Below are positions 1 through 64,000 of a DNA stretch of 64,000 bases, one piece after another. The DNA is from an uncultured archaeon (GTDB lineage: Archaea; Asgardarchaeota; Lokiarchaeia; Sigyniarchaeales; SOKP01): NCBI GenBank assembly GCA_964447495.1, contig CAYUTF010000002.1, positions 1 to 64,000 of the forward strand, in the 5' to 3' direction. The stretch's first letter is position 1. The number at the start of each line of letters is the position of its first letter. A model generated the notes under the pieces. That model was not told the origin of the DNA. It made no database searches and was given only the letters and a program-made list of their open reading frames with translations. The translations under genes and the position numbers were made by a program.

Positions 1-306
1 TATAAATCACTCGAAGAATATGGAAAAACATTAGAAGGAAGTAAATATTTTCATGGGTTATATCTTCGTGCGGTTAATCATCCTATAAGGCGTGAGATCT
101 TAGCTCTTGTAAATAACAATCAAAGGATCTCAAAAGATGACATATTTGATATATTATATAAACAGAAACTTGTTGAAAATATATCAATTTTAGATTATAA
201 CCTGGATTTTTTAATAAAAGCTCTTTGTATTGAAAAAATTAAAGAAAATGACGTTGAATATTTTTCAATTACTCAATTAGGGAAAGTAATTGAATATTTT
301 AAGTAA
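1..306 (+). CDS. ArsR-like winged-helix protein, 5' truncated by window edge
   Basis: Open frame from base 1 to TAA at 304-306; translation contains AVNHPIRREIL...YNLDFLIKALCIE...ITQLGK, an ArsR-type wHTH pattern. Not in the ORF track (no start codon in window). Confidence 0.7.
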   Translation, partial: YKSLEEYGKTLEGSKYFHGLYLRAVNHPIRREILALVNNNQRISKDDIFDILYKQKLVENISILDYNLDFLIKALCIEKIKENDVEYFSITQLGKVIEYFK

Positions 307-320
307 TATATTTAGAGATG

Positions 321-1226
321 TCAATAATAAAACATTATTCCCCTTTCTTTAAATAAAGTTAAATTTTCTTTTAGTTCCCTCAAAGGATTTCCCCTTATAT
401 AGACAACCCTGAGAGATTTTGAATCCTTGAGAGAACTAGGAAGAACTGATAAGTTATTATTTGTTAGATATATTCTTTCTAATTTTGCTAGAAGACCAAT
501 ATCTTGCGGTAAATAAGAGATAGCATTATTTTGAAGATCAAGAATACGAAGATTTTGAAGGCTTAAAAATGAATTAGGAATCACTTCTATTTTATTTGAA
601 TACAATAATAAATTTTCAAGATGGATGAGATCAACTATACACCTTGGTATTTCTATAATTTCATTTGCTGAGAGATACAATGAAATTAACGATGATAAAT
701 AGCATATTTCAATAGGAAATATTCTAAACTTATTTTGGGAAAGATTAAGAATTTCTAAACCTACTAAACTAGAGAACGAAGAAGCTAATTCCTCTAAATT
801 ATTCCCACTTAAATTAAGATATTTTAATGAGGTTAAATTTCCAGCTAAATCTTCTATCTCCGAAATATAATTTTGTGATAATGAAAGTCTTTCTAATTTA
901 TTTCCACCAAGGTTATTGGGATACCTCTTTATGCTGCAGCCTGAAAAATTTAACTCTTTTAGATTAGACAATTTTGTGATTTTTGGTATAGAAGTAACAT
1001 TTCTTGAGCATATTCTGATATAATTCAAACACTTTAACTGCTCTAAATTATCAGGAAGTTCATATTCATATTTTAGAAGCTGAATAGCAGTAATATGCCC
1101 ATCCTCAATAGTAAAAGCGTTAGCATGAAATTCAAAGAGACCTCTATTCTCCACACTTACTATAGGCTCGGCTGCATGTCTATCTAAAAAATGCAACACC
1201 TCTAATTCGCTAGATTTTAAACTCAA
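321..1226 (-). CDS. Leucine-rich repeat protein
   Basis: About 9 tandem LxxLxLxxNxLxxLP repeats (e.g. LKYLNLSGNNLEEL, LRILDLQNNAISYLP). Confidence 0.92.
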   Translation of the reverse strand: MSLKSSELEVLHFLDRHAAEPIVSVENRGLFEFHANAFTIEDGHITAIQLLKYEYELPDNLEQLKCLNYIRICSRNVTSIPKITKLSNLKELNFSGCSIKRYPNNLGGNKLERLSLSQNYISEIEDLAGNLTSLKYLNLSGNNLEELASSFSSLVGLEILNLSQNKFRIFPIEICYLSSLISLYLSANEIIEIPRCIVDLIHLENLLLYSNKIEVIPNSFLSLQNLRILDLQNNAISYLPQDIGLLAKLERIYLTNNNLSVLPSSLKDSKSLRVVYIRGNPLRELKENLTLFKERGIMFYY

Positions 1227-1477
1227 TCTATAAACACCCTAGTAAGTAAAAAAAAATCTTATATTTAAAACTTAACAATATTCTTGAAAATAATGTTTAG
1301 GAAAGCACTCTCACCTCTGGAAATTACGAGACCCTAAAGATTCCTATCAGGGAGATCCAATTTTCGTTCAATTGTTCATCTGAATATTCTATTCCTTTTC
1401 TTTTTAATATGGTTAGTAAGACTTAATATATCTTAGGTCAATAAAAAATATAATATCAGAAACTTAATTGATCAAAA

Positions 1478-1753
1478 ATGACTCTAAAAGAGGATTTACA
1501 TAAAAAACTTTTAGATTTGCAAATACAAGAATTAAAATGTACTTATACAGTTAAAGCAGATTTAGAAGCTATAACTCAATTAGGAAAGGTCATAGAATAT
1601 TTAAAAGCTAATGATATTGTGGAACAAGAGGATGTCTTTAACTATAATATGGAATTTTTACTCCAAGCACTATGTGTTAAAAAGGTTACAGAAAATGATG
1701 TTGTTTCCTATGAAATTTTGCCGGGTGGCAAAGTAGTTGAAAATTTCTCTTAA
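1478..1753 (+). CDS. Truncated or chimeric paralog of the wHTH protein at 1..306, possibly a pseudogene
   Basis: Shares ITQLGKVIEY and YN(M/L)(E/D)FL(L/I)xALC with the 1..306 protein but in rearranged order; lacks the HPIRREIL helix. Confidence 0.5.
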   Translation: MTLKEDLHKKLLDLQIQELKCTYTVKADLEAITQLGKVIEYLKANDIVEQEDVFNYNMEFLLQALCVKKVTENDVVSYEILPGGKVVENFS

Positions 1754-1770
1754 TAAGTGATATATTAAAA

Positions 1771-2229
1771 CTATTTTTTTTCTAAATATTTTTTAAAGCA
1801 ATTGCAACAAGGAATCCCATACTTAAATTTTTGTTTTTTATTCTTGAGAGTCATAAGATGGATTAAAGATTGTTTAAGGTTTTCTTTTTCTTTATCAAAA
1901 TAAAATTGTTTTAATAAATAGTAGTGATTCCGAGTGCCGCATACAGGGCAAAATGCAAAATATTTGATAAATTTGAAAAATAATTCCCTTTCAGACTCAT
2001 TTAAACCATCTAAATTATTATCTGGAGTATTAACAATAATTTCTTTGAGATTATTCAATTCCAACAGCATTTCATTTTTTAATAGAGCGGCATAATTCAT
2101 TTGGTGATAGTCTAGTTTGGAAAAACTTTCTGGTTGTTCATTATTATGATAGTCAAAATATTCCAAAGCATGGTTAAAGAAAATCAACTCAGGGCATTCT
2201 TTTCTCTTATCTTCTCTCAATTTAATCAT
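1771..2229 (-). CDS. Hypothetical zinc-binding protein
   Basis: CPVCG and C-terminal PCCNC motifs. Confidence 0.65.
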   Translation of the reverse strand: MIKLREDKRKECPELIFFNHALEYFDYHNNEQPESFSKLDYHQMNYAALLKNEMLLELNNLKEIIVNTPDNNLDGLNESERELFFKFIKYFAFCPVCGTRNHYYLLKQFYFDKEKENLKQSLIHLMTLKNKKQKFKYGIPCCNCFKKYLEKK

Positions 2230-2242
2230 TATTAATATTTAG

Positions 2243-3526
2243 TTATAAGAATTTAAAACTTTTGATCTTGCTCTTAAAGAGATCATTTTTAGTATCATCT
2301 TGTAATCTTCGTATACTAATAATTTTTGAGGGAGCAAAATATTCAAAATCAAATTTAACATCATCTCCCGCATTTTTCCCCGGAATAGGCATCAACCTCG
2401 CTGTTAAAGGTTTTTTTAATCTTAATGAAATGGTACAGATATCTAGTAATATGTAAAATAACTCTTTTAAGGAAATATCTCCAGGCAAAGGAACACAATC
2501 AAGTCCAGTACCACACATTGTTGCATATAATAGGAGCGTGTCAAGGTTAAAATGATCCTCAGATAATCGCTTGGCTATAGTAAAATCTTCTAATACCGAA
2601 GGCATAAACCCACTAAACCCAATCGTTTTTTCTTTTATTGGAATAGCATTTTTTATTAATGCCACAGCTATTAGTGCTCCGGGAGCTCCGAAATATTCAA
2701 AATTTAAATTTTCAATAGCTGTTCCAATACTTCTTTCAATTGTGGGATATGGTGCAGGTGACATATCTATTCCATGGAAGGGAATATCATATTTCTGACT
2801 CACATTTTCACAAATCGGAACTAATGTATCATATATCTCTTCAAATTTTGCTTTTAATTTGACTTGTGTTTCTTCAATAGAATGTGATTCATCAATAATC
2901 GCAACAACTTCATCAGCCATTTCTAATGCGAGTGAAAAAGAAGGTTTCTCCGAAAGATGGTAAGCCGCTGGAAAAAAGGGGGTGTCGGGTTGAACGTTTG
3001 AGCTTACACAAAACCTTAAGTTATTAAATGGATCGGGTTCTGAAAGCTTTTTAATTATTTTTGCACCTGATTTTAACGCAGATAAATTTATTCCATTATC
3101 ATTTGAAGCTACATGAAGAGAGGTGAAAAATTTCTCTTTTCGTTTAATAAATTGAGGTACTTCATTTAAAAAAAGACTTTCATAGATCCCATACTTTGTT
3201 ATTTGAAAATCGGCTAAAACGGCACAGGAAGAAAAATAATCAATTTCATATTTCGTGATCAAATTTTCAACTATACTTAATTGATCATGGATGGTGATCA
3301 AACTTTTATTTAGATTTTGATCAAATACCTGTTGATCATAGGATAATATAGGTTGAGAGCACAATCTTTTAGTTTGCACATCAATACCTATTTGACGAAA
3401 ACGATTAACTAGATCCGCATTAAAATTATAGAATTTTTTAAGAGATTGTTCCAATGAACTCTCAATTATTACATTTTCCGATAAATAAGGAATTTTTTGA
3501 CCGATTGTTATTGCCCGAATTTTCAT
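2243..3526 (-). CDS. DUF711 family protein (PFL-like fold)
   Basis: MKIRAITIG start, PFFPAAYH, GIDMSPAP, GFSGFM..VLED, CGTGLDCVPLPGD, KPLTARLMP motifs. Confidence 0.85.
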   Translation of the reverse strand: MKIRAITIGQKIPYLSENVIIESSLEQSLKKFYNFNADLVNRFRQIGIDVQTKRLCSQPILSYDQQVFDQNLNKSLITIHDQLSIVENLITKYEIDYFSSCAVLADFQITKYGIYESLFLNEVPQFIKRKEKFFTSLHVASNDNGINLSALKSGAKIIKKLSEPDPFNNLRFCVSSNVQPDTPFFPAAYHLSEKPSFSLALEMADEVVAIIDESHSIEETQVKLKAKFEEIYDTLVPICENVSQKYDIPFHGIDMSPAPYPTIERSIGTAIENLNFEYFGAPGALIAVALIKNAIPIKEKTIGFSGFMPSVLEDFTIAKRLSEDHFNLDTLLLYATMCGTGLDCVPLPGDISLKELFYILLDICTISLRLKKPLTARLMPIPGKNAGDDVKFDFEYFAPSKIISIRRLQDDTKNDLFKSKIKSFKFL

Positions 3527-3636
3527 AATTTTACTTAGAGTCTGTAATTCAAATTTTCTAATAATTTCGAAACAAATATAACTTATTAATAAGATTTATA
3601 GAATAAATAATTGAATATTTAAGAAATTTATTTGTG

Positions 3637-6036
3637 TTATATTTCGTCTAATTTCGCTTTTTCTTCTTCCTTTTTATCCTTAATTATAGGTTTTATGTAT
3701 TCATTTGGTTTAATAGGACCTAATTTCTCTAATTCCTTCTTGAAATCAGTTATAACTTTCGCATATTTTTCTCCCTCTCCAGCAGAAATACTCACAATTT
3801 TTACACGGTGTTCATTTATTCCCGATTCTGCTAACATTTCCTTAATGCTGGCATATCTGGTTTTAGCTTTAATAAAACCTGTATCATAATGACAATCTTG
3901 TTCATGACATCCTGCTATCAGCACCCCATCTGCTCCCTGAAAAAAACTCTCAAAAATTAAAGCAGGATCTAACATTGCTGTACACATTACATGAATTACC
4001 CTTATATTTGAAGGATAAGTGAGTTTACTAGTCCCTGCAAGATCAGCACCAAGATATGAACACCAATTACATAAGAATGCTATAATAATGGGGTATTCTT
4101 GTTTATGCTCACCTAAAACTTTTCTTATCTGTTTATATAATTGATCTTTTCTAAATCCTGGTATAAAGAGCGCATCACTAGGACACATAGCTGCACAAGC
4201 TCCACAACCAGAACAATTAGCTTGAGTAAGGGTTAGTTTTTTTCCTTCAATTTTAATCGCATTGAAACGACATATCTCTTCACACAATCTACATAAATCA
4301 CATTTATCCGCATCATAATATACAATATGTGGGTCTAATTCAACTTGTCCTCTGGAGAGTAAGGCGATTGACTTGGCTGCGGCGCTCTCTGCTTGAGCAA
4401 TACTGCTAGGAATGTCTTTTGGTCCTTGAATAGCACCTGCAATAAAAATTCCATTGACTGATGTTTCGGAGGGTTTAATTTTTAGATGTTTTTCCAATAA
4501 AAAACCATAAGGATCTTGAGATATATTAAGAATTTGACTTAATTTATCGGTATCAGGAGCTGCTTCTATTCCAACTGCGAGAACGACTAAGTCTGCTTCA
4601 CTTTCAAATAATTTATCTTCAATTATATCTTCTCCTCTTATCAATAGTTTACCTTCTTTTGATATATCGCTTTTAAGAACCGCAGAGATATTACTTTTAA
4701 TAAATCGGATACCAAAAACTTCTCGAGCTCTGTTATAAAATTCTTCGCAATTTTTCCCCATTGCTCTAATATCTGTGTAATAAATATTGATTTTTGTATC
4801 AGGATATTCCTTTTTAATAAGAACTGCTTGTTTAATGGCAGTATTACAACAAACTTGAGAACAATATTCACGATGAATTGTCTTATTTCTAGAACCAACA
4901 CATAAAATAAATGAAATTTTCTTTGGTATGGTTCCATTCGAAGGTTTAACCACTCTTCCATGAGTGGGTCCATCATTATTGAGTAATCTCTCAAGTTGCA
5001 TAGTTGTAATAACATCAGCATACTTTTCATAATTTAGTTCTCCCAGAACACCTGGATTAAATGTTTTTAACCCCGTAGCGACAATTATTGACCCTACTTT
5101 TATTGTCAAATTTTGGGGCTTTTGATCAAAATCAATCGCCTCCCGATCGCAAGCTTGAGAACAGGCTTTGCATCCAATACACTCTTCTTTTATAATATTA
5201 GGAAGTAAAGGTATTGCTTGAGGATAAACTATATCTATTGCTTTTCTCGGAAAAAAAGTATCTTTTATATCAATAGGACATACTTCTCTACAGATGTCAA
5301 CACATCCAACACAATTTTCTTCTACAATAAATCGTGGGTTCTTCGTTATTGAAACCTCAAAATTACCTACATACCCCTCTACTTTTTCTACTTCTGAAAA
5401 GGTGAATAATTCGATATTTGGATGATCTTTTACTTCACTCATAAGTGGTCCTAAAATACATATACTGCAATCCAAAGTTGGGAATGTTTTGTCAAATAGA
5501 GCCATTTTTCCCCCAATAGTTAAGTCTTTTTCTACTAAATAAACTTTATACCCCGCATCAGCAATAGCTAAAGCAGCTTTAATGCCTGCGATTCCACCTC
5601 CAATGATTAAAGTAGAGGGTGTAACTGGTGCGCGTTGTACTTCCAGTGGCTCCAATAATTTTACATGCTCAATAGCCATATTTATCTGATCTATTGCTTT
5701 TTTAGTAGCTTTTTCTGGATTATCACTATGAACCCATGAATTTTGTTCTCTTATATTTGCAAAAGAAATAAGAAACCGATTAATCCCTGCTTTTTCAATT
5801 GTTTTGCGGAATAATAATCCATGCAATTTAAATGAACACGCAGCTATAACTATTCTATCAATATTATTTTCTTTAATCTCTTCTGAAATTTTATTTAGCC
5901 CTACTTCTGAACATAAGTATTGATCTCTAATTACATGGACTTCAGGAATTTTATTATAATATTCAATAAGTCTTTGATTATCTATGACACCGCTAATATT
6001 TTTACCACAATCACAAATGAATAATCCAATTTTCAA
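3637..6036 (-). CDS. hdrA: Heterodisulfide reductase subunit A fused to an MvhD hydrogenase Fe-S domain
   Basis: GLFICDCG, ANIREQNSW, IIGGGIAG FAD motif, KTFPTLDCSICIL, ferredoxin CxxCxxC motifs, YCSQVCC, GPKDIP; C-terminal AFLCNWCSYLGAD and GADGVLIAGC (MvhD). Confidence 0.93.
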   Translation of the reverse strand: MKIGLFICDCGKNISGVIDNQRLIEYYNKIPEVHVIRDQYLCSEVGLNKISEEIKENNIDRIVIAACSFKLHGLLFRKTIEKAGINRFLISFANIREQNSWVHSDNPEKATKKAIDQINMAIEHVKLLEPLEVQRAPVTPSTLIIGGGIAGIKAALAIADAGYKVYLVEKDLTIGGKMALFDKTFPTLDCSICILGPLMSEVKDHPNIELFTFSEVEKVEGYVGNFEVSITKNPRFIVEENCVGCVDICREVCPIDIKDTFFPRKAIDIVYPQAIPLLPNIIKEECIGCKACSQACDREAIDFDQKPQNLTIKVGSIIVATGLKTFNPGVLGELNYEKYADVITTMQLERLLNNDGPTHGRVVKPSNGTIPKKISFILCVGSRNKTIHREYCSQVCCNTAIKQAVLIKKEYPDTKINIYYTDIRAMGKNCEEFYNRAREVFGIRFIKSNISAVLKSDISKEGKLLIRGEDIIEDKLFESEADLVVLAVGIEAAPDTDKLSQILNISQDPYGFLLEKHLKIKPSETSVNGIFIAGAIQGPKDIPSSIAQAESAAAKSIALLSRGQVELDPHIVYYDADKCDLCRLCEEICRFNAIKIEGKKLTLTQANCSGCGACAAMCPSDALFIPGFRKDQLYKQIRKVLGEHKQEYPIIIAFLCNWCSYLGADLAGTSKLTYPSNIRVIHVMCTAMLDPALIFESFFQGADGVLIAGCHEQDCHYDTGFIKAKTRYASIKEMLAESGINEHRVKIVSISAGEGEKYAKVITDFKKELEKLGPIKPNEYIKPIIKDKKEEEKAKLDEI

Positions 6037-6167
6037 TTAATAACCACTTATTTGAATGATTTTTTCGCTATTTTATGAGTATTATAAAATAAGGTGTTTA
6101 TTAATTATTCCTAATGATGCATAAAAGATAATCTCACTTCTTGAGATAGATAGTTAGAAATAAGATT

Positions 6168-6761
6168 TTACTTATCTATCATATCTTCTGTTAAAAAAGG
6201 AAACACCTTCAAAATATCAAAATTTTTTCTCCTCATTTCAAGGAAATATTCCTTTTCCATCGCAAACTCTTTGTTACTCCAATCTAATATCTCTCTCTTG
6301 CTATAATGACGTCCTTGCAACAAACTTAATCCATTACACTTCTTACTATAATCTATATAATTTTTTCTGCTGGAAACCATCATTTTCCAAAAGGGAAAAC
6401 ATCTGCACTGAAAAGGCCGTGCTTCGTGAATAGAGCATTTATTATCCACCAAAAAAAGGCAATGCTCATCATCTCCCGTAAAGGCAAATGCTAAGGTGTG
6501 GAATCGAAAAGTTTTGCCTCTCTCTGCTCCAGGTTCCTTCCAAAAAAACGTATTTTCTATCACTTTAAGATATTTTTTTGCAAATTTTCTTAAACCATCT
6601 TGTCCCACTAATTTTAAAAACTGAGATAATCGAATGATATCTTCTTTATAAAGGTAGACTTCACCCTGGTCAAAACCTCGGCAGCAATCGCCGCACATCT
6701 GGCATGAAAAGTTAACACCATGCTCAAACATTTTTGCGAGTTTAATATTCGATGTTGTCAA
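6168..6761 (-). CDS. YkgJ family CxxCxxCC Fe-S/Zn cluster protein
   Basis: FSCQMCGDCCRG, CLFL...CSIHEARPFQCRCFPFW. Confidence 0.88.
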   Translation of the reverse strand: MTTSNIKLAKMFEHGVNFSCQMCGDCCRGFDQGEVYLYKEDIIRLSQFLKLVGQDGLRKFAKKYLKVIENTFFWKEPGAERGKTFRFHTLAFAFTGDDEHCLFLVDNKCSIHEARPFQCRCFPFWKMMVSSRKNYIDYSKKCNGLSLLQGRHYSKREILDWSNKEFAMEKEYFLEMRRKNFDILKVFPFLTEDMIDK

Positions 6762-6918
6762 GATGTTTTAATTTATGCAATAGATAATCCTTAAATAATT
6801 AATATAGATATGATTAATTTATTTTTAAATATTAATTCATTGATTATCTTAGCAAATTATTTCAAGTATAACATTTTAAAGAAATAGGCTTAAATAAAAT
6901 ATAGGAAAGAAAAATTAA

Positions 6919-9900
6919 TTGTCAAAAATAGGGATGTTAATGGCTACAAATTTTAACGAATTTATTAGGGAATATACGGGAAGAATAGATAACATTTTTG
7001 CTCAAAATAATTACTACACTTTTTTGGTGGGAGCAGGAGTATCAATGCCATCTCCTACCAATTTACCCTCCGCAAGAGTATTAGGAGATGTTCTATTAAA
7101 ATTTTGTGTTCCTCATGAAGAATATGAGAAACTTCATTCACTCGAAAATTTGAGATATGAAAGGATTGCGGAGGCAGTCTCTAACTTTATTGATGATGAA
7201 TTTAATTTTTTGGATTATCTTAAAGTGGTTAAAGAACCCAATAATATCCATATATTTCTTTCTAAAGCAATAAAAGAAGGAAATATTGTTGCTACAACTA
7301 ATTTTGATTATTTGATTGAATATTCGCTGATGAGGATGATTCCAGAGAACGATTACAACAAAATTATACCAGTTATCACAAAAGAAGATTTTTCAAATTA
7401 TAACGATCCACTTGATCTTGTCAAGCAAAATAGATATCCTTTGTACAAACTACATGGTTCAAAACTAAATATTATAACCAATGATAATACGAAAGGTTCG
7501 CTTGTTACCACTATGGCTGCACTTGGAAAGGATAGGGATACAGGTGAGACTTTTGCAATTGAGGGATATAAAAAGGAAGCAGTTAATAACTTAATGGAGG
7601 GAAGGAGTATTGTTGTATTAGGATATTCGGGGAGCGATTTTTTCGATATTTCCCCTACATTAGAAGATTTAACTTCATTAAAAAGATTAATATGGATAGA
7701 TCATAGAGAAGATGAAATGGAATATGAACAAACTGAGTCAATTAAAAGAAAAATATTTCAAGTTAAGGTTGGATTCGATGAATTAAAAAATATTGAGGAT
7801 CTTAGTAAAGTCCCCCAAATAGAACGTCTCTTACTAAAAATAAGTTCCGACACGGATTTTGATGTTATTTTGATCAAAGCGCATACAATGAAATTTATTG
7901 AAAAAGTTCTATGGGAAAGAATACTCTCTAGTGAAAATGGGGAGATTAAAAGTTATAACAATCGGAATGCAGAAATATCTCAAGATTTTGAAGCGTTCTT
8001 GGGTAATTTACCGCTTTATAGGAATATTTCCGAACTTAAAAAATATCAAGTCGCTAGTAATTTGTATTTCGAACTTGGGCAATATGACGACACGCTTCGC
8101 ATTAGTGATATTGGTTTGAAAATTGCAGAGGATGAGAATTTGGAAATGGAAAAAACACCTTTTTATTATAATATTGCCTTGGTTCATACTAAACGAGGAG
8201 ATCATCAAAAGGCGAAGGATCCTATAAAGAAAACCATCGAGTTAACAAACCAGTATAAAGATCAGAAAGTTAAGGGGACATATGCTTCGATTTTACCTTA
8301 TATTACAGACATTGCGATATTGGCTGGAAGGATGATTATGGATAAGGATGAGGATAAAGCACTTGAAATATTTGAAAATCAGTTGCAGACACTTGGAATA
8401 AAAGACAGGTTAGATAGTAAGGTTGAAATCTTGAATCTTATCGGAGAAATTTATTTTAAAAAAGAACAATACGAAAAATCACTTGCGCATTATGAGGAAG
8501 CACTTAAGATATCAGAAAATCTTGGATATCATAAGGGACAAGCAGAGGCATTAAATAACATGGGAAATATTTATGAAAAGAAAAATGATCTTGAAGAAGC
8601 ACTAAATTATTTTGAGCAAGCGCTGGAGTTAGCTAATAAATACGAATACCTTCGCACTAAATATTACACATTAATGTTTATTTTAACCATTTTGGATAGA
8701 AAAAACGAATATTCCAAGGCGCTTGAATATTGTAAACAAATGATTCCTGTTGCTGAGGAAATGGAGAAACAGGAGATGGTAGGAACCGAAGGTTTAGTAG
8801 GTTCTAGTTATCAAGTCGTAGGAACTGTCTATAAAAATATGGGTCATTATGATGAAGCGATTGAGTGCTATACGAAAGCAATATCGCTTAATGATAAATT
8901 AAATCTAACGAGGGAAAATCCAAAAATTTATAGTTCAATCGGGGAATGCTATTTTTCCAAGAAATTATATGAAAAAGCCATCGAAAATTATGAAAAATCA
9001 CTCAAAATAAATGAAGAATTTAATATTCTTGATGGAATCGCCTCAAATCTAGCAAATATAGCACAGATATATATTACACAAGCGAACCATCAAAAGTCCA
9101 TAGCTGTCTTAGAGAGATTGGTTAATATTAGAAGCCAATTAAACGATTTAAATGGTAAAGCTGAGGCTCTAAGTATTCTTGGCCTTGCCTATGGCATTTG
9201 CTTTGAGGATAATAAAGCCCTTCAAAAGCATAAAGAGGCATTTGAAATAAATGAAAAATTGGGTAATCTTTCAGCATTAAGCAAGAATTTATCTAATATA
9301 GGGAATATATATTTTAAAAAAGGAGATTATAATGAAGCAGTGCAGTATTATGAAGAAGCAATTAAAATATATGAAAAATTGAATGCTTTTGAGGGAATCT
9401 CTGATAATCTCAATATGATTGGAGATATATACAATAAGAATGGAGAACATGATAAAGCGATAGAATATTATGAAAAAGCTATTAAAATTGGTGATACATA
9501 TAATGTTGCAGGTATAAAAGCAGATGGTCTCTTTAATATTGGATTGATATATGAGGAAGATGGAAAACACGATAAAGCATTTGAATATTTAATGGCTGCG
9601 TTTGAACTTTATGAAAAAACGAATAATTTCTTCAGTATGTCATCGACTCAAAATAATATTGGTAATATATTTCACACACAAGGGTTGTATGAAAAGGCTT
9701 TAGAGCACTATAAAAAATGCATAGAAATTGAAGACAAAGTGGGAGTAACTGTCAATACGGCGGCAGTGTATTTAAATATAGGAATTGGATACAAAATGAG
9801 AGGTAAATATGATTTAGCAATTGAAAATTACAATAAAGGATTTGAAATAGCCAATCAAAAAAATTGGGATATGGGAAAAGCCTATTATTATTATTTTAGC

Positions 9901-10515
9901 GCAATGATTGATATGATAAAAGGAAATTATACGCGAGCTTCAGAATTTTACGATAAAGCCTTGCAATTAGCAAATACCATTAATTCTATGGATTTGAAAG
10001 GGGACGTTCTTATTAATATTGGAGAGCTTTTCTTAGCCAAAGAAAATTACGACCAAGCGCTTAAATACTGTAATGATGGACTTGAAATTGTCCAAAATTT
10101 AAACTATATTGAGGGTATAGGATATGCGCTTTTTATTAAAGGGCGTATTTATTTAAAGAAGAAGGAACATGAAAAAGCACTAGAGAACTTTAAACAGGGT
10201 TTACAAATCGGAGAACAGCTCAATAAGCCTAATATTAAAACAATATGCCTTAATGGAATAGCCGAAATTAATATCGAAAATGGGAATCTACACAGTGCGT
10301 ATGAGAATAGTAATGAGGCTTTAAAAATAAGTGAAAAAATAGGTTTACTAAAAGTTAAAGCAGAATCTCTAAAGGTTATTGGAAATTATTATATGGCAAA
10401 ATCAAAAACCAGTGAAGCGTCTGAGAAATACAAAGAAGCCCTAAATATAGCGAAAAATTTAGGCGACAAGAAATTAATTGAGGTTTTACAGAAAGATATT
10501 AAAAAATTACATTAA
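6919..10515 (+). CDS. SIR2-like domain protein with long TPR array
   Basis: N-terminal FLVGAGVS, TTNFD, YKLHGS, VLGYSGSD (SIR2_2-type), then about 20 repeats of about 40 aa (LNNMGNIY..A..YFEQAL). Confidence 0.9.
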   Translation: MSKIGMLMATNFNEFIREYTGRIDNIFAQNNYYTFLVGAGVSMPSPTNLPSARVLGDVLLKFCVPHEEYEKLHSLENLRYERIAEAVSNFIDDEFNFLDYLKVVKEPNNIHIFLSKAIKEGNIVATTNFDYLIEYSLMRMIPENDYNKIIPVITKEDFSNYNDPLDLVKQNRYPLYKLHGSKLNIITNDNTKGSLVTTMAALGKDRDTGETFAIEGYKKEAVNNLMEGRSIVVLGYSGSDFFDISPTLEDLTSLKRLIWIDHREDEMEYEQTESIKRKIFQVKVGFDELKNIEDLSKVPQIERLLLKISSDTDFDVILIKAHTMKFIEKVLWERILSSENGEIKSYNNRNAEISQDFEAFLGNLPLYRNISELKKYQVASNLYFELGQYDDTLRISDIGLKIAEDENLEMEKTPFYYNIALVHTKRGDHQKAKDPIKKTIELTNQYKDQKVKGTYASILPYITDIAILAGRMIMDKDEDKALEIFENQLQTLGIKDRLDSKVEILNLIGEIYFKKEQYEKSLAHYEEALKISENLGYHKGQAEALNNMGNIYEKKNDLEEALNYFEQALELANKYEYLRTKYYTLMFILTILDRKNEYSKALEYCKQMIPVAEEMEKQEMVGTEGLVGSSYQVVGTVYKNMGHYDEAIECYTKAISLNDKLNLTRENPKIYSSIGECYFSKKLYEKAIENYEKSLKINEEFNILDGIASNLANIAQIYITQANHQKSIAVLERLVNIRSQLNDLNGKAEALSILGLAYGICFEDNKALQKHKEAFEINEKLGNLSALSKNLSNIGNIYFKKGDYNEAVQYYEEAIKIYEKLNAFEGISDNLNMIGDIYNKNGEHDKAIEYYEKAIKIGDTYNVAGIKADGLFNIGLIYEEDGKHDKAFEYLMAAFELYEKTNNFFSMSSTQNNIGNIFHTQGLYEKALEHYKKCIEIEDKVGVTVNTAAVYLNIGIGYKMRGKYDLAIENYNKGFEIANQKNWDMGKAYYYYFSAMIDMIKGNYTRASEFYDKALQLANTINSMDLKGDVLINIGELFLAKENYDQALKYCNDGLEIVQNLNYIEGIGYALFIKGRIYLKKKEHEKALENFKQGLQIGEQLNKPNIKTICLNGIAEINIENGNLHSAYENSNEALKISEKIGLLKVKAESLKVIGNYYMAKSKTSEASEKYKEALNIAKNLGDKKLIEVLQKDIKKLH

Positions 10516-10548
10516 ATTTTTATCAAATTATTTGAAGGTTATAGTTTT

Positions 10549-12798
10549 TTGAATAAGTCTAACATATTAGATAGAGAACTTAATATTTATGAATTTGAAA
10601 AACTAATCCTTGAGTTAGAGAGTGTTTTAAAGAAAGAATCTTTTATTCAACAAGATTGCTATGAGGAGTGGAAACAGAAATTTACTCCAATCTATGGAAA
10701 TAAGAATGTAAATATTCGTCTCTATACCATTCTTGCTCAAATTTTTTATATTGCTCATCTATTTATCTTCCATTTGCTATTAAAAGAGCATGTGAAAAAA
10801 AAAGATACACAATCAAATCTAAGCCTATTGAAAGCTATTCAAGAAGATATTTTAAATGAATTTTCTACGGATATTTCTTTCCTAAATGGCTATTTTTTGC
10901 CATTATTTGAATTTATAGACCAAAAAAATAGTGCCATTCTAAATAAACTTACAGATTATACGTTGAATTACTTATTGGAAGAGAAATTTAAACCAGAATT
11001 TCTATTCGATTATTTAATTCAACATAGTCTTAAGCCTCTTTTAAGACATGCCTCAGGAGAATTTTACACTCCTCCATTTTTGGTCAAGAAGATGGTTAAA
11101 GAGTCATATGATTTCGGAGAAAGAGTACTTGACCCTAGTTGTGGAACAGGAAATTTTATAATTGAACTGATTAAATCCATTCTTTCTACAACAAAATCGG
11201 AAGAAGAAAAAACAAGAGCTTTGAGTAATATCTATGGCTTTGATATTAATCCCATTTCAATTTTAATTACGATGGTAAATGTAATCTATTTAATTGGGGA
11301 TAGAATGTCTGAATTTAAATCTCATTTCGTCATAACGGATAGTTTATTTCACGAGATTAATTTAGAAAAAGAAAAATTTGATTTAATTATTGGAAATCCT
11401 CCTTGGTACACATTTAGGGATATAAATTCAATAACATATCAAAATAAAATCAAAATTTTAGCAGAAGCTTTAGAGATCAAGCCATTACCTAAAAATGTGC
11501 TAAATATAGAAATTTCCACTCTCTTTTTTTATAAAGCCAACGTTTCATTTATGAAACAAAACGCAAAAATCTTTTTTGTGATCACTAAAGGAGTAATAAG
11601 TGGGTCACACACTTCACGATTTCGTCATTTTAAAGGATTTAAAGATGTGAAAATATGGTTTTTCAATAAAAAAATAGAACATATCTTTAATATCGATTTT
11701 ATTTGTTTATATGCACACAAGAATAATTCTCTTGCGGTCAATCCTGATTACCACATTCCCTCAGTTTATTTTGGATTAAAAATCTTATTAGATAAGTTCG
11801 AATATTTTGATGATATCGAATTAAGAACTGTAAAGAAGGAAATATTAATCCCATATTCAATAGTTAATAAAAATAAAAAAACGTATGTAAATAAGTTAAT
11901 TTCCTTACAAAATTATAAAAAGCTTATCCGAATTGAATCGAGTGAATATAAAAGCTTATTTCATAAGGGAGCAGATTTAAATCCTCGAAATTTAATTTTT
12001 ATTACCTTTAAACCCAAAAATGAATCTTTAGCAGTTATAAATCCTGATGAAAGGGTATTTAAAAGAGCAAAAGTCCCCTGGAATAAAAAAATCTTCCAGA
12101 ATTCAGTTATTGAAAAAGAGTATATCTTTAAAGTAGTGAAAAGTACAGAATTAGTAAAATTTCATATATACGATTTTTATTATGTCTTTTTACCAATATC
12201 AAAAGAAAATCATGATTTTAGCTATTCTAATTTGAAAAACAATGCTAGAACATTTTACGAAAAGATTGATGAATATTATATAAAGAATAAAAAAATTACG
12301 ACTAAACATAAATCATTCATGGAAAATCTTGATAGATGGTCGAAATTAATTAATGATCGTCAATTTTCTAAAATTAAAGTCGTTTATAATAATTCTGGAT
12401 CTAATCTTAGTTCAGCAGTGATACAAGGAGACTATTTAATTACGGGAGATTTATCTTTTTATGCTACAGAAAATTTGACTGAAGCTTTTTATTTATCAGC
12501 TATCCTAAATTCGAATCTTATTAATGAGCAGATTAAGATTAAAAAGAGCTCAAGGCATATCTTCAAAATTCCATTTGAGAATCCAATTCAAAAATTTGAT
12601 AAAGCTAATGAATTTCATCAAAAGTTAGCTCAATTAGGAAGAGATGGAGAAAAAGTAGCTATAAATCTCATTACAAGTTTATTAAGCAAAAATAAAATAA
12701 GGATATCGCGAAATAAGGTACAGAAATTATTAATTCAAGAATTAAAACCTATTTTAATTCAAATTGATGAATACTTAAAACCTCAATTTTTAACATGA
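10549..12798 (+). CDS. N6-adenine DNA methyltransferase (gamma class) with C-terminal target-recognition region
   Basis: GEFYTP, VLDPSCGTGNF, GFDINP, IIGNPPW motifs; YLSAILNS in the C-terminal TRD-like part. Confidence 0.88.
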   Translation: MNKSNILDRELNIYEFEKLILELESVLKKESFIQQDCYEEWKQKFTPIYGNKNVNIRLYTILAQIFYIAHLFIFHLLLKEHVKKKDTQSNLSLLKAIQEDILNEFSTDISFLNGYFLPLFEFIDQKNSAILNKLTDYTLNYLLEEKFKPEFLFDYLIQHSLKPLLRHASGEFYTPPFLVKKMVKESYDFGERVLDPSCGTGNFIIELIKSILSTTKSEEEKTRALSNIYGFDINPISILITMVNVIYLIGDRMSEFKSHFVITDSLFHEINLEKEKFDLIIGNPPWYTFRDINSITYQNKIKILAEALEIKPLPKNVLNIEISTLFFYKANVSFMKQNAKIFFVITKGVISGSHTSRFRHFKGFKDVKIWFFNKKIEHIFNIDFICLYAHKNNSLAVNPDYHIPSVYFGLKILLDKFEYFDDIELRTVKKEILIPYSIVNKNKKTYVNKLISLQNYKKLIRIESSEYKSLFHKGADLNPRNLIFITFKPKNESLAVINPDERVFKRAKVPWNKKIFQNSVIEKEYIFKVVKSTELVKFHIYDFYYVFLPISKENHDFSYSNLKNNARTFYEKIDEYYIKNKKITTKHKSFMENLDRWSKLINDRQFSKIKVVYNNSGSNLSSAVIQGDYLITGDLSFYATENLTEAFYLSAILNSNLINEQIKIKKSSRHIFKIPFENPIQKFDKANEFHQKLAQLGRDGEKVAINLITSLLSKNKIRISRNKVQKLLIQELKPILIQIDEYLKPQFLT

Positions 12799-12862
12799 AA
12801 ATAATTTGGATAAATTATATTAAATTATATTAGTTGTTGTTATTATTACTTATTTAACAACA

Positions 12863-13423
12863 TTGAATGAAATTTCTGATAGAGTTAAAAAAAGTTTTAT
12901 GCGGAACTTCGTTTTTAAGATACTGGTAGCTGGAGATGGCGGTGTGGGAAAAACGACACTCCTCCGAAGATATGTTAATGGAATTTTTGATGATTCCACA
13001 ATTCAAACCGTTGGAGTTGACTTTTTTCTTAAAGAGATGCATTTTGAAGATTTAAATGCAAGTTGCACGCTTCAACTCTGGGATCTTGGCGGTCAAGAAC
13101 GTTTCCGTCATATTCTTGAAAATTTTGTTATGGGAGCGAGGGGCGCCTTATTACTATTTGACTTAACGAATATGCCCAAAATCGAAAGTATCTTAAACTG
13201 GGTTAACATCGTTCGATCCCATGATTTTAACCTCCCTATTTTATTTGTTGGGACTAAATTAGATCTAGATGATGCTATCGCTATGGATGATGATACCGCT
13301 TTAGATATCAAAAATACGTTTAATATGATAGATTTCTTAAAAACATCGGCAAAATCAGGACATAATGTAGAGATGGCATTTGAGACTATTTCTAAATACA
13401 TAATTAAGAATTTCAAATATTAG
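12863..13423 (+). CDS. Rab-like small GTPase
   Basis: GDGGVGKTT, TVGVDF, WDLGGQERF, TKLD, SAK (G1-G5); no C-terminal prenylation cysteines. Confidence 0.93.
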   Translation: MNEISDRVKKSFMRNFVFKILVAGDGGVGKTTLLRRYVNGIFDDSTIQTVGVDFFLKEMHFEDLNASCTLQLWDLGGQERFRHILENFVMGARGALLLFDLTNMPKIESILNWVNIVRSHDFNLPILFVGTKLDLDDAIAMDDDTALDIKNTFNMIDFLKTSAKSGHNVEMAFETISKYIIKNFKY

Positions 13424-13468
13424 ATTTTTATAGCAATTAATTTTTTAAATTAGAACTAATTTCATTAG

Positions 13469-14284
13469 ATGAATTTGATGGAAGATGAACTCGTTTTTCT
13501 TGGCTCTGGTGGAGGAAGGCACCATATAAGAACTCAATATAGAGCAACTGGGGGTATATTATATAAATTTAATGGAATTCAAGCACATATCGACCCGGGA
13601 CCAGGAGCAATTGTGCGAATTAACCAATATCATGAAGAACCTCTTAAAACGGAACTTTTTATTGCAACCCACGCCCATGTAGATCATTACAACGATTTAA
13701 GTACGATGATAGAAAGTTCAAGAGATAATTTACATGATGGGAAATATGATTATTTCAAAAAAGGAACATTAATCACTACTCGCGATGTCTTAAAGTATAT
13801 CTCAGACTATCATCTTAATATGCTTGAAGAAGTTATACCATTTAAAGCAGGGGATCGATTCTTATATAAAAATGTTGAGATTTTTGGAACCAAAGTGATT
13901 CATTCACCTAAAGTGGAGGGTTTTGGTATAAAGTTCACCTTAAAAGACTATTCTATCGCATTTACAAGTGATACGATGGTTTTCGATGGTTTCTCAGAAC
14001 AATTCTCGGGTGTGAATATTCTAGTGTTAAATCTATTGCGACCAGATTCAGTAACTTGTAAACGACATTTATGTACTGATGAAGTAATCCCCTTTCTAAA
14101 CAAGATCAATCCAAGATTAGATGCATTACTAATAACCCATTTTGGCGCTTATATGGACAGCCCAAAATCAAAAAAGAACTTCATACCAAGTCAAGTTCAA
14201 AAGCTGAAAGAAAATACTACTATTAAAGCCGTTATTCCCGCTGAAGATGGCTTAAAAGTTAAAATTGCGACTATTTTAAATTAG
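13469..14284 (+). CDS. Metallo-beta-lactamase fold hydrolase (PhnP/RNase Z-like)
   Basis: FLGSGGG, IDPGPG, THAHVDH, TSDT, ITHFG. Confidence 0.88.
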   Translation: MNLMEDELVFLGSGGGRHHIRTQYRATGGILYKFNGIQAHIDPGPGAIVRINQYHEEPLKTELFIATHAHVDHYNDLSTMIESSRDNLHDGKYDYFKKGTLITTRDVLKYISDYHLNMLEEVIPFKAGDRFLYKNVEIFGTKVIHSPKVEGFGIKFTLKDYSIAFTSDTMVFDGFSEQFSGVNILVLNLLRPDSVTCKRHLCTDEVIPFLNKINPRLDALLITHFGAYMDSPKSKKNFIPSQVQKLKENTTIKAVIPAEDGLKVKIATILN

Positions 14285-14466
14285 AGATTACGCTATTAAT
14301 ATTTTTTTAAAAAAAAAATTTTTGAAAAATTGGTCAATAAAACTAGTATCAAAGAAATAACTGCTGCTGAAGATGCTTTAAAAATTGATTTAAAAAATAT
14401 TATCTCTAATATTTAATAATAAAAAAAAAATTAATTTTGATTTTTTATTTTATATTTTCTGCTATT

Positions 14467-16719
14467 TTAACGGTAAGGTCGGTAAGGACAATAGTAATTA
14501 GTCCCACGGGCAGTAAAAGCATAAGTAGTTCCAAAGGTGTGTTCATAGCCTGGTTGATTAGCAGCTACCATTACAAGAGTGGTTGTAACACTTGGATTAT
14601 TTGAATGATAATAAAATGTATTCGTCATCATGAAATTTGCACTACCTGTTTCGGTATCTGTATCAAGTGTCATTGAACTGATAGAATCATAACTCGCATA
14701 TACATCACCATTTCGCATATATACAGTCTGAGTATTGATGAAACTCACTGCAAAATTATTGTAAATAATCTCATCGTTTAAGTACCATCCATAATTAACA
14801 GTCCAATCACCTTCAGTTTCACAATCATCATAGAAACCAATTTCAGGTATTTCAATATCATCAATATACCATCCTGAACCAAGAGTATACGGATCAGTCC
14901 AATAAGTAAAGGACAATTCTATTGCGTGTCCTGCAAAAGGTGTGAGATCCATTGCTTCCGTGTATAATCCACCACTATCGCCCGTAAAGCAGTTCCAATT
15001 TCCTGATTCATTATAAGTGGTTGGTTCTCTCTCAAGAGGAGTATTTAGATTATCTTGTGCGTAACCTAGATAATCTGTCGTATATACACCTTCTAAAGTG
15101 GTCCATAAACCAGTATCATAATCATAAACTTCTACATAGCCATAATCCCAATCTAATTCAATCGAAAAGTAATTTGAGAAATAAAGCGACGCTCCTGTTT
15201 CAGGTATGGTAAAGCCTTGACTCAAAGTGAACCATGACCATGCTTCTCCATCAGAATGCCAATTATGCGTGCCGCTAGTTGGTGCAGCACCACATGTATC
15301 AGCACCATCGAATTCTATTTTAAAAATGAACGGTGCAGCATTAAATTCGACATAGCTCGCAGTGTAAGGTAATCCTCGACCCAATAAAATATATTCACCA
15401 TAATGTGGATATTCATCCACAAACCAATTGAAATAGCCAGTACCCGGGTACCAACTATCCCACATCTCCATTACAAGAGGGATGCTGAGCCCTTCTGAAT
15501 TTTCAGAAGGAATGTCTAATCCATAGTACCCATATCTTCCCAAGCCAAATGATGTATCATCAAGATAATTAGCAATACACCAGTCTTGAAAAATTTGATC
15601 AAAAGTTCTGCTTACTCCACGAGCAGCAAGTGCATTACTCCAACCTTCTATACCATTTCCTTGGTCATGACAGACTTCCCATATTAAATCTGCGCCTCCA
15701 TAATGTTCATACATGTAGTATGTCCATAGGAACGATGCACCATAATCAGCTAGATAGCCTTCCCAGATAGTCAAGGGAGTATCCCAGAACCATAATAAAT
15801 ACTCTGAGATATGTCCTGGAGAAAAACCGTACCCACATATCCATTCAGCTAATGTTGCCATACCTTCATCAACCCAGGAAAGTTCATCTGGATCAACATC
15901 GTTATGTATAAGATGTTGAAATTCATGAGCAAAAGTACCTTCATATTCCCATGCATGAACACTTAAAAAGCTATAATCATATCCAGTAAGGGGATCGATC
16001 ATGGGTGGACTTCCTCCTTGTCTTCTCCACCATTGATATGAATCCATATGGAATGCATTGGTGTTAAAAACTCTTGCAATTTCAGACCAGAAATAACCTT
16101 CAATAAACCCTGGAGCAGTATCAGGAGAATAGAAAAATTCATCACGAGCATTAAATACCATAATCTGGGTCTTATAATCACCATAGGGGCCTGGTCGATC
16201 AGCATATTGACCAAAAGTTTGCACATCAGTATCATGGATGTTAGTATCGAACTCGGATAACACTTCTAATAAGTCTTGTCCAGTTATAGTATCTCTATAA
16301 CCCGCAGGTAAATAATCTTCTATACCCGTAGGGGTCCAAGGATACCCAAAAGCCCAAATATCCTCGGGACTGTACCCTTCAGGACCAAGATCAAAATATT
16401 CGTCATATTCTGTCATACCTATCCAAATATTTCCATGAGTTCCATTAAAGATATTTTCGAAATCCAGCCAATACAAAACACCATAATAGTCATCAATAAG
16501 AGGGTATGACCATGGACTATGTGGAGGTTCAAATTCTACACCTTCAAGTGATAAAACATCAGCATACCTGCAATTATCGATTGCTTCAATATCAAATCCG
16601 TTATATTCTACATTCTCTTCACTCTGAATATTTCCTCTTACAAAGTAAAGTATCGATACACTAGCAACACTTAGAAAAGCGAGGACTATTAAAAAACCAT
16701 AAATCTGTTTTCTTCTCAT
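14467..16719 (-). CDS. Membrane-anchored or secreted zinc metalloprotease (immune inhibitor A / M6-M30-like)
   Basis: N-terminal hydrophobic segment; AHEFQHLIH and WVDEGMA zinc motif; IELDWDYGYVEV and GWYIDDIEI C-terminal module. Confidence 0.85.
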   Translation of the reverse strand: MRRKQIYGFLIVLAFLSVASVSILYFVRGNIQSEENVEYNGFDIEAIDNCRYADVLSLEGVEFEPPHSPWSYPLIDDYYGVLYWLDFENIFNGTHGNIWIGMTEYDEYFDLGPEGYSPEDIWAFGYPWTPTGIEDYLPAGYRDTITGQDLLEVLSEFDTNIHDTDVQTFGQYADRPGPYGDYKTQIMVFNARDEFFYSPDTAPGFIEGYFWSEIARVFNTNAFHMDSYQWWRRQGGSPPMIDPLTGYDYSFLSVHAWEYEGTFAHEFQHLIHNDVDPDELSWVDEGMATLAEWICGYGFSPGHISEYLLWFWDTPLTIWEGYLADYGASFLWTYYMYEHYGGADLIWEVCHDQGNGIEGWSNALAARGVSRTFDQIFQDWCIANYLDDTSFGLGRYGYYGLDIPSENSEGLSIPLVMEMWDSWYPGTGYFNWFVDEYPHYGEYILLGRGLPYTASYVEFNAAPFIFKIEFDGADTCGAAPTSGTHNWHSDGEAWSWFTLSQGFTIPETGASLYFSNYFSIELDWDYGYVEVYDYDTGLWTTLEGVYTTDYLGYAQDNLNTPLEREPTTYNESGNWNCFTGDSGGLYTEAMDLTPFAGHAIELSFTYWTDPYTLGSGWYIDDIEIPEIGFYDDCETEGDWTVNYGWYLNDEIIYNNFAVSFINTQTVYMRNGDVYASYDSISSMTLDTDTETGSANFMMTNTFYYHSNNPSVTTTLVMVAANQPGYEHTFGTTYAFTARGTNYYCPYRPYR

Positions 16720-17475
16720 TTTTTTCCATTTCCATATTTCTTTTTTTTTTTTTTTAAATTATAAAAGCTAAATGATAGTCAAAGTTGCTTGTATACAATT
16801 TTGGCTATAAGACTTCTAGTAAAAATTAAGCTAAATCTATATATATATATTACTTTTTTCACGCTAATAAAACGATATATATATGAGTATGAATTATAAG
16901 TTAATTTGTTAAATTCTTTTTTTTATTGTACAATTTGGAGAATAAAATACACACAAATCTTTTATATGGTTAAAATTCATGGTAATAAAGTTCAATAACA
17001 AATTAATCACCCTATTAAAATAAATCTTTCGAATTTTTTATAATAGAGGGAGGATAGTCCTTATTCCATTCAAATAAGTAGAATTATTTACTTTTCAATA
17101 AAAAAAAACTAATATTTGTGTGCCAAATTTTAGGGTTTTTAGTTGGTTTCTTGCAAAAATAAAAAATTAAAATTTGGCTTATTAATGAGTCTAAATCATA
17201 TAATAGAAAATTTCTTGATCAAGGGCTACTATATTTTATAATACATGTGTTTTTATAGATAAAATCACATAATAATTTGGGAAGGGAAACTTTATACGAT
17301 ACTTTGAGCTACATTGGATTTCGCCCTCTATTAAACTCGAAGAGTTTAATTCTCTCCCTGATTTTGTAATTTTGCTCAAATATATCGTTCCCTTCACATT
17401 CCTTTCATTAAATTAGGGAATGAAAAGTGATTTGCAATTTGATAAAACTCATTTTATGAGAGTAAAATAGTAAAA

Positions 17476-18384
17476 TTAGTGATTTATAACGACTTGAAAG
17501 GATTTAGATTCAAATACACAAGCTATTTCTTGTAGCTTTTCTTCAGTAAGGTCTCCCATATCTTGATATAAGTGTCCTTTTCCTATTTTCTCGTATTTCG
17601 TCTTTGCCAATTTATTGTATGGCATTAAGTGAACTGGACCAGAATAGTTAGCATTTAAAAGGAAATCCCCTATATCTTTAATAACACTAATGGCCGTATT
17701 AACTCCTGGAATCAATGGTATCCGGGGAATGATACGTTCACTTCCAACTTTAAGAAGTATTTCCTTAAAATTATGCAATATCTTATCATTACTAACATTA
17801 GTGAATTCTTTATGTAAGTCAGGATCCATATGTTTTATGTCAAATAAAAAAAGGTCAACCGTATTAACTAATTTTTTAATTAATTCCTCTTTAAAGAATC
17901 CACAAGTTTCTATTGCTGTATGTATTTGTTCTTTTTTCAATTTTTCTAACAATTCAAAAAGAAATATTGATTGCATAGTTGGTTCTCCACCGGATATTGT
18001 AACTCCTCCGCCAGAAGTATCATAAAAGGGTTTATCTCTTTTCACTAGTTCGACTAATTCCTCTACTGAATATTCTTTACCGATGATTTCTATAACTTCA
18101 TTTGGACAAACACGCACACAAGATCCACATACAGTGCAAAGTTCAAAATCTCTCTTTATTTTACCATCTATAAGCTGTATGGCATGATTTGGACATACTT
18201 TAACACATGTCCCACAACCAGTGCATTTTTCTTGAAAATAAGATATTTGAGGCTTTAAAAGTTGAGATTCGGGATTGTGACACCATAAACATTTAAGGGG
18301 GCACCCTTTCAAAAAAATGGTCGTTCTTATCCCTGGACCATCATATATCGCATAATTTTGGATATCAAATATGATACCATTCAT
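17476..18384 (-). CDS. Glycyl-radical enzyme activating protein (radical SAM with ferredoxin insert)
   Basis: DGPGIRTTIFLKGCPLKCLWCHNPES, two CxxCxxCxxxCP motifs, GVTISGGEP, IETCG. Confidence 0.93.
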   Translation of the reverse strand: MNGIIFDIQNYAIYDGPGIRTTIFLKGCPLKCLWCHNPESQLLKPQISYFQEKCTGCGTCVKVCPNHAIQLIDGKIKRDFELCTVCGSCVRVCPNEVIEIIGKEYSVEELVELVKRDKPFYDTSGGGVTISGGEPTMQSIFLFELLEKLKKEQIHTAIETCGFFKEELIKKLVNTVDLFLFDIKHMDPDLHKEFTNVSNDKILHNFKEILLKVGSERIIPRIPLIPGVNTAISVIKDIGDFLLNANYSGPVHLMPYNKLAKTKYEKIGKGHLYQDMGDLTEEKLQEIACVFESKSFQVVINH

Positions 18385-18748
18385 GGTTTTTTAAACTCGT
18401 ATATGTTCAGTTCTCGAGACTATAGTATATTCTGAGTTAATTTGCTCATTAGTAACATTTTTTATTTTTAGTTTAGTTTTGCTCAAGCTTAATTAATCTC
18501 TTTGGTGAAAGAATTATTACTCTATGATTTAATATTATTACTAAAATAAAAGCATTTGATTTTTAAAAAATAATGATATTCATCCCTAATTATTTATCAT
18601 CAGCATGTTTCTGATGATTAGATAATAATTCTAAATACGCATTCTCTTCTTCTTCATGGAGTTTTATAATTGTTTTCTTCTTTTCCACTTAACCTTTTTC
18701 ATATTTAAGTTTTTTATTATTAACTCAAAATAGAATAAACTAAGAGGT

Positions 18749-18904
18749 TTAATCTAAATCAACCCAATATTTACACACAACACATTGTAAGATTTTTTCC
18801 AACTTATTGCTATTTGGATTAGAATCTCTTTTAATAACCCTTGTAATCATTACGTTGCCACATTTCTTACATATATGCAGCCCTTTTCCTTTTACTTTCT
18901 GCAT
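18749..18904 (-). CDS. Small zinc-ribbon protein (51 aa)
   Basis: Manual translation MQKVKGKGLHICKKCGNVM...LQCVVCKYWVDLD; two CxxC pairs; GGGAG upstream. Below the ORF-track cutoff. Confidence 0.7.
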   Translation of the reverse strand: MQKVKGKGLHICKKCGNVMITRVIKRDSNPNSNKLEKILQCVVCKYWVDLD

Positions 18905-19059
18905 AATCTCCCGTTATTTCTTATGTATTGCTAATAGTACTCTTATACCTTATTAAAAGAACTAAATCATTAATGCTTAACATCAAGTATGTAAATGTAA
19001 TAAAATAGAGATTAATAAATTTATTTTAAACGATATTTTGTCTTATCGAGGATTGAAAT

Positions 19060-20943
19060 TTAATCAGAAATTATCCAAATAGGACTTGACCAAGCCATAT
19101 TATTGTTTTTGAGAAATATTCTGATATAATAAAAAACAAATTTTTCATTAGTATCTATATGAGAAAGAGCAACTTCACCAAAATTCTCGTTATCTTGGTA
19201 TGAAATTTCTATTTTTTCTGAATTTATTATTTTTTCCTTAAACACACTATTGTTTCTTATTAGTTCAATTTTTTGAAGATCAACCGGACTTATTACTTTA
19301 AATTTAATAATCCTTTCATTTACCAGTTTGAGATTATCTTTTAAATTAATAATATCTCCCATAAAGTAATCATCTATAGAAAATTCTATAACAGCTCTCG
19401 GTCCAGTTGTTCCGTAGCAATGTCGATTTGTTAATGAATTCCATAAGGATTCTCTGGTCAACTCTTCTGCCCAGACTGCCATTATGCCTGAGGGATAAAT
19501 TCCATTATCAGGATCTAATGCCCCAGAAGGATAAATTCCAAAATGATCGTCTCCTCCCGCAGTGAATCCTAATTTATGCCCTCTCAGTAGGGCATCTTGA
19601 ACAAAGCTTCCTTTCTTTTCCAAGACAGGCCCTCGCTTTTTAGCATACTTTCCATACCCAAAAAATTTATATCTAGGGGGTAATGGATTTCCTGCTCTAT
19701 AGGAATACTCTTGATTCCCCCAGGTGGAATATATTTCAGTTAACTTTTCTAATGTGTTGTCAAAATGACTCCAATCTCTGTATCCTGGTCTTAGCGCAGT
19801 ATGATGTCCAATCATTAATACTTTAGGCTTATAAGATTGTAAATTCTTGATTAATTTTTTCGTTGAATTATATTTATTTGTGTCAGATCTCAAAATAGGA
19901 ATAGAATCATCTCTGTGGTAAATACATATATCTCCATATCCAGGAGTGTACCAATAACCCCATTCGTACCCAAAAAAGGTAACAAAATGTCCCACTTGTA
20001 GAAATTCATCTACTATGTGCCTAATTTCGTTAAAATCCTCATCCTTAGTCTCCCAGATATGATCATGCTCAGTCGATGTTCCAAAATCTAATCCCGCATT
20101 CAATAAATTTGTGTAATAATCCTTAGGGTCTCTCACTCCATCACTTTTATTAGTATGCCCGTGGATATAACCCCAATATAATCGTTTGTGTGTGGAATCA
20201 GTTCTACACATAATAGGGTTTGACCTAAATCTTGATGCGTTGTGCTCGATTTCTAAATATTTGATTCCAGGGGTTTCAAATTTATGATTATTAATTTTAA
20301 GTATTCCTTCATTATCTTTATCAAATTCATAAATTCCTATTGATCGTGGTTTTTTTTGATCTTCAAGTTCAAAAACTTCAATCTTACCTAAAAAGTCTTT
20401 TACTAAATTATAAAATTTATCTTCCACTCTTACGAGAACATCAATGTTCTCTTTTATATTTACTGTAGAGGGACAAATCACAGTAAAATGATCTTTCTCT
20501 TGGTGTAGAATATTGATGGTTGCATTTTGATGAAATATCGCTGGGTTATTATTAGGAGTCTCGATTATTATCTCAATATTTTTATTATCTTCTACAATTG
20601 ATTGAACTAGGGTTTCATAAATATCAAAAGCAAATATCTGATTAGCATCAATCCCCCTCTCACCTATAATTAAATACTTTATTAATAGGTCTTTCCCTGT
20701 GATTAAAATCGGAAGAACAGGGGTATAGTTAGCTAAATTTGTTTTTATAAACCCATTAAGGTTTGGATCATATGGCTGTAAATAATACCAGTCATTTTTA
20801 TTATTTCTACCACCTCGAATTCTTAAAGTCAATGATGAGTTGCGTGGTAAACGTTGATTTAAACTAAATGAAATGAAAATGTTTGTAAGGTTTCTAACTT
20901 TTTCCATTTGAGGCTCTACTAATACATCTTGTAGCTGAAGCAA
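19060..20943 (-). CDS. PHP-type metallohydrolase (DUF3604 / CehA-McbA-like)
   Basis: YWGYIHGHTNKSDG, TEHDH, GYEW, GFTAGGDDH, YGTTG, AWSSPIW. Confidence 0.82.
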   Translation of the reverse strand: MLQLQDVLVEPQMEKVRNLTNIFISFSLNQRLPRNSSLTLRIRGGRNNKNDWYYLQPYDPNLNGFIKTNLANYTPVLPILITGKDLLIKYLIIGERGIDANQIFAFDIYETLVQSIVEDNKNIEIIIETPNNNPAIFHQNATINILHQEKDHFTVICPSTVNIKENIDVLVRVEDKFYNLVKDFLGKIEVFELEDQKKPRSIGIYEFDKDNEGILKINNHKFETPGIKYLEIEHNASRFRSNPIMCRTDSTHKRLYWGYIHGHTNKSDGVRDPKDYYTNLLNAGLDFGTSTEHDHIWETKDEDFNEIRHIVDEFLQVGHFVTFFGYEWGYWYTPGYGDICIYHRDDSIPILRSDTNKYNSTKKLIKNLQSYKPKVLMIGHHTALRPGYRDWSHFDNTLEKLTEIYSTWGNQEYSYRAGNPLPPRYKFFGYGKYAKKRGPVLEKKGSFVQDALLRGHKLGFTAGGDDHFGIYPSGALDPDNGIYPSGIMAVWAEELTRESLWNSLTNRHCYGTTGPRAVIEFSIDDYFMGDIINLKDNLKLVNERIIKFKVISPVDLQKIELIRNNSVFKEKIINSEKIEISYQDNENFGEVALSHIDTNEKFVFYYIRIFLKNNNMAWSSPIWIISD

Positions 20944-21079
20944 TAAGGTTTCACTGATAGTTATGAGATATATCTACAAATCAGAGTTAATTTAAGTAAT
21001 TTATTAATAATAGACACAATCTTTTTAAAGAAAATTTGTGCTTTATTCAATATCCTATTAAAAATGAGGTGGAATAACA

Positions 21080-21238
21080 ATGAGTTGTCACGAATTAAAG
21101 AAAGGAGATAAATTGGTCTGTGAAGAGTGTGGACTCGAACTAAAAGTTACAAAAGCGTGCGATTGTGGTGATGAAGAGACTGGAGCCTGTTCAGAGGGAG
21201 GGTTTAGCTGCTGTGGTGGACCCATGAAAGTAAAATAG
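21080..21238 (+). CDS. Small Cys-rich metal-binding protein, desulforedoxin-like (52 aa)
   Basis: MSCHELKKGDKLVCEECGLELKVTKACDCGDEETGACSEGGFSCCGGPMKVK; 8 Cys; SD GAGGTGG upstream. Not in the ORF track. Confidence 0.82.
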   Translation: MSCHELKKGDKLVCEECGLELKVTKACDCGDEETGACSEGGFSCCGGPMKVK

Positions 21239-21254
21239 TTAAATAAAATTTAAT

Positions 21255-22169
21255 TTATTCCTTTTTTTTATTTTTTTTGTTTCTTTTCTTTAGAACAGTG
21301 ATTAAAATTGCTCCAAAGATTAAGCTCATACCTATCCAATTAAATAGAGTTAATATTTCATTCCCTAAAAGAAAACCAAAAAATGCTGCGAAAACAGGTT
21401 CAAGGGTGAATATTATTGCTGTAACGGAAGGATCTTGGTATTTTTGTCCCCAATTTTGAAATAAAAAGGTTAGGGAAGTTGTTCCAAAACCCATATAAAG
21501 CATAATTAGCCAGAAATTTAAATCAGTAGAAAGCAAATTATAATTTTCTAAAAAAAGAAAGGATGAACCAAAACATAATATTGCTAATGTGATTAACTGA
21601 ATCAATGAGTAAAGATATATATTTACAAGACTTACGAAATCATCATTAAAAATGATAAAGAGTGCACAGAATAGAGCACATCCTAATACCAGTAGATCTC
21701 CAAGAATAACCCCACTCTCGTTTTCAAGTAGTAAAAAAGCCATTCCGATTAGGGATAAAACAACTGCAAACCAAATTCTATAACTGACTTTCTTCTTACG
21801 TATAATCCACGTCAAGAAAGGCACCATTATCGTACTAAGACCTGTTATGAATCCTGCTTTTCCTGCTGTTGTTGTTTGAATCCCAAATGTTTGAAAAACA
21901 ATAGAAAAGAAATATAATGTTCCTGTAAAAACTCCACCGATAATTAATTTTTTATTAATAGTTTTGAGTTGATAGAGAAATGGTAGAAATACCAAAAATG
22001 CTATGAAATAACGTAACCCTAGATAGAGAAAAATTGGGATTGATTTCGTGAGATTTTTGGTTATTATAAAAGTAGTTCCCCATAAAACTGTCGTTAAAAC
22101 TAATAGTATGATAGAAATTATTTTCTGCCATTTGGTAATAATATTTTGATTATTTACTTCCAATATCAA
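21255..22169 (-). CDS. EamA/DMT family transporter
   Basis: About 10 TM helices; LWGTTF, AGKAGFITG, IFTLEPVFA. Confidence 0.9.
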   Translation of the reverse strand: MILEVNNQNIITKWQKIISIILLVLTTVLWGTTFIITKNLTKSIPIFLYLGLRYFIAFLVFLPFLYQLKTINKKLIIGGVFTGTLYFFSIVFQTFGIQTTTAGKAGFITGLSTIMVPFLTWIIRKKKVSYRIWFAVVLSLIGMAFLLLENESGVILGDLLVLGCALFCALFIIFNDDFVSLVNIYLYSLIQLITLAILCFGSSFLFLENYNLLSTDLNFWLIMLYMGFGTTSLTFLFQNWGQKYQDPSVTAIIFTLEPVFAAFFGFLLGNEILTLFNWIGMSLIFGAILITVLKKRNKKNKKKE

Positions 22170-22518
22170 CTACTTCTTTATATTCTCTTAAATAGGTATA
22201 ATATGTTTTAAATTAATATATTTCCTATTTTTAAGAATGAAAAACTCAAGAAAATAAGAATTTTAAACTGCTAATCGCCTTATTGGTTTTTGGATTGGAA
22301 TAATTTTATTTGTCATGATTTTAAATTTATTATGGCTTTTTAATTTAATATTAAGAATAATAGATAGGTATTCTAAATTAACCTAAAATATGCTTTTTAC
22401 TCATAATTTATAATTTATATGCATATTTTTTTGCGTTAATATTTTTAAGGAACATTTTTTAGTATTAATAACATAATCATTTACATGATATTTAATTGAT
22501 TTAAAGGATAGAACTGAT

Positions 22519-23991
22519 ATGACAAAAACATATGATGAGATTAACTGCAAAATAAAAAATGGGAATTGTGTTGTAGTTAATGCGGAAGAAATGATAAAGA
22601 TTGTAGAAGATATGGGAATTACTGCGGCAGCAGAAGAAATTGATATAGTCACAACAGGTACATTTGGGCCAATGTGTTCTAGTGGTGCCTTTTTGAATTT
22701 TGGACATTCTGATCCGCCCATTAAATTTGAACACCTTTGGTTAAATGATGTTCATGCTTACCACGGTAATGCAGCAGTAGATTGCTATATTGGAGTTACA
22801 CGAATGGCAGATAAGCGGCCTTTTGAATACGGAGGGGGAAATGTTATTGAAGAATTTGTCTCAGGAAAACCAATTCGTTTGAGAGGGACTTCAAATACAA
22901 CGGATTGTTATCCTTTAGGTGAGATTGATACCTATATAACGTTAGACGACTTAAATCAAGCGATACTATGTAATCCTAGAAATGCCTCTCAGCGATATAT
23001 ATGTGCAACAAATAGTACGGATAAAACTATCTATACTTATATGGGAAAGTTGCTGCCAAACTATGGAAATGCTCATTTCTCTGGTTCTGGCTCATTGAAT
23101 CCGTTATGTAACGATCCTGATTATGAGACTATTGGAATGGGAACTAGGATATTTCTTGGGGGAGGAATAGGGTATGTTATAGGTGAAGGGACTCAACATA
23201 ATCCTTCACAGCGATTTGGTTCACTTTTTGTAAAAGGCGATCTAAAACAGATGAGTTCAGAATATTTAAAAGGAGTAAATTATGAACAATATGGTACGTC
23301 TATGTTTGTAGGACTAGGTATTCCCATTCCTATTTTAAATGAAAATTTAGCAGCAAAAACCGCTATTAAAGATGAGAATATAATGACAGAAGTCGTAGAC
23401 TATGGAATACCGAGAAGAGAACGCCCTATATTGAGAAAGACGAACTATAAAGAATTAAAAAGTGGTATTATTAGTTTGAATGGAAAAAAGATTAAATGCT
23501 CTTCTCTCTCATCGTTATTTCACGCTCGGAAAATCGCAAATGAACTTAAAAAATGGATAGAAGAGGGAATTTTCTTTTTAAATCCGCCAGCAGAACAAAT
23601 AACAAAGAATACGACTTTTAAACCAATGAAGCAATCATCACAGTTAAAATTTGTTAAAGAGTTAAAAAAGGAAGCGGTAATTTGTTATGATGATTGCGAT
23701 ATCAAGGTTGTCGCTCAGAAAATAATAAAAAAGAATTGCAATCATATTATCATAACAGATCATCAGAATAATTTGGAAGGTATAGTTACAAGTTTTGATA
23801 TTACAAAAGCAATTGCAGAAGAAAAAACGGAATTAAAAGAAATTATTACCAAGAAAGTAATTACTACTAGCGATAATGAGCCAATTGAGATTGCAGCAAG
23901 AAAAATGAAATCTAATGATATTTCCGCTTTACCTGTAATAAGTGATACAAATAAAGTAATAGGTATTATTACTGCTGAGGAGTTGATGTGA
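22519..23991 (+). CDS. Homocysteine biosynthesis protein (L-aspartate semialdehyde sulfurtransferase, DUF39 plus CBS pair; MA1821/MJ0100 type)
   Basis: DIVTTGTFGPMCSSGAFLNFGHSDPPI, YGGG, NPRNA, GTRIFLGG; C-terminal CBS domains. Confidence 0.92.
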   Translation: MTKTYDEINCKIKNGNCVVVNAEEMIKIVEDMGITAAAEEIDIVTTGTFGPMCSSGAFLNFGHSDPPIKFEHLWLNDVHAYHGNAAVDCYIGVTRMADKRPFEYGGGNVIEEFVSGKPIRLRGTSNTTDCYPLGEIDTYITLDDLNQAILCNPRNASQRYICATNSTDKTIYTYMGKLLPNYGNAHFSGSGSLNPLCNDPDYETIGMGTRIFLGGGIGYVIGEGTQHNPSQRFGSLFVKGDLKQMSSEYLKGVNYEQYGTSMFVGLGIPIPILNENLAAKTAIKDENIMTEVVDYGIPRRERPILRKTNYKELKSGIISLNGKKIKCSSLSSLFHARKIANELKKWIEEGIFFLNPPAEQITKNTTFKPMKQSSQLKFVKELKKEAVICYDDCDIKVVAQKIIKKNCNHIIITDHQNNLEGIVTSFDITKAIAEEKTELKEIITKKVITTSDNEPIEIAARKMKSNDISALPVISDTNKVIGIITAEELM

Positions 23992-23992
23992 T

Positions 23993-24388
23993 ATAACGAT
24001 AATCAATTGTAAGCTTCCATTTGGGGTCATTAAAAATATCGAGGATTATTCCATCATTATAAATGAGATATTAAAGTATGATATCACGTTCAATATTTTA
24101 AAGTTCTCAACAGGAACGAGTGGTGTTAATCTATTATTAGATGTTCCAGAAGAAAAAGTAAGTTTAATCACTCAAGCTCTCAGGAATAATGATGTTATAG
24201 TCAATAAGAAGGGAAGAATTATAATAGATGATGACAAATGCATAGATTGTGGTGCTTGTATCTCAATTTGTCCAACTAATGCATTACATCTTAATAAGGA
24301 TGATCGTTTAGAATTCTCCTACGAAAAGTGTATTGGGTGCCTTCTTTGCTTAGATTCATGTCCAAGAAGAGCTATTGAAGAAATGTAA
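23993..24388 (+). CDS. NIL-like domain plus 2x[4Fe-4S] ferredoxin (MA1822-type partner), probable ATA start
   Basis: 132-codon open frame directly after the DUF39 stop, with CIDCGACISICP and CIGCLLCLDSCP; no in-frame ATG/GTG/TTG start after the upstream TGA. Confidence 0.85.
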   Translation: MTIINCKLPFGVIKNIEDYSIIINEILKYDITFNILKFSTGTSGVNLLLDVPEEKVSLITQALRNNDVIVNKKGRIIIDDDKCIDCGACISICPTNALHLNKDDRLEFSYEKCIGCLLCLDSCPRRAIEEM

Positions 24389-24394
24389 TTGTTT

Positions 24395-25408
24395 CTAATC
24401 ATTCGTAATTATTTCAAAGATTTCTTTTAAACGAGGAGTAGTTCGTTGTAAGGACATGCATCTTTCTTGTTCACAACCCCTCAAAATAGCGATTAGTTCA
24501 TTCAAATGGATAGTGGGGATATCTAATTTTTCCCCAAACCATTTCTTCATCTTTTCTCTATACTCTGGCTTGCTTAGTGTGTATAAGCATGTTGGACAGG
24601 GAGTTACAAGGAAATCAGCACCAACATTTTCAGCACTTTTTAATTTATTAAATGTTATCTTAAGTGCTGATTTTTCAAATAACACCAATTGACTTGCGCC
24701 CCAACCACAGCAACTGTCTTTTTCTTGATAATCTATGGGGTTTCCACCAAAAAGGGTAATTAAGTCTTCTAATTTCGTTTTAGGTCTCAAATAGTCTTCA
24801 ATTGAATCTTTATCTCGCGATAAATTTAAATAATGACATCCATAATGCACTGCCACCTTCAGATTTTTTAGATCATATTTAAGAGAATTAACTAAGCTGT
24901 TTCTGATTAAATAAAAAAAATCTAAATCATGTATTAGCTTCAAATTCAAGTCTTCCAAAATTTCATATTTTCCAGGGTAATTATCTCTCTTCCCTTTATT
25001 TTTTAGTTGGTTTAAAATCTTTTCCGTTTTATTTTTAACTTCTGGACTATTCAAAAACTCTCTTCCACGGAGTAAAGAATTATAACATCCATTACAGGAA
25101 AATAAAAGAATATCTGCTACTCTGTTTATTTCATTTAGATTTCTTTCATTGATTGCGGCAAATTGAGCCCTAGTAATTAGATTTCGCTGAAAAAACGTTC
25201 CACTACAACATGATTGATTAGGACATGTAATCACATCAAGTTCAAGATCTTTTAAAAAATCTTCTATCCCGTATCTAACTCCGGGGAAATATTTTTCCAA
25301 ACATGCTTTAAACAAGCACAATTTTTTATTCTTAAAGAAATTTATGGGGCTTTCAGGATAGCTTTCCTCAATTTCCTTTAAATTTAAAGCAAGATTTGTG
25401 GTATTCAT
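24395..25408 (-). CDS. hdrB: Heterodisulfide reductase subunit B-like (CCG domains)
   Basis: SCCSG...SCNGC and VHYGCH...CCGWG...TPCPTC. Confidence 0.85.
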   Translation of the reverse strand: MNTTNLALNLKEIEESYPESPINFFKNKKLCLFKACLEKYFPGVRYGIEDFLKDLELDVITCPNQSCCSGTFFQRNLITRAQFAAINERNLNEINRVADILLFSCNGCYNSLLRGREFLNSPEVKNKTEKILNQLKNKGKRDNYPGKYEILEDLNLKLIHDLDFFYLIRNSLVNSLKYDLKNLKVAVHYGCHYLNLSRDKDSIEDYLRPKTKLEDLITLFGGNPIDYQEKDSCCGWGASQLVLFEKSALKITFNKLKSAENVGADFLVTPCPTCLYTLSKPEYREKMKKWFGEKLDIPTIHLNELIAILRGCEQERCMSLQRTTPRLKEIFEIITND

Positions 25409-25428
25409 TCAAATTCTAAGCCATACTT

Positions 25429-25944
25429 TTATTTCTTTTTTGATTTCTTGTGGTCTTTACTAGCTTTAAACACATACTTTACACGAGCAAAGTTACAAAT
25501 TTCATTTAATTCGTTAACACGTTCTTGTGGCAATTTATCACCTAATGGTTCATCTAACACTACTCCGGATTTTAAAAACCGTTCAGACATTTCCACATAT
25601 TTTCGAAGATCGTTATATTTTGGACCATAGCCTTTTTTAAAAGATTCATTTCTCAAATTTATTATTAATAATGGAATATTTATATTGTCTTTGGGACAAA
25701 CTCTCTTACATCTTTCGCATAAATAGCAATACCAAATATCCGAATCATTCAAAACACTTTTATCTCCTCGGAGTATCTTGGAGATAACCTTTCTTACATT
25801 GAAATTAGATACTTTTGAGGCAGGACAATCGCCAACACACTTTCCGCAACTAATGCATTGTATGATATTCTTATTTTCGTCTACATCTTCAATAAGTTCT
25901 TCATAAAAGTGCCAATTCTCGTCTGAATTAGAATAATCGTCCAT
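25429..25944 (-). CDS. hdrC: Heterodisulfide reductase subunit C-like
   Basis: CISCGKCVGDCP and IWYCYLCERCKRVCP; directly upstream of hdrB. Confidence 0.85.
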   Translation of the reverse strand: MDDYSNSDENWHFYEELIEDVDENKNIIQCISCGKCVGDCPASKVSNFNVRKVISKILRGDKSVLNDSDIWYCYLCERCKRVCPKDNINIPLLIINLRNESFKKGYGPKYNDLRKYVEMSERFLKSGVVLDEPLGDKLPQERVNELNEICNFARVKYVFKASKDHKKSKKK

Positions 25945-26229
25945 ATAAAATCCAAATCGTCTTTGTACATTGAAAAACTTTTTCCTATGATAAGAACATA
26001 ATTCATTGTAAAAAAATTATATTATTTAATTTCATAATCTTACATATAAATCAAGGTATCCTATTTAATTAATAAACAGAAGAATAATCTTAAAGGAAAA
26101 TAAAAATATTTATTACTTAATAAAATTATTATTGTATTACACGAATAAAGATAAAACACAGATTATATTTTTGTTATATTAAAGGGTTGAGAGGTAAGTA
26201 AACTAAAGCAATGAATAGGTGGTTTTTAG

Positions 26230-26922
26230 ATGGTACTTTATAAAGATGGGAAAGTATATTTAAAGATTGTATATTGGGGTATGGCGGGTTCAGGGAAAAC
26301 TACAATTCTAAAGACTTTATATACTCTCACGAAGGAAAATAAAAAAGAAATTGTTCCAATAGGCAATTTGCAAATAATTCAAAAGGAAAGTGGCGCGACC
26401 TTATATTTTGATCGTGGTTTATTCCAATCTACTAAACAAAGGCAAGTCTATTATAGAGTATTTACTGTTGCGGGGCAAACTAGCTTCTCCCCTCTCAGAA
26501 TCAAGATTTTTAATAGAGATGATGATAAAACTGATGCGGTGATATTTGTTACAGATTCACAAACAAAGTATCTTGAAGATAATAACGAATCGCTTTTAGA
26601 ATTAAAAAGCATCGCTGGTGAACGACTAATTAATGAGATTCCTTTAATAGTTATGCTCAATAAACAAGATTTAAAAAATATAATTAATTCAGATAATTTC
26701 ATTCAAATTCTAAAGAATGAAAAATTGTGGTATAATACTAAAAATAAGCTTCACATCTGGAACCCGCTAATATATAATACATGCGCCCTATATGATCAAG
26801 AAAAAGACATATATAGAAGTTTTCATGAGTGTTGCCGAAGAACTGCTTTATACCAAATTTATGGTGATGGAAAAGCGCCTCTTGAAGGTGATTTTTCAGA
26901 TCCTTCCTTATTGATATCGTAA
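26230..26922 (+). CDS. MglA-like small GTPase
   Basis: KIVYWGMAGSGKTT, TLYFD, TVAGQ (MglA-type G3), NKQD. Confidence 0.85.
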   Translation: MVLYKDGKVYLKIVYWGMAGSGKTTILKTLYTLTKENKKEIVPIGNLQIIQKESGATLYFDRGLFQSTKQRQVYYRVFTVAGQTSFSPLRIKIFNRDDDKTDAVIFVTDSQTKYLEDNNESLLELKSIAGERLINEIPLIVMLNKQDLKNIINSDNFIQILKNEKLWYNTKNKLHIWNPLIYNTCALYDQEKDIYRSFHECCRRTALYQIYGDGKAPLEGDFSDPSLLIS

Positions 26923-26979
26923 TAATCATTTTTAATCGATCTACACTACTATTTTTATATTTAAATAAAATAAAAAAAA

Positions 26980-27744
26980 TTATTCTCTTATAAAAAGAGA
27001 ATGCATCCATTTAGGGAGAATAAAACCGCCATAAAAAGAGAAAGCGGAAATTATAAGGAGTACTCTAGTTACTACAACCATTATTGCGAGAATAGGGTCT
27101 GTAGGATCTTCAAAAATGGCTCCAAGTAAAGAATCCAATATCGCAGCTATGGTAAATATTATAAACGCAGCACGAAGCAATTTCCCTTTAAGTCTAATGT
27201 CTTTGTCTTCCGATTTAACTGATTTCTGAGCAAAAATTATGCCTGTTATTAGCATTATTACTATTACTAATAATAAATATACCGTGATAAATATATCAAA
27301 ATTCACGGTGAATGGTCTTAAAGGATTAATCGTACCAATTAAATCAATATCTGTAAAGAGGAGGTAAAAAAATATAATTTCAAAAGCAATTGAGAAAATA
27401 ATGGTTAAGAGGATAATGATTTTTTGTCTTTTTTTGCTTATCATATTAGTAAAAGCAGTTAACCAGCTTAGTAAAGCTATGGGGATGAAAACATTTCCTA
27501 TGATGAAATATAATTCTACCTGTAAAGATTGTTGTACTACTAAATTCATGATGAAACTAATTGAATCTGGAAACCATGGATTTGCAACTCCAATCCAAGA
27601 AATACCTACAAGTATGTAGAGATTTGATTTATATTTGCTATATTTTGAGAGAATTGTAAAACCTAATATCAATGAAATTACTACGAATATTAGACTAAAT
27701 AGACCTTGTAGAAAGTCAACAACTTCTAATACCAAAAATCTCAC
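26980..27744 (-). CDS. Seven-transmembrane protein of unknown function
   Basis: Seven hydrophobic stretches by inspection; no soluble domain. Confidence 0.75.
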   Translation of the reverse strand: MRFLVLEVVDFLQGLFSLIFVVISLILGFTILSKYSKYKSNLYILVGISWIGVANPWFPDSISFIMNLVVQQSLQVELYFIIGNVFIPIALLSWLTAFTNMISKKRQKIIILLTIIFSIAFEIIFFYLLFTDIDLIGTINPLRPFTVNFDIFITVYLLLVIVIMLITGIIFAQKSVKSEDKDIRLKGKLLRAAFIIFTIAAILDSLLGAIFEDPTDPILAIMVVVTRVLLIISAFSFYGGFILPKWMHSLFIRE

Positions 27745-27831
27745 CTTTATATTTTGATGTATAATTACTGACTTTAATTAAGTTTTAGTTTTATTTATAG
27801 TTAAGCTATTTTTAGGTTTAAAAGAGTATCT

Positions 27832-28914
27832 TTAAATTATGGTGTAATTCAAGTATGTTGGAGTAGTTTCTAATATATTTAATAAGGATTCTAAATGGGT
27901 GAGATATTGATTAAGAGAAATCTCCTGTTTCTCATATCTATTACTAAGTTTTTTAATTATATAATAGGGAGTAAATTTTAAAAATCGAATATCAGAAAAA
28001 AGATAGACCATTCCTTTCGCTTCAAAGATTACTTTTGAGTCTAATAATTCAGAAAAGAGTTCTTCTTTATTATTTAATATAATTAAGCAGTCATCAACCG
28101 AAAAATCCGTTTTTCGCAATGCTTTAATAAGATTATATACCTCTTTATCAAGCAAAAAATTGAAAAGTATCTTGCTTTCAATTTCTTTCCCACAATCATA
28201 ATTAGCAAAGAATTTAACAAATTCCTTTTTATATTTTTTAAGTACTTTTTCCTCAACAGTATTTTTCGGAAGCGAATTAGGAGGTACTCGTGCGAATGAA
28301 AGATCCTTTATTAAAAGATAGCATTCTTTACTTCCAGCTACTAGCTTTTTCATTATTAAATTTTCACGAAGAAATGAAATTAATAATAAATCAATATTTA
28401 CAGTTGAAAATCCATATTCTTCTCTTAATTTATAAGTCAGCTCCATTTTAGAAATTATACCTTCACGAAGGATTTCTAATATTGTAAATTTAATTTTATC
28501 TTGAAAAAAGTTAATAAGATTTTCACTTTCTAATTGATTAAAGTTTTTAATCGTAATAAATGCTTCAGAGATCGCCCTATTTATCTTATTCGTATTCATT
28601 AATTCTAATAGGTTTTTATTAATAGTTGCTAAGATATCAGGAGTGATTATATCAGCATCAGTTTTTTGTATCTTATAGATTAATACTAAAAAGTAAATTT
28701 CATTTTCAAATTCTTGAATAAGGGAAATATATTTCATATTTTCATCTCCTGGAAAAGAATCTAACTCAATCATGGACTTATCCTTATTTAGTTCATGTTG
28801 AGCCCAAATTTTAAGAAATAATTCCTTTGAAGGATATGAACTCTGCGGTGGATACTGTATTATTGGCTCAGGGCCAGTACTTTTGTTCCAATGGATGATT
28901 ATTAGTCTTTCCAT
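27832..28914 (-). CDS. Longin/uDENN-like N-terminal domain protein
   Basis: N-terminal IIHWNKSTGPEPIIQYP resembles the hxxFxxxxGPxxxxxYP signature of uDENN/NPR2/folliculin longin domains; fold assignment is inferred. Confidence 0.6.
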   Translation of the reverse strand: MERLIIIHWNKSTGPEPIIQYPPQSSYPSKELFLKIWAQHELNKDKSMIELDSFPGDENMKYISLIQEFENEIYFLVLIYKIQKTDADIITPDILATINKNLLELMNTNKINRAISEAFITIKNFNQLESENLINFFQDKIKFTILEILREGIISKMELTYKLREEYGFSTVNIDLLLISFLRENLIMKKLVAGSKECYLLIKDLSFARVPPNSLPKNTVEEKVLKKYKKEFVKFFANYDCGKEIESKILFNFLLDKEVYNLIKALRKTDFSVDDCLIILNNKEELFSELLDSKVIFEAKGMVYLFSDIRFLKFTPYYIIKKLSNRYEKQEISLNQYLTHLESLLNILETTPTYLNYTII

Positions 28915-29063
28915 TTTTACTTCAGCACTATTATTGATTAATCTACTGTTAATTTTAGTACAATATAAAAAAAGTAGATTGGATAATTAATTATATTGAT
29001 TTTTATAAATTAAATGGAATTTGATTAATTTGAATCTAAATAAAAGTTGAAATCAGAAGTTAA

Positions 29064-29327
29064 TTATCTATTGAATAATTCAAAGTACTCTGATTTTATT
29101 TTTTTTATTGTCCAAGAAACTAGCTCAAGAGCCCTACTATTATCGGAAATGAAACTAACATTGGAGATTTTTTCTAACAGTTGATTTGCTAGTTTAATAT
29201 CGCCATCGGTGTAATTATTTCTTTTTAATTTAAATAAATAATTAAATTCATTCGCTAACCATTCTAGTTCATCTAAAATAAAATCGTCTAATAAATCTTC
29301 AAAATCCAAATCTCCGCAATATTCCAA
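29064..29327 (-). CDS. Hypothetical protein
   Basis: 87-aa ORF with AGGGGG upstream; no recognised motif. Confidence 0.6.
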   Translation of the reverse strand: MEYCGDLDFEDLLDDFILDELEWLANEFNYLFKLKRNNYTDGDIKLANQLLEKISNVSFISDNSRALELVSWTIKKIKSEYFELFNR

Positions 29328-29458
29328 TAGAAAAACCCCTTATTGACGTTTAATATAATCTTTAATAATTATACTAATAATGAGTTTCGTCTATAAAAAA
29401 TTACGTATAACAAAAAAATAATTATATGATATATTGTAAAATATCTATCTCCCAAATT

Positions 29459-29632
29459 TTATGAATCTGATTCTGCAAAATGTACTCTAGTAATGATCTT
29501 CGATAATTCCCATATTGATTGAATATTTCTTGAATTGAGAGCTTTGTTTAATTCTTGGTATAATTGAGATAAATTTAATTTTTCATAACGGATAATATCT
29601 GATTTTTTATAAAATTCACTATATTCACTCAT
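29459..29632 (-). CDS. Small hypothetical protein (57 aa)
   Basis: Manual translation MSEYSEFYKKSDIIRYEKLNLSQLYQELNKALNSRNIQSIWELSKIITRVHFAESDS; fills a gap between co-oriented genes. Confidence 0.5.
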   Translation of the reverse strand: MSEYSEFYKKSDIIRYEKLNLSQLYQELNKALNSRNIQSIWELSKIITRVHFAESDS

Positions 29633-29689
29633 AAACCAAAATTAATCATGAAAAATTATAAAATCAAATATTATCACAATGTTATGATT

Positions 29690-30544
29690 TTACTTTTTCT
29701 TTTTTTCATATATTTTACCTAAAGCATAATAAACTACAAACATCAACACCAAGACTGCCAGTATGATGAGAAGGATTCCATTAAAGCTTGAAGATAGACT
29801 ATCGATGACCTCAAAAGGTAGTTCATCAAGATGAATTGGAGGGGTGACCCCATAAGATACAATTAAAGAAGATCCTAACCATGAATAGAAAAAGGCACGT
29901 GGAATTGAGCCAATAAAAGACCCAATACTGTATTTTTTAAAATCCATATCTACTAATCCTGATGCATAAGAAATCGGATCAAAAGCGATGAAAGGAAAAA
30001 ATCTAGCAATTATAATCGCACTCATTCCATATTTATGTATAAAATGATCTGCCATACTAATAGCACTCTTTCCTACTAACTTCTCAACTATTGGACGACC
30101 TCCTTTTTTACTAATATAGAAGCATAATAGAGCAGCCGCCATTGAGCCGATTATACCAAATATACCCCCTCCAAATAATCCCCAGATCATCCCTGTTGCT
30201 AATAGAACTATTTCAGAGGGTATTGGAACGAGCAACCCTTGTAGTGCCATAATTACGATGAAGAGAAGAATACCTATATATCCTAATTCATAAATAGGAT
30301 TCACAAACCATTCAATTACCAAGGTATATAAAAAGGTATTATCAACAAAATAATTATAATATAACAGAAAAACGGAAAAGACGATAAGTGCTATGAAAAT
30401 GAAAATATAAATAATGGTTTTTGTTTTAAATTGGGAAAAATCAAAGAGATTTTTAATATATTTCTTCAGTTTAAATGAAAAGGTTTGTTTCTCTTGACTT
30501 ATAGAGTTATCTTCTTCCATTAAAATCACTTTATTATTAAGCAA
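29690..30544 (-). CDS. TVP38/DedA (VTT domain) membrane protein
   Basis: LVPIPSEIV, ARFFPFIAFDPISYASG. Confidence 0.9.
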   Translation of the reverse strand: MLNNKVILMEEDNSISQEKQTFSFKLKKYIKNLFDFSQFKTKTIIYIFIFIALIVFSVFLLYYNYFVDNTFLYTLVIEWFVNPIYELGYIGILLFIVIMALQGLLVPIPSEIVLLATGMIWGLFGGGIFGIIGSMAAALLCFYISKKGGRPIVEKLVGKSAISMADHFIHKYGMSAIIIARFFPFIAFDPISYASGLVDMDFKKYSIGSFIGSIPRAFFYSWLGSSLIVSYGVTPPIHLDELPFEVIDSLSSSFNGILLIILAVLVLMFVVYYALGKIYEKKKK

Positions 30545-30611
30545 TACGTAATTTATTTAATTTAAATTTCTTTAAAAACTATATTTTTTGCAGTTTACGA
30601 GATAAATTTCG

Positions 30612-31352
30612 GTGATTCAAATTAATACTCTTTACATTTTTGGTCATAGAGGATTCATGGGTAAATATATTGAAAATACAATGGAGGGTTTTAAAAAAGC
30701 AGTATCTATCGGTGCTGGTATTGAGTCTGATATTCAAGTAACGAGAGATAATGAATTAGTTTGTTTTCACGATTACTCCTTTAAAATTAAGGGGCAGTGG
30801 TATGATATTGCTAAACTCTCATTTGAAGAGTTAAAGGAACTTAAATTCAATGATAAGAGAATAATTCCGAAAACCTCAGAATTATTTTTAACATTCAAAA
30901 ATATCGATTCCAACCTAAGGTATAGTTTTGATATTAGAAATAAGAAGGTTGGACTAAAACTTATTGATATGATATTGGATTATGAGCTGTCAAAACAAGT
31001 TGAAATTACGGAAAGAAAATTACCTGTATTGGCTTATTTGAGGGATTATCATAAACATATAAATTTAGTACATACTCTCCAAGAAAAAATTAAAAATATT
31101 AATCATAAAAACGTGAATTTTGATCTTTTAAAAGATTTAGAGATAAACACTATAAATATTGTTTCATGGAGAGCAACTCCAGAAAATATTAATAATATTA
31201 TTGATAATGATTTTAATTGTTATGTATGGGGAGTTAATCGAAAAACAAAGATGAAAAAACTCATTAACTATAGATATAAAAATAGACATATTAAAGCAAT
31301 TTATACTGATTTTCCTAATATTTCATTGAACATATTAAAAGGAATTCGATAA
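30612..31352 (+). CDS. Glycerophosphodiester phosphodiesterase
   Basis: GHRG, ENT, IESDIQVTRD, VCFHD, TDFP. Confidence 0.9.
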   Translation: MIQINTLYIFGHRGFMGKYIENTMEGFKKAVSIGAGIESDIQVTRDNELVCFHDYSFKIKGQWYDIAKLSFEELKELKFNDKRIIPKTSELFLTFKNIDSNLRYSFDIRNKKVGLKLIDMILDYELSKQVEITERKLPVLAYLRDYHKHINLVHTLQEKIKNINHKNVNFDLLKDLEINTINIVSWRATPENINNIIDNDFNCYVWGVNRKTKMKKLINYRYKNRHIKAIYTDFPNISLNILKGIR

Positions 31353-31423
31353 AAATTAAAATTTTATTAATTGAAAACGCAATTATTTACTTAAATAAAA
31401 TAACTGACTTCAAAAGAAAAAAA

Positions 31424-32224
31424 ATGAATATCAAGAATTTTAAAAGAGTATTTTGGGGGATCATTTTCTTTTGGGTGTTATTAAGTGTTATTTTTGGGTT
31501 ATATGACTTAGACATTTCAATTTTTTTTGTTGATGAAATCTCTATATGGGGAAATTTTGGTAAGGATTATGGAGAATATCCCGGTTACCCATTTATTGCC
31601 ATAGGGTTATCCGCATATATTGGGGGATATATTAAAAACCTTAACTATCAAAAAATTCCCGCATATCTTGCTATTCTTTACGGAACAATCTTCTTAATTC
31701 TATCAATTTTCAATCAAGATATGAGGAAAATAATTGAGTACCTTATACTCATATTGCCAGTTATAATATTCATTGCAATTAATTGGAATACAGATTTAAG
31801 CAGATATAGGAAAATAAGTGGAGTCATATCGTTTTTGGCTATTGTAAACCCATTATTATTTGTACAACTTTTCAAAATATTTTGGGGGAGAGTACGATTT
31901 CAGGATTTACTACTACCGGGATATATAGATTATACTCCGTGGTTTATCCCTCAAGGAATTACGGGCAATGCAAGTTTCCCAAGTGGACATGCTGCTATGG
32001 GTTGGATGTTTCTTCCACTCATAATCGTTGTAGAAAACCGCGAATGGAAGGATCCGATTAAAATTATAACTATCATCTTAGTTATAAGCTGGGGGATATT
32101 CGTTGGACTCTCTCGAATTGTCGTGGGAGCACATTACGCATCAGATGTTCTTTTTTCCACAGGAGTAGCAACCATTACAACCCTTCTTTTATATCGAAAA
32201 TTTTATCTTAAAAGAAATGATTAA
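31424..32224 (+). CDS. PAP2 family membrane phosphatase
   Basis: KIFWGRVR, SFPSGH, SRIVVGAHYASD. Confidence 0.92.
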   Translation: MNIKNFKRVFWGIIFFWVLLSVIFGLYDLDISIFFVDEISIWGNFGKDYGEYPGYPFIAIGLSAYIGGYIKNLNYQKIPAYLAILYGTIFLILSIFNQDMRKIIEYLILILPVIIFIAINWNTDLSRYRKISGVISFLAIVNPLLFVQLFKIFWGRVRFQDLLLPGYIDYTPWFIPQGITGNASFPSGHAAMGWMFLPLIIVVENREWKDPIKIITIILVISWGIFVGLSRIVVGAHYASDVLFSTGVATITTLLLYRKFYLKRND

Positions 32225-32245
32225 AGTTACCTTGAACGATATATA

Positions 32246-32905
32246 ATGAATAAAATTACTAATAACGTATACCATGTGGGAGATTCAGGGTGTTCAGTAT
32301 ATCTAGTTAATACTCAATCAGTAGATGGTTTAATTTTAATTGATTGTGGTATGAGCCTGGAGATGATAAAAGCTATCGCAAAGGTAAATTTAGATCCAAA
32401 TAATATACGGCACTGCATCTTAACACATTTCCATATCGATCATATAGGCGCATGCCATGATTTAAAGAAATTCAACAATATGGTAAAGTTTTATGCTCAT
32501 GAATTGGACGCAAAGGCAATTGAAGAGAAAGGTCATGATGAGCAAACTGCAGCTTCTTGGTATGGAGTTAAGTATAATCCAATTACTCTTGAAAAAAGAC
32601 TAAAAGCAGAGACTGAGATTTTAAAATTTGGAGACTTTGAATTTAAATGTATCCACACACCAGGACATACACCTGGCTCAATTTCCGTTTATTTAGAAAT
32701 AGATAATAAAAAGATTCTATTTGGGCAAGATATCCACGGTCCTTTTTACCCTGCTTTTGGATCTAATTTAAAAGATTATCAAAAATCGATGGAAAAATTA
32801 CTTTCCTTGGATGCGGATATCCTTTGTGAAGGTCACTTCGGTATTTTTGAACCCGCAGAAGAAGTCTATAAATATATCAAGAGATACATGAATCTAAATA
32901 AATAA
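32246..32905 (+). CDS. Metallo-beta-lactamase fold hydrolase (glyoxalase II-like)
   Basis: THFHIDHIG, TPGHTPGS, GQD, CEGH. Confidence 0.9.
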   Translation: MNKITNNVYHVGDSGCSVYLVNTQSVDGLILIDCGMSLEMIKAIAKVNLDPNNIRHCILTHFHIDHIGACHDLKKFNNMVKFYAHELDAKAIEEKGHDEQTAASWYGVKYNPITLEKRLKAETEILKFGDFEFKCIHTPGHTPGSISVYLEIDNKKILFGQDIHGPFYPAFGSNLKDYQKSMEKLLSLDADILCEGHFGIFEPAEEVYKYIKRYMNLNK

Positions 32906-33000
32906 TGAATTTATTTACCACTTTTAATAATAGGAATATTTTAACAAATTTTAAATTAGAAAACGTTTAACTTAATTTATTGGGATTTTAGGTTTGTATT

Positions 33001-33837
33001 ATGCTGCATGTGTTATGGCAAGGTTTTAACGAAGCGTGGAGACGTTTCGAGTATGATTACATCTTTATTGATGGAGTTTTCTTTTTAGTGTGGCTAACCA
33101 TACTAATTAAAAAAAAGAAATGGAACCCTATCAAATTTGGCGCCATAACAGGTATTATCGTATATTTTATAGATGCAATATTTTGGTGGAATCTGCCCGC
33201 AGGTATTAATTATCCCAATGGGACAACAATTAGAGAATATTGGATCGGGGGAGTTAAGGTGCCCACATCATACGGTCAGTATTTCTGGGTAAAGTTTGGT
33301 GCGGATTTTATGATGTGTTTTTCTTATTCTATGTTTATTTTTGCATGGTTATGGATAATGCTTGAAAATTATATAAAGAAGAATGTAAAAGAAATTGTCC
33401 TTTTTACGGGAATCTTTTTTAGCGCGTGGTTATTAACTCCTTTTCTCTCAATTTGGCTCCCAATTAATAATACCTTAGTTGAAACCGTTAGGCATATGGA
33501 TACTCAGATGATAGTATGGTTTATCAATGCAACCTTAGGATATATTATCCTTTGCATTATTTACGGAACGAATAAATTTGGGAAAAAAAATCTAAAATAT
33601 ATTGGGTATACCTTTATTATTGGGTGTTTAGGTTCCTTCTTCATGGAATTTCCATTATTTATTACGGGTATTCGTCCCACAGGCATTGATTTTTTAATAT
33701 TTGAAATTTTTATCCTGTTTAATCAAGGGGCGCCTTATTTATTTATCGCCTACGATATTGTCCTTCCTAAAGTGACAAAATTCATAAAAACAAAATCAAG
33801 GAAAGGGCACAGAACAAGAAATTGTATTATTAAATAA
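33001..33837 (+). CDS. Hypothetical integral membrane protein
   Basis: About 7 hydrophobic segments; no recognised motif. Confidence 0.7.
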   Translation: MLHVLWQGFNEAWRRFEYDYIFIDGVFFLVWLTILIKKKKWNPIKFGAITGIIVYFIDAIFWWNLPAGINYPNGTTIREYWIGGVKVPTSYGQYFWVKFGADFMMCFSYSMFIFAWLWIMLENYIKKNVKEIVLFTGIFFSAWLLTPFLSIWLPINNTLVETVRHMDTQMIVWFINATLGYIILCIIYGTNKFGKKNLKYIGYTFIIGCLGSFFMEFPLFITGIRPTGIDFLIFEIFILFNQGAPYLFIAYDIVLPKVTKFIKTKSRKGHRTRNCIIK

Positions 33838-33855
33838 ATAAAAGGTTTAAATTAA

Positions 33856-36800
33856 TTATTTCAAATTACTTTTTATCACTTTGATATTGCTCTTCAAGAT
33901 TTTAATGAGAGGATGTTTATTGAATCCGCTCGAAACCAGAATTTTAAGAGCTTCTTCATGTCGGGTCATCGCTTCAGCATAACTTTTCTGATCTAAATAT
34001 ATCAAACCCATCTTATAATTAGTATCCGCTAATCCTCTTTTGTCATCTAATTTCTTAAATAAAGAAAGGGCCTCATTACACGTTTTCCATGCTTTTGTAT
34101 AATCTTTTTGATTGAGTTGGACTAAAGTTAAGTTATTTAAATATTCTGCCCTCTTGACTTCATCTTTTATTTTCCCTGCAATTTTTGCTGCTTCTTCAAA
34201 TCTTTTTGATGCAATATCATACTTCGCGTCATCTAAATAGATTAATCCGATGTTATTTAGACTTTCAGCTTTTCTTGATAAATTATTTAATTCTTCATCT
34301 ACTTTTAATGCTTCTTCAAAAGTCTTTAAAGCTTGAAGGTAATCTCCTTTATCTCGATATATTAGTGCAGTATTAAAGTAATTTACTGCTTTCTCTTCAG
34401 ATGATCCTAAGACTTTGAAGATTTTCACCGCTTTATCGTACCATTTTAGTGATTGTTCATAATTACCTTGATCTTGGTACACTAAGGCAATATTGTTCAA
34501 GCTCTCTGTTTTTCCAATTAGATCGCCCCTTTTTTCGAATAATTCTAAAGCTAAATTGTATCGTTTTAATGCATCCTTATAAATTCCAAGTTTGTAATAA
34601 CCCCATCCAATTTTATTAAATATTGATGCTTTCTTGTCTAAATCATCTAATTGTTTCGCTATTTTTAGTGCTTCATTATACCACTTTAAGGCTTCAGTAA
34701 AATCTCGTGAATTTTCATAAATGGACCCAATATTATCAAAACATTCGTAAATTCCTTCGAAGTTTTCAATTTCAACAAAGATTTTATAGGCTTGCTCATA
34801 CCATCCTAAAGCTTCCGTAAAAAGATTTTGTTCTTGATATAATTTACCGATTTTTCTTATAATTGTAGCTTGATTCGTTAAATTCCCTAATTGCTCCTCG
34901 ATATCTAATGCTTCTCGATAACTTTTTAGGACATCATCATACTTTTTATGTATAAGAAATATCGCTGCGATACTTGTAAGCCGTAACGCTTTTCCTTTCA
35001 AGTTAGCTAATTGTTCATCAATTTTCAATGCCTCTTCATACCATTTTAGGGCTTCAGGATAAGTTTCTTCATCATAATAAATATCTCCGATGCTATAATA
35101 GATATCTGCTTTCTTTTCAAGATTACCTAATTTCTCAGCAATATAAATCGCCTCATTGAACCGTCTTATTGCTTCGGGATAATGTTTTTGCGATTGATAA
35201 ATCTTTCCAATAATGGTTAATATTTCAACTTGATCTTCATAATTTCCCAGTTGATCAGCGATTATAAGCGATTCTTCATAATGCTTTAATGCTTCCAGAA
35301 AATCCCATTGATCTTTATATATGCTACCTATGATGTTTAAACAATGAGATTTTTTAGTTAAATTTCCAATTTGTTCTGCAATTTCAACAGCTTCTTCAAA
35401 TTTTTTTAAAGCTTCATCTAAATCGCCTAAATAATTATAATTCAAACCAATATAGTGTAGACTATCGATTTTTCCTTCCATATTTCCTTCAGCAGTAAAT
35501 ATTTCTAGAGCTTCTTCAAACTTTTTCAAAGCTTCATTATATTCTCCTTGATCTTGATAAATAGAACCAATTTTATTAAGTAAATCGGCTTGGTTTTCTA
35601 TTAAGTTTAAATTTGTGAATATATTTAAAGCATCTTTATATCTATTTAAAGCCTCTGTGAAATTCGCTTGTTCTTGATAATAAAATCCAATATTTTTTAG
35701 ACTTTCAGCACTTCCTTCAAGATTTTCTAAATCTTCATATACTTCAAGAGCCTCTTGGTAACTATTTAAAGCTTCACCGAATTTACGTTGTTCTAAATAA
35801 ATTTCTCCAATAATATTAAGAACTTCAGCTTTCCCTTTCATGTCCTCAAGAGCCTCATACATTTTTAAAGAATTGCCAAACTTTACTAATGATTTTTCAT
35901 AGTTCTTCTGTTTCTTATAAATTAGACCAATATTTACCTGTACATCTACTTTTCCTTTAAGTTTTCCAAGTTCCTCATATAATTGAAAAGATTCTTCAAA
36001 CCACCGTAGGGCTTCGTTGTACTTATCTTGTATATAATATATATTTCCAATCTGAAGAGAATAATCTGCTATTTGTTCTTTATTACCTTCTTCTTCAGCG
36101 ATAGAATATCCATCTTCAAATAATTCTAGCGCTTTTGGATAATTCCACTGATCGAGATAAATTAAACCCATATTTTTGATGGTTTTAAGTTTTCCGATAA
36201 CATTCTGATATCGCTCATATATCTCGAAAGCTTTATTGCATAATTCAATTCCTTTAATTGAATCACCATCTAGATGATAAACCATTCCTAATAGATTATA
36301 TATGTCTGCTTTCTCTTCAACATTTTCTAATTGTTCATTAATTTCTAATGAATCTTCAAGATATTGTATCGCTTTTTGATAATTTTTCTTAAAGTAATAT
36401 ATTTTTCCAATTTCTTTAAGATTTTTAGCTTTTTCCCGATTATTGTCGACCTTTTCGTTTATTTTAATTGCTATTTCATAGTTTTTTAGCGCGTCATCAT
36501 ATTTTTCTTGTTTACGATAAATACTGGCATAATGTTTCATAATCTTAGATTTTTCAGTTAAATCTTTAGACTTTTCATTTTCTTTAGATGCCAAATCAAA
36601 GTATTTTATCGCTTCGGAAAATTCATTTTGTTTTTGATTAATTAAAGCTATGTATTTAAAAATAGTACTTCTTTGAGCATAATTTTTTATTTTAATTTGA
36701 GCTTGTATTGCTTTTTGGAACCATTCTAATGATTTTTCATAATCCCCTTTATCAAAATTAATTTTACCCATTTCTACTAATGCTAATGATTTCCACACTT

Positions 36801-37965
36801 TATTGTCTGATTCATCGGCAATCCTGTAAATTCTTTCTAAACATCTTAGAGCGTCTGTATAATTATAGGTTTCATAATAAATTTTGTGAGTAACAAATAA
36901 TTTCGTAATTTCATTTGGTTCCTCTATAACCTTTGGAATCCAATTATTGATATCCAATGTGAACTGATCAGAGTCTAATGATTCTTTCGATTTAATAAAA
37001 TTAGTAATAAAATCTGATGTATTAATATCAATTCTATATATACCTAAAGAGGGATTTATGTGTTTAAGATTAAAAAGGATTAGATCTAGTCCATCAGCTT
37101 TCTCTGAATCTTGAATGTTTTGGAGGGAATATTCATGAATTTCGAGCTTCTTTCTTGCATCATCTACATGGTGTATCCATATTAAGTTTTCTAATTCTTT
37201 CATTACTTTTAAATTAGATAGGATATCATAATCATTATTTCCAGAATATCCCATTACAATAAGAGAACGTCCTTTTGTAAGATTGTCCAGAACCAATGAT
37301 TTAAATGGTTCTAATTGAATGAGACTGTTTCTTTCATGATTAAGGCTTATTAATTTAATGGTATTGACAAAGCTTTTTTTGGTGTTTTCACCAGTTATTA
37401 TATTCTTCGGTGAACCATGTATTTTATAAATAGGTGCTTTTCCACTTTTTATTAACTTCTCAGGATCCGAGTATTTATTAAAATCTTTTTCTGTGATTAC
37501 AGGAATTATTTTTTTCTTTGGTAATTCTGATTTTAATAACGCTTGTTCGATTAGATTATCAAAATTAGTAGTTATAACATAATTACCTTTCTTAAGCATT
37601 TCTGATAGAAAGAAATGAACGATATTTGGTTTATCACATTCAAGATAATAATCAACTATGTTTAAATCCTCATCAAGTATTTCACGTATTATCTCTAAAA
37701 GAACCTCAAATTTTAAATTCTCTATTTTTAATATATTATCAACTTCTGATTTTAAATTCTCTATTTTTAATATGTTATCAACTTCTGAAGGAGAACATAC
37801 ATATTTAATTAATTCCTTCATCATATCACGAGCAATAGGTAATCTTGAAGGGGACTTAACTGAAATTCCTGCTCCTACGAGAAAAGTGAGCCCTTGAGAT
37901 TCATTTAATAATTGAGTAATATCTAAATCAGAAGGTTTTTTAATTGAACTCAAATAAATTCGCAC
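33856..37965 (-). CDS. SIR2-like domain protein with long TPR array (paralog of 6919..10515)
   Basis: FLVGAGIS, TTNFD, YKIHGS, VMGYSGNND followed by about 25 repeats of about 40 aa. Confidence 0.9.
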   Translation of the reverse strand: MRIYLSSIKKPSDLDITQLLNESQGLTFLVGAGISVKSPSRLPIARDMMKELIKYVCSPSEVDNILKIENLKSEVDNILKIENLKFEVLLEIIREILDEDLNIVDYYLECDKPNIVHFFLSEMLKKGNYVITTNFDNLIEQALLKSELPKKKIIPVITEKDFNKYSDPEKLIKSGKAPIYKIHGSPKNIITGENTKKSFVNTIKLISLNHERNSLIQLEPFKSLVLDNLTKGRSLIVMGYSGNNDYDILSNLKVMKELENLIWIHHVDDARKKLEIHEYSLQNIQDSEKADGLDLILFNLKHINPSLGIYRIDINTSDFITNFIKSKESLDSDQFTLDINNWIPKVIEEPNEITKLFVTHKIYYETYNYTDALRCLERIYRIADESDNKVWKSLALVEMGKINFDKGDYEKSLEWFQKAIQAQIKIKNYAQRSTIFKYIALINQKQNEFSEAIKYFDLASKENEKSKDLTEKSKIMKHYASIYRKQEKYDDALKNYEIAIKINEKVDNNREKAKNLKEIGKIYYFKKNYQKAIQYLEDSLEINEQLENVEEKADIYNLLGMVYHLDGDSIKGIELCNKAFEIYERYQNVIGKLKTIKNMGLIYLDQWNYPKALELFEDGYSIAEEEGNKEQIADYSLQIGNIYYIQDKYNEALRWFEESFQLYEELGKLKGKVDVQVNIGLIYKKQKNYEKSLVKFGNSLKMYEALEDMKGKAEVLNIIGEIYLEQRKFGEALNSYQEALEVYEDLENLEGSAESLKNIGFYYQEQANFTEALNRYKDALNIFTNLNLIENQADLLNKIGSIYQDQGEYNEALKKFEEALEIFTAEGNMEGKIDSLHYIGLNYNYLGDLDEALKKFEEAVEIAEQIGNLTKKSHCLNIIGSIYKDQWDFLEALKHYEESLIIADQLGNYEDQVEILTIIGKIYQSQKHYPEAIRRFNEAIYIAEKLGNLEKKADIYYSIGDIYYDEETYPEALKWYEEALKIDEQLANLKGKALRLTSIAAIFLIHKKYDDVLKSYREALDIEEQLGNLTNQATIIRKIGKLYQEQNLFTEALGWYEQAYKIFVEIENFEGIYECFDNIGSIYENSRDFTEALKWYNEALKIAKQLDDLDKKASIFNKIGWGYYKLGIYKDALKRYNLALELFEKRGDLIGKTESLNNIALVYQDQGNYEQSLKWYDKAVKIFKVLGSSEEKAVNYFNTALIYRDKGDYLQALKTFEEALKVDEELNNLSRKAESLNNIGLIYLDDAKYDIASKRFEEAAKIAGKIKDEVKRAEYLNNLTLVQLNQKDYTKAWKTCNEALSLFKKLDDKRGLADTNYKMGLIYLDQKSYAEAMTRHEEALKILVSSGFNKHPLIKILKSNIKVIKSNLK
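37711..37788. repeat. 39-bp in-frame tandem duplication
   Basis: ttttaaattctctatttttaatat(a/g)ttatcaacttctga twice with one mismatch; encodes SEVDNILKIENLK twice. Confidence 0.93.
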
Positions 37966-38079
37966 CCTTAAAAATTATGTATTTAGATAAGAAGAGGATT
38001 TATTACTAATCTTAAATAATTTTGGTTTATAATTACAAAAAAGTTTGTTATAATAAATATCAGATCATAGGTTCTATTC

Positions 38080-38898
38080 CTAAAAACTGAAAAATAATTC
38101 AATTTCTTTTGTAATTTTAATGATATCTTCTACACTATACGGATCATGATCCATATTCTTAATGACAACTAATTCAAGATTAGGCAGGTGATTTAGGATT
38201 TTTGCTCTTAATTCTGATAAATTTATTAACTTATCCTTATCACCCAAAATTATTTTTAAGTTTTTATAAGAGATATTACTTAAATTCTTTTCAATTTGAA
38301 ATTCGTCCATGGTTAATTCCAATTTCACTTTTGAAATGAAATCTTCGACATTTTCAATACCATGAACGTTCCCTGGGAGAAATCGATTTATATAATATAA
38401 GTTTCTCGCAAAATCGTTATTTAATACGATCTTTTCTATATTAAGGGTGGGGGATAATAGCAGAAGTTTGTTTATATAATCGGTCTGTGAGCATAATATT
38501 AGCGCGATGTAAGCCCCGAAATCATAAGCAAGAACGTTTAGTTCCGTATTATCGAAAATTAAATTTTGTTGCATGATTTTTACAAACTCAATAACTTTTA
38601 TAGCGTCTGAAACCTGATTATTAAGTGAAATTACTCCTTCACTATCTCTATACCCCCTAAAATTAAAAACTAAAAATGCATATCCAGAATCAAGAAGAAA
38701 TTTATATGTCTTAACTATTTCGCTCAAAGTAAAGATTTGAGGAAATCCGGGGAAAAATATTATCAAAGGATAAGGCTTTTGATATATCTCTGGAGGAAAG
38801 TAAAGGAGTCCACGAAAAATCTGCTCTTCGTTATGAATTTCAACAACTGACACTTCATAAGGACCATCAAATTGTTTTTCTTTAAATTCCATGATCAT
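38080..38898 (-). CDS. Alpha/beta hydrolase fold protein with atypical nucleophile elbow
   Basis: FNFRGYRDSEG, LAYDFGA in place of GxSxG, GDKD, MDHD. Confidence 0.8.
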   Translation of the reverse strand: MIMEFKEKQFDGPYEVSVVEIHNEEQIFRGLLYFPPEIYQKPYPLIIFFPGFPQIFTLSEIVKTYKFLLDSGYAFLVFNFRGYRDSEGVISLNNQVSDAIKVIEFVKIMQQNLIFDNTELNVLAYDFGAYIALILCSQTDYINKLLLLSPTLNIEKIVLNNDFARNLYYINRFLPGNVHGIENVEDFISKVKLELTMDEFQIEKNLSNISYKNLKIILGDKDKLINLSELRAKILNHLPNLELVVIKNMDHDPYSVEDIIKITKEIELFFSF

Positions 38899-38989
38899 TT
38901 TAATCTTATTTGATAAACAGATAACTTATTCTTTATTTATTAATTAGTTAAAAGTAAAGAAAAATTCATCATTTTTAAAGGGATAAAGT

Positions 38990-39853
38990 ATGAAATTCGA
39001 AGATTATCATACACATAATTCATTATGTCGACATGCGACTGGTACTCTTCAAGATTATCTAAATAAAGCATTAGAATATGATTTGGGCTTAATTGGCTTC
39101 AGTGATCATTTTCCGTATGATTATTTATGTGATTTTGTACCCGAATTTGAAACTATCCCTTACCAAGAATATTCTATGCGGTTATCAGAAGTTGACGGGT
39201 ATATCTCTGAGCTAAAAAAGTTAAAAAAGAAACTAAAAGATAGAATTCAGATTAAAATCGGATTTGAACTCGATTATTTCGAAAATCAGGAAAAAAATAC
39301 TATTAATGCTCTTAATAGTTATTTAAACGATTTAGATTATATATATGGTTCCGTTCATATATTACCTACTAAAACAGGCTTATTTGCTTTTGATGATAGT
39401 AGGTTTCTGCAGAAATATAATGAATTTGAAAATATAGATGAGATTTATTTGAAATATTATGATACTTTGCAAAAAATGATAAACTCAACTACTTTTGTCT
39501 GTGATATTATAAGTCATTTTGATCTCCCGAAAAAATTTAATAAGCCATTTATCAATCAAGATTTAATCATGAATAAAGTTTCAGAAACGCTTGAATTAGC
39601 TAAAAAGAAAAATTTGGTTATCGAAATTAATTCAAGCGGGTTAAGAAAAGAAGTTCACGAGCAATATCCTAGTAAGGAAATCCTTAAAATAATGTATGAA
39701 TTAGATATTCCGGTAATATTAGGGTCTGATGCTCATCATCCAGATGAATTAGCATATGAGTTTAAGAGCATAATCACCTTATTAAGAGAAATTGGATATA
39801 ATTATCTAGCTCATTTTGATAAAAGAAAGAGAAGCTTTATTGAAATATCATAA
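38990..39853 (+). CDS. hisK: Histidinol-phosphatase, PHP family (HisK/HisJ)
   Basis: DYHTH..LCRHA, GFSDH, GSVH, HFDLPK, EINSSG, GSDAH. Confidence 0.88.
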   Translation: MKFEDYHTHNSLCRHATGTLQDYLNKALEYDLGLIGFSDHFPYDYLCDFVPEFETIPYQEYSMRLSEVDGYISELKKLKKKLKDRIQIKIGFELDYFENQEKNTINALNSYLNDLDYIYGSVHILPTKTGLFAFDDSRFLQKYNEFENIDEIYLKYYDTLQKMINSTTFVCDIISHFDLPKKFNKPFINQDLIMNKVSETLELAKKKNLVIEINSSGLRKEVHEQYPSKEILKIMYELDIPVILGSDAHHPDELAYEFKSIITLLREIGYNYLAHFDKRKRSFIEIS

Positions 39854-39899
39854 TTTATTAAGAAAGAAATCTAAAATTTAATAACTATCAGTAATATGT

Positions 39900-40730
39900 T
39901 TATTCAATTTTTCTGGAACGAAGCCATCCTTCCATTACGATACTTTTAAAGAATTTAACGTGTTTTGAGTCTTTTGTATGGATCACTAAATGATTATCTT
40001 CTGAATTTCCGATAACCGCAAATAACAACTCTTCCCCATCTCTATCCATTACGTATCTGTCTTTAGCTTCATACATTCTTATTGATATATTATCAAGACT
40101 TTCAAATTCTTCTAACAATTCAGCGTCTTCTTCCAATCCTGGATCTATATAACAAGAAATTTTCATATTAACAGAAGACCGCACTTCATATAATAACAAG
40201 TGTTGAAGATCTTTTATATTGGGTACAGCAATAGTGACATTGTGAAGAGCATTCATTAAAATTTCCTTCATTTTGGTCAATATTTTACTTTTTGATATAT
40301 CAATATTTGTCCAGTCAATAATTTTAGAACCTGAAGCTGCTGCTAATTGATTTCTTATTTTTTCATTTTCATTTTCCAATAATTCTAAGTCTTCATCCGC
40401 TTTTTTTAATTCTCCTTGTAAAATTTCAAGTTTCCCTTGAATATCAGCAATTTCCTTATCCTTCTCTTCAAGTTTAGACTTTTCAACTCTCGTATCTAAT
40501 AAAACTTTAATTTCTTTTCCTTTTAACTCCACCGATTTCTCTAGAGTGCTAATTTTCTCATCTTTAATTTTTAATGAGCTATCTAATGTTTCGATTTGCT
40601 GACTTTTCAAGTTCATAGAATCTTTAATTGTCTTAATCTGATCTTCTTTAAGATTCATCGCTCGTTGTAAATTAACGATTAAATCATCTTTAGTTTTTAG
40701 CTGTTCATCTTTAATTTCTTTATCATCCAT
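39900..40730 (-). CDS. Coiled-coil protein with C-terminal TrmB/PLD-like alpha-beta domain
   Basis: Heptad-rich N-half; C-half NVTIAVP...ISIRMY...DRDGEELLF; domain assignment inferred. Confidence 0.6.
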   Translation of the reverse strand: MDDKEIKDEQLKTKDDLIVNLQRAMNLKEDQIKTIKDSMNLKSQQIETLDSSLKIKDEKISTLEKSVELKGKEIKVLLDTRVEKSKLEEKDKEIADIQGKLEILQGELKKADEDLELLENENEKIRNQLAAASGSKIIDWTNIDISKSKILTKMKEILMNALHNVTIAVPNIKDLQHLLLYEVRSSVNMKISCYIDPGLEEDAELLEEFESLDNISIRMYEAKDRYVMDRDGEELLFAVIGNSEDNHLVIHTKDSKHVKFFKSIVMEGWLRSRKIE

Positions 40731-40975
40731 GTTTTCATTAACTTTCTTTTCATTGATTCTTTTAATAAATATAAAAAAATTCCTTTTTAATTGTTAGTTA
40801 AATAATATTGTTACTCTAATAAATATTAAAATATTTGAGTAAATTTATAATTTAAATTATAAAACTCATTTAATTATTTTTTATATATTTGCTAAAGATT
40901 TAATTCTTTTTGCACATTAATAGAACGATTATTATTTAGAATAGTTTTAAATTTGAGTACTGTTATTATAATCTC

Positions 40976-41710
40976 ATGAGCTCAGAACCAAATTTTAAAG
41001 ATTTAGAAAACGATATTACAGAAATTCTCGAAAAAGAGATGAAAGAAAATGCGGGGATTCTTGGAATAACAATTTCTTCTCATGGAGGTACACACTTAGC
41101 TAGTAAATTTAAAAAAGATATCGCTATGAAAAGAACTGAGATTTCAGCAGCAAGTAGTAGTTTAGTATTTTTATCTTCAAAAATGTTACAAGATGCATTA
41201 AATCAGAAAATTTCCTATAATTTGATTACTGGCAGTAAACGCATTATCCTATCAATCCTGACCGAAAATATAGCAATGATCTCATATTTAAATCGAGAAA
41301 TCGCTGAACTTGAAGGATTGGATACATATATCAACACTTTGAAAAAATTTTCCATGAAACTTTCCGCAATAATTGCAACATCAGATCTAATTAAAGAAGA
41401 GATTTTTGTTGCTATAAAGAGAGCAATTCCAAACGCTCTAGTAATAGCGATAATGACTAAAGATGGACTCCCCATTAAAATTCAATCAACGATGCCAGAA
41501 CCGATACTTTCCGCCATGACATCCGCAATATATAATCTATCAAGTGTTTTATTAGAAGGTGGTTTGGAATTCTCAATAATTGGGGGTGAAAATGGATCTA
41601 TCATTATCCATGAACTCGACAAAAATCGTATTATAGCAATTGCTGTACCTGAGGCGAATGAAAAAAAACTAGGAAGCTATATTGCTAAAATAAAAACTAT
41701 AATCGAATAA
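40976..41710 (+). CDS. Tandem roadblock/LC7 domain protein
   Basis: Two repeats (GITISSHGG...ISAASSSL; IAIMTKDGLPI...LSAMTSAI...GENGSIII). Confidence 0.85.
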   Translation: MSSEPNFKDLENDITEILEKEMKENAGILGITISSHGGTHLASKFKKDIAMKRTEISAASSSLVFLSSKMLQDALNQKISYNLITGSKRIILSILTENIAMISYLNREIAELEGLDTYINTLKKFSMKLSAIIATSDLIKEEIFVAIKRAIPNALVIAIMTKDGLPIKIQSTMPEPILSAMTSAIYNLSSVLLEGGLEFSIIGGENGSIIIHELDKNRIIAIAVPEANEKKLGSYIAKIKTIIE

Positions 41711-41716
41711 GATACT

Positions 41717-42970
41717 TTAATTTCTAATTAGCTTTTCAATCTTGTCCACAACCTTTAGAGCACCAAAATAAGATTCTGCAAACGTGGTTCCATTATATAG
41801 TATTGTGCATAAAGGTTCATTCTTATAAATATCAAAATCAGGTGCTGATTTATCATGAACATAAGCCAATTTACTTATTTCATCTAATTTGGAGCTTTTT
41901 ATATCTTGAGAGGCAAATAAAATTAATTTTGTAGAAAAAGTATGGGTTTCAATAGTATCTAATCTCCTTAAGATAGTATTCCATTCATCTTCAGAAAAAG
42001 ATTGAATATGAAGATCCATTAAATTAATATTAAGTGCATTTTCTGACACCCTTAGAGAACCGGGGATTCTAGGATTAATTTCCATCAAATACGGATAATG
42101 ATTTTTTAATACAAAATCAAATCCATTTATCCCTTTTAATTTTAATGTTTTAGTTAGAAAAAGAGAGATTTCTGTAATTATTTCATTATCTATTTTAAGT
42201 AAATTTGCAGGTACAATATTTCCACAATAAGCAAACTGTTTAGGGGCATTTAGAAATTTTTCCCCAATTATTTGACGATTTATAGAGATAACTTTAGTAT
42301 TTACGCCATCAGAAATGATTGTGCAGCTTATAGGTAATCCTTGGATATATTCTTGAACTAACCATTCATTTGGTTGGAAGCCCTCAACTCCAAGTAGCTT
42401 CATGAGAAAGAGATATTGGTCATATGTATCTATTTTATAAATATTTATACCTCCTGAACTCTTTTTCTTTTTCAAAATTAGCGGATATTGTACATTTTGA
42501 CTCTGAAAATCAAACTCATCAGCACTTATGCTAATAGGGTATTTATAGTTATATTTTTCTAATAAATTATATAATCCGTGTATATCTCGTGCTTTTTTTA
42601 ATATTTCGATGTTGTTGTTCAAACTTTTTATGCCATATTTTTTATTCTTCAATTCTTGAAGAAATTGAGCTCTGTCATCAATGGCATCATCTAATCCACT
42701 TCCAATAACGAGATTCTCTATTTTGGGATGCCTCTCTAACATTTTTAATGCGAATTTTAATAAATACTGACTATAAGAATTTTTTAATACTTCATAATTT
42801 GCGCCAAGTTCCTTACTAATGATTAATGAATCTTTTACACAGGGAAATAAATCTACATCTCCAAAAAAATCCACAGCATATACCTTATAACCCGCTAAAT
42901 TTAAGGAAGTAGCTAATGGTCTAGTGTTAAAACCAACAACTAGTACAGAATTTTTATAATCACTCATCAA
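41717..42970 (-). CDS. ATP-grasp domain protein (COG2232-like)
   Basis: VGFNTRPLA...AVDFFGDVD, SSGG, VQEYIQG, GINGFDF, EINPR. Confidence 0.85.
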   Translation of the reverse strand: MMSDYKNSVLVVGFNTRPLATSLNLAGYKVYAVDFFGDVDLFPCVKDSLIISKELGANYEVLKNSYSQYLLKFALKMLERHPKIENLVIGSGLDDAIDDRAQFLQELKNKKYGIKSLNNNIEILKKARDIHGLYNLLEKYNYKYPISISADEFDFQSQNVQYPLILKKKKSSGGINIYKIDTYDQYLFLMKLLGVEGFQPNEWLVQEYIQGLPISCTIISDGVNTKVISINRQIIGEKFLNAPKQFAYCGNIVPANLLKIDNEIITEISLFLTKTLKLKGINGFDFVLKNHYPYLMEINPRIPGSLRVSENALNINLMDLHIQSFSEDEWNTILRRLDTIETHTFSTKLILFASQDIKSSKLDEISKLAYVHDKSAPDFDIYKNEPLCTILYNGTTFAESYFGALKVVDKIEKLIRN

Positions 42971-43009
42971 TCTAACAAATATTTCAAAAATTAAAACTTA
43001 TTTTATATG

Positions 43010-45249
43010 TTAAAGAATCTTTTTTAACTCTAAAATTAGATTTTTGGGATTGACTCTGTCAAATTGATAAATTTCTGCTTTTCCGAAATCTTTAAAATTC
43101 TCCTTTATCTTATTAGCAGCAAAAGTATTTACACCTAATCCTTGAGTGGCATAACTCTTTTTTGGTTCTAACACTACAAGATGAACCCCTTTTTTAGATA
43201 AAGCCTTTGTTAATTCTTTTAATTCATTGATAATCACATTATAATCACTTTGTACTTGGGCAATTAAATCAGGATATTTTACGGAAATGTTTGCACCACA
43301 ATCAGAACAAATAAAAATTACGGGGATTATATTTCTATTCTTTAATTTTTCTGCATTAATTAATTTAAGAGATTTCTTTAATGCTGCAGCCATTGGTGTA
43401 TATGATTTTCCTTCAATATTTTTTACTTTATTGGCAGCATTCTTGAAATAAACCGTTGGTTTTTGAAGAACAACTGCATCTTTTCCTCGAAAAATTATCA
43501 GACTTATTTTGTCCTTCTTTCGATAACCTTCTTTTTGTAAAGATAAAATTACATCTGTCATTTGCTTTATTACATAGTACATCGAAGCAGAGCTGTCTAA
43601 TACAAAAAATAAAACCAATGGTGCACGATATTCGTATATTTTGTCCATTAAATCATACTTATTGAATTTAATGGGAAAATCAATATCAGTTTGATTATAT
43701 ATTGTATTTTTCAAATAATTTCTGATAGTTGCATCTAATGCGATACTTTTGGGGTTATTAATTGGAGTTCGATATGATACGTACCTTCCTTTTTGTGAGG
43801 AAGAAATTTTGATTCTTCTTCCGATTCCTCTTCCACCATAGTTAGAAACTTTCCTTTCTTTTCGAATATTATCCAAAATCGAAGTCATTTTTTTTTCCAT
43901 TTTATAGATTAATGGGAGAGCATCGAAATCATAATCTAAAAAATCAAACAACTCCTCATTAAAGGGAATATCCTTTACTTTCCATCCTCCAGCCGGTGAA
44001 GGACTTCTTTTTTTATTATCATGATATTTTGGTGCCGGTAATTTCTGTTCTTTAGTTTCTGGTACATCAACCTTTTTTGGATCTATTGATTGCCGTTTAA
44101 ATTCTTTCTGAGGGGCATCGTCATATTTCAGAGGACCTTCTGTGTCTTTATTCGGTTTATAGGTATTAGTATCTTCATATGCTTTCTGTATTTTTCCATA
44201 TACCTCAACAATTTTAGCTTTTATCTCTTCCGGAGTCATCTCATAGTGAAGGGATTGAATACGATGTTCAAAAACTAAATCCATAGCTACATTCAAATCA
44301 TCCTCAGCAACCATCTTTCTCCCGTTAAAAGCCGCATGAGCACGGGCACATCTGATAAAGGTAATATCTGCTCTTTGAGAAAAAATACCTAATTCATTAA
44401 CAAGCCTTGATACAAACTCATACACAGTAGAAGGAATTTGAACTTCTTTCATAATTTCACGAGCATTTTTTATTTTTTTCCTTAGCATTTCCTGTTCTTC
44501 TTCATATAATTTATGAAATTCTTTTGGATTATCATCAAATTCTATAACTCGTCTTGAAATTTCTGCTCGTAATTTCGGATCACGAGGTGCTTTGATTTTA
44601 ACTTCCAAACCTAGTCTGTCAGCTATCTGTGGGCGGAGTTCCCCCTTTCCGAATCCTAATTCGCTGTGAATATAGGATCTTCGGGGTTCATACTCCCGAC
44701 CAAGATAAATCGCGAGGGATGAGATACAGAGATTCCTTCTCGTTCTATTATGTTAACACCTGATGCCGCTGAATCCAATAAAACATCTACGATGTGATCT
44801 TGTAATAGATTTATCTCATCTACGTAAAGAATTCCTCTGTGAGCTTTGGCAAGCAATCCAGGATGAAGACTGCGTATACCTTCTGTAAGTACTTTATCAA
44901 TAGACAAAGATCCGCAGACCATATCTTCCGTAACTCCTAAAGGTAAGTCAATTATGCGCATGCTACGCCTTGCCCTTTCCATTGTTCCATCCTTAAGTTT
45001 AACACGACATTCATCACATAATTCATCAATTTCTGCGTTTGGATCACACGAAAACGTACAATCTTTCACCACTTCTATTTCAGGCATCATTTCTGCCAAG
45101 CTTCTAACAGCCGTAGATTTTCCTGTTCCTTGTTGCCCAGTGAGTAATACTCCAGCAATTTGAGGGTCTATAACATTAAGAATTAGACCCATTTTCATTA
45201 TGTCTTGACCGAGTATTGCTGTAAATGGGAAACTATTCCTTTTTACCAT
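43010..45249 (-). CDS. ChlI/ChlD-type AAA+ ATPase-vWA chelatase subunit, two exons: join(45249..44679, 44646..43010), 735 aa
   Basis: Exon 1: FPFTAILGQ, GQQGTGKST, PGLLAKAHRGILYVDEINLL, RFILVGSMNPE. Exon 2 resumes with GELRPQIADRLGLEV in another frame and ends in a vWA domain (LDSSASM, YTPM). 2240 - 32 = 2208 nt = 736 codons. Confidence 0.88.
44647..44678 (-). other. Candidate 32-nt bulge-helix-bulge (BHB/BHL) mRNA intron
   Basis: RNA CC-CCGA-AG^A-UCCUA-U-AUUC-ACAGC-GAAU-UAGGA-U-UCGG-AA^A-GGGGG; CCGA:UCGG 4-bp helix; cutting after the 2nd nt of each bulge gives CCC GAA GAG GGG GAA CTC (PEEGEL). Confidence 0.82.
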
Positions 45250-45323
45250 AACTTGATGTTAAAAGTTTCATTTTTATTAAAAATTTCCCATTATAACAAA
45301 GTATTAGAGATATTATTACAAAG

Positions 45324-45719
45324 TTAGCAATTTGAATAATATTGCTTGAAGAATTTTATGATAGATAATGCTTCATAACCTTTTTTTGTTAATTCATACT
45401 TCCAAGAAATGTTTTTTTTATCAATTTTTATATAATATTCAGGGTAATCATTTCTATTAAAAAAACTGACTATCGTTCTCGGATTTTTAATATGTAGAGC
45501 ATTGGCTAAGGCCTTGCTAGTTATTGATTCACCTGATTTGGACATTTTATAAATAGTTTTTAAATATTTAACAAAATTATCACTTAATCTTTTAGGTAGT
45601 TTTAAGGGATCTTGAATTAAATTACTCTTATTTACAAATTTAAAATTTTTTTTCACCATATTTTTTTTTAAAGCTTCCCTTTGCTGATTAAAAAGTTTTC
45701 CATTTAATAAGAGTTTCAT
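45324..45719 (-). CDS. Winged-helix DNA-binding protein (DtxR/MarR-like)
   Basis: YLKTIYKM...ITSKALANALHI...YELTKKG. Confidence 0.6.
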   Translation of the reverse strand: MKLLLNGKLFNQQREALKKNMVKKNFKFVNKSNLIQDPLKLPKRLSDNFVKYLKTIYKMSKSGESITSKALANALHIKNPRTIVSFFNRNDYPEYYIKIDKKNISWKYELTKKGYEALSIIKFFKQYYSNC

Positions 45720-45796
45720 AGATTCCAGACCTTTACCCTCCGAATTTAATTTCCATTTTTTCGATTATTGTCTTAATTCTATAGTATACTTTCTTC

Positions 45797-46069
45797 TTAT
45801 ATAAGTAATTTCTTTAAATTATTATAAAATGCATCTGCTTCATGGAAGGCATCTTTAAAAGCCTTATTTCGCTTGTATGCTAATGCTTTCTCTATTTTAG
45901 AAGGTAATGATTCCACTTCTGCTCGATCACCAGTTAAAAATAGCCATCGTCCAAAAGTGTCAAACGATTGAGCGAACGTTCGTATTACATCGAAAGGGAT
46001 AGGAACGTCTTTCGCACGAGAAGTCTGAATGAAACTAGCAATCATGCTTCTTAAGCTCCACATCACCAT
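45797..46069 (-). CDS. Hypothetical protein
   Basis: 90-aa ORF with AGGGGG upstream. Confidence 0.55.
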   Translation of the reverse strand: MVMWSLRSMIASFIQTSRAKDVPIPFDVIRTFAQSFDTFGRWLFLTGDRAEVESLPSKIEKALAYKRNKAFKDAFHEADAFYNNLKKLLI

Positions 46070-46151
46070 TGCGCCCCCTAAATTTTTATTAAAAGTAGGA
46101 TGGAATAGGAAAAATAAGTAGTTCTATAAACTGGTTTTGATTGTAAGAATG

Positions 46152-46331
46152 CTATGTGGGAAAAGTATCTTCGTGGAATTCATCTTCATTTTCACCCATT
46201 TTCTCATCTTCATCATTTTTTTTATTCCAGTCCTTGTCTTCTTCTTCTGTATTGTCTTCCTCGCGATTTATACTCCTCTCATTCCATTCATCAGTTTTAA
46301 TTTTTCTTTTACCTTTATTTTTTTTCTTCAT
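46152..46331 (-). CDS. Small basic/acidic low-complexity protein (59 aa)
   Basis: Manual translation MKKKNKGKRKIKTDEWNERSINREEDNTEEEDKDWNKKNDEDEKMGENEDEFHEDTFPT; explains the two antisense ORFs in the track. Confidence 0.5.
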   Translation of the reverse strand: MKKKNKGKRKIKTDEWNERSINREEDNTEEEDKDWNKKNDEDEKMGENEDEFHEDTFPT

Positions 46332-46613
46332 GATAATATTATCTATTAAGCATTTTTTCCAGTATGTATTTCAAATTTCAATTCATAATTTTAAATATTA
46401 GCGTTTTAAATTATAAAATCTCTAAAAATATTAATTACTCTTATTTAAAGAATGTTGTTCATATGATTTTATTTATTTTTATCTTAACACTTAATAAAGG
46501 CAATAGATCATTCAATTCAAAATGCAAACCAATCTAAGAATTCAAACCTATAAACAAATAATTAATAGTAAGAAATGAAACGTTAAAAAAAAAGCATTTC
46601 GATAAGCTATTTT

Positions 46614-47564
46614 TTAGAATTTTTTAGAAATTTCCATTAATTTTGTGTCTAATTTGGTTACTTCTTCATCCCATTCGGATAAAATAGCCTCCACTTGGGG
46701 AATAATCTCTGTTCTTTCTTTATATTCAAGATAATCCATGAATTCTTTGATATTGGCAATTTTTATATAGGTTTCTGCTACAAACTTTCTAATTTCATGA
46801 ACTTGATTATTTAATACCTCTGGGACTCTGTGAGATTCGCCTTTTCGAACTAATGTTGTCAAATATTCTTCAGTACCAAGTAATAAAGCTTTAAATTTAG
46901 TCAATTTATCTTGTATATATTTCTCGTATGTTTCAAAGAGATTGTCCTTAGGGAAGTAATTTGTCACATCAATTATGAATTTATGAGTTTGATTTACCAG
47001 TTGCTCCATACTTTCGTATCCTTCGATGCGGTAATCTACAGTATGATAAGATGCTTCAATTCCTCGAGATGTATCATCTAAGCTGAATATTTTAAAGCCT
47101 GGATCATTTTTAAGAGGTTTTTCTGGATCTCCTTTCTTATCAGGCATTTCTACTTGACGAATTAACCTTTCAGGGTTAAAAACGAGAGTGAAATACAAAG
47201 GATTGGCCGTTTGATGAAAAGCAAGATGTCTAATATCAATATGACTTAACATCACTTTAAATCCGGGATGTGTATGCCACGCTCCAACTGTGTATAAGCC
47301 CCTTGAAAATGCTTCATCATCAATTAAAGTATATGTAATGTTATCTTCTTCTGACCATTCATATTTATCTATAACAGCATCTTTATCCAATTTTTCATGC
47401 ATAATAGGATAAGATTCTTTTATAATGATATCCTCTTCTTTTTTCTCACCAATAAAAACACCATTTACTTCTAACCACACATCTTTTGAGATTTTTTGAT
47501 TGGCAAATCGTACAGCTGCGGCCACAATCGTTAGATAAACTTTTTTTGGTATAATTACCGTCAT
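46614..47564 (-). CDS. MPN+/JAMM metalloprotease with helical C-terminus
   Basis: LEVNG (catalytic Glu) and WHTHPGFKVMLSHID (HxHx7Sx2D). Confidence 0.88.
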   Translation of the reverse strand: MTVIIPKKVYLTIVAAAVRFANQKISKDVWLEVNGVFIGEKKEEDIIIKESYPIMHEKLDKDAVIDKYEWSEEDNITYTLIDDEAFSRGLYTVGAWHTHPGFKVMLSHIDIRHLAFHQTANPLYFTLVFNPERLIRQVEMPDKKGDPEKPLKNDPGFKIFSLDDTSRGIEASYHTVDYRIEGYESMEQLVNQTHKFIIDVTNYFPKDNLFETYEKYIQDKLTKFKALLLGTEEYLTTLVRKGESHRVPEVLNNQVHEIRKFVAETYIKIANIKEFMDYLEYKERTEIIPQVEAILSEWDEEVTKLDTKLMEISKKF

Positions 47565-47740
47565 ATTTACATTGTCTAAATACTAATATTATTGATCAAG
47601 TTATACTAATCCATATATTTATGTTTTTTTTTGGGAGAAATATAAAATTATTTAAATTCAAAATTTACCATTATATTATTACTTAAAGTCATATTGAAAC
47701 TGATTCCAATTAAATAATATTGATTAAATTGTGATTAAAA

Positions 47741-48361
47741 GTGAGCGATAAAGGGTTTGAACCATTAAGCAGTCAGTTAGGGATAGCAGGAACGTCTTAT
47801 AGAATTCAATTGGGTCTTATAAATGGACGTTGGGCTTCGCGTTTATTAAAAGGGAATGATGTTATTGATTCTTATGTTTATAAGGACGAGGATGTGCAAG
47901 GCGAATATCCGAATCAAAATATCATAGTAGGATGGGTCTTAAGAACCGTAGCAATTCCTAATATCAACCCCCATCAAGTAATGAAAACAACTCAAGCATT
48001 AGTGAAGCAAGCTATAGAAAAGAAAGAACAAAAGAAAGTTATGGCCCCAATATCAGAAACCAAGGATGTTGAATTGGAAAAGGTACCCGATAGTCAATTG
48101 AAGAGATCACAACCCATGGGATGGGTGAAAGATGAAGGTGTAAAATCAGTACAAGAGCTTGAGGACGAAAAACGTGAAGCTTTTAGAGAAAGGATGAAAT
48201 ACAAACATGTAGAAGAAGAAGCCAAAAGAGTTTCTGCTGTAAAAACTACTCGAGAATTACCTTCAATCCCTAAAATGGGAGGAGTAACTTCAAAAACTTG
48301 TCCAAGTTGTGGCAAAGATTTAGATTGGAAATTTTGCCCCTATTGTGGGGAAAAATTATAA
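47741..48361 (+). CDS. Hypothetical protein with C-terminal zinc ribbon
   Basis: Ends CPSCGKDLDWKFCPYCGEKL. Confidence 0.75.
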   Translation: MSDKGFEPLSSQLGIAGTSYRIQLGLINGRWASRLLKGNDVIDSYVYKDEDVQGEYPNQNIIVGWVLRTVAIPNINPHQVMKTTQALVKQAIEKKEQKKVMAPISETKDVELEKVPDSQLKRSQPMGWVKDEGVKSVQELEDEKREAFRERMKYKHVEEEAKRVSAVKTTRELPSIPKMGGVTSKTCPSCGKDLDWKFCPYCGEKL

Positions 48362-48766
48362 ATCTTATCACTATAACTTGATATCTACGTTTCTATATAA
48401 CAGAAAATTAGTTAAATATTAAATTTTATACTCTTTTCTTACAAAAGAAATTTATCCTTGTTTGCCAAATAGATATTGTAGTTTCTGGTTAAGAGCTTTA
48501 ACAAGTTAGATTCCATAATTGTAATAAGCATTATATCTGTAAGGTTCCAATTAATAGACATCAAAGTAGATTCTAAAAAATTATTATAACTGAATTATTA
48601 GTAACAATAATTCAGTTCAATATTATCTTTAATTAATATAAACTTAAAACCAAGATGATATAATTATCATAGAAGGATTTTTGATTAGTGTATCAAATTA
48701 AAATGCATATTATAAATGAGTTAAATTAATATATCTTAAAAATTAACTATATCTAAACTTATCAAA

Positions 48767-50272
48767 TTGAGTGATTTAATAATGGGAAAGTTTGTTGATG
48801 AAAGCACTGTGATAGTTAAGCCATTAGCATATTATAAGATGCTGGTACATGTACTTCGATTTGGTTCAAAAGCAAGGGATTTTAGGCAGTTTAGCGAAGT
48901 AATTGGAATGTTGGTGGGACATTTAGAAGGAGATGGAAAAATCAAAAATGTTATCGTGGAAGATGTAGTACCAATTTCACATGGGGGTTCTATAGAAGTC
49001 AAATTTACTGAAGAACAGTTAGGAGCATTCGGTGAGATTGATCTTCAGATATATAATGAGCATGGTATGAAAAATTGGTTCACAGTAGGTTGGTATCATT
49101 CGCATCCGGGCTTAAATATCTTTTTCTCATCAACTGATGTTTTTAATCAACTATTTTGGCAAGATAAAAATCCTAGTGGAGTAGGACTGGTATTCGATCA
49201 TACATATTTAGAGCGTGAAGGAGACATGGGTTTTCGAGCGTTTAGGTTGGATGATCCTTCGAAAAGTCTTAATTCTGAGTATCATGAAGTTAAAGCTATT
49301 GTAGAACCTCCAAAGGATAAGTCATTCTATTCTAATGTAATCACTTTAATTAATAATATTCAATCAAATCAGCCACCTTTATATGAGCTAAATGAAACTA
49401 CAGATCTATTTAGTGAAGTATTTATCCCAGATCAAGAACAATTAGAGATTCGAAAACCTGAATTACATCTTCAGGAATTACTATCTTCATTAAAATCCGG
49501 TATAACTTCCTTTTTAGATTTATCAATGATCCCTCTAATTACGTCTCTTAATGAATGGAGTCAAAGGATTACCAACAAAACATATTATAATAACACACAG
49601 ATGAGAAAAGATTTGGTAAAGTTAAAACAAAATTTAAGTGATAGTCTAAATGATATGCAGAAAACTTTTAATTACACTTTGCAAAATAATTTAAGCAAAT
49701 TAGATGACTACATCTCAGATACATTTGATGAATTTGAAGAGGAACAAGAAAATATTCGGAAAATTTATAGTAATTTTAAAAATCAAATCAATTTAGAAAA
49801 AGACACTTTATTTAATGAAAAATTAAAGTTTTCTGTTGAACAGATTTCTTTCATGTTTGATAATTGTCAGAAATTAATCTCACAAATTGATGAGACTAAT
49901 TCAAATTGTATCCAAATTTTAGAAAAAAATACTCAAATGATAGAAAGTTTATCGAAAATAATAATGCCCTCAGAAAAAAGAATTACTGGTAAATTGGATG
50001 AAAATAAGCAAAAAACTATAGAAAATTTCAAGAAAAAAATAATAAATCTCGACAATAATATAAGTAATTTAGATAAAGAAGCAAAGAAAATTATGTCGAA
50101 CCTCAAGGCAGCTATTTTAGTACTTGAAGGCTCAAAAGACCCTATTTTCAATAAGATTGAAAAATTAGAAAGTGAAAAGAAGAATTTACATACAACAATT
50201 AAGGACTTAAAAACCGATAAACAAGAACTACTGTCTCAAATTAAAGATTTAAAGAAAGGAGGAGGGAAATAA
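48767..50272 (+). CDS. MPN+/JAMM (Rpn11/CSN5-like) domain plus long coiled coil
   Basis: SEVIGMLVG and VGWYHSHPGLNIFFSSTD; heptad-rich C-terminal 280 aa. Confidence 0.9.
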   Translation: MSDLIMGKFVDESTVIVKPLAYYKMLVHVLRFGSKARDFRQFSEVIGMLVGHLEGDGKIKNVIVEDVVPISHGGSIEVKFTEEQLGAFGEIDLQIYNEHGMKNWFTVGWYHSHPGLNIFFSSTDVFNQLFWQDKNPSGVGLVFDHTYLEREGDMGFRAFRLDDPSKSLNSEYHEVKAIVEPPKDKSFYSNVITLINNIQSNQPPLYELNETTDLFSEVFIPDQEQLEIRKPELHLQELLSSLKSGITSFLDLSMIPLITSLNEWSQRITNKTYYNNTQMRKDLVKLKQNLSDSLNDMQKTFNYTLQNNLSKLDDYISDTFDEFEEEQENIRKIYSNFKNQINLEKDTLFNEKLKFSVEQISFMFDNCQKLISQIDETNSNCIQILEKNTQMIESLSKIIMPSEKRITGKLDENKQKTIENFKKKIINLDNNISNLDKEAKKIMSNLKAAILVLEGSKDPIFNKIEKLESEKKNLHTTIKDLKTDKQELLSQIKDLKKGGGK

Positions 50273-51676
50273 ATGCCTAAAGATTCTGCTAATAACTTAG
50301 ATACTGGCTATGAAAATAAAGAAGTAGAAGTCTCAAAAGAGGGAAGAATTACAATTAAATATGATTGTTTTAGAAAGATGATATCTCATATTCTTAGATT
50401 TGCTAATGAATCTGAAGAAATAAGCCAGCAAGCACTTGGTATTTGTGTTGGCGAATATTTAAGTGAAGATAAGAGTTTCATTATCAACGATGCTATTCCA
50501 ATTACGCATGGTGATATTGTAGAACTGGGATTTTCCCAAGAAATTCATGATACTATAGAAACAATTAAATCGCAATATTCAGAAACAAACAATAAAATAA
50601 TAGGGTGGTATCACTCCCATTTAGGATATGGGTTATACTTTTCTAATTCGGATAAAGCAAATAATCAATACTTCCAAAATGACGATAATCCTTATGGATT
50701 TGGGATTGTGATTGAACAAACATTAATATCAGAGGATCAAAATTTTGGAACTGAAATTTTTAGGTTAAAAGATTTTATTAAAGGCTCAGAAAGCGATTAT
50801 GTTAAAGTTCAATTTGAAATTGAATCACCAAATACTTTAAAATACTTTAAATGGGTAAAGGAACTAATTGAATCTGCTCAAAAAAAAAATACTGCAATCA
50901 TTCATGAAGTTGATGAGCTCGTGAAACCTTCTCCTGAAGTACTTCAAGAGATCCCCACATCTCCACAAGATGAGCCTGAATCCACAGAAAAAGAAGGGTT
51001 TTCAATACTATATGGAGTAAAAGATGGTATAGAAAAATTTAAGGATGCTTTTCTTAGTGTTTATGAACAAGAACTGAATATATGGATGAATGATGTTTCT
51101 GAAGATGTATTAAAAGGCTCTGAATATATACGGAGTTCTATAAATAATATTAAAGAAACATTAGCATCAGGTTTAGTGGATGTTCAACGCATCTTTAATA
51201 GAAGTTTTACCGATATTTCAAATCTTTTTATGAAAAATATAAAAACAAGTGTTGACACACGTTTAACCAATCAAATTGAGCTTAAAAATGAAATCGAATC
51301 AAACTTTGAAGAGCAATTAAGTTATCTTTTTGAGAATTTAGAAAAAGAAATACGTGATATCACGAATTTAATTGAAGAAAAAATAACAACTATTAAAAAT
51401 GAATTAGATAAGATCACCCAAAATAATAACGTTATTGAACAGTCATTAAATCAGAATAACGAACTTTTGAATAAAGTTTATCAAGAGTCCGATAAATTAT
51501 CAAATACAATTATTCAACATATCGAAAATTCGACTAAAGCATTTGAATTAAAATTATTTAATGAAATCGAAGATTTCTCATCGAAAATGAATCCAAATAA
51601 AGAAACTTATCGTGAAATCGAAGATTTAATTGAAAGACTTCAAAAAGTAATATCAAGTTTAAGACAAGTAAAATAA
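50273..51676 (+). CDS. MPN domain plus coiled coil, catalytic Glu replaced by Gln
   Basis: QALGICVG aligns with EVIGMLVG; IGWYHSHLGYGLYFSNSD intact; abuts the upstream gene (TAAATG). Confidence 0.88.
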   Translation: MPKDSANNLDTGYENKEVEVSKEGRITIKYDCFRKMISHILRFANESEEISQQALGICVGEYLSEDKSFIINDAIPITHGDIVELGFSQEIHDTIETIKSQYSETNNKIIGWYHSHLGYGLYFSNSDKANNQYFQNDDNPYGFGIVIEQTLISEDQNFGTEIFRLKDFIKGSESDYVKVQFEIESPNTLKYFKWVKELIESAQKKNTAIIHEVDELVKPSPEVLQEIPTSPQDEPESTEKEGFSILYGVKDGIEKFKDAFLSVYEQELNIWMNDVSEDVLKGSEYIRSSINNIKETLASGLVDVQRIFNRSFTDISNLFMKNIKTSVDTRLTNQIELKNEIESNFEEQLSYLFENLEKEIRDITNLIEEKITTIKNELDKITQNNNVIEQSLNQNNELLNKVYQESDKLSNTIIQHIENSTKAFELKLFNEIEDFSSKMNPNKETYREIEDLIERLQKVISSLRQVK

Positions 51677-51715
51677 ACAAAGCTTTTTTTATATAAAAAG
51701 TACTTTTCCTGTAAA

Positions 51716-52030
51716 TTAAGAAAAATCCAGATGAGAAACCATAGAGATATGTAATTTATATTTGGGAATATTAGTTCTTAAGCGTTTTAATTGATTTCTT
51801 TTTGCTACATTACTTAAAATTCGTCCAATTCGATCAACCCTTATATTAATACCGAAGTTTTCTTTTAATACAGAATTAATCTTATAAGAAGAAAGAATTA
51901 CCACATTAGATATATTTTTTTCACAAAGCATTTCAATAGCTTGTTTAACAAAATGAACAATATTCTCTCTATCTTGATTTGTTTCCATACTCATATTAAT
52001 AATATTTTTTAAAGTTTTTAAAACTTTCAA
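51716..52030 (-). CDS. Hypothetical small wHTH-like protein
   Basis: 104-aa ORF; SSYKIN...RVDRIGRIL...PKYKL pattern. Confidence 0.55.
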   Translation of the reverse strand: MKVLKTLKNIINMSMETNQDRENIVHFVKQAIEMLCEKNISNVVILSSYKINSVLKENFGINIRVDRIGRILSNVAKRNQLKRLRTNIPKYKLHISMVSHLDFS

Positions 52031-52161
52031 ATGAGTAGTTAAATACGAATAATAGTGAGTAAAATTATTTTATATCACTTATTTACTAATTTATTTAAGA
52101 AAAAATTCATTTATAATAAGTCAAAGAATTGAATAAAATTAGTGTTGCTTGGATCTAACAA

Positions 52162-54483
52162 ATGAAAAAAATCAATTTATTATCAAAAATAAAAGGTTAT
52201 TTAAAGCCAATCATCAAGAAAATTATTTTTAAGGAGATTTATATTGAGGGCAAAGAACCCCCTAAGTCATTTGCATTTGAGAAACGTTTTATAGGTATTT
52301 ATTCGATATTTTTATTCTATTCATTCATCTTATTATTTGCAATTAATTTTCCAGATAATGTCATAATTTATATCGTGACTTTTGGGAACCCCTTTGTGTT
52401 TGGAAATGCTATTGTGGCATTATTTTTATGCCTCTCAGTACTCTTCAGTAATGATAAAATAAGACACTTTATTTTCGAAGAACATACTATGATCAAGCAG
52501 ATAATTTTATATATTGGATTAACAACTGCGTTTTATTTCATATTTTTATCTCTAATAAATATAAATTTGATGAGTTATCTTCTTGGGTTATCTACGTTCT
52601 GGCTTATATTATTAAGTATTCGATTTTTTATGTATTCTCGCAAATTTGCTACTAAAATAGAAGCGCGTTTTATAGAAAAATATTCACTAATGAGAAGGAT
52701 AGGCGCATTTTTAACACCATATTTTATCTTAGCTCTTTTAGTTTTAATAGCTTTGATGTATCGAGGATTATTAGTCTTTATATCATTGGATATGTTTGGA
52801 TCTTATGACCCTACTAGTGCTGTAAACGTATATAACATAGAAATGCGATTAATAATGCCTTTAATTTATTTTAGTTTAATACTTACTTTACTCTTTATTA
52901 TTTTTGAATTTGTTTTTACTCGAAAAAAGGCTGAAACTAAAAGGGCAGGCTTATATGATAACTACACATTTTCTCTAATTGTATTATTTATCTTTTTCTT
53001 TCAGGTTCTACAAGTCACAATTTTTCTTTTATTGAGTCCAGAAACGATATCTACTATAAAGGCCACTGTTAGTTCAACTGGTTCACCTGTTACTTATATC
53101 TTTATATTTGAATTCTTTATTTCAATGTTCTTTCTATATCGTATTGTTAAAAAATTAGGAAAATCAATTGGATGGCAATTATTAATCTTTAAGAGAGATG
53201 GGTTAATTATATTAATTTTAGGGTGTGTTTTTGCTCAAACTTTGAGCCGTTTTTCCTTACAAACCCAAATTCCAAATCAATCCATTACGTTATTAGGAAA
53301 TTTCTTTATGGCTGATAAGTATGTTGTGTCGATAATAATGATTATCTTTCTTGGGTTAACATTGCTGATATATTATCTAAAACCACATGAAACTTCAATG
53401 TTTATTAGGCTGCAAAAAGAAACTATAAATAGAGAAGAGGAAAGCTTGGATATTATCTATAAATTAATAAAAAGTGAATATATAAGAAGAGCAGATGCGT
53501 ATCCTATCGAAATTCTTGAACGAGAATTGATTAAAGCAACAAAATTACCAAAGAATGAAGTATACTCTTTAATTCAAAAACTTACAGATGCAAATATGGA
53601 CGTTTACTTAACTGAAAAAACAGATGATTACGGAATAAAACAAAAAATTATTGATTTTGTGTCTGTCACAGAAAAATTTGACAGTAAAGGAGTTGCGCAA
53701 AAAAAGGCTAAGAAGTTTCTTTCGCAGAGATTATACAAAACTATGGCAAAAAAAAGTCAAACTCATCTTGCATTAAATAATAATTTAAAATCAGAGAAAG
53801 CATCTGATAAATTTCTAAATTCATTAGCAACAGATTTTACTAAAAAACAAAAAGATGATCAAAAAATAAAGCTGAAACAAAATGAAACTGAGATCTCATT
53901 TATTAGAAAAGATATTCCTGAATCATTGAAGGAGTCAATATTAAGTATTCTTAAAAAAGAATATACTTATCGTATTGAAAATGAAGAGAAATACCCTAAT
54001 TTCCTTTTTACAATCTCAGAAATTGCACCTGAAATTCAATTGGAAACGAGGATTAACCCGGGAGAGCTTTATCCTATTTTAGAAAATTTAAATCAAACAG
54101 ATATTGAATTGAAACTTTTAGATAATCCAGAAGAACCAGAAGATAAGATAATTAGCTTTTTTCCTATAGCAGATGATGATTTAACTTATGTCATCTCAAG
54201 TTTTAGACCTGAAGAATATAATAAAATTAAAATAGAAGTTATAAAGAACTTTATTAAGTATTTAGGACGAAAACGAGTAAAAGCTACCCTATCAAAGATA
54301 AAAAAGGAGATATCGAATGATACAGAACAGCAAAAACAATGGAATTTTATATATAGAATTTTATTAGATTATTTCTCTAATTTTGCTGAGCAAATGGAAA
54401 AAGAGAAAAAAGGAGGAGATATTTTAAAGGTTTTTAAGGTATTCCCCTTAAAAGATATTGATATTTTTAGTATTGAACTCTAA
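52162..54483 (+). CDS. Polytopic membrane protein with large cytoplasmic C-terminal domain
   Basis: About 10 TM segments in the first 405 aa, then a soluble region with an internal repeat (IKSEYIRR / LKKEYTYR). Confidence 0.75.
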   Translation: MKKINLLSKIKGYLKPIIKKIIFKEIYIEGKEPPKSFAFEKRFIGIYSIFLFYSFILLFAINFPDNVIIYIVTFGNPFVFGNAIVALFLCLSVLFSNDKIRHFIFEEHTMIKQIILYIGLTTAFYFIFLSLININLMSYLLGLSTFWLILLSIRFFMYSRKFATKIEARFIEKYSLMRRIGAFLTPYFILALLVLIALMYRGLLVFISLDMFGSYDPTSAVNVYNIEMRLIMPLIYFSLILTLLFIIFEFVFTRKKAETKRAGLYDNYTFSLIVLFIFFFQVLQVTIFLLLSPETISTIKATVSSTGSPVTYIFIFEFFISMFFLYRIVKKLGKSIGWQLLIFKRDGLIILILGCVFAQTLSRFSLQTQIPNQSITLLGNFFMADKYVVSIIMIIFLGLTLLIYYLKPHETSMFIRLQKETINREEESLDIIYKLIKSEYIRRADAYPIEILERELIKATKLPKNEVYSLIQKLTDANMDVYLTEKTDDYGIKQKIIDFVSVTEKFDSKGVAQKKAKKFLSQRLYKTMAKKSQTHLALNNNLKSEKASDKFLNSLATDFTKKQKDDQKIKLKQNETEISFIRKDIPESLKESILSILKKEYTYRIENEEKYPNFLFTISEIAPEIQLETRINPGELYPILENLNQTDIELKLLDNPEEPEDKIISFFPIADDDLTYVISSFRPEEYNKIKIEVIKNFIKYLGRKRVKATLSKIKKEISNDTEQQKQWNFIYRILLDYFSNFAEQMEKEKKGGDILKVFKVFPLKDIDIFSIEL

Positions 54484-54592
54484 TATTTCCATTAATATCT
54501 TAATAAAGTAATTAAAAGCAAAATTCAAGAAAGAAAAATAATTTATCTCTATCAATTTTTTCAGTATGATATGAAATTATCTCGTGGGATAA

Positions 54593-55864
54593 GTGATTAA
54601 AAAGCAATCTTTAAGAGTCTTTACAGGTATTTCTTCATTTCAATTCTTAGCAATGTTTAGAAGAGGCTTATTCTATACGTATCTGTCTATTTATTTAAGA
54701 GATTTCCTACACTTATCCGTTTGGCAGACGACCTTGTATGCCACTCTTCCCATGATTATGAGTGTCATATTTCAAAATTTTGCATGGGGTCCCTTAAGTG
54801 ATAAGCTGCAAAAGCGTAGATCTTTTATTTTATTAGGAGAAGTTTTAGCAGGAATAGGTACAACTTTAGTGTGGTTTATACATTCAATATTTATTGATTT
54901 TTTTGTTGCTGGTTTTGTAATTATTATAGGCTTATCATGTATTGAGATTTTCTGGAGCATGTCAAATATAGGATGGAGCGCCTTAATAAGCGATCTTTAC
55001 CCATTAAAAAAGAGAAGTAAAATCATGGGAGAGTTAACTAGTATTGGTGGTATAGGTCGTATTATTGGTATTTCCATTGGCGGATATCTCTATGATAGCG
55101 GTTTTGGATTTCGAAATGGGCCCTTGTTCTTTATTGCATCCCTTATAATGTTCTTATCTACTATCCCAATGTTTTTCACACCAGAAGGAGGGATTAAGAT
55201 TAGTAGAGATCCAATTTTAGAAGAGAATAATGTGAGTAACAATCATACTAATTACAAGACTATCTTTATCATTTTTATTGTCGCCTTAATTTTTGTAAAT
55301 TTTGGCCGAAATTCTATTGCTACAATTTATAGCCAATATTTAATCTTAGATGGCGGGTTTAATGTCGATAGTATATTATTGAGTTATATCGCTAATACTC
55401 GATCAGTTGCGGTATTAATAATAGGAGTTAGTGCTGGAGGATTAAGCAAGAGATTTGGAGATTCGAAAACATTCATTTTGGGGATTTTATTTGCTATTCT
55501 CGCACTTCTCATTACTGGATTAACTCCTGAATTACTTTTTATTTTTATTGGGAGTTTTCTAATAGGTACTGCAGAAGTTATCATATCTGCATCATCATAT
55601 ACTATTGCATCCAACCTTATTCCACCAAAAATTCGCGGTAAATTATTTGGTGTATATAATGCTACTTTCTTCCTTTCTTGGGGCTTAGCTTGCACCTTAA
55701 TATCGGGGCCTCTTATAGATTTTTTAATCAATCAAGGGATTAATGAAGTACTTGCCTATCAATCTGCCTTTATTGTAGGGGCATTAATAACCTCAATTGG
55801 ACTTATAATATATATAATTTTAGAAATTTGGCTAAATATTAGAAAGAAAAAGAAAGACCTATAA
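54593..55864 (+). CDS. MFS transporter
   Basis: About 12 TM; WGPLSDKLQKR motif A; IRGKLFG. Confidence 0.9.
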   Translation: MIKKQSLRVFTGISSFQFLAMFRRGLFYTYLSIYLRDFLHLSVWQTTLYATLPMIMSVIFQNFAWGPLSDKLQKRRSFILLGEVLAGIGTTLVWFIHSIFIDFFVAGFVIIIGLSCIEIFWSMSNIGWSALISDLYPLKKRSKIMGELTSIGGIGRIIGISIGGYLYDSGFGFRNGPLFFIASLIMFLSTIPMFFTPEGGIKISRDPILEENNVSNNHTNYKTIFIIFIVALIFVNFGRNSIATIYSQYLILDGGFNVDSILLSYIANTRSVAVLIIGVSAGGLSKRFGDSKTFILGILFAILALLITGLTPELLFIFIGSFLIGTAEVIISASSYTIASNLIPPKIRGKLFGVYNATFFLSWGLACTLISGPLIDFLINQGINEVLAYQSAFIVGALITSIGLIIYIILEIWLNIRKKKKDL

Positions 55865-55916
55865 CTTAACGAGTAAAATTAGATTAAATTAAAAATAGAA
55901 ATTAAAAAAAATATTA

Positions 55917-56087
55917 TTATTTACAACAATTTTCACACACATACTCATCTAATCGGATATATCCGCAAGTGGGACCCATATAACATTCAAATGCATTTGA
56001 TTCCTCATTATAAGTCATAGTGTATCCACAGTGCATGGGTATTGTTTCGCTTACTTTTCCACATTTCGTACATTTTAACTCTGTCAT
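55917..56087 (-). CDS. Small Cys-rich metal-binding protein downstream of copA (56 aa)
   Basis: MTELKCTKCGKVSETIPMHCGYTMTYNEESNAFECYMGPTCGYIRLDEYVCENCCK; SD GAGGTGA; similar to the CopA C-terminal domain. Not in the ORF track. Confidence 0.85.
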   Translation of the reverse strand: MTELKCTKCGKVSETIPMHCGYTMTYNEESNAFECYMGPTCGYIRLDEYVCENCCK

Positions 56088-56108
56088 TATTTATCACCTC
56101 TCACAATT

Positions 56109-59108
56109 CTATTTAATGAGTTTCATGGGCTTTCCATGATGTTTTGGCACAGGTACATTACCACATGAAGCACCCATCCAGCAAACTAACTGATCTCCTT
56201 CCTTATGCATGGGTTTTCCGCAATGCATAGGCACATCTTGCTCAAGTCCACATTCTTCACATTTTAATTTTGACATACTTTTATCATTCTCTTTTTTTTT
56301 ATTTAGTTCAATATATTTTTCAGGATTGTTTTTAAATTCTGCTCTACATGATTCACTGCAAAAATAGTATTTCTTCCCATTTAATTCATACTCAATCCAA
56401 TCTTCTGGCTTCCCTTTCATGCCACATACAGGATCAGTAACTAATTCAGATTCCTCACTCATCATCTGCATTAATTTAGGATTCATGTTATCATAGTTTT
56501 TAAATTTCTCAGGCTCTCTTTTGAAATGTGCTTCACAATTAGGACTACAAAAATGATATAATTTATCCTCATATACGTATTCAATCGCACGGCGGGGCTC
56601 AATTTTCATACCACATACAGGATCAACAACCTTTTCTTGGGATAATAATATTCGTTCCTCTTCAACTTGTAATGGAGTCTTTGGTTCGTATCTTTTCAGA
56701 AGCAGCGCATTTGCTACTACTGAAACTGAACTGGAAGCCATAAAAACCGCTGCTAAATAGGGAGGCAAAAAGAATCCAGTGACATAATATAAAACTCCTG
56801 CTGCAATTGGTATACCTATTAGATTATATATAAATGCCCAGAATAAATTGGTTAACATTTTCTTGTAGGTTTTTTTAGATAAATTAATCGCAGCTACAAC
56901 ATTTCTTAAGTCTCCGCGCATTAAAACGATATCTGCTGTTTCTATAGCTATATCTGTACCTGAACCAATCGCAATCCCGACATCAGCTTGAGCCAATGCA
57001 GGAGCATCATTGATTCCATCCCCGACCATTGCAACTACTGCTTTTTTATATTCCTGCAATTTTTTAATAGTCTCGGCTTTTTCGTTAGGAAGAACTTCTG
57101 CTAAGATATTATTTTCTTCTATTCCTAGTTGCTTTCCAATGCTTAAACCAGTTTTTTTATTATCCCCAGTTATCATATAAATCTTAAGTCCCTTTTCCTT
57201 TAATTTTTCGAGTGTATAGAATGCCTGGTCTTTGATTTTATCTGAAATACCAATAACTCCCCGTAATTTATTGTCAACACTGATTAAAATTGAAGTCACT
57301 CCGTCTTCTTGGAATTCATTTAATTTTGAATGGTATTTATCTATGGAAACGTTATTCTCAAGCATTAATTTTTCATTACCGACAATGACCTCTTCATCAT
57401 TTATTTTTGCGATGATTCCTTTTCCCGGTTTCGCATCAAATTCATTAGGAGTTTCTAAGACTAATCCTCTTTGATTAGCTTCCTCTATTATTGCACGAGC
57501 TAATGGATGTTCAGAACCCATTTCAGCACTACCCGCAGCGAATAAGACCTTTCGTTCGTCAAATCCGTCTCCATTTAATTCTTTCTCAGTGAAAATTTTT
57601 GAAACTCTTGGTTTCCCGACAGTTAAAGTTCCAGTTTTATCGAAAACAATGGTGTTAACCGAATTAATTGCTTCCAATGAGTCTCCTCCTTTGAGTAAGA
57701 TCCCATTTTCCGCTCCTTTCCCTGTTCCCACCATTATAGCAGTTGGAATTGCTAAGCCTAGGGCACATGGACATGAAATTACAACAACAGAAGTAAATAC
57801 AAGTAAGGATAATTCTAAACGTTGGGAAAATTCCATATCGTTAAATGCTATAAAAAACCAATATAAAAACGCCCCAATAGCAATTAAAACTACAGTTGGT
57901 ACAAAATAATTGCTAACTTTATCGGCGAGTCTTTGTTTTGCCGCCTTTTTACTTTGTGCTTCCTTTACAAAGTCAATAATTTGGAACAGAAGAGTGTCTT
58001 TCCCTATTCGTTCAGATACTACATTTATTAGCCCAGTTTGATTCACTGTTGCCCCAATTACTTCACTATCAACTTCCTTTTTTACATATTGACTTTCACC
58101 GGTAATCATCGACTCATCAATTTTAGATTTTCCTTTTACTACTCTCCCATCGACAGGGATTTTCTCACCGGGTCTCACAATTAAAATATCTCCAACTTCA
58201 ATCTCTTCTATAGGAATCTCTAATTCTTTTCCATCTTTTAACAACGTTGCTGTCTTAGGTTGTAAGCCAATAAGTTTTTTTATTGCCTCAGATGTTTGCC
58301 CTTTTGTCTTTTGTTCAAAATATTTCCCAATTAATAGGAATGATAAAATCATTGACATTGCTTCATAAAATGTTTTTCCATCAATGAAGAAAGTTGTTAA
58401 TATTGAATAGACTAAGGCAGTAGTAGTTCCTAACGCAACTAAAACATCCATATTTGTTGATTTATTTTTTAATGATTTGTATGCTCCTATAAGAAAAAAA
58501 GAACCTGCAATACTATAATTGCCTAAAGCTAAGAAAAAAAGTACAATATTCCTAATAAAAGATTCTGCTACCCACCAGCTTATTGGAGTAATAACCAGAG
58601 TAAAACTTAAAGATATCAATAAGATTCGAAGCCTATATCTCATTTCTTTTTTATGTTTTTCAATTTCCTTATCAATAGCCCCTGCTGCTTTTTCGATATT
58701 ATAACCCAATTTCTTAATATTCGTATATATTTTATTTTCATCAATTTTTAATTCATTGAATTCAATGAATAATTTAGATGCCACAAAATTTCCTCGAACA
58801 TTATATATCCCCTCAATTAATTTAACATTACTAATTAGTGAATTAAAAGCATTCTCATCAAGGGGATCATTAATTTTAATATCCACTTTTGCTAAAGTTG
58901 ATTTATAACCTAAATCACGAATAGCTTTATCAAATTCTCCATAATTTGTTAATTTATCATTATATTCTACTGTCGCTTCCTCATTCGCGAAATTTACCAC
59001 GGAACTAGAAACTCCTGGCATATCTTTAAGTTTTGTTTCAATTTTTAAAGCACATGATGCACAAGTCATTCCGCCAAGCTTGATTTTAATTTTTTCTGGA
59101 GATTCCAG
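56109..59108 (-). CDS. copA: Copper-translocating P1B-type ATPase with HMA, two YHS domains and a Cys/His C-terminal domain; probable CTG start
   Basis: [34 protein letters not shown] and MxxSS motifs; DPVCGM twice. The frame extends 13 codons upstream of the track start to a CTG preceded by AAGGTGA. Confidence 0.93.
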
Positions 59109-59268
59109 ATTTAATCACCTTATAAAATAATCCTACTCTAAAAATAGATAATACAATAAAAATAGCTATTGCTTATAATTTGAAATACATCCGAATTATT
59201 TACAAATAATAAGTACTACTAAGGGAGAGATTTCATTTAAAGTATTACTATATTTAAAATAGAGACTC

Positions 59269-59655
59269 TTAGCTCTTATTTTGTTTAGAAAAATATTTCT
59301 GAATTGCATCATGTAAAGCATCAGCTGCTAAATTGCTGCAGTGGAGCTTTATAGGAGGTAATCCGCCCAATGAGTCAGCAACATCATCTCTTGTTATTTT
59401 ATTAGCTTCTTCTAAAGTTTTTCCTTTAGCTAATTCAGTAATCATTGACGATGTAGCTATGGCTGCGGCACAGCCAAATGTTTGAAAGGAAATATCATTA
59501 ATAATTTTCTTTCCTTCCTTCTCTTTGACCTTAATATATATATACATAAGATCTCCGCAAACAGGGTTCCCAAACTCGCCCACAACATCTGCATCCTTCA
59601 TTTCTCCAATATTCCGAGGATTTTTGAAATGATCCAATACTTTATCTGAGTACAA
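59269..59655 (-). CDS. iscU: Fe-S cluster scaffold IscU/NifU
   Basis: YSDKVLDHFKNPRNIG, GNPVCGD, FGCAAAIA, LPPIKLHCS. Confidence 0.95.
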   Translation of the reverse strand: MYSDKVLDHFKNPRNIGEMKDADVVGEFGNPVCGDLMYIYIKVKEKEGKKIINDISFQTFGCAAAIATSSMITELAKGKTLEEANKITRDDVADSLGGLPPIKLHCSNLAADALHDAIQKYFSKQNKS

Positions 59656-59729
59656 TGTTGCTAACCTTCTTTAATTTAATGAATGTCAAATGTGTAATGT
59701 AAAATTCTAATATTATATTGATATTGTAT

Positions 59730-62012
59730 TTAATTTAAAATTAATAATTTTCTTTTCTGAGGTAATGATACCTTCTCTACACCTAATTCTTTCACATAGT
59801 CTACAACGTCTATTAGATTTTTAGCAGACTGATGAAAAAAGCATACTTCTTTCGGTTCAAGGTTTTCAATCATTTTTGTGAGTTGTTTTTTATCAGAGTG
59901 TAGGATAATTTTTAACTGAGGAACAAAAGTATTTATTAATAGTGCTCTGAAGGGGACTTTCCATGTTTCTGAAAATGTAATTTCATCGCTTCCAGAAATT
60001 AAAGCTTGTCCAGGTTCTTCATGAATAGAGCCTGCGAGATAGACTAAATTATGTGGATTCCTTCCAATGATATTAATAATGTTTCGAATAATCCCATAGG
60101 AGAGATCAGGAGGATGACTTATAATAATATTATTCTTTTTTCTTAAAAATTCTAAATCCGTTACGTCAAACCACCGAAATTTTATACTATTAAAAGGATT
60201 CGCTTTATCTCGTATGAGGTTAGAAATTGGTCCGTAAATATATTCATAGCGATGATTTATAACTTGAATATTTTTCTTTACCATCATATCGACATAAATA
60301 TTGGGTCTATTTTTAAAATTCTTTCTTATTTGTAGTTTTCTAAAATATCTCCAAAAGATTAACATGAAAGTAATTGCTAAACTTGAAGGGTCAGCTCCGA
60401 TTAACACACTATCCTCATATTCTGCTTTTTGTTCCAAGAATAATATTAAACTGTGAAATGTTTCAGATATATCTCCGTAATCTTCCATTGCACAGGTTCC
60501 ATCTATTAGAAGATAATCAATAGGTTTCGAAATTTGTCCTAAAAATCTTCTTGTTCCAGCAAACGGGGTTATATCATAATAAGTGTAATCCCCTGTATAT
60601 AGAAAACGGAAATCCTTGACTTTTGCTAATATCATTAGTGCGCCAGGCATGTGACCCGCATGGTAGAAAGAAAGATAACATCCCTTCTCCTTGAATTTTA
60701 CCTTCGAACCGTTTTCTACATAAATAACATTTCTAACTATATTTTGATATTCCTCTTCCTCTATATTTGTATGTGATTCTTGCTTCAAAAAGTTAGAATC
60801 GCGAAGTAAATATAAATCCAAAGTTATTCTTGAGCATAAAATTGGAATATCAGGAAAAGTTTTTATGAGTTGTTTTAATCCAGAGATATGATCGTAATGG
60901 CTATGTGATAAAAATATTGCATCTATCTCAGAATTTACTTGTTCAAAGTTAATATCTTTTTCTAGTTCCAATTGACTCCTTTTTTTCTCAGCATCAGCCA
61001 GAAGTTTTGAAAAATTAACTAAATATTCTTGTATATAGTTGAAATCACCTTCTTTATCCTCTTCTTCTTTTGGTTCAGAGAGACCGCAATCTAATAAAAT
61101 ATTGAGCTTTCCTAATCCTAAGATATGACAGTTATGATTTGGTTTCAATACAATAGGATATATTGTAACTCTTATCTTTTCAGAATCACTTTCCCCATTA
61201 TTTAAAGAAATATTTTCAAAGTATGATTCATTATATCTCTTCTCGATTTTATCAATAGCAAGTGAGATTTCACTACCTCCAACAGGGACGCCTGTTATGT
61301 AAAAATACCAGCCATATTTATTTACTATCTCCTTTAAATTTTCATACATCACGTCTGCAATTAAAGATTTTACCACAATAACTCTTTTTTCTTGATAATA
61401 TATTATTTTTTTTATTGATTTCTTCTCCTTTTCAGGAATAGTTTGGTTCTTATAAAAGAGATCATCGAGGACTTCTTTAATGGGCATTTGAGGGATTTTT
61501 TCTGATTCTAAAACTCGTTTGTAAGCAAAATATTCTTTAGTATTGTATAAAGCCCGCATATTTCGTTTTTCTTTTAAACTAATTGTATTATCGTTGAACT
61601 GGTATTTTTCGGTGAGTATAGTTTCTTCTTCTTTATGGATTTGAGCTTTTTTTTGCTTCTTCTTTTCAGCTTTTAAAACATAAAAATACCATCCATACAT
61701 TTGAATTAATTTATCCCGATTATAGATGAAATCTTTTCCAGATTTAGTAATGGGTATAATAGTTCTATGTTTTTCTGAAAATATTATTCTAGAAATTGAT
61801 TTTTTTGTTTTTTCAGAAATAAGATTATTTTTTACAAAGAGATGTTCTATTACTTCCTTTATAGGTTTTTGAAGGATATTTTTTTGTTCCATTAATTTTA
61901 GTTTATTGGAATATGATTTAGTTTTAAAAGAGACATCAGATATGTCTTTTTCTTCTAAATTAATTGTATAATCCGAAAATTTTAATTCCTCACTAACCAT
62001 TAAATAGATCAA
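59730..62012 (-). CDS. Divergent MBL/beta-CASP ribonuclease-like protein with duplicated N-terminal domain
   Basis: LDCG, SHSHYDH, AGHMPG, YTGD, LHSD motifs; two N-terminal repeats ending YGWYFY. Confidence 0.8.
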   Translation of the reverse strand: MIYLMVSEELKFSDYTINLEEKDISDVSFKTKSYSNKLKLMEQKNILQKPIKEVIEHLFVKNNLISEKTKKSISRIIFSEKHRTIIPITKSGKDFIYNRDKLIQMYGWYFYVLKAEKKKQKKAQIHKEEETILTEKYQFNDNTISLKEKRNMRALYNTKEYFAYKRVLESEKIPQMPIKEVLDDLFYKNQTIPEKEKKSIKKIIYYQEKRVIVVKSLIADVMYENLKEIVNKYGWYFYITGVPVGGSEISLAIDKIEKRYNESYFENISLNNGESDSEKIRVTIYPIVLKPNHNCHILGLGKLNILLDCGLSEPKEEEDKEGDFNYIQEYLVNFSKLLADAEKKRSQLELEKDINFEQVNSEIDAIFLSHSHYDHISGLKQLIKTFPDIPILCSRITLDLYLLRDSNFLKQESHTNIEEEEYQNIVRNVIYVENGSKVKFKEKGCYLSFYHAGHMPGALMILAKVKDFRFLYTGDYTYYDITPFAGTRRFLGQISKPIDYLLIDGTCAMEDYGDISETFHSLILFLEQKAEYEDSVLIGADPSSLAITFMLIFWRYFRKLQIRKNFKNRPNIYVDMMVKKNIQVINHRYEYIYGPISNLIRDKANPFNSIKFRWFDVTDLEFLRKKNNIIISHPPDLSYGIIRNIINIIGRNPHNLVYLAGSIHEEPGQALISGSDEITFSETWKVPFRALLINTFVPQLKIILHSDKKQLTKMIENLEPKEVCFFHQSAKNLIDVVDYVKELGVEKVSLPQKRKLLILN

Positions 62013-62063
62013 ATTATCTTAACAAAAAATTGTTACGAATTTTTCATATTTTTTATTTATCAC

Positions 62064-62642
62064 TTAAACCTTTCGTCTTTTAAATAAAAGCCAACGAGTT
62101 CTTTCTCTTGGAGGAAAATTACCTCCATCAACAGAACTTACTTGTTCAATAGAAATAAAAGCTTTGGGATTATTCTTTCTAATGATACTTAAAACTTTGG
62201 GAAGATTTTTACGTTTAATAATTAACATAACTAATTTAACCATTCCCTTTGTCCCTTCAGCAGTCATAGTAGTTAATCCATATCCTTTTTCTCTTAAAAT
62301 ATTGATTAATTTTTCTGGATTTTCTTTAACTATTAAATGAAGATTTAATAATCCTAATGAAATTTTATTTTCGATCATTAAACCCACATAATTTCCCGTT
62401 GCAAAACCTCCCGCATATGCAAAATAATAGATTATATTTGTTAAATCGCTGAATATTTGTCCAATTGCTAGTAACCATATTAAAATCTCAAAAAATCCCA
62501 CAATGGGAGCTAATTTTTTCCTACCTTGTGAAATAAACACTATTCTTAAAGTTCCTAATGTTACATCAGCAACCCGAGCGAAAAAAATAAGTATTGGTAA
62601 AATAATCAAAGAAAATATTGGATTTTCAAATAAAAATAACAT
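62064..62642 (-). CDS. DUF2179/DUF5698 (UPF0316) membrane protein
   Basis: ARVADVTLGTLR, GFFE, YAGGFATGNYVG, NPKAF. Confidence 0.88.
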   Translation of the reverse strand: MLFLFENPIFSLIILPILIFFARVADVTLGTLRIVFISQGRKKLAPIVGFFEILIWLLAIGQIFSDLTNIIYYFAYAGGFATGNYVGLMIENKISLGLLNLHLIVKENPEKLINILREKGYGLTTMTAEGTKGMVKLVMLIIKRKNLPKVLSIIRKNNPKAFISIEQVSSVDGGNFPPRERTRWLLFKRRKV

Positions 62643-62721
62643 AAGTAATCAAATAATAACATCCTAATAGATATTAAATAAAAATTATCAGGAAAAAAAT
62701 ACTTTATGAACAAAAAAAAGA

Positions 62722-63147
62722 TTATTTTTGCTTTGAAAAAACAGTATTTTTTAAGATTGTTTTTAATTCATTAAGAGGATAACCTTTACTTTCTAAATCA
62801 GTTACAACATTAGCAGTACTAAGAGCGTTTAGCATCTCTTTTTGGTTTTCTTTTGAAAGTTCTACACCTATTTCAGTTGGTAATGATTTCTCAGTATATG
62901 CTATTTCATTTAGTTCCATAAATCTAGGCATTATGAATTTCTCTAATTTTTCACTAAACTTTGATGATATAGTTGATGATACTGACATTAAATCAATTGC
63001 TTCTACAAACACGTTAATTAGATTTTTGTTTACTTTAATAATTCCATATTCTTGCCCTTTTTTCTTAAATTCACTTTTTATATAAATGATATCATTTACT
63101 ATCGAATTATATTTATAAGTATATTGATTCATTTTTTCATCACCCAA
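62722..63147 (-). CDS. Hypothetical protein
   Basis: 141-aa ORF co-oriented with its neighbours. Confidence 0.6.
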   Translation of the reverse strand: MGDEKMNQYTYKYNSIVNDIIYIKSEFKKKGQEYGIIKVNKNLINVFVEAIDLMSVSSTISSKFSEKLEKFIMPRFMELNEIAYTEKSLPTEIGVELSKENQKEMLNALSTANVVTDLESKGYPLNELKTILKNTVFSKQK

Positions 63148-63215
63148 GAAAATAGTTCTCTGGTTTTTAATAATAACATCTTTTTTTTAAAATTTTTTAT
63201 TATAAAATTATTCTT

Positions 63216-63842
63216 CTATTTTTTTTGTGTTTTTTCTATCTCTTTTTTTAAATTATTCATTTCTAAATTAATTTTATTTATATCCTCGTTCAATTTAAGC
63301 CAATCTTGTTCTATTAAACTATACTCTTTTTTAAGCTTTTTTGCATCAGAATCAGAACTTTCTTGTTCCATTTTATTTCGTAACTCATCTAATTCTTCTT
63401 TTTTTTTCGTTAAGTACGTTTCTAACGTTTTTGCTTCTTCTTCTTTTGTTAATATTTGCTTCAAAATTAATTCTCTTTTATCCATATCAATTAGTTCTTC
63501 GATTCTAGTAAGATATCGTTTAATAAGAGTAAGGTTAATCTCTTTTGATTCTTCATTTTTAAAAAACAATGCGATATTACTCTCTTCACCTAGTTTCAAT
63601 AATATAATGGATACTTCTTCTGTTTCAAATATAAGTTTGATATAATCATTAGTTTTAAACTTACATAAACCATTAATTTTTCTTGCCTGATTTAATATTT
63701 TCGCTAAAACTTCACCTAATTTAGGGATATTAATATCTTGCTCAAATGTGGTTTGAAAAATAGTGCCATTATTATAAAACATTACTATATGAATTACTTC
63801 GGGTAATGCTGCTTTTATACGATTGATATTTTTAAAAACCAT
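63216..63842 (-). CDS. Roadblock/profilin-like N-terminal domain plus coiled coil
   Basis: HIVMFYNNGTIFQTTF...KLIFET...IILLKLG...IALFF pattern; heptad C-terminus; fold inferred. Confidence 0.6.
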   Translation of the reverse strand: MVFKNINRIKAALPEVIHIVMFYNNGTIFQTTFEQDINIPKLGEVLAKILNQARKINGLCKFKTNDYIKLIFETEEVSIILLKLGEESNIALFFKNEESKEINLTLIKRYLTRIEELIDMDKRELILKQILTKEEEAKTLETYLTKKKEELDELRNKMEQESSDSDAKKLKKEYSLIEQDWLKLNEDINKINLEMNNLKKEIEKTQKK

Positions 63843-63848
63843 TTTATC

Positions 63849-64000
63849 TCACTCTATGAAAATATTTCTAAATCTATTTATAACTTTTTCAATTATGTTT
63901 TTTAACTTTTTAGGACCAATCTTAATTATAATAAAAAGTGTAATGATTAGGATAACAATAGATAAAGTAATCATTATTCCAATAAGAAACTTGAAGATTA
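63849..64000 (-). CDS. 3' end of a membrane-anchored protein running off the window
   Basis: IFKFLIGIMITLSIVILIITLFIIIKIG...IFIE then TGA. Confidence 0.6.
   Translation of the reverse strand, partial: IFKFLIGIMITLSIVILIITLFIIIKIGPKKLKNIIEKVINRFRNIFIE

Follow-up and report, generated by a model that had tools for sequence, protein, structure and literature searches.

A putative BHB pre-mRNA intron in a chelatase-type AAA+/VWA gene of a Promethearchaeota archaeon and similar mini-introns in protein genes of its genus

A 32-nt insert on the minus strand (44647..44678) of the archaeal DNA analysed here, a stretch of 64,000 nucleotides referred to as the window, is very probably a BHB pre-mRNA intron of a fused ChlI/ChlD-type AAA+/VWA gene, for whose splicing EndA and RtcB are proposed. 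The core of this reading, namely that the insert is a BHB pre-mRNA intron whose removal is needed for a full-length ATPase, is strongly supported. Furthermore, the chelatase intron appears to belong to a group of introns, 29-32 nt long, that interrupt protein genes of the genus, and is likely the visible tip of a process in which BHB mini-introns of ~30 nt are repeatedly gained and lost in protein genes of a Promethearchaeota (Lokiarchaeia-type) genus. The host, which a sequence-only reading of the window had taken for a probable Asgard archaeon, indeed had Promethearchaeota archaeon MAGs as its closest records. The parts of the gene are the following:

44656..45249, minus strand: ORF A, 197 aa, with the 3' end ...GSMNPE-DPIFTAN-TAG
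44679..45249, minus strand: exon 1, with the ATG at 45249 and the end ...ATG AAC CCC GAA G
44647..44678, minus strand: 32-nt intron AUCCUAUAUUCACAGCGAAUUAGGAUUCGGAA, with a same-site insert in relatives and skipped by a contig of metatranscriptome run X17
43010..44646, minus strand: exon 2, AG GGG GAA CTC ..., 544 codons, with the stop at 43010-43012

The insert interrupts the conserved motif MNPE|EGELRPQ. The sequence-only reading had placed the break of the gene within this motif, and all of its elements were confirmed on the minus strand: ORF A ends in ...MNPE-DPIFTAN-stop, its TAG (44658-44656) being in frame inside the intron, and the coding of GELRPQIADRLGLEV continues after the insert in another frame. 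Removal of 44647..44678 had been proposed to give CCC GAA G|AG GGG GAA CTC, i.e. PEEGEL, and one 735-aa frame, which held upon recomputation; exon 1 codes for residues 1-190 plus base 1 of the junction Glu codon, so that the joined frame comprises 190 + 1 + 544 residues. The predicted joined-exon sequence is ...AACCCCGAAG|AGGGGGAACTCC... and the predicted junction peptide is FILVGSMNPEEGELRPQIADR. Exon 1 matched Pfam Mg_chelatase/AAA_5, and exon 2 matched Pfam AAA_lid_2 and VWA, thus spanning the AAA lid and the VWA domain. The exons abut in two NCBIfam profiles, with exon 1 covering positions 1-181 and exon 2 positions 182-625 of TIGR02442, and positions 1-185 and 186-316, respectively, of TIGR02030. 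The gene break hence falls inside the AAA+ module, between neighbouring profile positions. Similarly, the alignment with a paralog (C1) runs ungapped through the junction. The best family match of the fused protein is TIGR02442 ('putative cobaltochelatase'), below its cut-off, and the protein is best regarded as a probable relative, not a certified member, of that family; an intact ortholog scored 590.8 bits, short of the cut-off of 779.45, and was also under the BchI and BchD cut-offs.

The second line of evidence comes from the RNA structure, the elements of which are located as follows:

44681..44686, minus strand: BHB 5' strand in exon 1, with the outer CC (44686-44685) and the central-helix CCGA (44684-44681)
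44678..44680, minus strand: 5' bulge AGA, with the predicted cut 44679/44678 and base 3 being A, U or G in carriers
44654..44677, minus strand: inner intron hairpin, UCCUA(U)AUUC, loop ACAGC, GAAUUAGGA
44646..44653, minus strand: unpaired U (44653), UCGG (44652-44649) and 3' bulge AAA (44648-44646)
44647/44646, minus strand: predicted cut site in the 3' bulge
44644..44645, minus strand: exon-2 strand GG of the outer helix, the partner of CC (44686-44685)

All pairings and bulges that had been listed for the insert were present in the host genome (G000). They comprise the inner stem UCCUA:UAGGA plus AUUC:GAAU, the central helix CCGA:UCGG (44684-81 with 44652-49), the outer CC:GG (44686-85 with 44645-44), and an exon-exon helix GGAGU:ACUCC. 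The cuts in the bulges yield PEEGEL and the profile coordinates abut, so that the RNA structure and the protein homology point to one junction, in agreement with the original proposal. The 5' side, already noted as relaxed, is a non-canonical, relaxed BHB form, with AGA opposite a single U (44653) in a 3x1 internal loop; in the RNAalifold structure, A19 is paired with that U, leaving 2 nt unpaired on the 5' side. The third base of this bulge varies (A/U/G) among carriers, as expected if unpaired. Throughout the genome, BHB geometry was found in 580,348 of ~8.9e8 (a,b) pairs scanned (~6.5e-4 per pair), and the chance expectation for a frame-restoring junction with a BHB was ~1e-3 (two equivalent registers).

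The proposed mechanism starts with folding of the transcript, whereby the exon-1 CC-CCGA would pair with the intron UCGG and the exon-2 GG. The resulting 4-bp helix would carry the bulges AGA and AAA, one on each strand, with the short intron hairpin above. A two-subunit EndA would then cut after the second base in each bulge, and ligation by RtcB would produce ...CCC GAA G|AG GGG GAA..., restoring MNPEEGELRPQ and the 735-aa protein, while the intron would probably be released, perhaps as a circle. Splicing is presumably efficient. Translation of an unspliced message would end at the TAG, after 197 residues.

The orthologs of the gene provide a third line of evidence. The 32-nt insert was found at the same site in five of the 20 orthologous loci compared, and the other 15 were precisely intron-less, reading MNPEEG[ED]LRPQ, a comparison with intron-less alleles having been suggested earlier; the joined product is identical to that of the intron-less orthologs. 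A covariance model of the intron core matched 7 of the 42 genomes that represent the genus, once in each (the other 41 genomes representing one per species), and one true site in the host genome itself, where the remaining matches were weak (E 0.39 or worse). An alternative reading is that the insert stays in the RNA, the gene being a pseudogene or coding for two polypeptides. The variable presence of the intron between species and a possible TTG start 13 codons past the junction (the listed start of ORF B) would agree with this. However, seven species have kept the insert at the same site, with dN/dS values of 0.04-0.12 for exon 1 and exon 2 in carriers, where dS was unsaturated, both chelatase exons thus being under strong purifying selection. 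In addition, the first 15 post-junction codons give the same protein in six of six carriers despite many synonymous changes, so that the 13 codons up to the TTG are conserved as protein; these 15 codons contain no start codon that is conserved among carriers, and the TTG is TTA in five of the six. The location of the break between adjoining profile positions inside the AAA+ module argues against retention of the insert too, as does the BHB ruler, which predicts the exact junction. A mosaic was also seen among the carriers, and the two exons of the gene may differ in their histories.

Conservation extends to the structure. The exon-1 CCCCGAAG is constant in carriers and synonymously variable in intron-less alleles. 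The outer CC and the central CCGA strand are unchanged in seven of seven carriers; likewise, CCGA:UCGG, the AAA bulge and CC:GG are kept, as paired cells, in six of six distinct carrier rows, and they never vary, so that they offer no covariation. Among 120 alignment cells, 90.8% were paired, versus at most 58% with the partners slid. Compensatory changes on both sides, which the sequence-only reading had suggested looking for, occurred in two of 20 pairs, and the covariation score was reached by 5 of 500 shuffles; the carriers are kin and each compensatory change may be a single event, so this covariation is weak. They concern one pair of the inner stem, in which C:G became U:A in one carrier group (G008/G016/G050), and the exon-exon helix, with U:A/C:G at synonymous sites. 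Another carrier (G023) has a change of U:A to U:G in the inner hairpin. RNAalifold of the carriers recovered the central helix, the 3-nt 3' bulge and the outer and central 5' pairs de novo.

Finally, the junction was found in RNA. A search of RNA data for the joined form, as had been suggested, returned one contig of metatranscriptome run X17 (257 nt; depth 3.2; 7 differences in 248 nt, ~97% identity), which aligns to 44592-44645 and 44678-44871. Its joint omits exactly 32 nt; the register of the junction is ambiguous by 1, and the predicted cut lies within this range. The presence of the insert in DNA was verified as well, since contigs of runs X2 and X3 retain it with 0 differences. The joined form was not seen in the three DNA runs compared. 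Run X4 has no cover at 44617-44880, and Logan contigs omit rare forms. The X17 contig stems from a close relative, and an intron-less allele of that other strain would look identical; its seven differences indicate that it is not the same strain, a point in favour of the reading in which the insert stays in the RNA. Nevertheless, since the intron is common to much more distant carriers, a strain of 97% identity most likely matches G000 in this respect. Overall, an insert that stays in the RNA, combined with an X17 contig from an intron-less allele, is very unlikely.

The insert might also be skipped by the ribosome while being kept in the mRNA. Bypass elements (T4 gene 60; the mitochondrial byps of Magnusiomyces) remain part of the mRNA and depend on take-off and landing codons that match. 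The present inserts resemble them as short (~30-nt), hairpin-bearing coding inserts with an early stop that are polymorphic between species. Unlike for bypass elements, no matched take-off/landing codon pair is available for PEEGEL, there being no GAA/GAG landing in frame with GGG GAA CTC, and the sole GAA near the 3' end of the insert lies in a frame that stops after seven codons. Moreover, the X17 RNA contig comes without the 32 nt, and the borders obey the EndA ruler at six of six sites in the genus (described below), which bypassing does not predict. Ribosome bypassing is therefore extremely improbable, and removal of the insert as a BHB pre-mRNA intron is the preferred reading.

As to the enzymes involved, two PF01974 (tRNA_int_endo) matches were present in the genome (C196:3202.. 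and C3:37804..), scoring 104 and 69 bits in frames of 208 and 206 aa, along with a single PF01139 (RtcB) match of 561 bits (C15:12064..). The two EndA paralogs may represent an alpha and a beta subunit. From the proposed EndA/RtcB-spliced intron, the BHB intron was upheld by the comparative data, the presence of two EndA genes and RtcB, and the X17 contig, but the identity of the enzymes was not, EndA and RtcB being putative on the basis of the motif and the presence of their genes. Excision of the insert from the RNA by other means, i.e. another nuclease and ligase or self-cleavage, has a slim probability. This basis of the EndA/RtcB assignment leaves room for it, as do the non-canonical 5' side and two related sites with only three of the four central pairs and no outer helix. 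In contrast, the cut positions obey the BHB ruler at all six sites. Self-splicing is disfavoured by the size of 32 nt, which is far under any known self-splicing intron (to our knowledge, none is near 32 nt, and those of group I/II are far longer), and by a search of Rfam over 44300-45000 that gave 0 matches at E up to 1. A two-subunit EndA is also reported to accept relaxed motifs (passages of PMC5829648 and PMC2738675), and PMC5829648 ascribes a broad-specificity (alpha-beta)2 EndA to Asgard archaea.

Regulated splicing, by which the intron would turn the chelatase ATPase on or off as HAC1/XBP1 splicing does with a transcription factor, would be a refinement of the EndA/RtcB intron rather than a rival that excludes it. 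It had been likened to HAC1/XBP1, in which the spliceosome-free removal of a short intron changes the reading frame, IRE1 cleaves two stem-loops under stress regulation, and the exons are ligated by RtcB (metazoa) or Trl1. The chelatase intron shares with HAC1/XBP1 the short length, the independence from a spliceosome, the frame change and a presumed RtcB-type ligase. Unlike in HAC1/XBP1, a BHB motif takes the place of the IRE1 stem-loops and no sign of regulation was seen. In favour of a switch, the product of an unspliced message would be an AAA+ fragment cut short at 197 aa, and a competing fold exists. The BHB was absent from the single-sequence MFE fold, a weak point of the BHB reading itself; this fold has CCCC:GGGG pairs instead (z = -1.8; 12 of 200 shuffles as stable), and in a 91-nt context the BHB-constrained fold amounted to -26.5 versus -29.5 kcal/mol for the MFE fold, i.e. 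3 kcal/mol higher; the CCCC:GGGG fold could in principle gate cleavage. Yet, the one RNA contig that spans the site is spliced, and the intron is missing from most species of the genus (7 of 42 carry it; 15 of 20 loci are intron-less). A sister group is without the chelatase site-1 intron, read as a loss, and possesses a different intron elsewhere in the same gene. Similar introns also occur in unrelated housekeeping-type genes. Given such a patchy set of small introns that come and go, the constitutive removal of a tolerated insert fits at least as well as a switch; the latter, for which no support was obtained, is improbable.

Besides chelatase site 1, five intron sites were found in the genus, namely a second site in the chelatase gene, one in an ABC ATPase gene and three in a thiolase-like gene. 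Two of these five lie in the host genome, in the ABC ATPase (G000 C22:2850-3050) and thiolase-like (G000 C52:17120-17300) genes, the three introns of this genome measuring 32, 31 and 30 nt. A scan of the genome for further BHB-split genes had been suggested from the sequence alone. The same cut rule (2 nt 3' of the 4-bp helix, on each strand) restores the ortholog residues at the six sites in 23 instances, with intron sizes of 29-32 nt. The sites often lie in the most conserved motifs, and the exon halves are kept via co-varying synonymous positions. For the ABC ATPase intron, 96 of 96 cells were paired, with G:C/A:U covariation, and the predicted junction peptide contains ...LFLDEPTTGVDASK; the low chance expectation computed for the chelatase junction applies to this site too, independently. 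RNAalifold on this intron did not recover the 4-bp central helix and preferred a 2-bp alternative. PF00005 ends at the ABC ATPase junction, so that Pfam continuity gave no confirmation, and the continuity was settled by ABC orthologs. At chelatase site 2, placing the junction after TTAC and the helix at AAUU:AAUU puts the cuts out of register, so that this reading was discarded; a CGG:CCG register fits and restores a conserved Ile.

The scan of the genome for BHB motifs combined with ORF joining yielded 8108 raw candidates, reduced to 14 groups past the energy filters, of which C2 and C22 were real. Two groups were rejected because they join different Pfam domains, namely DUF4443 with Prok-JAB (C17) and Peptidase_M28 with Eco57I methylase (C19). 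The remaining ten looked like adjacent genes by eye, with downstream parts that began with M or came from unrelated families. A paralog-spanning comparison gave 46 groups, which were discarded, most being gapped at the junction, with HdrA/MvhD-type neighbours versus a fused paralog or with repeat proteins. A relaxed mini-intron scan (codon-usage score, no homology) gave 379 candidates, mostly adjacent genes, with the three known introns outside the top 60, and is of no use as a census. The three introns of the host genome returned only chance matches of 12-17 nt with blastn-short; together with the weak covariance-model matches, this shows that their sequences do not form a repeated element.

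Among archaeal protein genes, a single one, cbf5 of Crenarchaeota, has documented EndA-type introns (PMC2738675; references in PMC5829648, both as far as consulted), and the cbf5 pre-mRNA intron (Watanabe 2002; Yoshinari 2006; Yokobori 2009, PMC2738675) is the closest system. The chelatase intron resembles it, as described in the consulted part of PMC2738675, in the predicted cuts between bulge residues 2 and 3, the interruption of a conserved catalytic-core motif, the gain and loss between related species, and the tie to a hetero-oligomeric broad-specificity EndA. It differs from it in the phylum (Promethearchaeota/Asgard) and the gene (chelatase-type AAA+/VWA), and in that at least three genes and six sites, all with introns of 29-32 nt, are involved in one genus. 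Furthermore, cbf5 splicing has been demonstrated with cDNA and an enzyme assay, whereas splicing here is known from one metatranscriptome contig. A preprint on Asgard tRNA introns reports that most genomes have two EndA paralogs and that lineage-specific gains occurred repeatedly at BHB-capable sites; the word mRNA occurs 0 times in it. The present introns share with those tRNA introns the motif, the presumed enzymes, the patchy presence and the different sites in sister groups. Unlike in the tRNA introns, the host RNA is a messenger, so that the exon halves of the motif are built from codons, and they use co-varying synonymous positions.

A literature search found no report of such introns in Asgard protein genes. 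What is new here is the same kind of intron in an Asgard archaeon and in a different gene, with three genes, six sites, and presence or absence between species. If true, mRNA introns are tolerated and spread, via the tRNA-splicing machinery, in the archaea most closely related to eukaryotes, which would be a present-day case of introns still being gained by coding genes of prokaryotes, bearing on the debates about intron origin near the archaeal-eukaryotic transition. It would also offer a testable system for the arrival of introns in coding sequences and the adaptation of exons to a splicing enzyme. As such genes are called as two fragments or pseudogenes in annotation, intact genes may be under-counted in Asgard MAGs. 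Moreover, it can serve to examine whether mRNAs share in the expansion of tRNA introns reported for some Asgard lineages. In the present genome, ARAGORN in intron mode made 56 tRNA calls, 15 of which with an intron, several lengths (670 and 807 nt) being implausible, and these calls were given no weight. The cbf5 gene of this genome is intact, with one frame of 349 aa.

The chelatase-type gene proved to be broken, with a structured insert at the break, as had been observed in the sequence-only reading, and the interpretation of this insert as an intron is very probably right. The parts of the gene, as window positions, are:

44656..45249, minus strand: ORF A, the unspliced 5' frame, 197 aa, ending in ...FILVGSMNPE-DPIFTAN-TAG
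extending to 43010, minus strand: the downstream second frame ...GKGELRPQIADRLGLEVKIK...
44647..44678, minus strand: the proposed intron AUCCUAUAUUCACAGCGAAUUAGGAUUCGGAA, 32 nt

Pfam placed Mg_chelatase/AAA_5 within ORF A, and AAA_lid_2 and VWA within the downstream part. As an independent check, the NCBIfam models were split likewise, ORF A covering positions 1-181 of TIGR02442 ('putative cobaltochelatase') and 1-185 of TIGR02030 (BchI/ChlI), and the downstream part covering positions 182-625 and 186-316, respectively. An intact ortholog scored 590.8 bits against TIGR02442, below its cut-off of 779.45, so that the protein is related to the fused ChlI/ChlD ATPases without being a certified member. 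Excision of 44647..44678 joined CCC GAA G to AG GGG GAA CUC and restored the predicted single frame of 190 + 1 + 544 = 735 residues. The nearest public records were MAGs named Promethearchaeota archaeon, the host thus being an Asgard archaeon, as proposed. The minus-strand neighbours, without bearing on the intron, encoded an ATP-grasp protein (41717..42970), a small protein with a weak iron-dependent-repressor N-terminal match (45324..45719), and a JAB/MPN-domain protein (46614..47564).

All pairings listed beforehand were retrieved, namely CC:GG, CCGA:UCGG, and GGAGU:ACUCC, with the bulges AGA and AAA, as was the inner hairpin UCCUA(U)AUUC-ACAGC-GAAUUAGGA. The 5' strand runs through outer helix, central helix, bulge, and intron helix, and the 3' strand through intron helix, central helix, bulge, and outer helix, which is the topology of an archaeal bulge-helix-bulge (BHB) intron. 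The cut position that had been applied agrees with a passage of PMC2738675, which places cleavage after the second and before the third residue of a bulge, and the 5' side is indeed relaxed, since AGA lies opposite one U. The minimum free energy (MFE) fold of 81 nt contained a CCCC:GGGG pairing instead of the BHB (z = -1.8; 12 of 200 shuffles equally stable), and in a 91-nt context the BHB fold reached -26.5 kcal/mol versus -29.5 kcal/mol for the MFE; by itself, such modelled thermodynamics is not persuasive. Genome-wide, the BHB geometry occurred at 580,348 of about 8.9e8 position pairs, and the chance for a given frame-restoring junction is therefore about 1e-3.

ORF A had a match in 38 of 41 genomes. 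Comparison of 20 fetched orthologous loci, as had been proposed, revealed a 32-nt insert at exactly the same site in five and an uninterrupted MNPEEG[ED]LRPQ in 15. Searched with a covariance model built on the 47-nt core, the source genome (G000) yielded a single copy; across the genus, seven out of 42 genomes yielded one copy apiece (G000, G005, G023, G008, G016, G042, and G050). In the gene tree, these seven carriers formed a group of ten, with weak support (69/95), together with three genomes that lack this intron and contain another one, the other side consisting of 12 intron-less genes; a single gain and a single loss would suffice for this pattern, the tree being no proof. Structure conservation was assessed on seven carrier sequences, six of them distinct. 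Among the latter, 90.8% of 120 cells were paired, versus at most 58% with slid partners. Compensatory changes of the kind sought were found in the inner stem (C:G to U:A) and in the exon-exon helix (U:A to C:G, at synonymous third positions of Ser and Glu codons), and the covariation score was reached by 5 of 500 shuffles. As the carriers are kin, these pairing and covariation counts are modest evidence. Unguided RNAalifold retrieved CC:GG and the central helix along with the 3' bulge of 3 nt, and formed an additional pair between the lone U and the first A of the bulge facing it. The central helix CCGA:UCGG is invariant and therefore uninformative by covariation; its exon-1 bases (CCC GAA), however, show no change among carriers but differ synonymously among intron-less alleles.

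A dead gene, or a gene in two pieces, that keeps its insert is contradicted by purifying selection and by the conserved frame after the junction. Indeed, dN/dS between carriers was 0.04-0.12 in both exons wherever dS was unsaturated, with pS near 0.8 and pN near 0.1 where it was saturated, and the gene is alive in the carriers. The 15 codons directly after the junction read ELRPQIADRLGLEVK in all six carriers compared, most codons being synonymously different, and the TTG that could start the downstream frame is confined to G000, the other five having TTA. Exon 2 (43010..44646) is therefore translated in frame from the junction onward, for which only excision of these 32 nt provides. As a separate observation, the genes of G005/G042 (loci L002/L026) and G008/G016 (L009/L010) differed with a pS of about 0.23 in exon 2 and about 0.76 in exon 1, a mosaic with its break near the intron that suggests recombination between lineages.

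RNA evidence also contradicts a dead or two-piece gene. Part of the chelatase gene was present in 20 public runs, one of them a metatranscriptome (X17), with seven contigs on 43000-45300. One of these (257 nt, depth 3.2) covered 44592-44645 and 44678-44871, its joint skipping 32 nt, so that the junction that was to be sought in RNA was found. One base fits either side of this joint, which thus corresponds to removal of 44647..44678, and seven differences in 248 positions mark a close relative as the source. The insert was confirmed in DNA, contigs of runs X2 and X3 spanning the site and keeping the 32 nt with no differences, and the joined form was not seen in three DNA runs (X2, X3, and X4, the last without cover at the site). 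The X17 contig is the predicted spliced product; the strain behind it might have an intron-less allele, which is judged unlikely because far more distant species share the intron. Translational bypassing of the insert predicts that it stays in the RNA, and no take-off/landing pair was found. A self-splicing element is excluded, the insert being too small and matching no Rfam model.

The proposed search for further split genes yielded five more sites in the genus:

contig C22 of G000, 2930-2960 (locus L036, 1131-1161), minus strand: ABC transporter ATPase gene, 31 nt, strict hBHBh', inside LFLDEPT/T/GVDASKRY
contig C52 of G000, 17194-17223 (locus L152, 1195-1224), plus strand: thiolase-like gene, 30 nt, in-frame TAG, inside FDCCA/[VM]SDG
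loci L176/L177 (G015, G057): thiolase-like gene, second site, 31 nt at GVEK/LMDE, 4/4 central pairs
locus L175 (G046): thiolase-like gene, third site, 29 nt at AFRN/ASF, 4/4 central pairs
loci L004, L005, L006, and L146 (G015, G022, G001, G057): chelatase site 2, 30 nt, in-frame TAA, inside EVYGKI/EKAYED

In G000, a scan for joinable ORFs with BHB geometry between them retrieved one case besides the chelatase intron. A second scan ignored structure and retained two adjacent frames aligning collinearly to one paralog; exactly three of its 19 pairs, on C2 (the window intron), C22, and C52, contained 30-32 surplus nt, the paralog lacking 0-1 residues. The ABC ATPase intron was present in six of 24 orthologous loci with a readable site (a 25th was truncated), the other 18 being precisely intron-less with LFLDEPTTGVDASKRY, the predicted product. 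All 96 of its 96 cells were paired, and its exon-exon helix covaried from G:C to A:U at synonymous sites (GAG..GGC versus GAA..GGT). At the FDCCA/[VM]SDG site, the inserts of G000, G024, and G015 (30, 31, and 30 nt) differ in sequence, and 23 loci are intron-less; the G000 insert (FDCCA/VSDG) forms a weak BHB with 3/4 central pairs and no outer helix. Both other thiolase-like inserts obey the BHB ruler. The thiolase-like ortholog of G055 (L169) contains one in-frame TAA. Chelatase site 2, about 150 codons downstream of site 1, has a relaxed BHB (ACGG:CCGG with 3/4 pairs; bulges AAA and A[A/C]A), and its carriers lack the window intron, so that one gene has two intron positions in sister groups. 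A common ruler, cutting 2 nt 3' of the 4-bp helix on each strand, was applied to 23 instances and gave back the residues of the intron-less orthologs at every one of the six sites. Central pairs were mostly 4/4, with 3/4 at chelatase site 2 and at the FDCCA site in G000 and G015; outer helices were weak or absent at these two sites. The introns, all of 29-32 nt, have a common architecture, in which a hairpin whose loop is A/U-rich and 5 nt long is followed by the central-helix strand and two bases; no sequence shared among them was detected with a covariance model and blastn-short, and each is single-copy in its genome.

The G000 genome contained two genes with a tRNA_int_endo catalytic domain and one RtcB gene, a set that fits the (alpha-beta)2 EndA; a passage of PMC5829648 assigns this enzyme form to Asgard archaea and connects it with relaxed motifs. 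EndA and RtcB would hence be the enzymes removing the window intron, which belongs with the pre-mRNA introns of EndA type, a kind hitherto associated with cbf5; cbf5, the classical host, is intact in G000. The suggestion that the intron acts as a regulatory switch, though conceivable, is unsupported, the patchy, multi-gene distribution arguing for tolerated inserts that are constitutively removed. A full-text search of the main texts of freely available articles returned no paper on BHB introns in Asgard protein-coding genes; according to a preprint of October 2026, in which mRNA goes unmentioned, tRNA genes of Asgard archaea have gained introns heavily and repeatedly. Both the lineage and the number of EndA-type pre-mRNA introns would be unexpected to specialists.

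Other interrupted genes of G000 were of a different kind. Two genes with an in-frame TAA (C18:30772-30777 and C31:29799-29801, both minus strand) were rejected as intron candidates, as there are no extra bases at the stop; they align through it to close paralogs (identity on either side 68/56% and 81%, respectively), and the stop could reflect pseudogene status, a recent nonsense mutation, or read-through. Four HdrA-like genes (C5:25142-25147, C25:16433-16438, and C126:4393-4401, minus strand; C51:2715-2720, plus strand) contained an in-frame TGA inside FPTDDC[SG]I-stop-[IV], and a paralog on C53 was uninterrupted across this motif (DCSACILTP). These TGA triplets are probably selenocysteine codons; a tRNA-SeC was called in G000 by ARAGORN.
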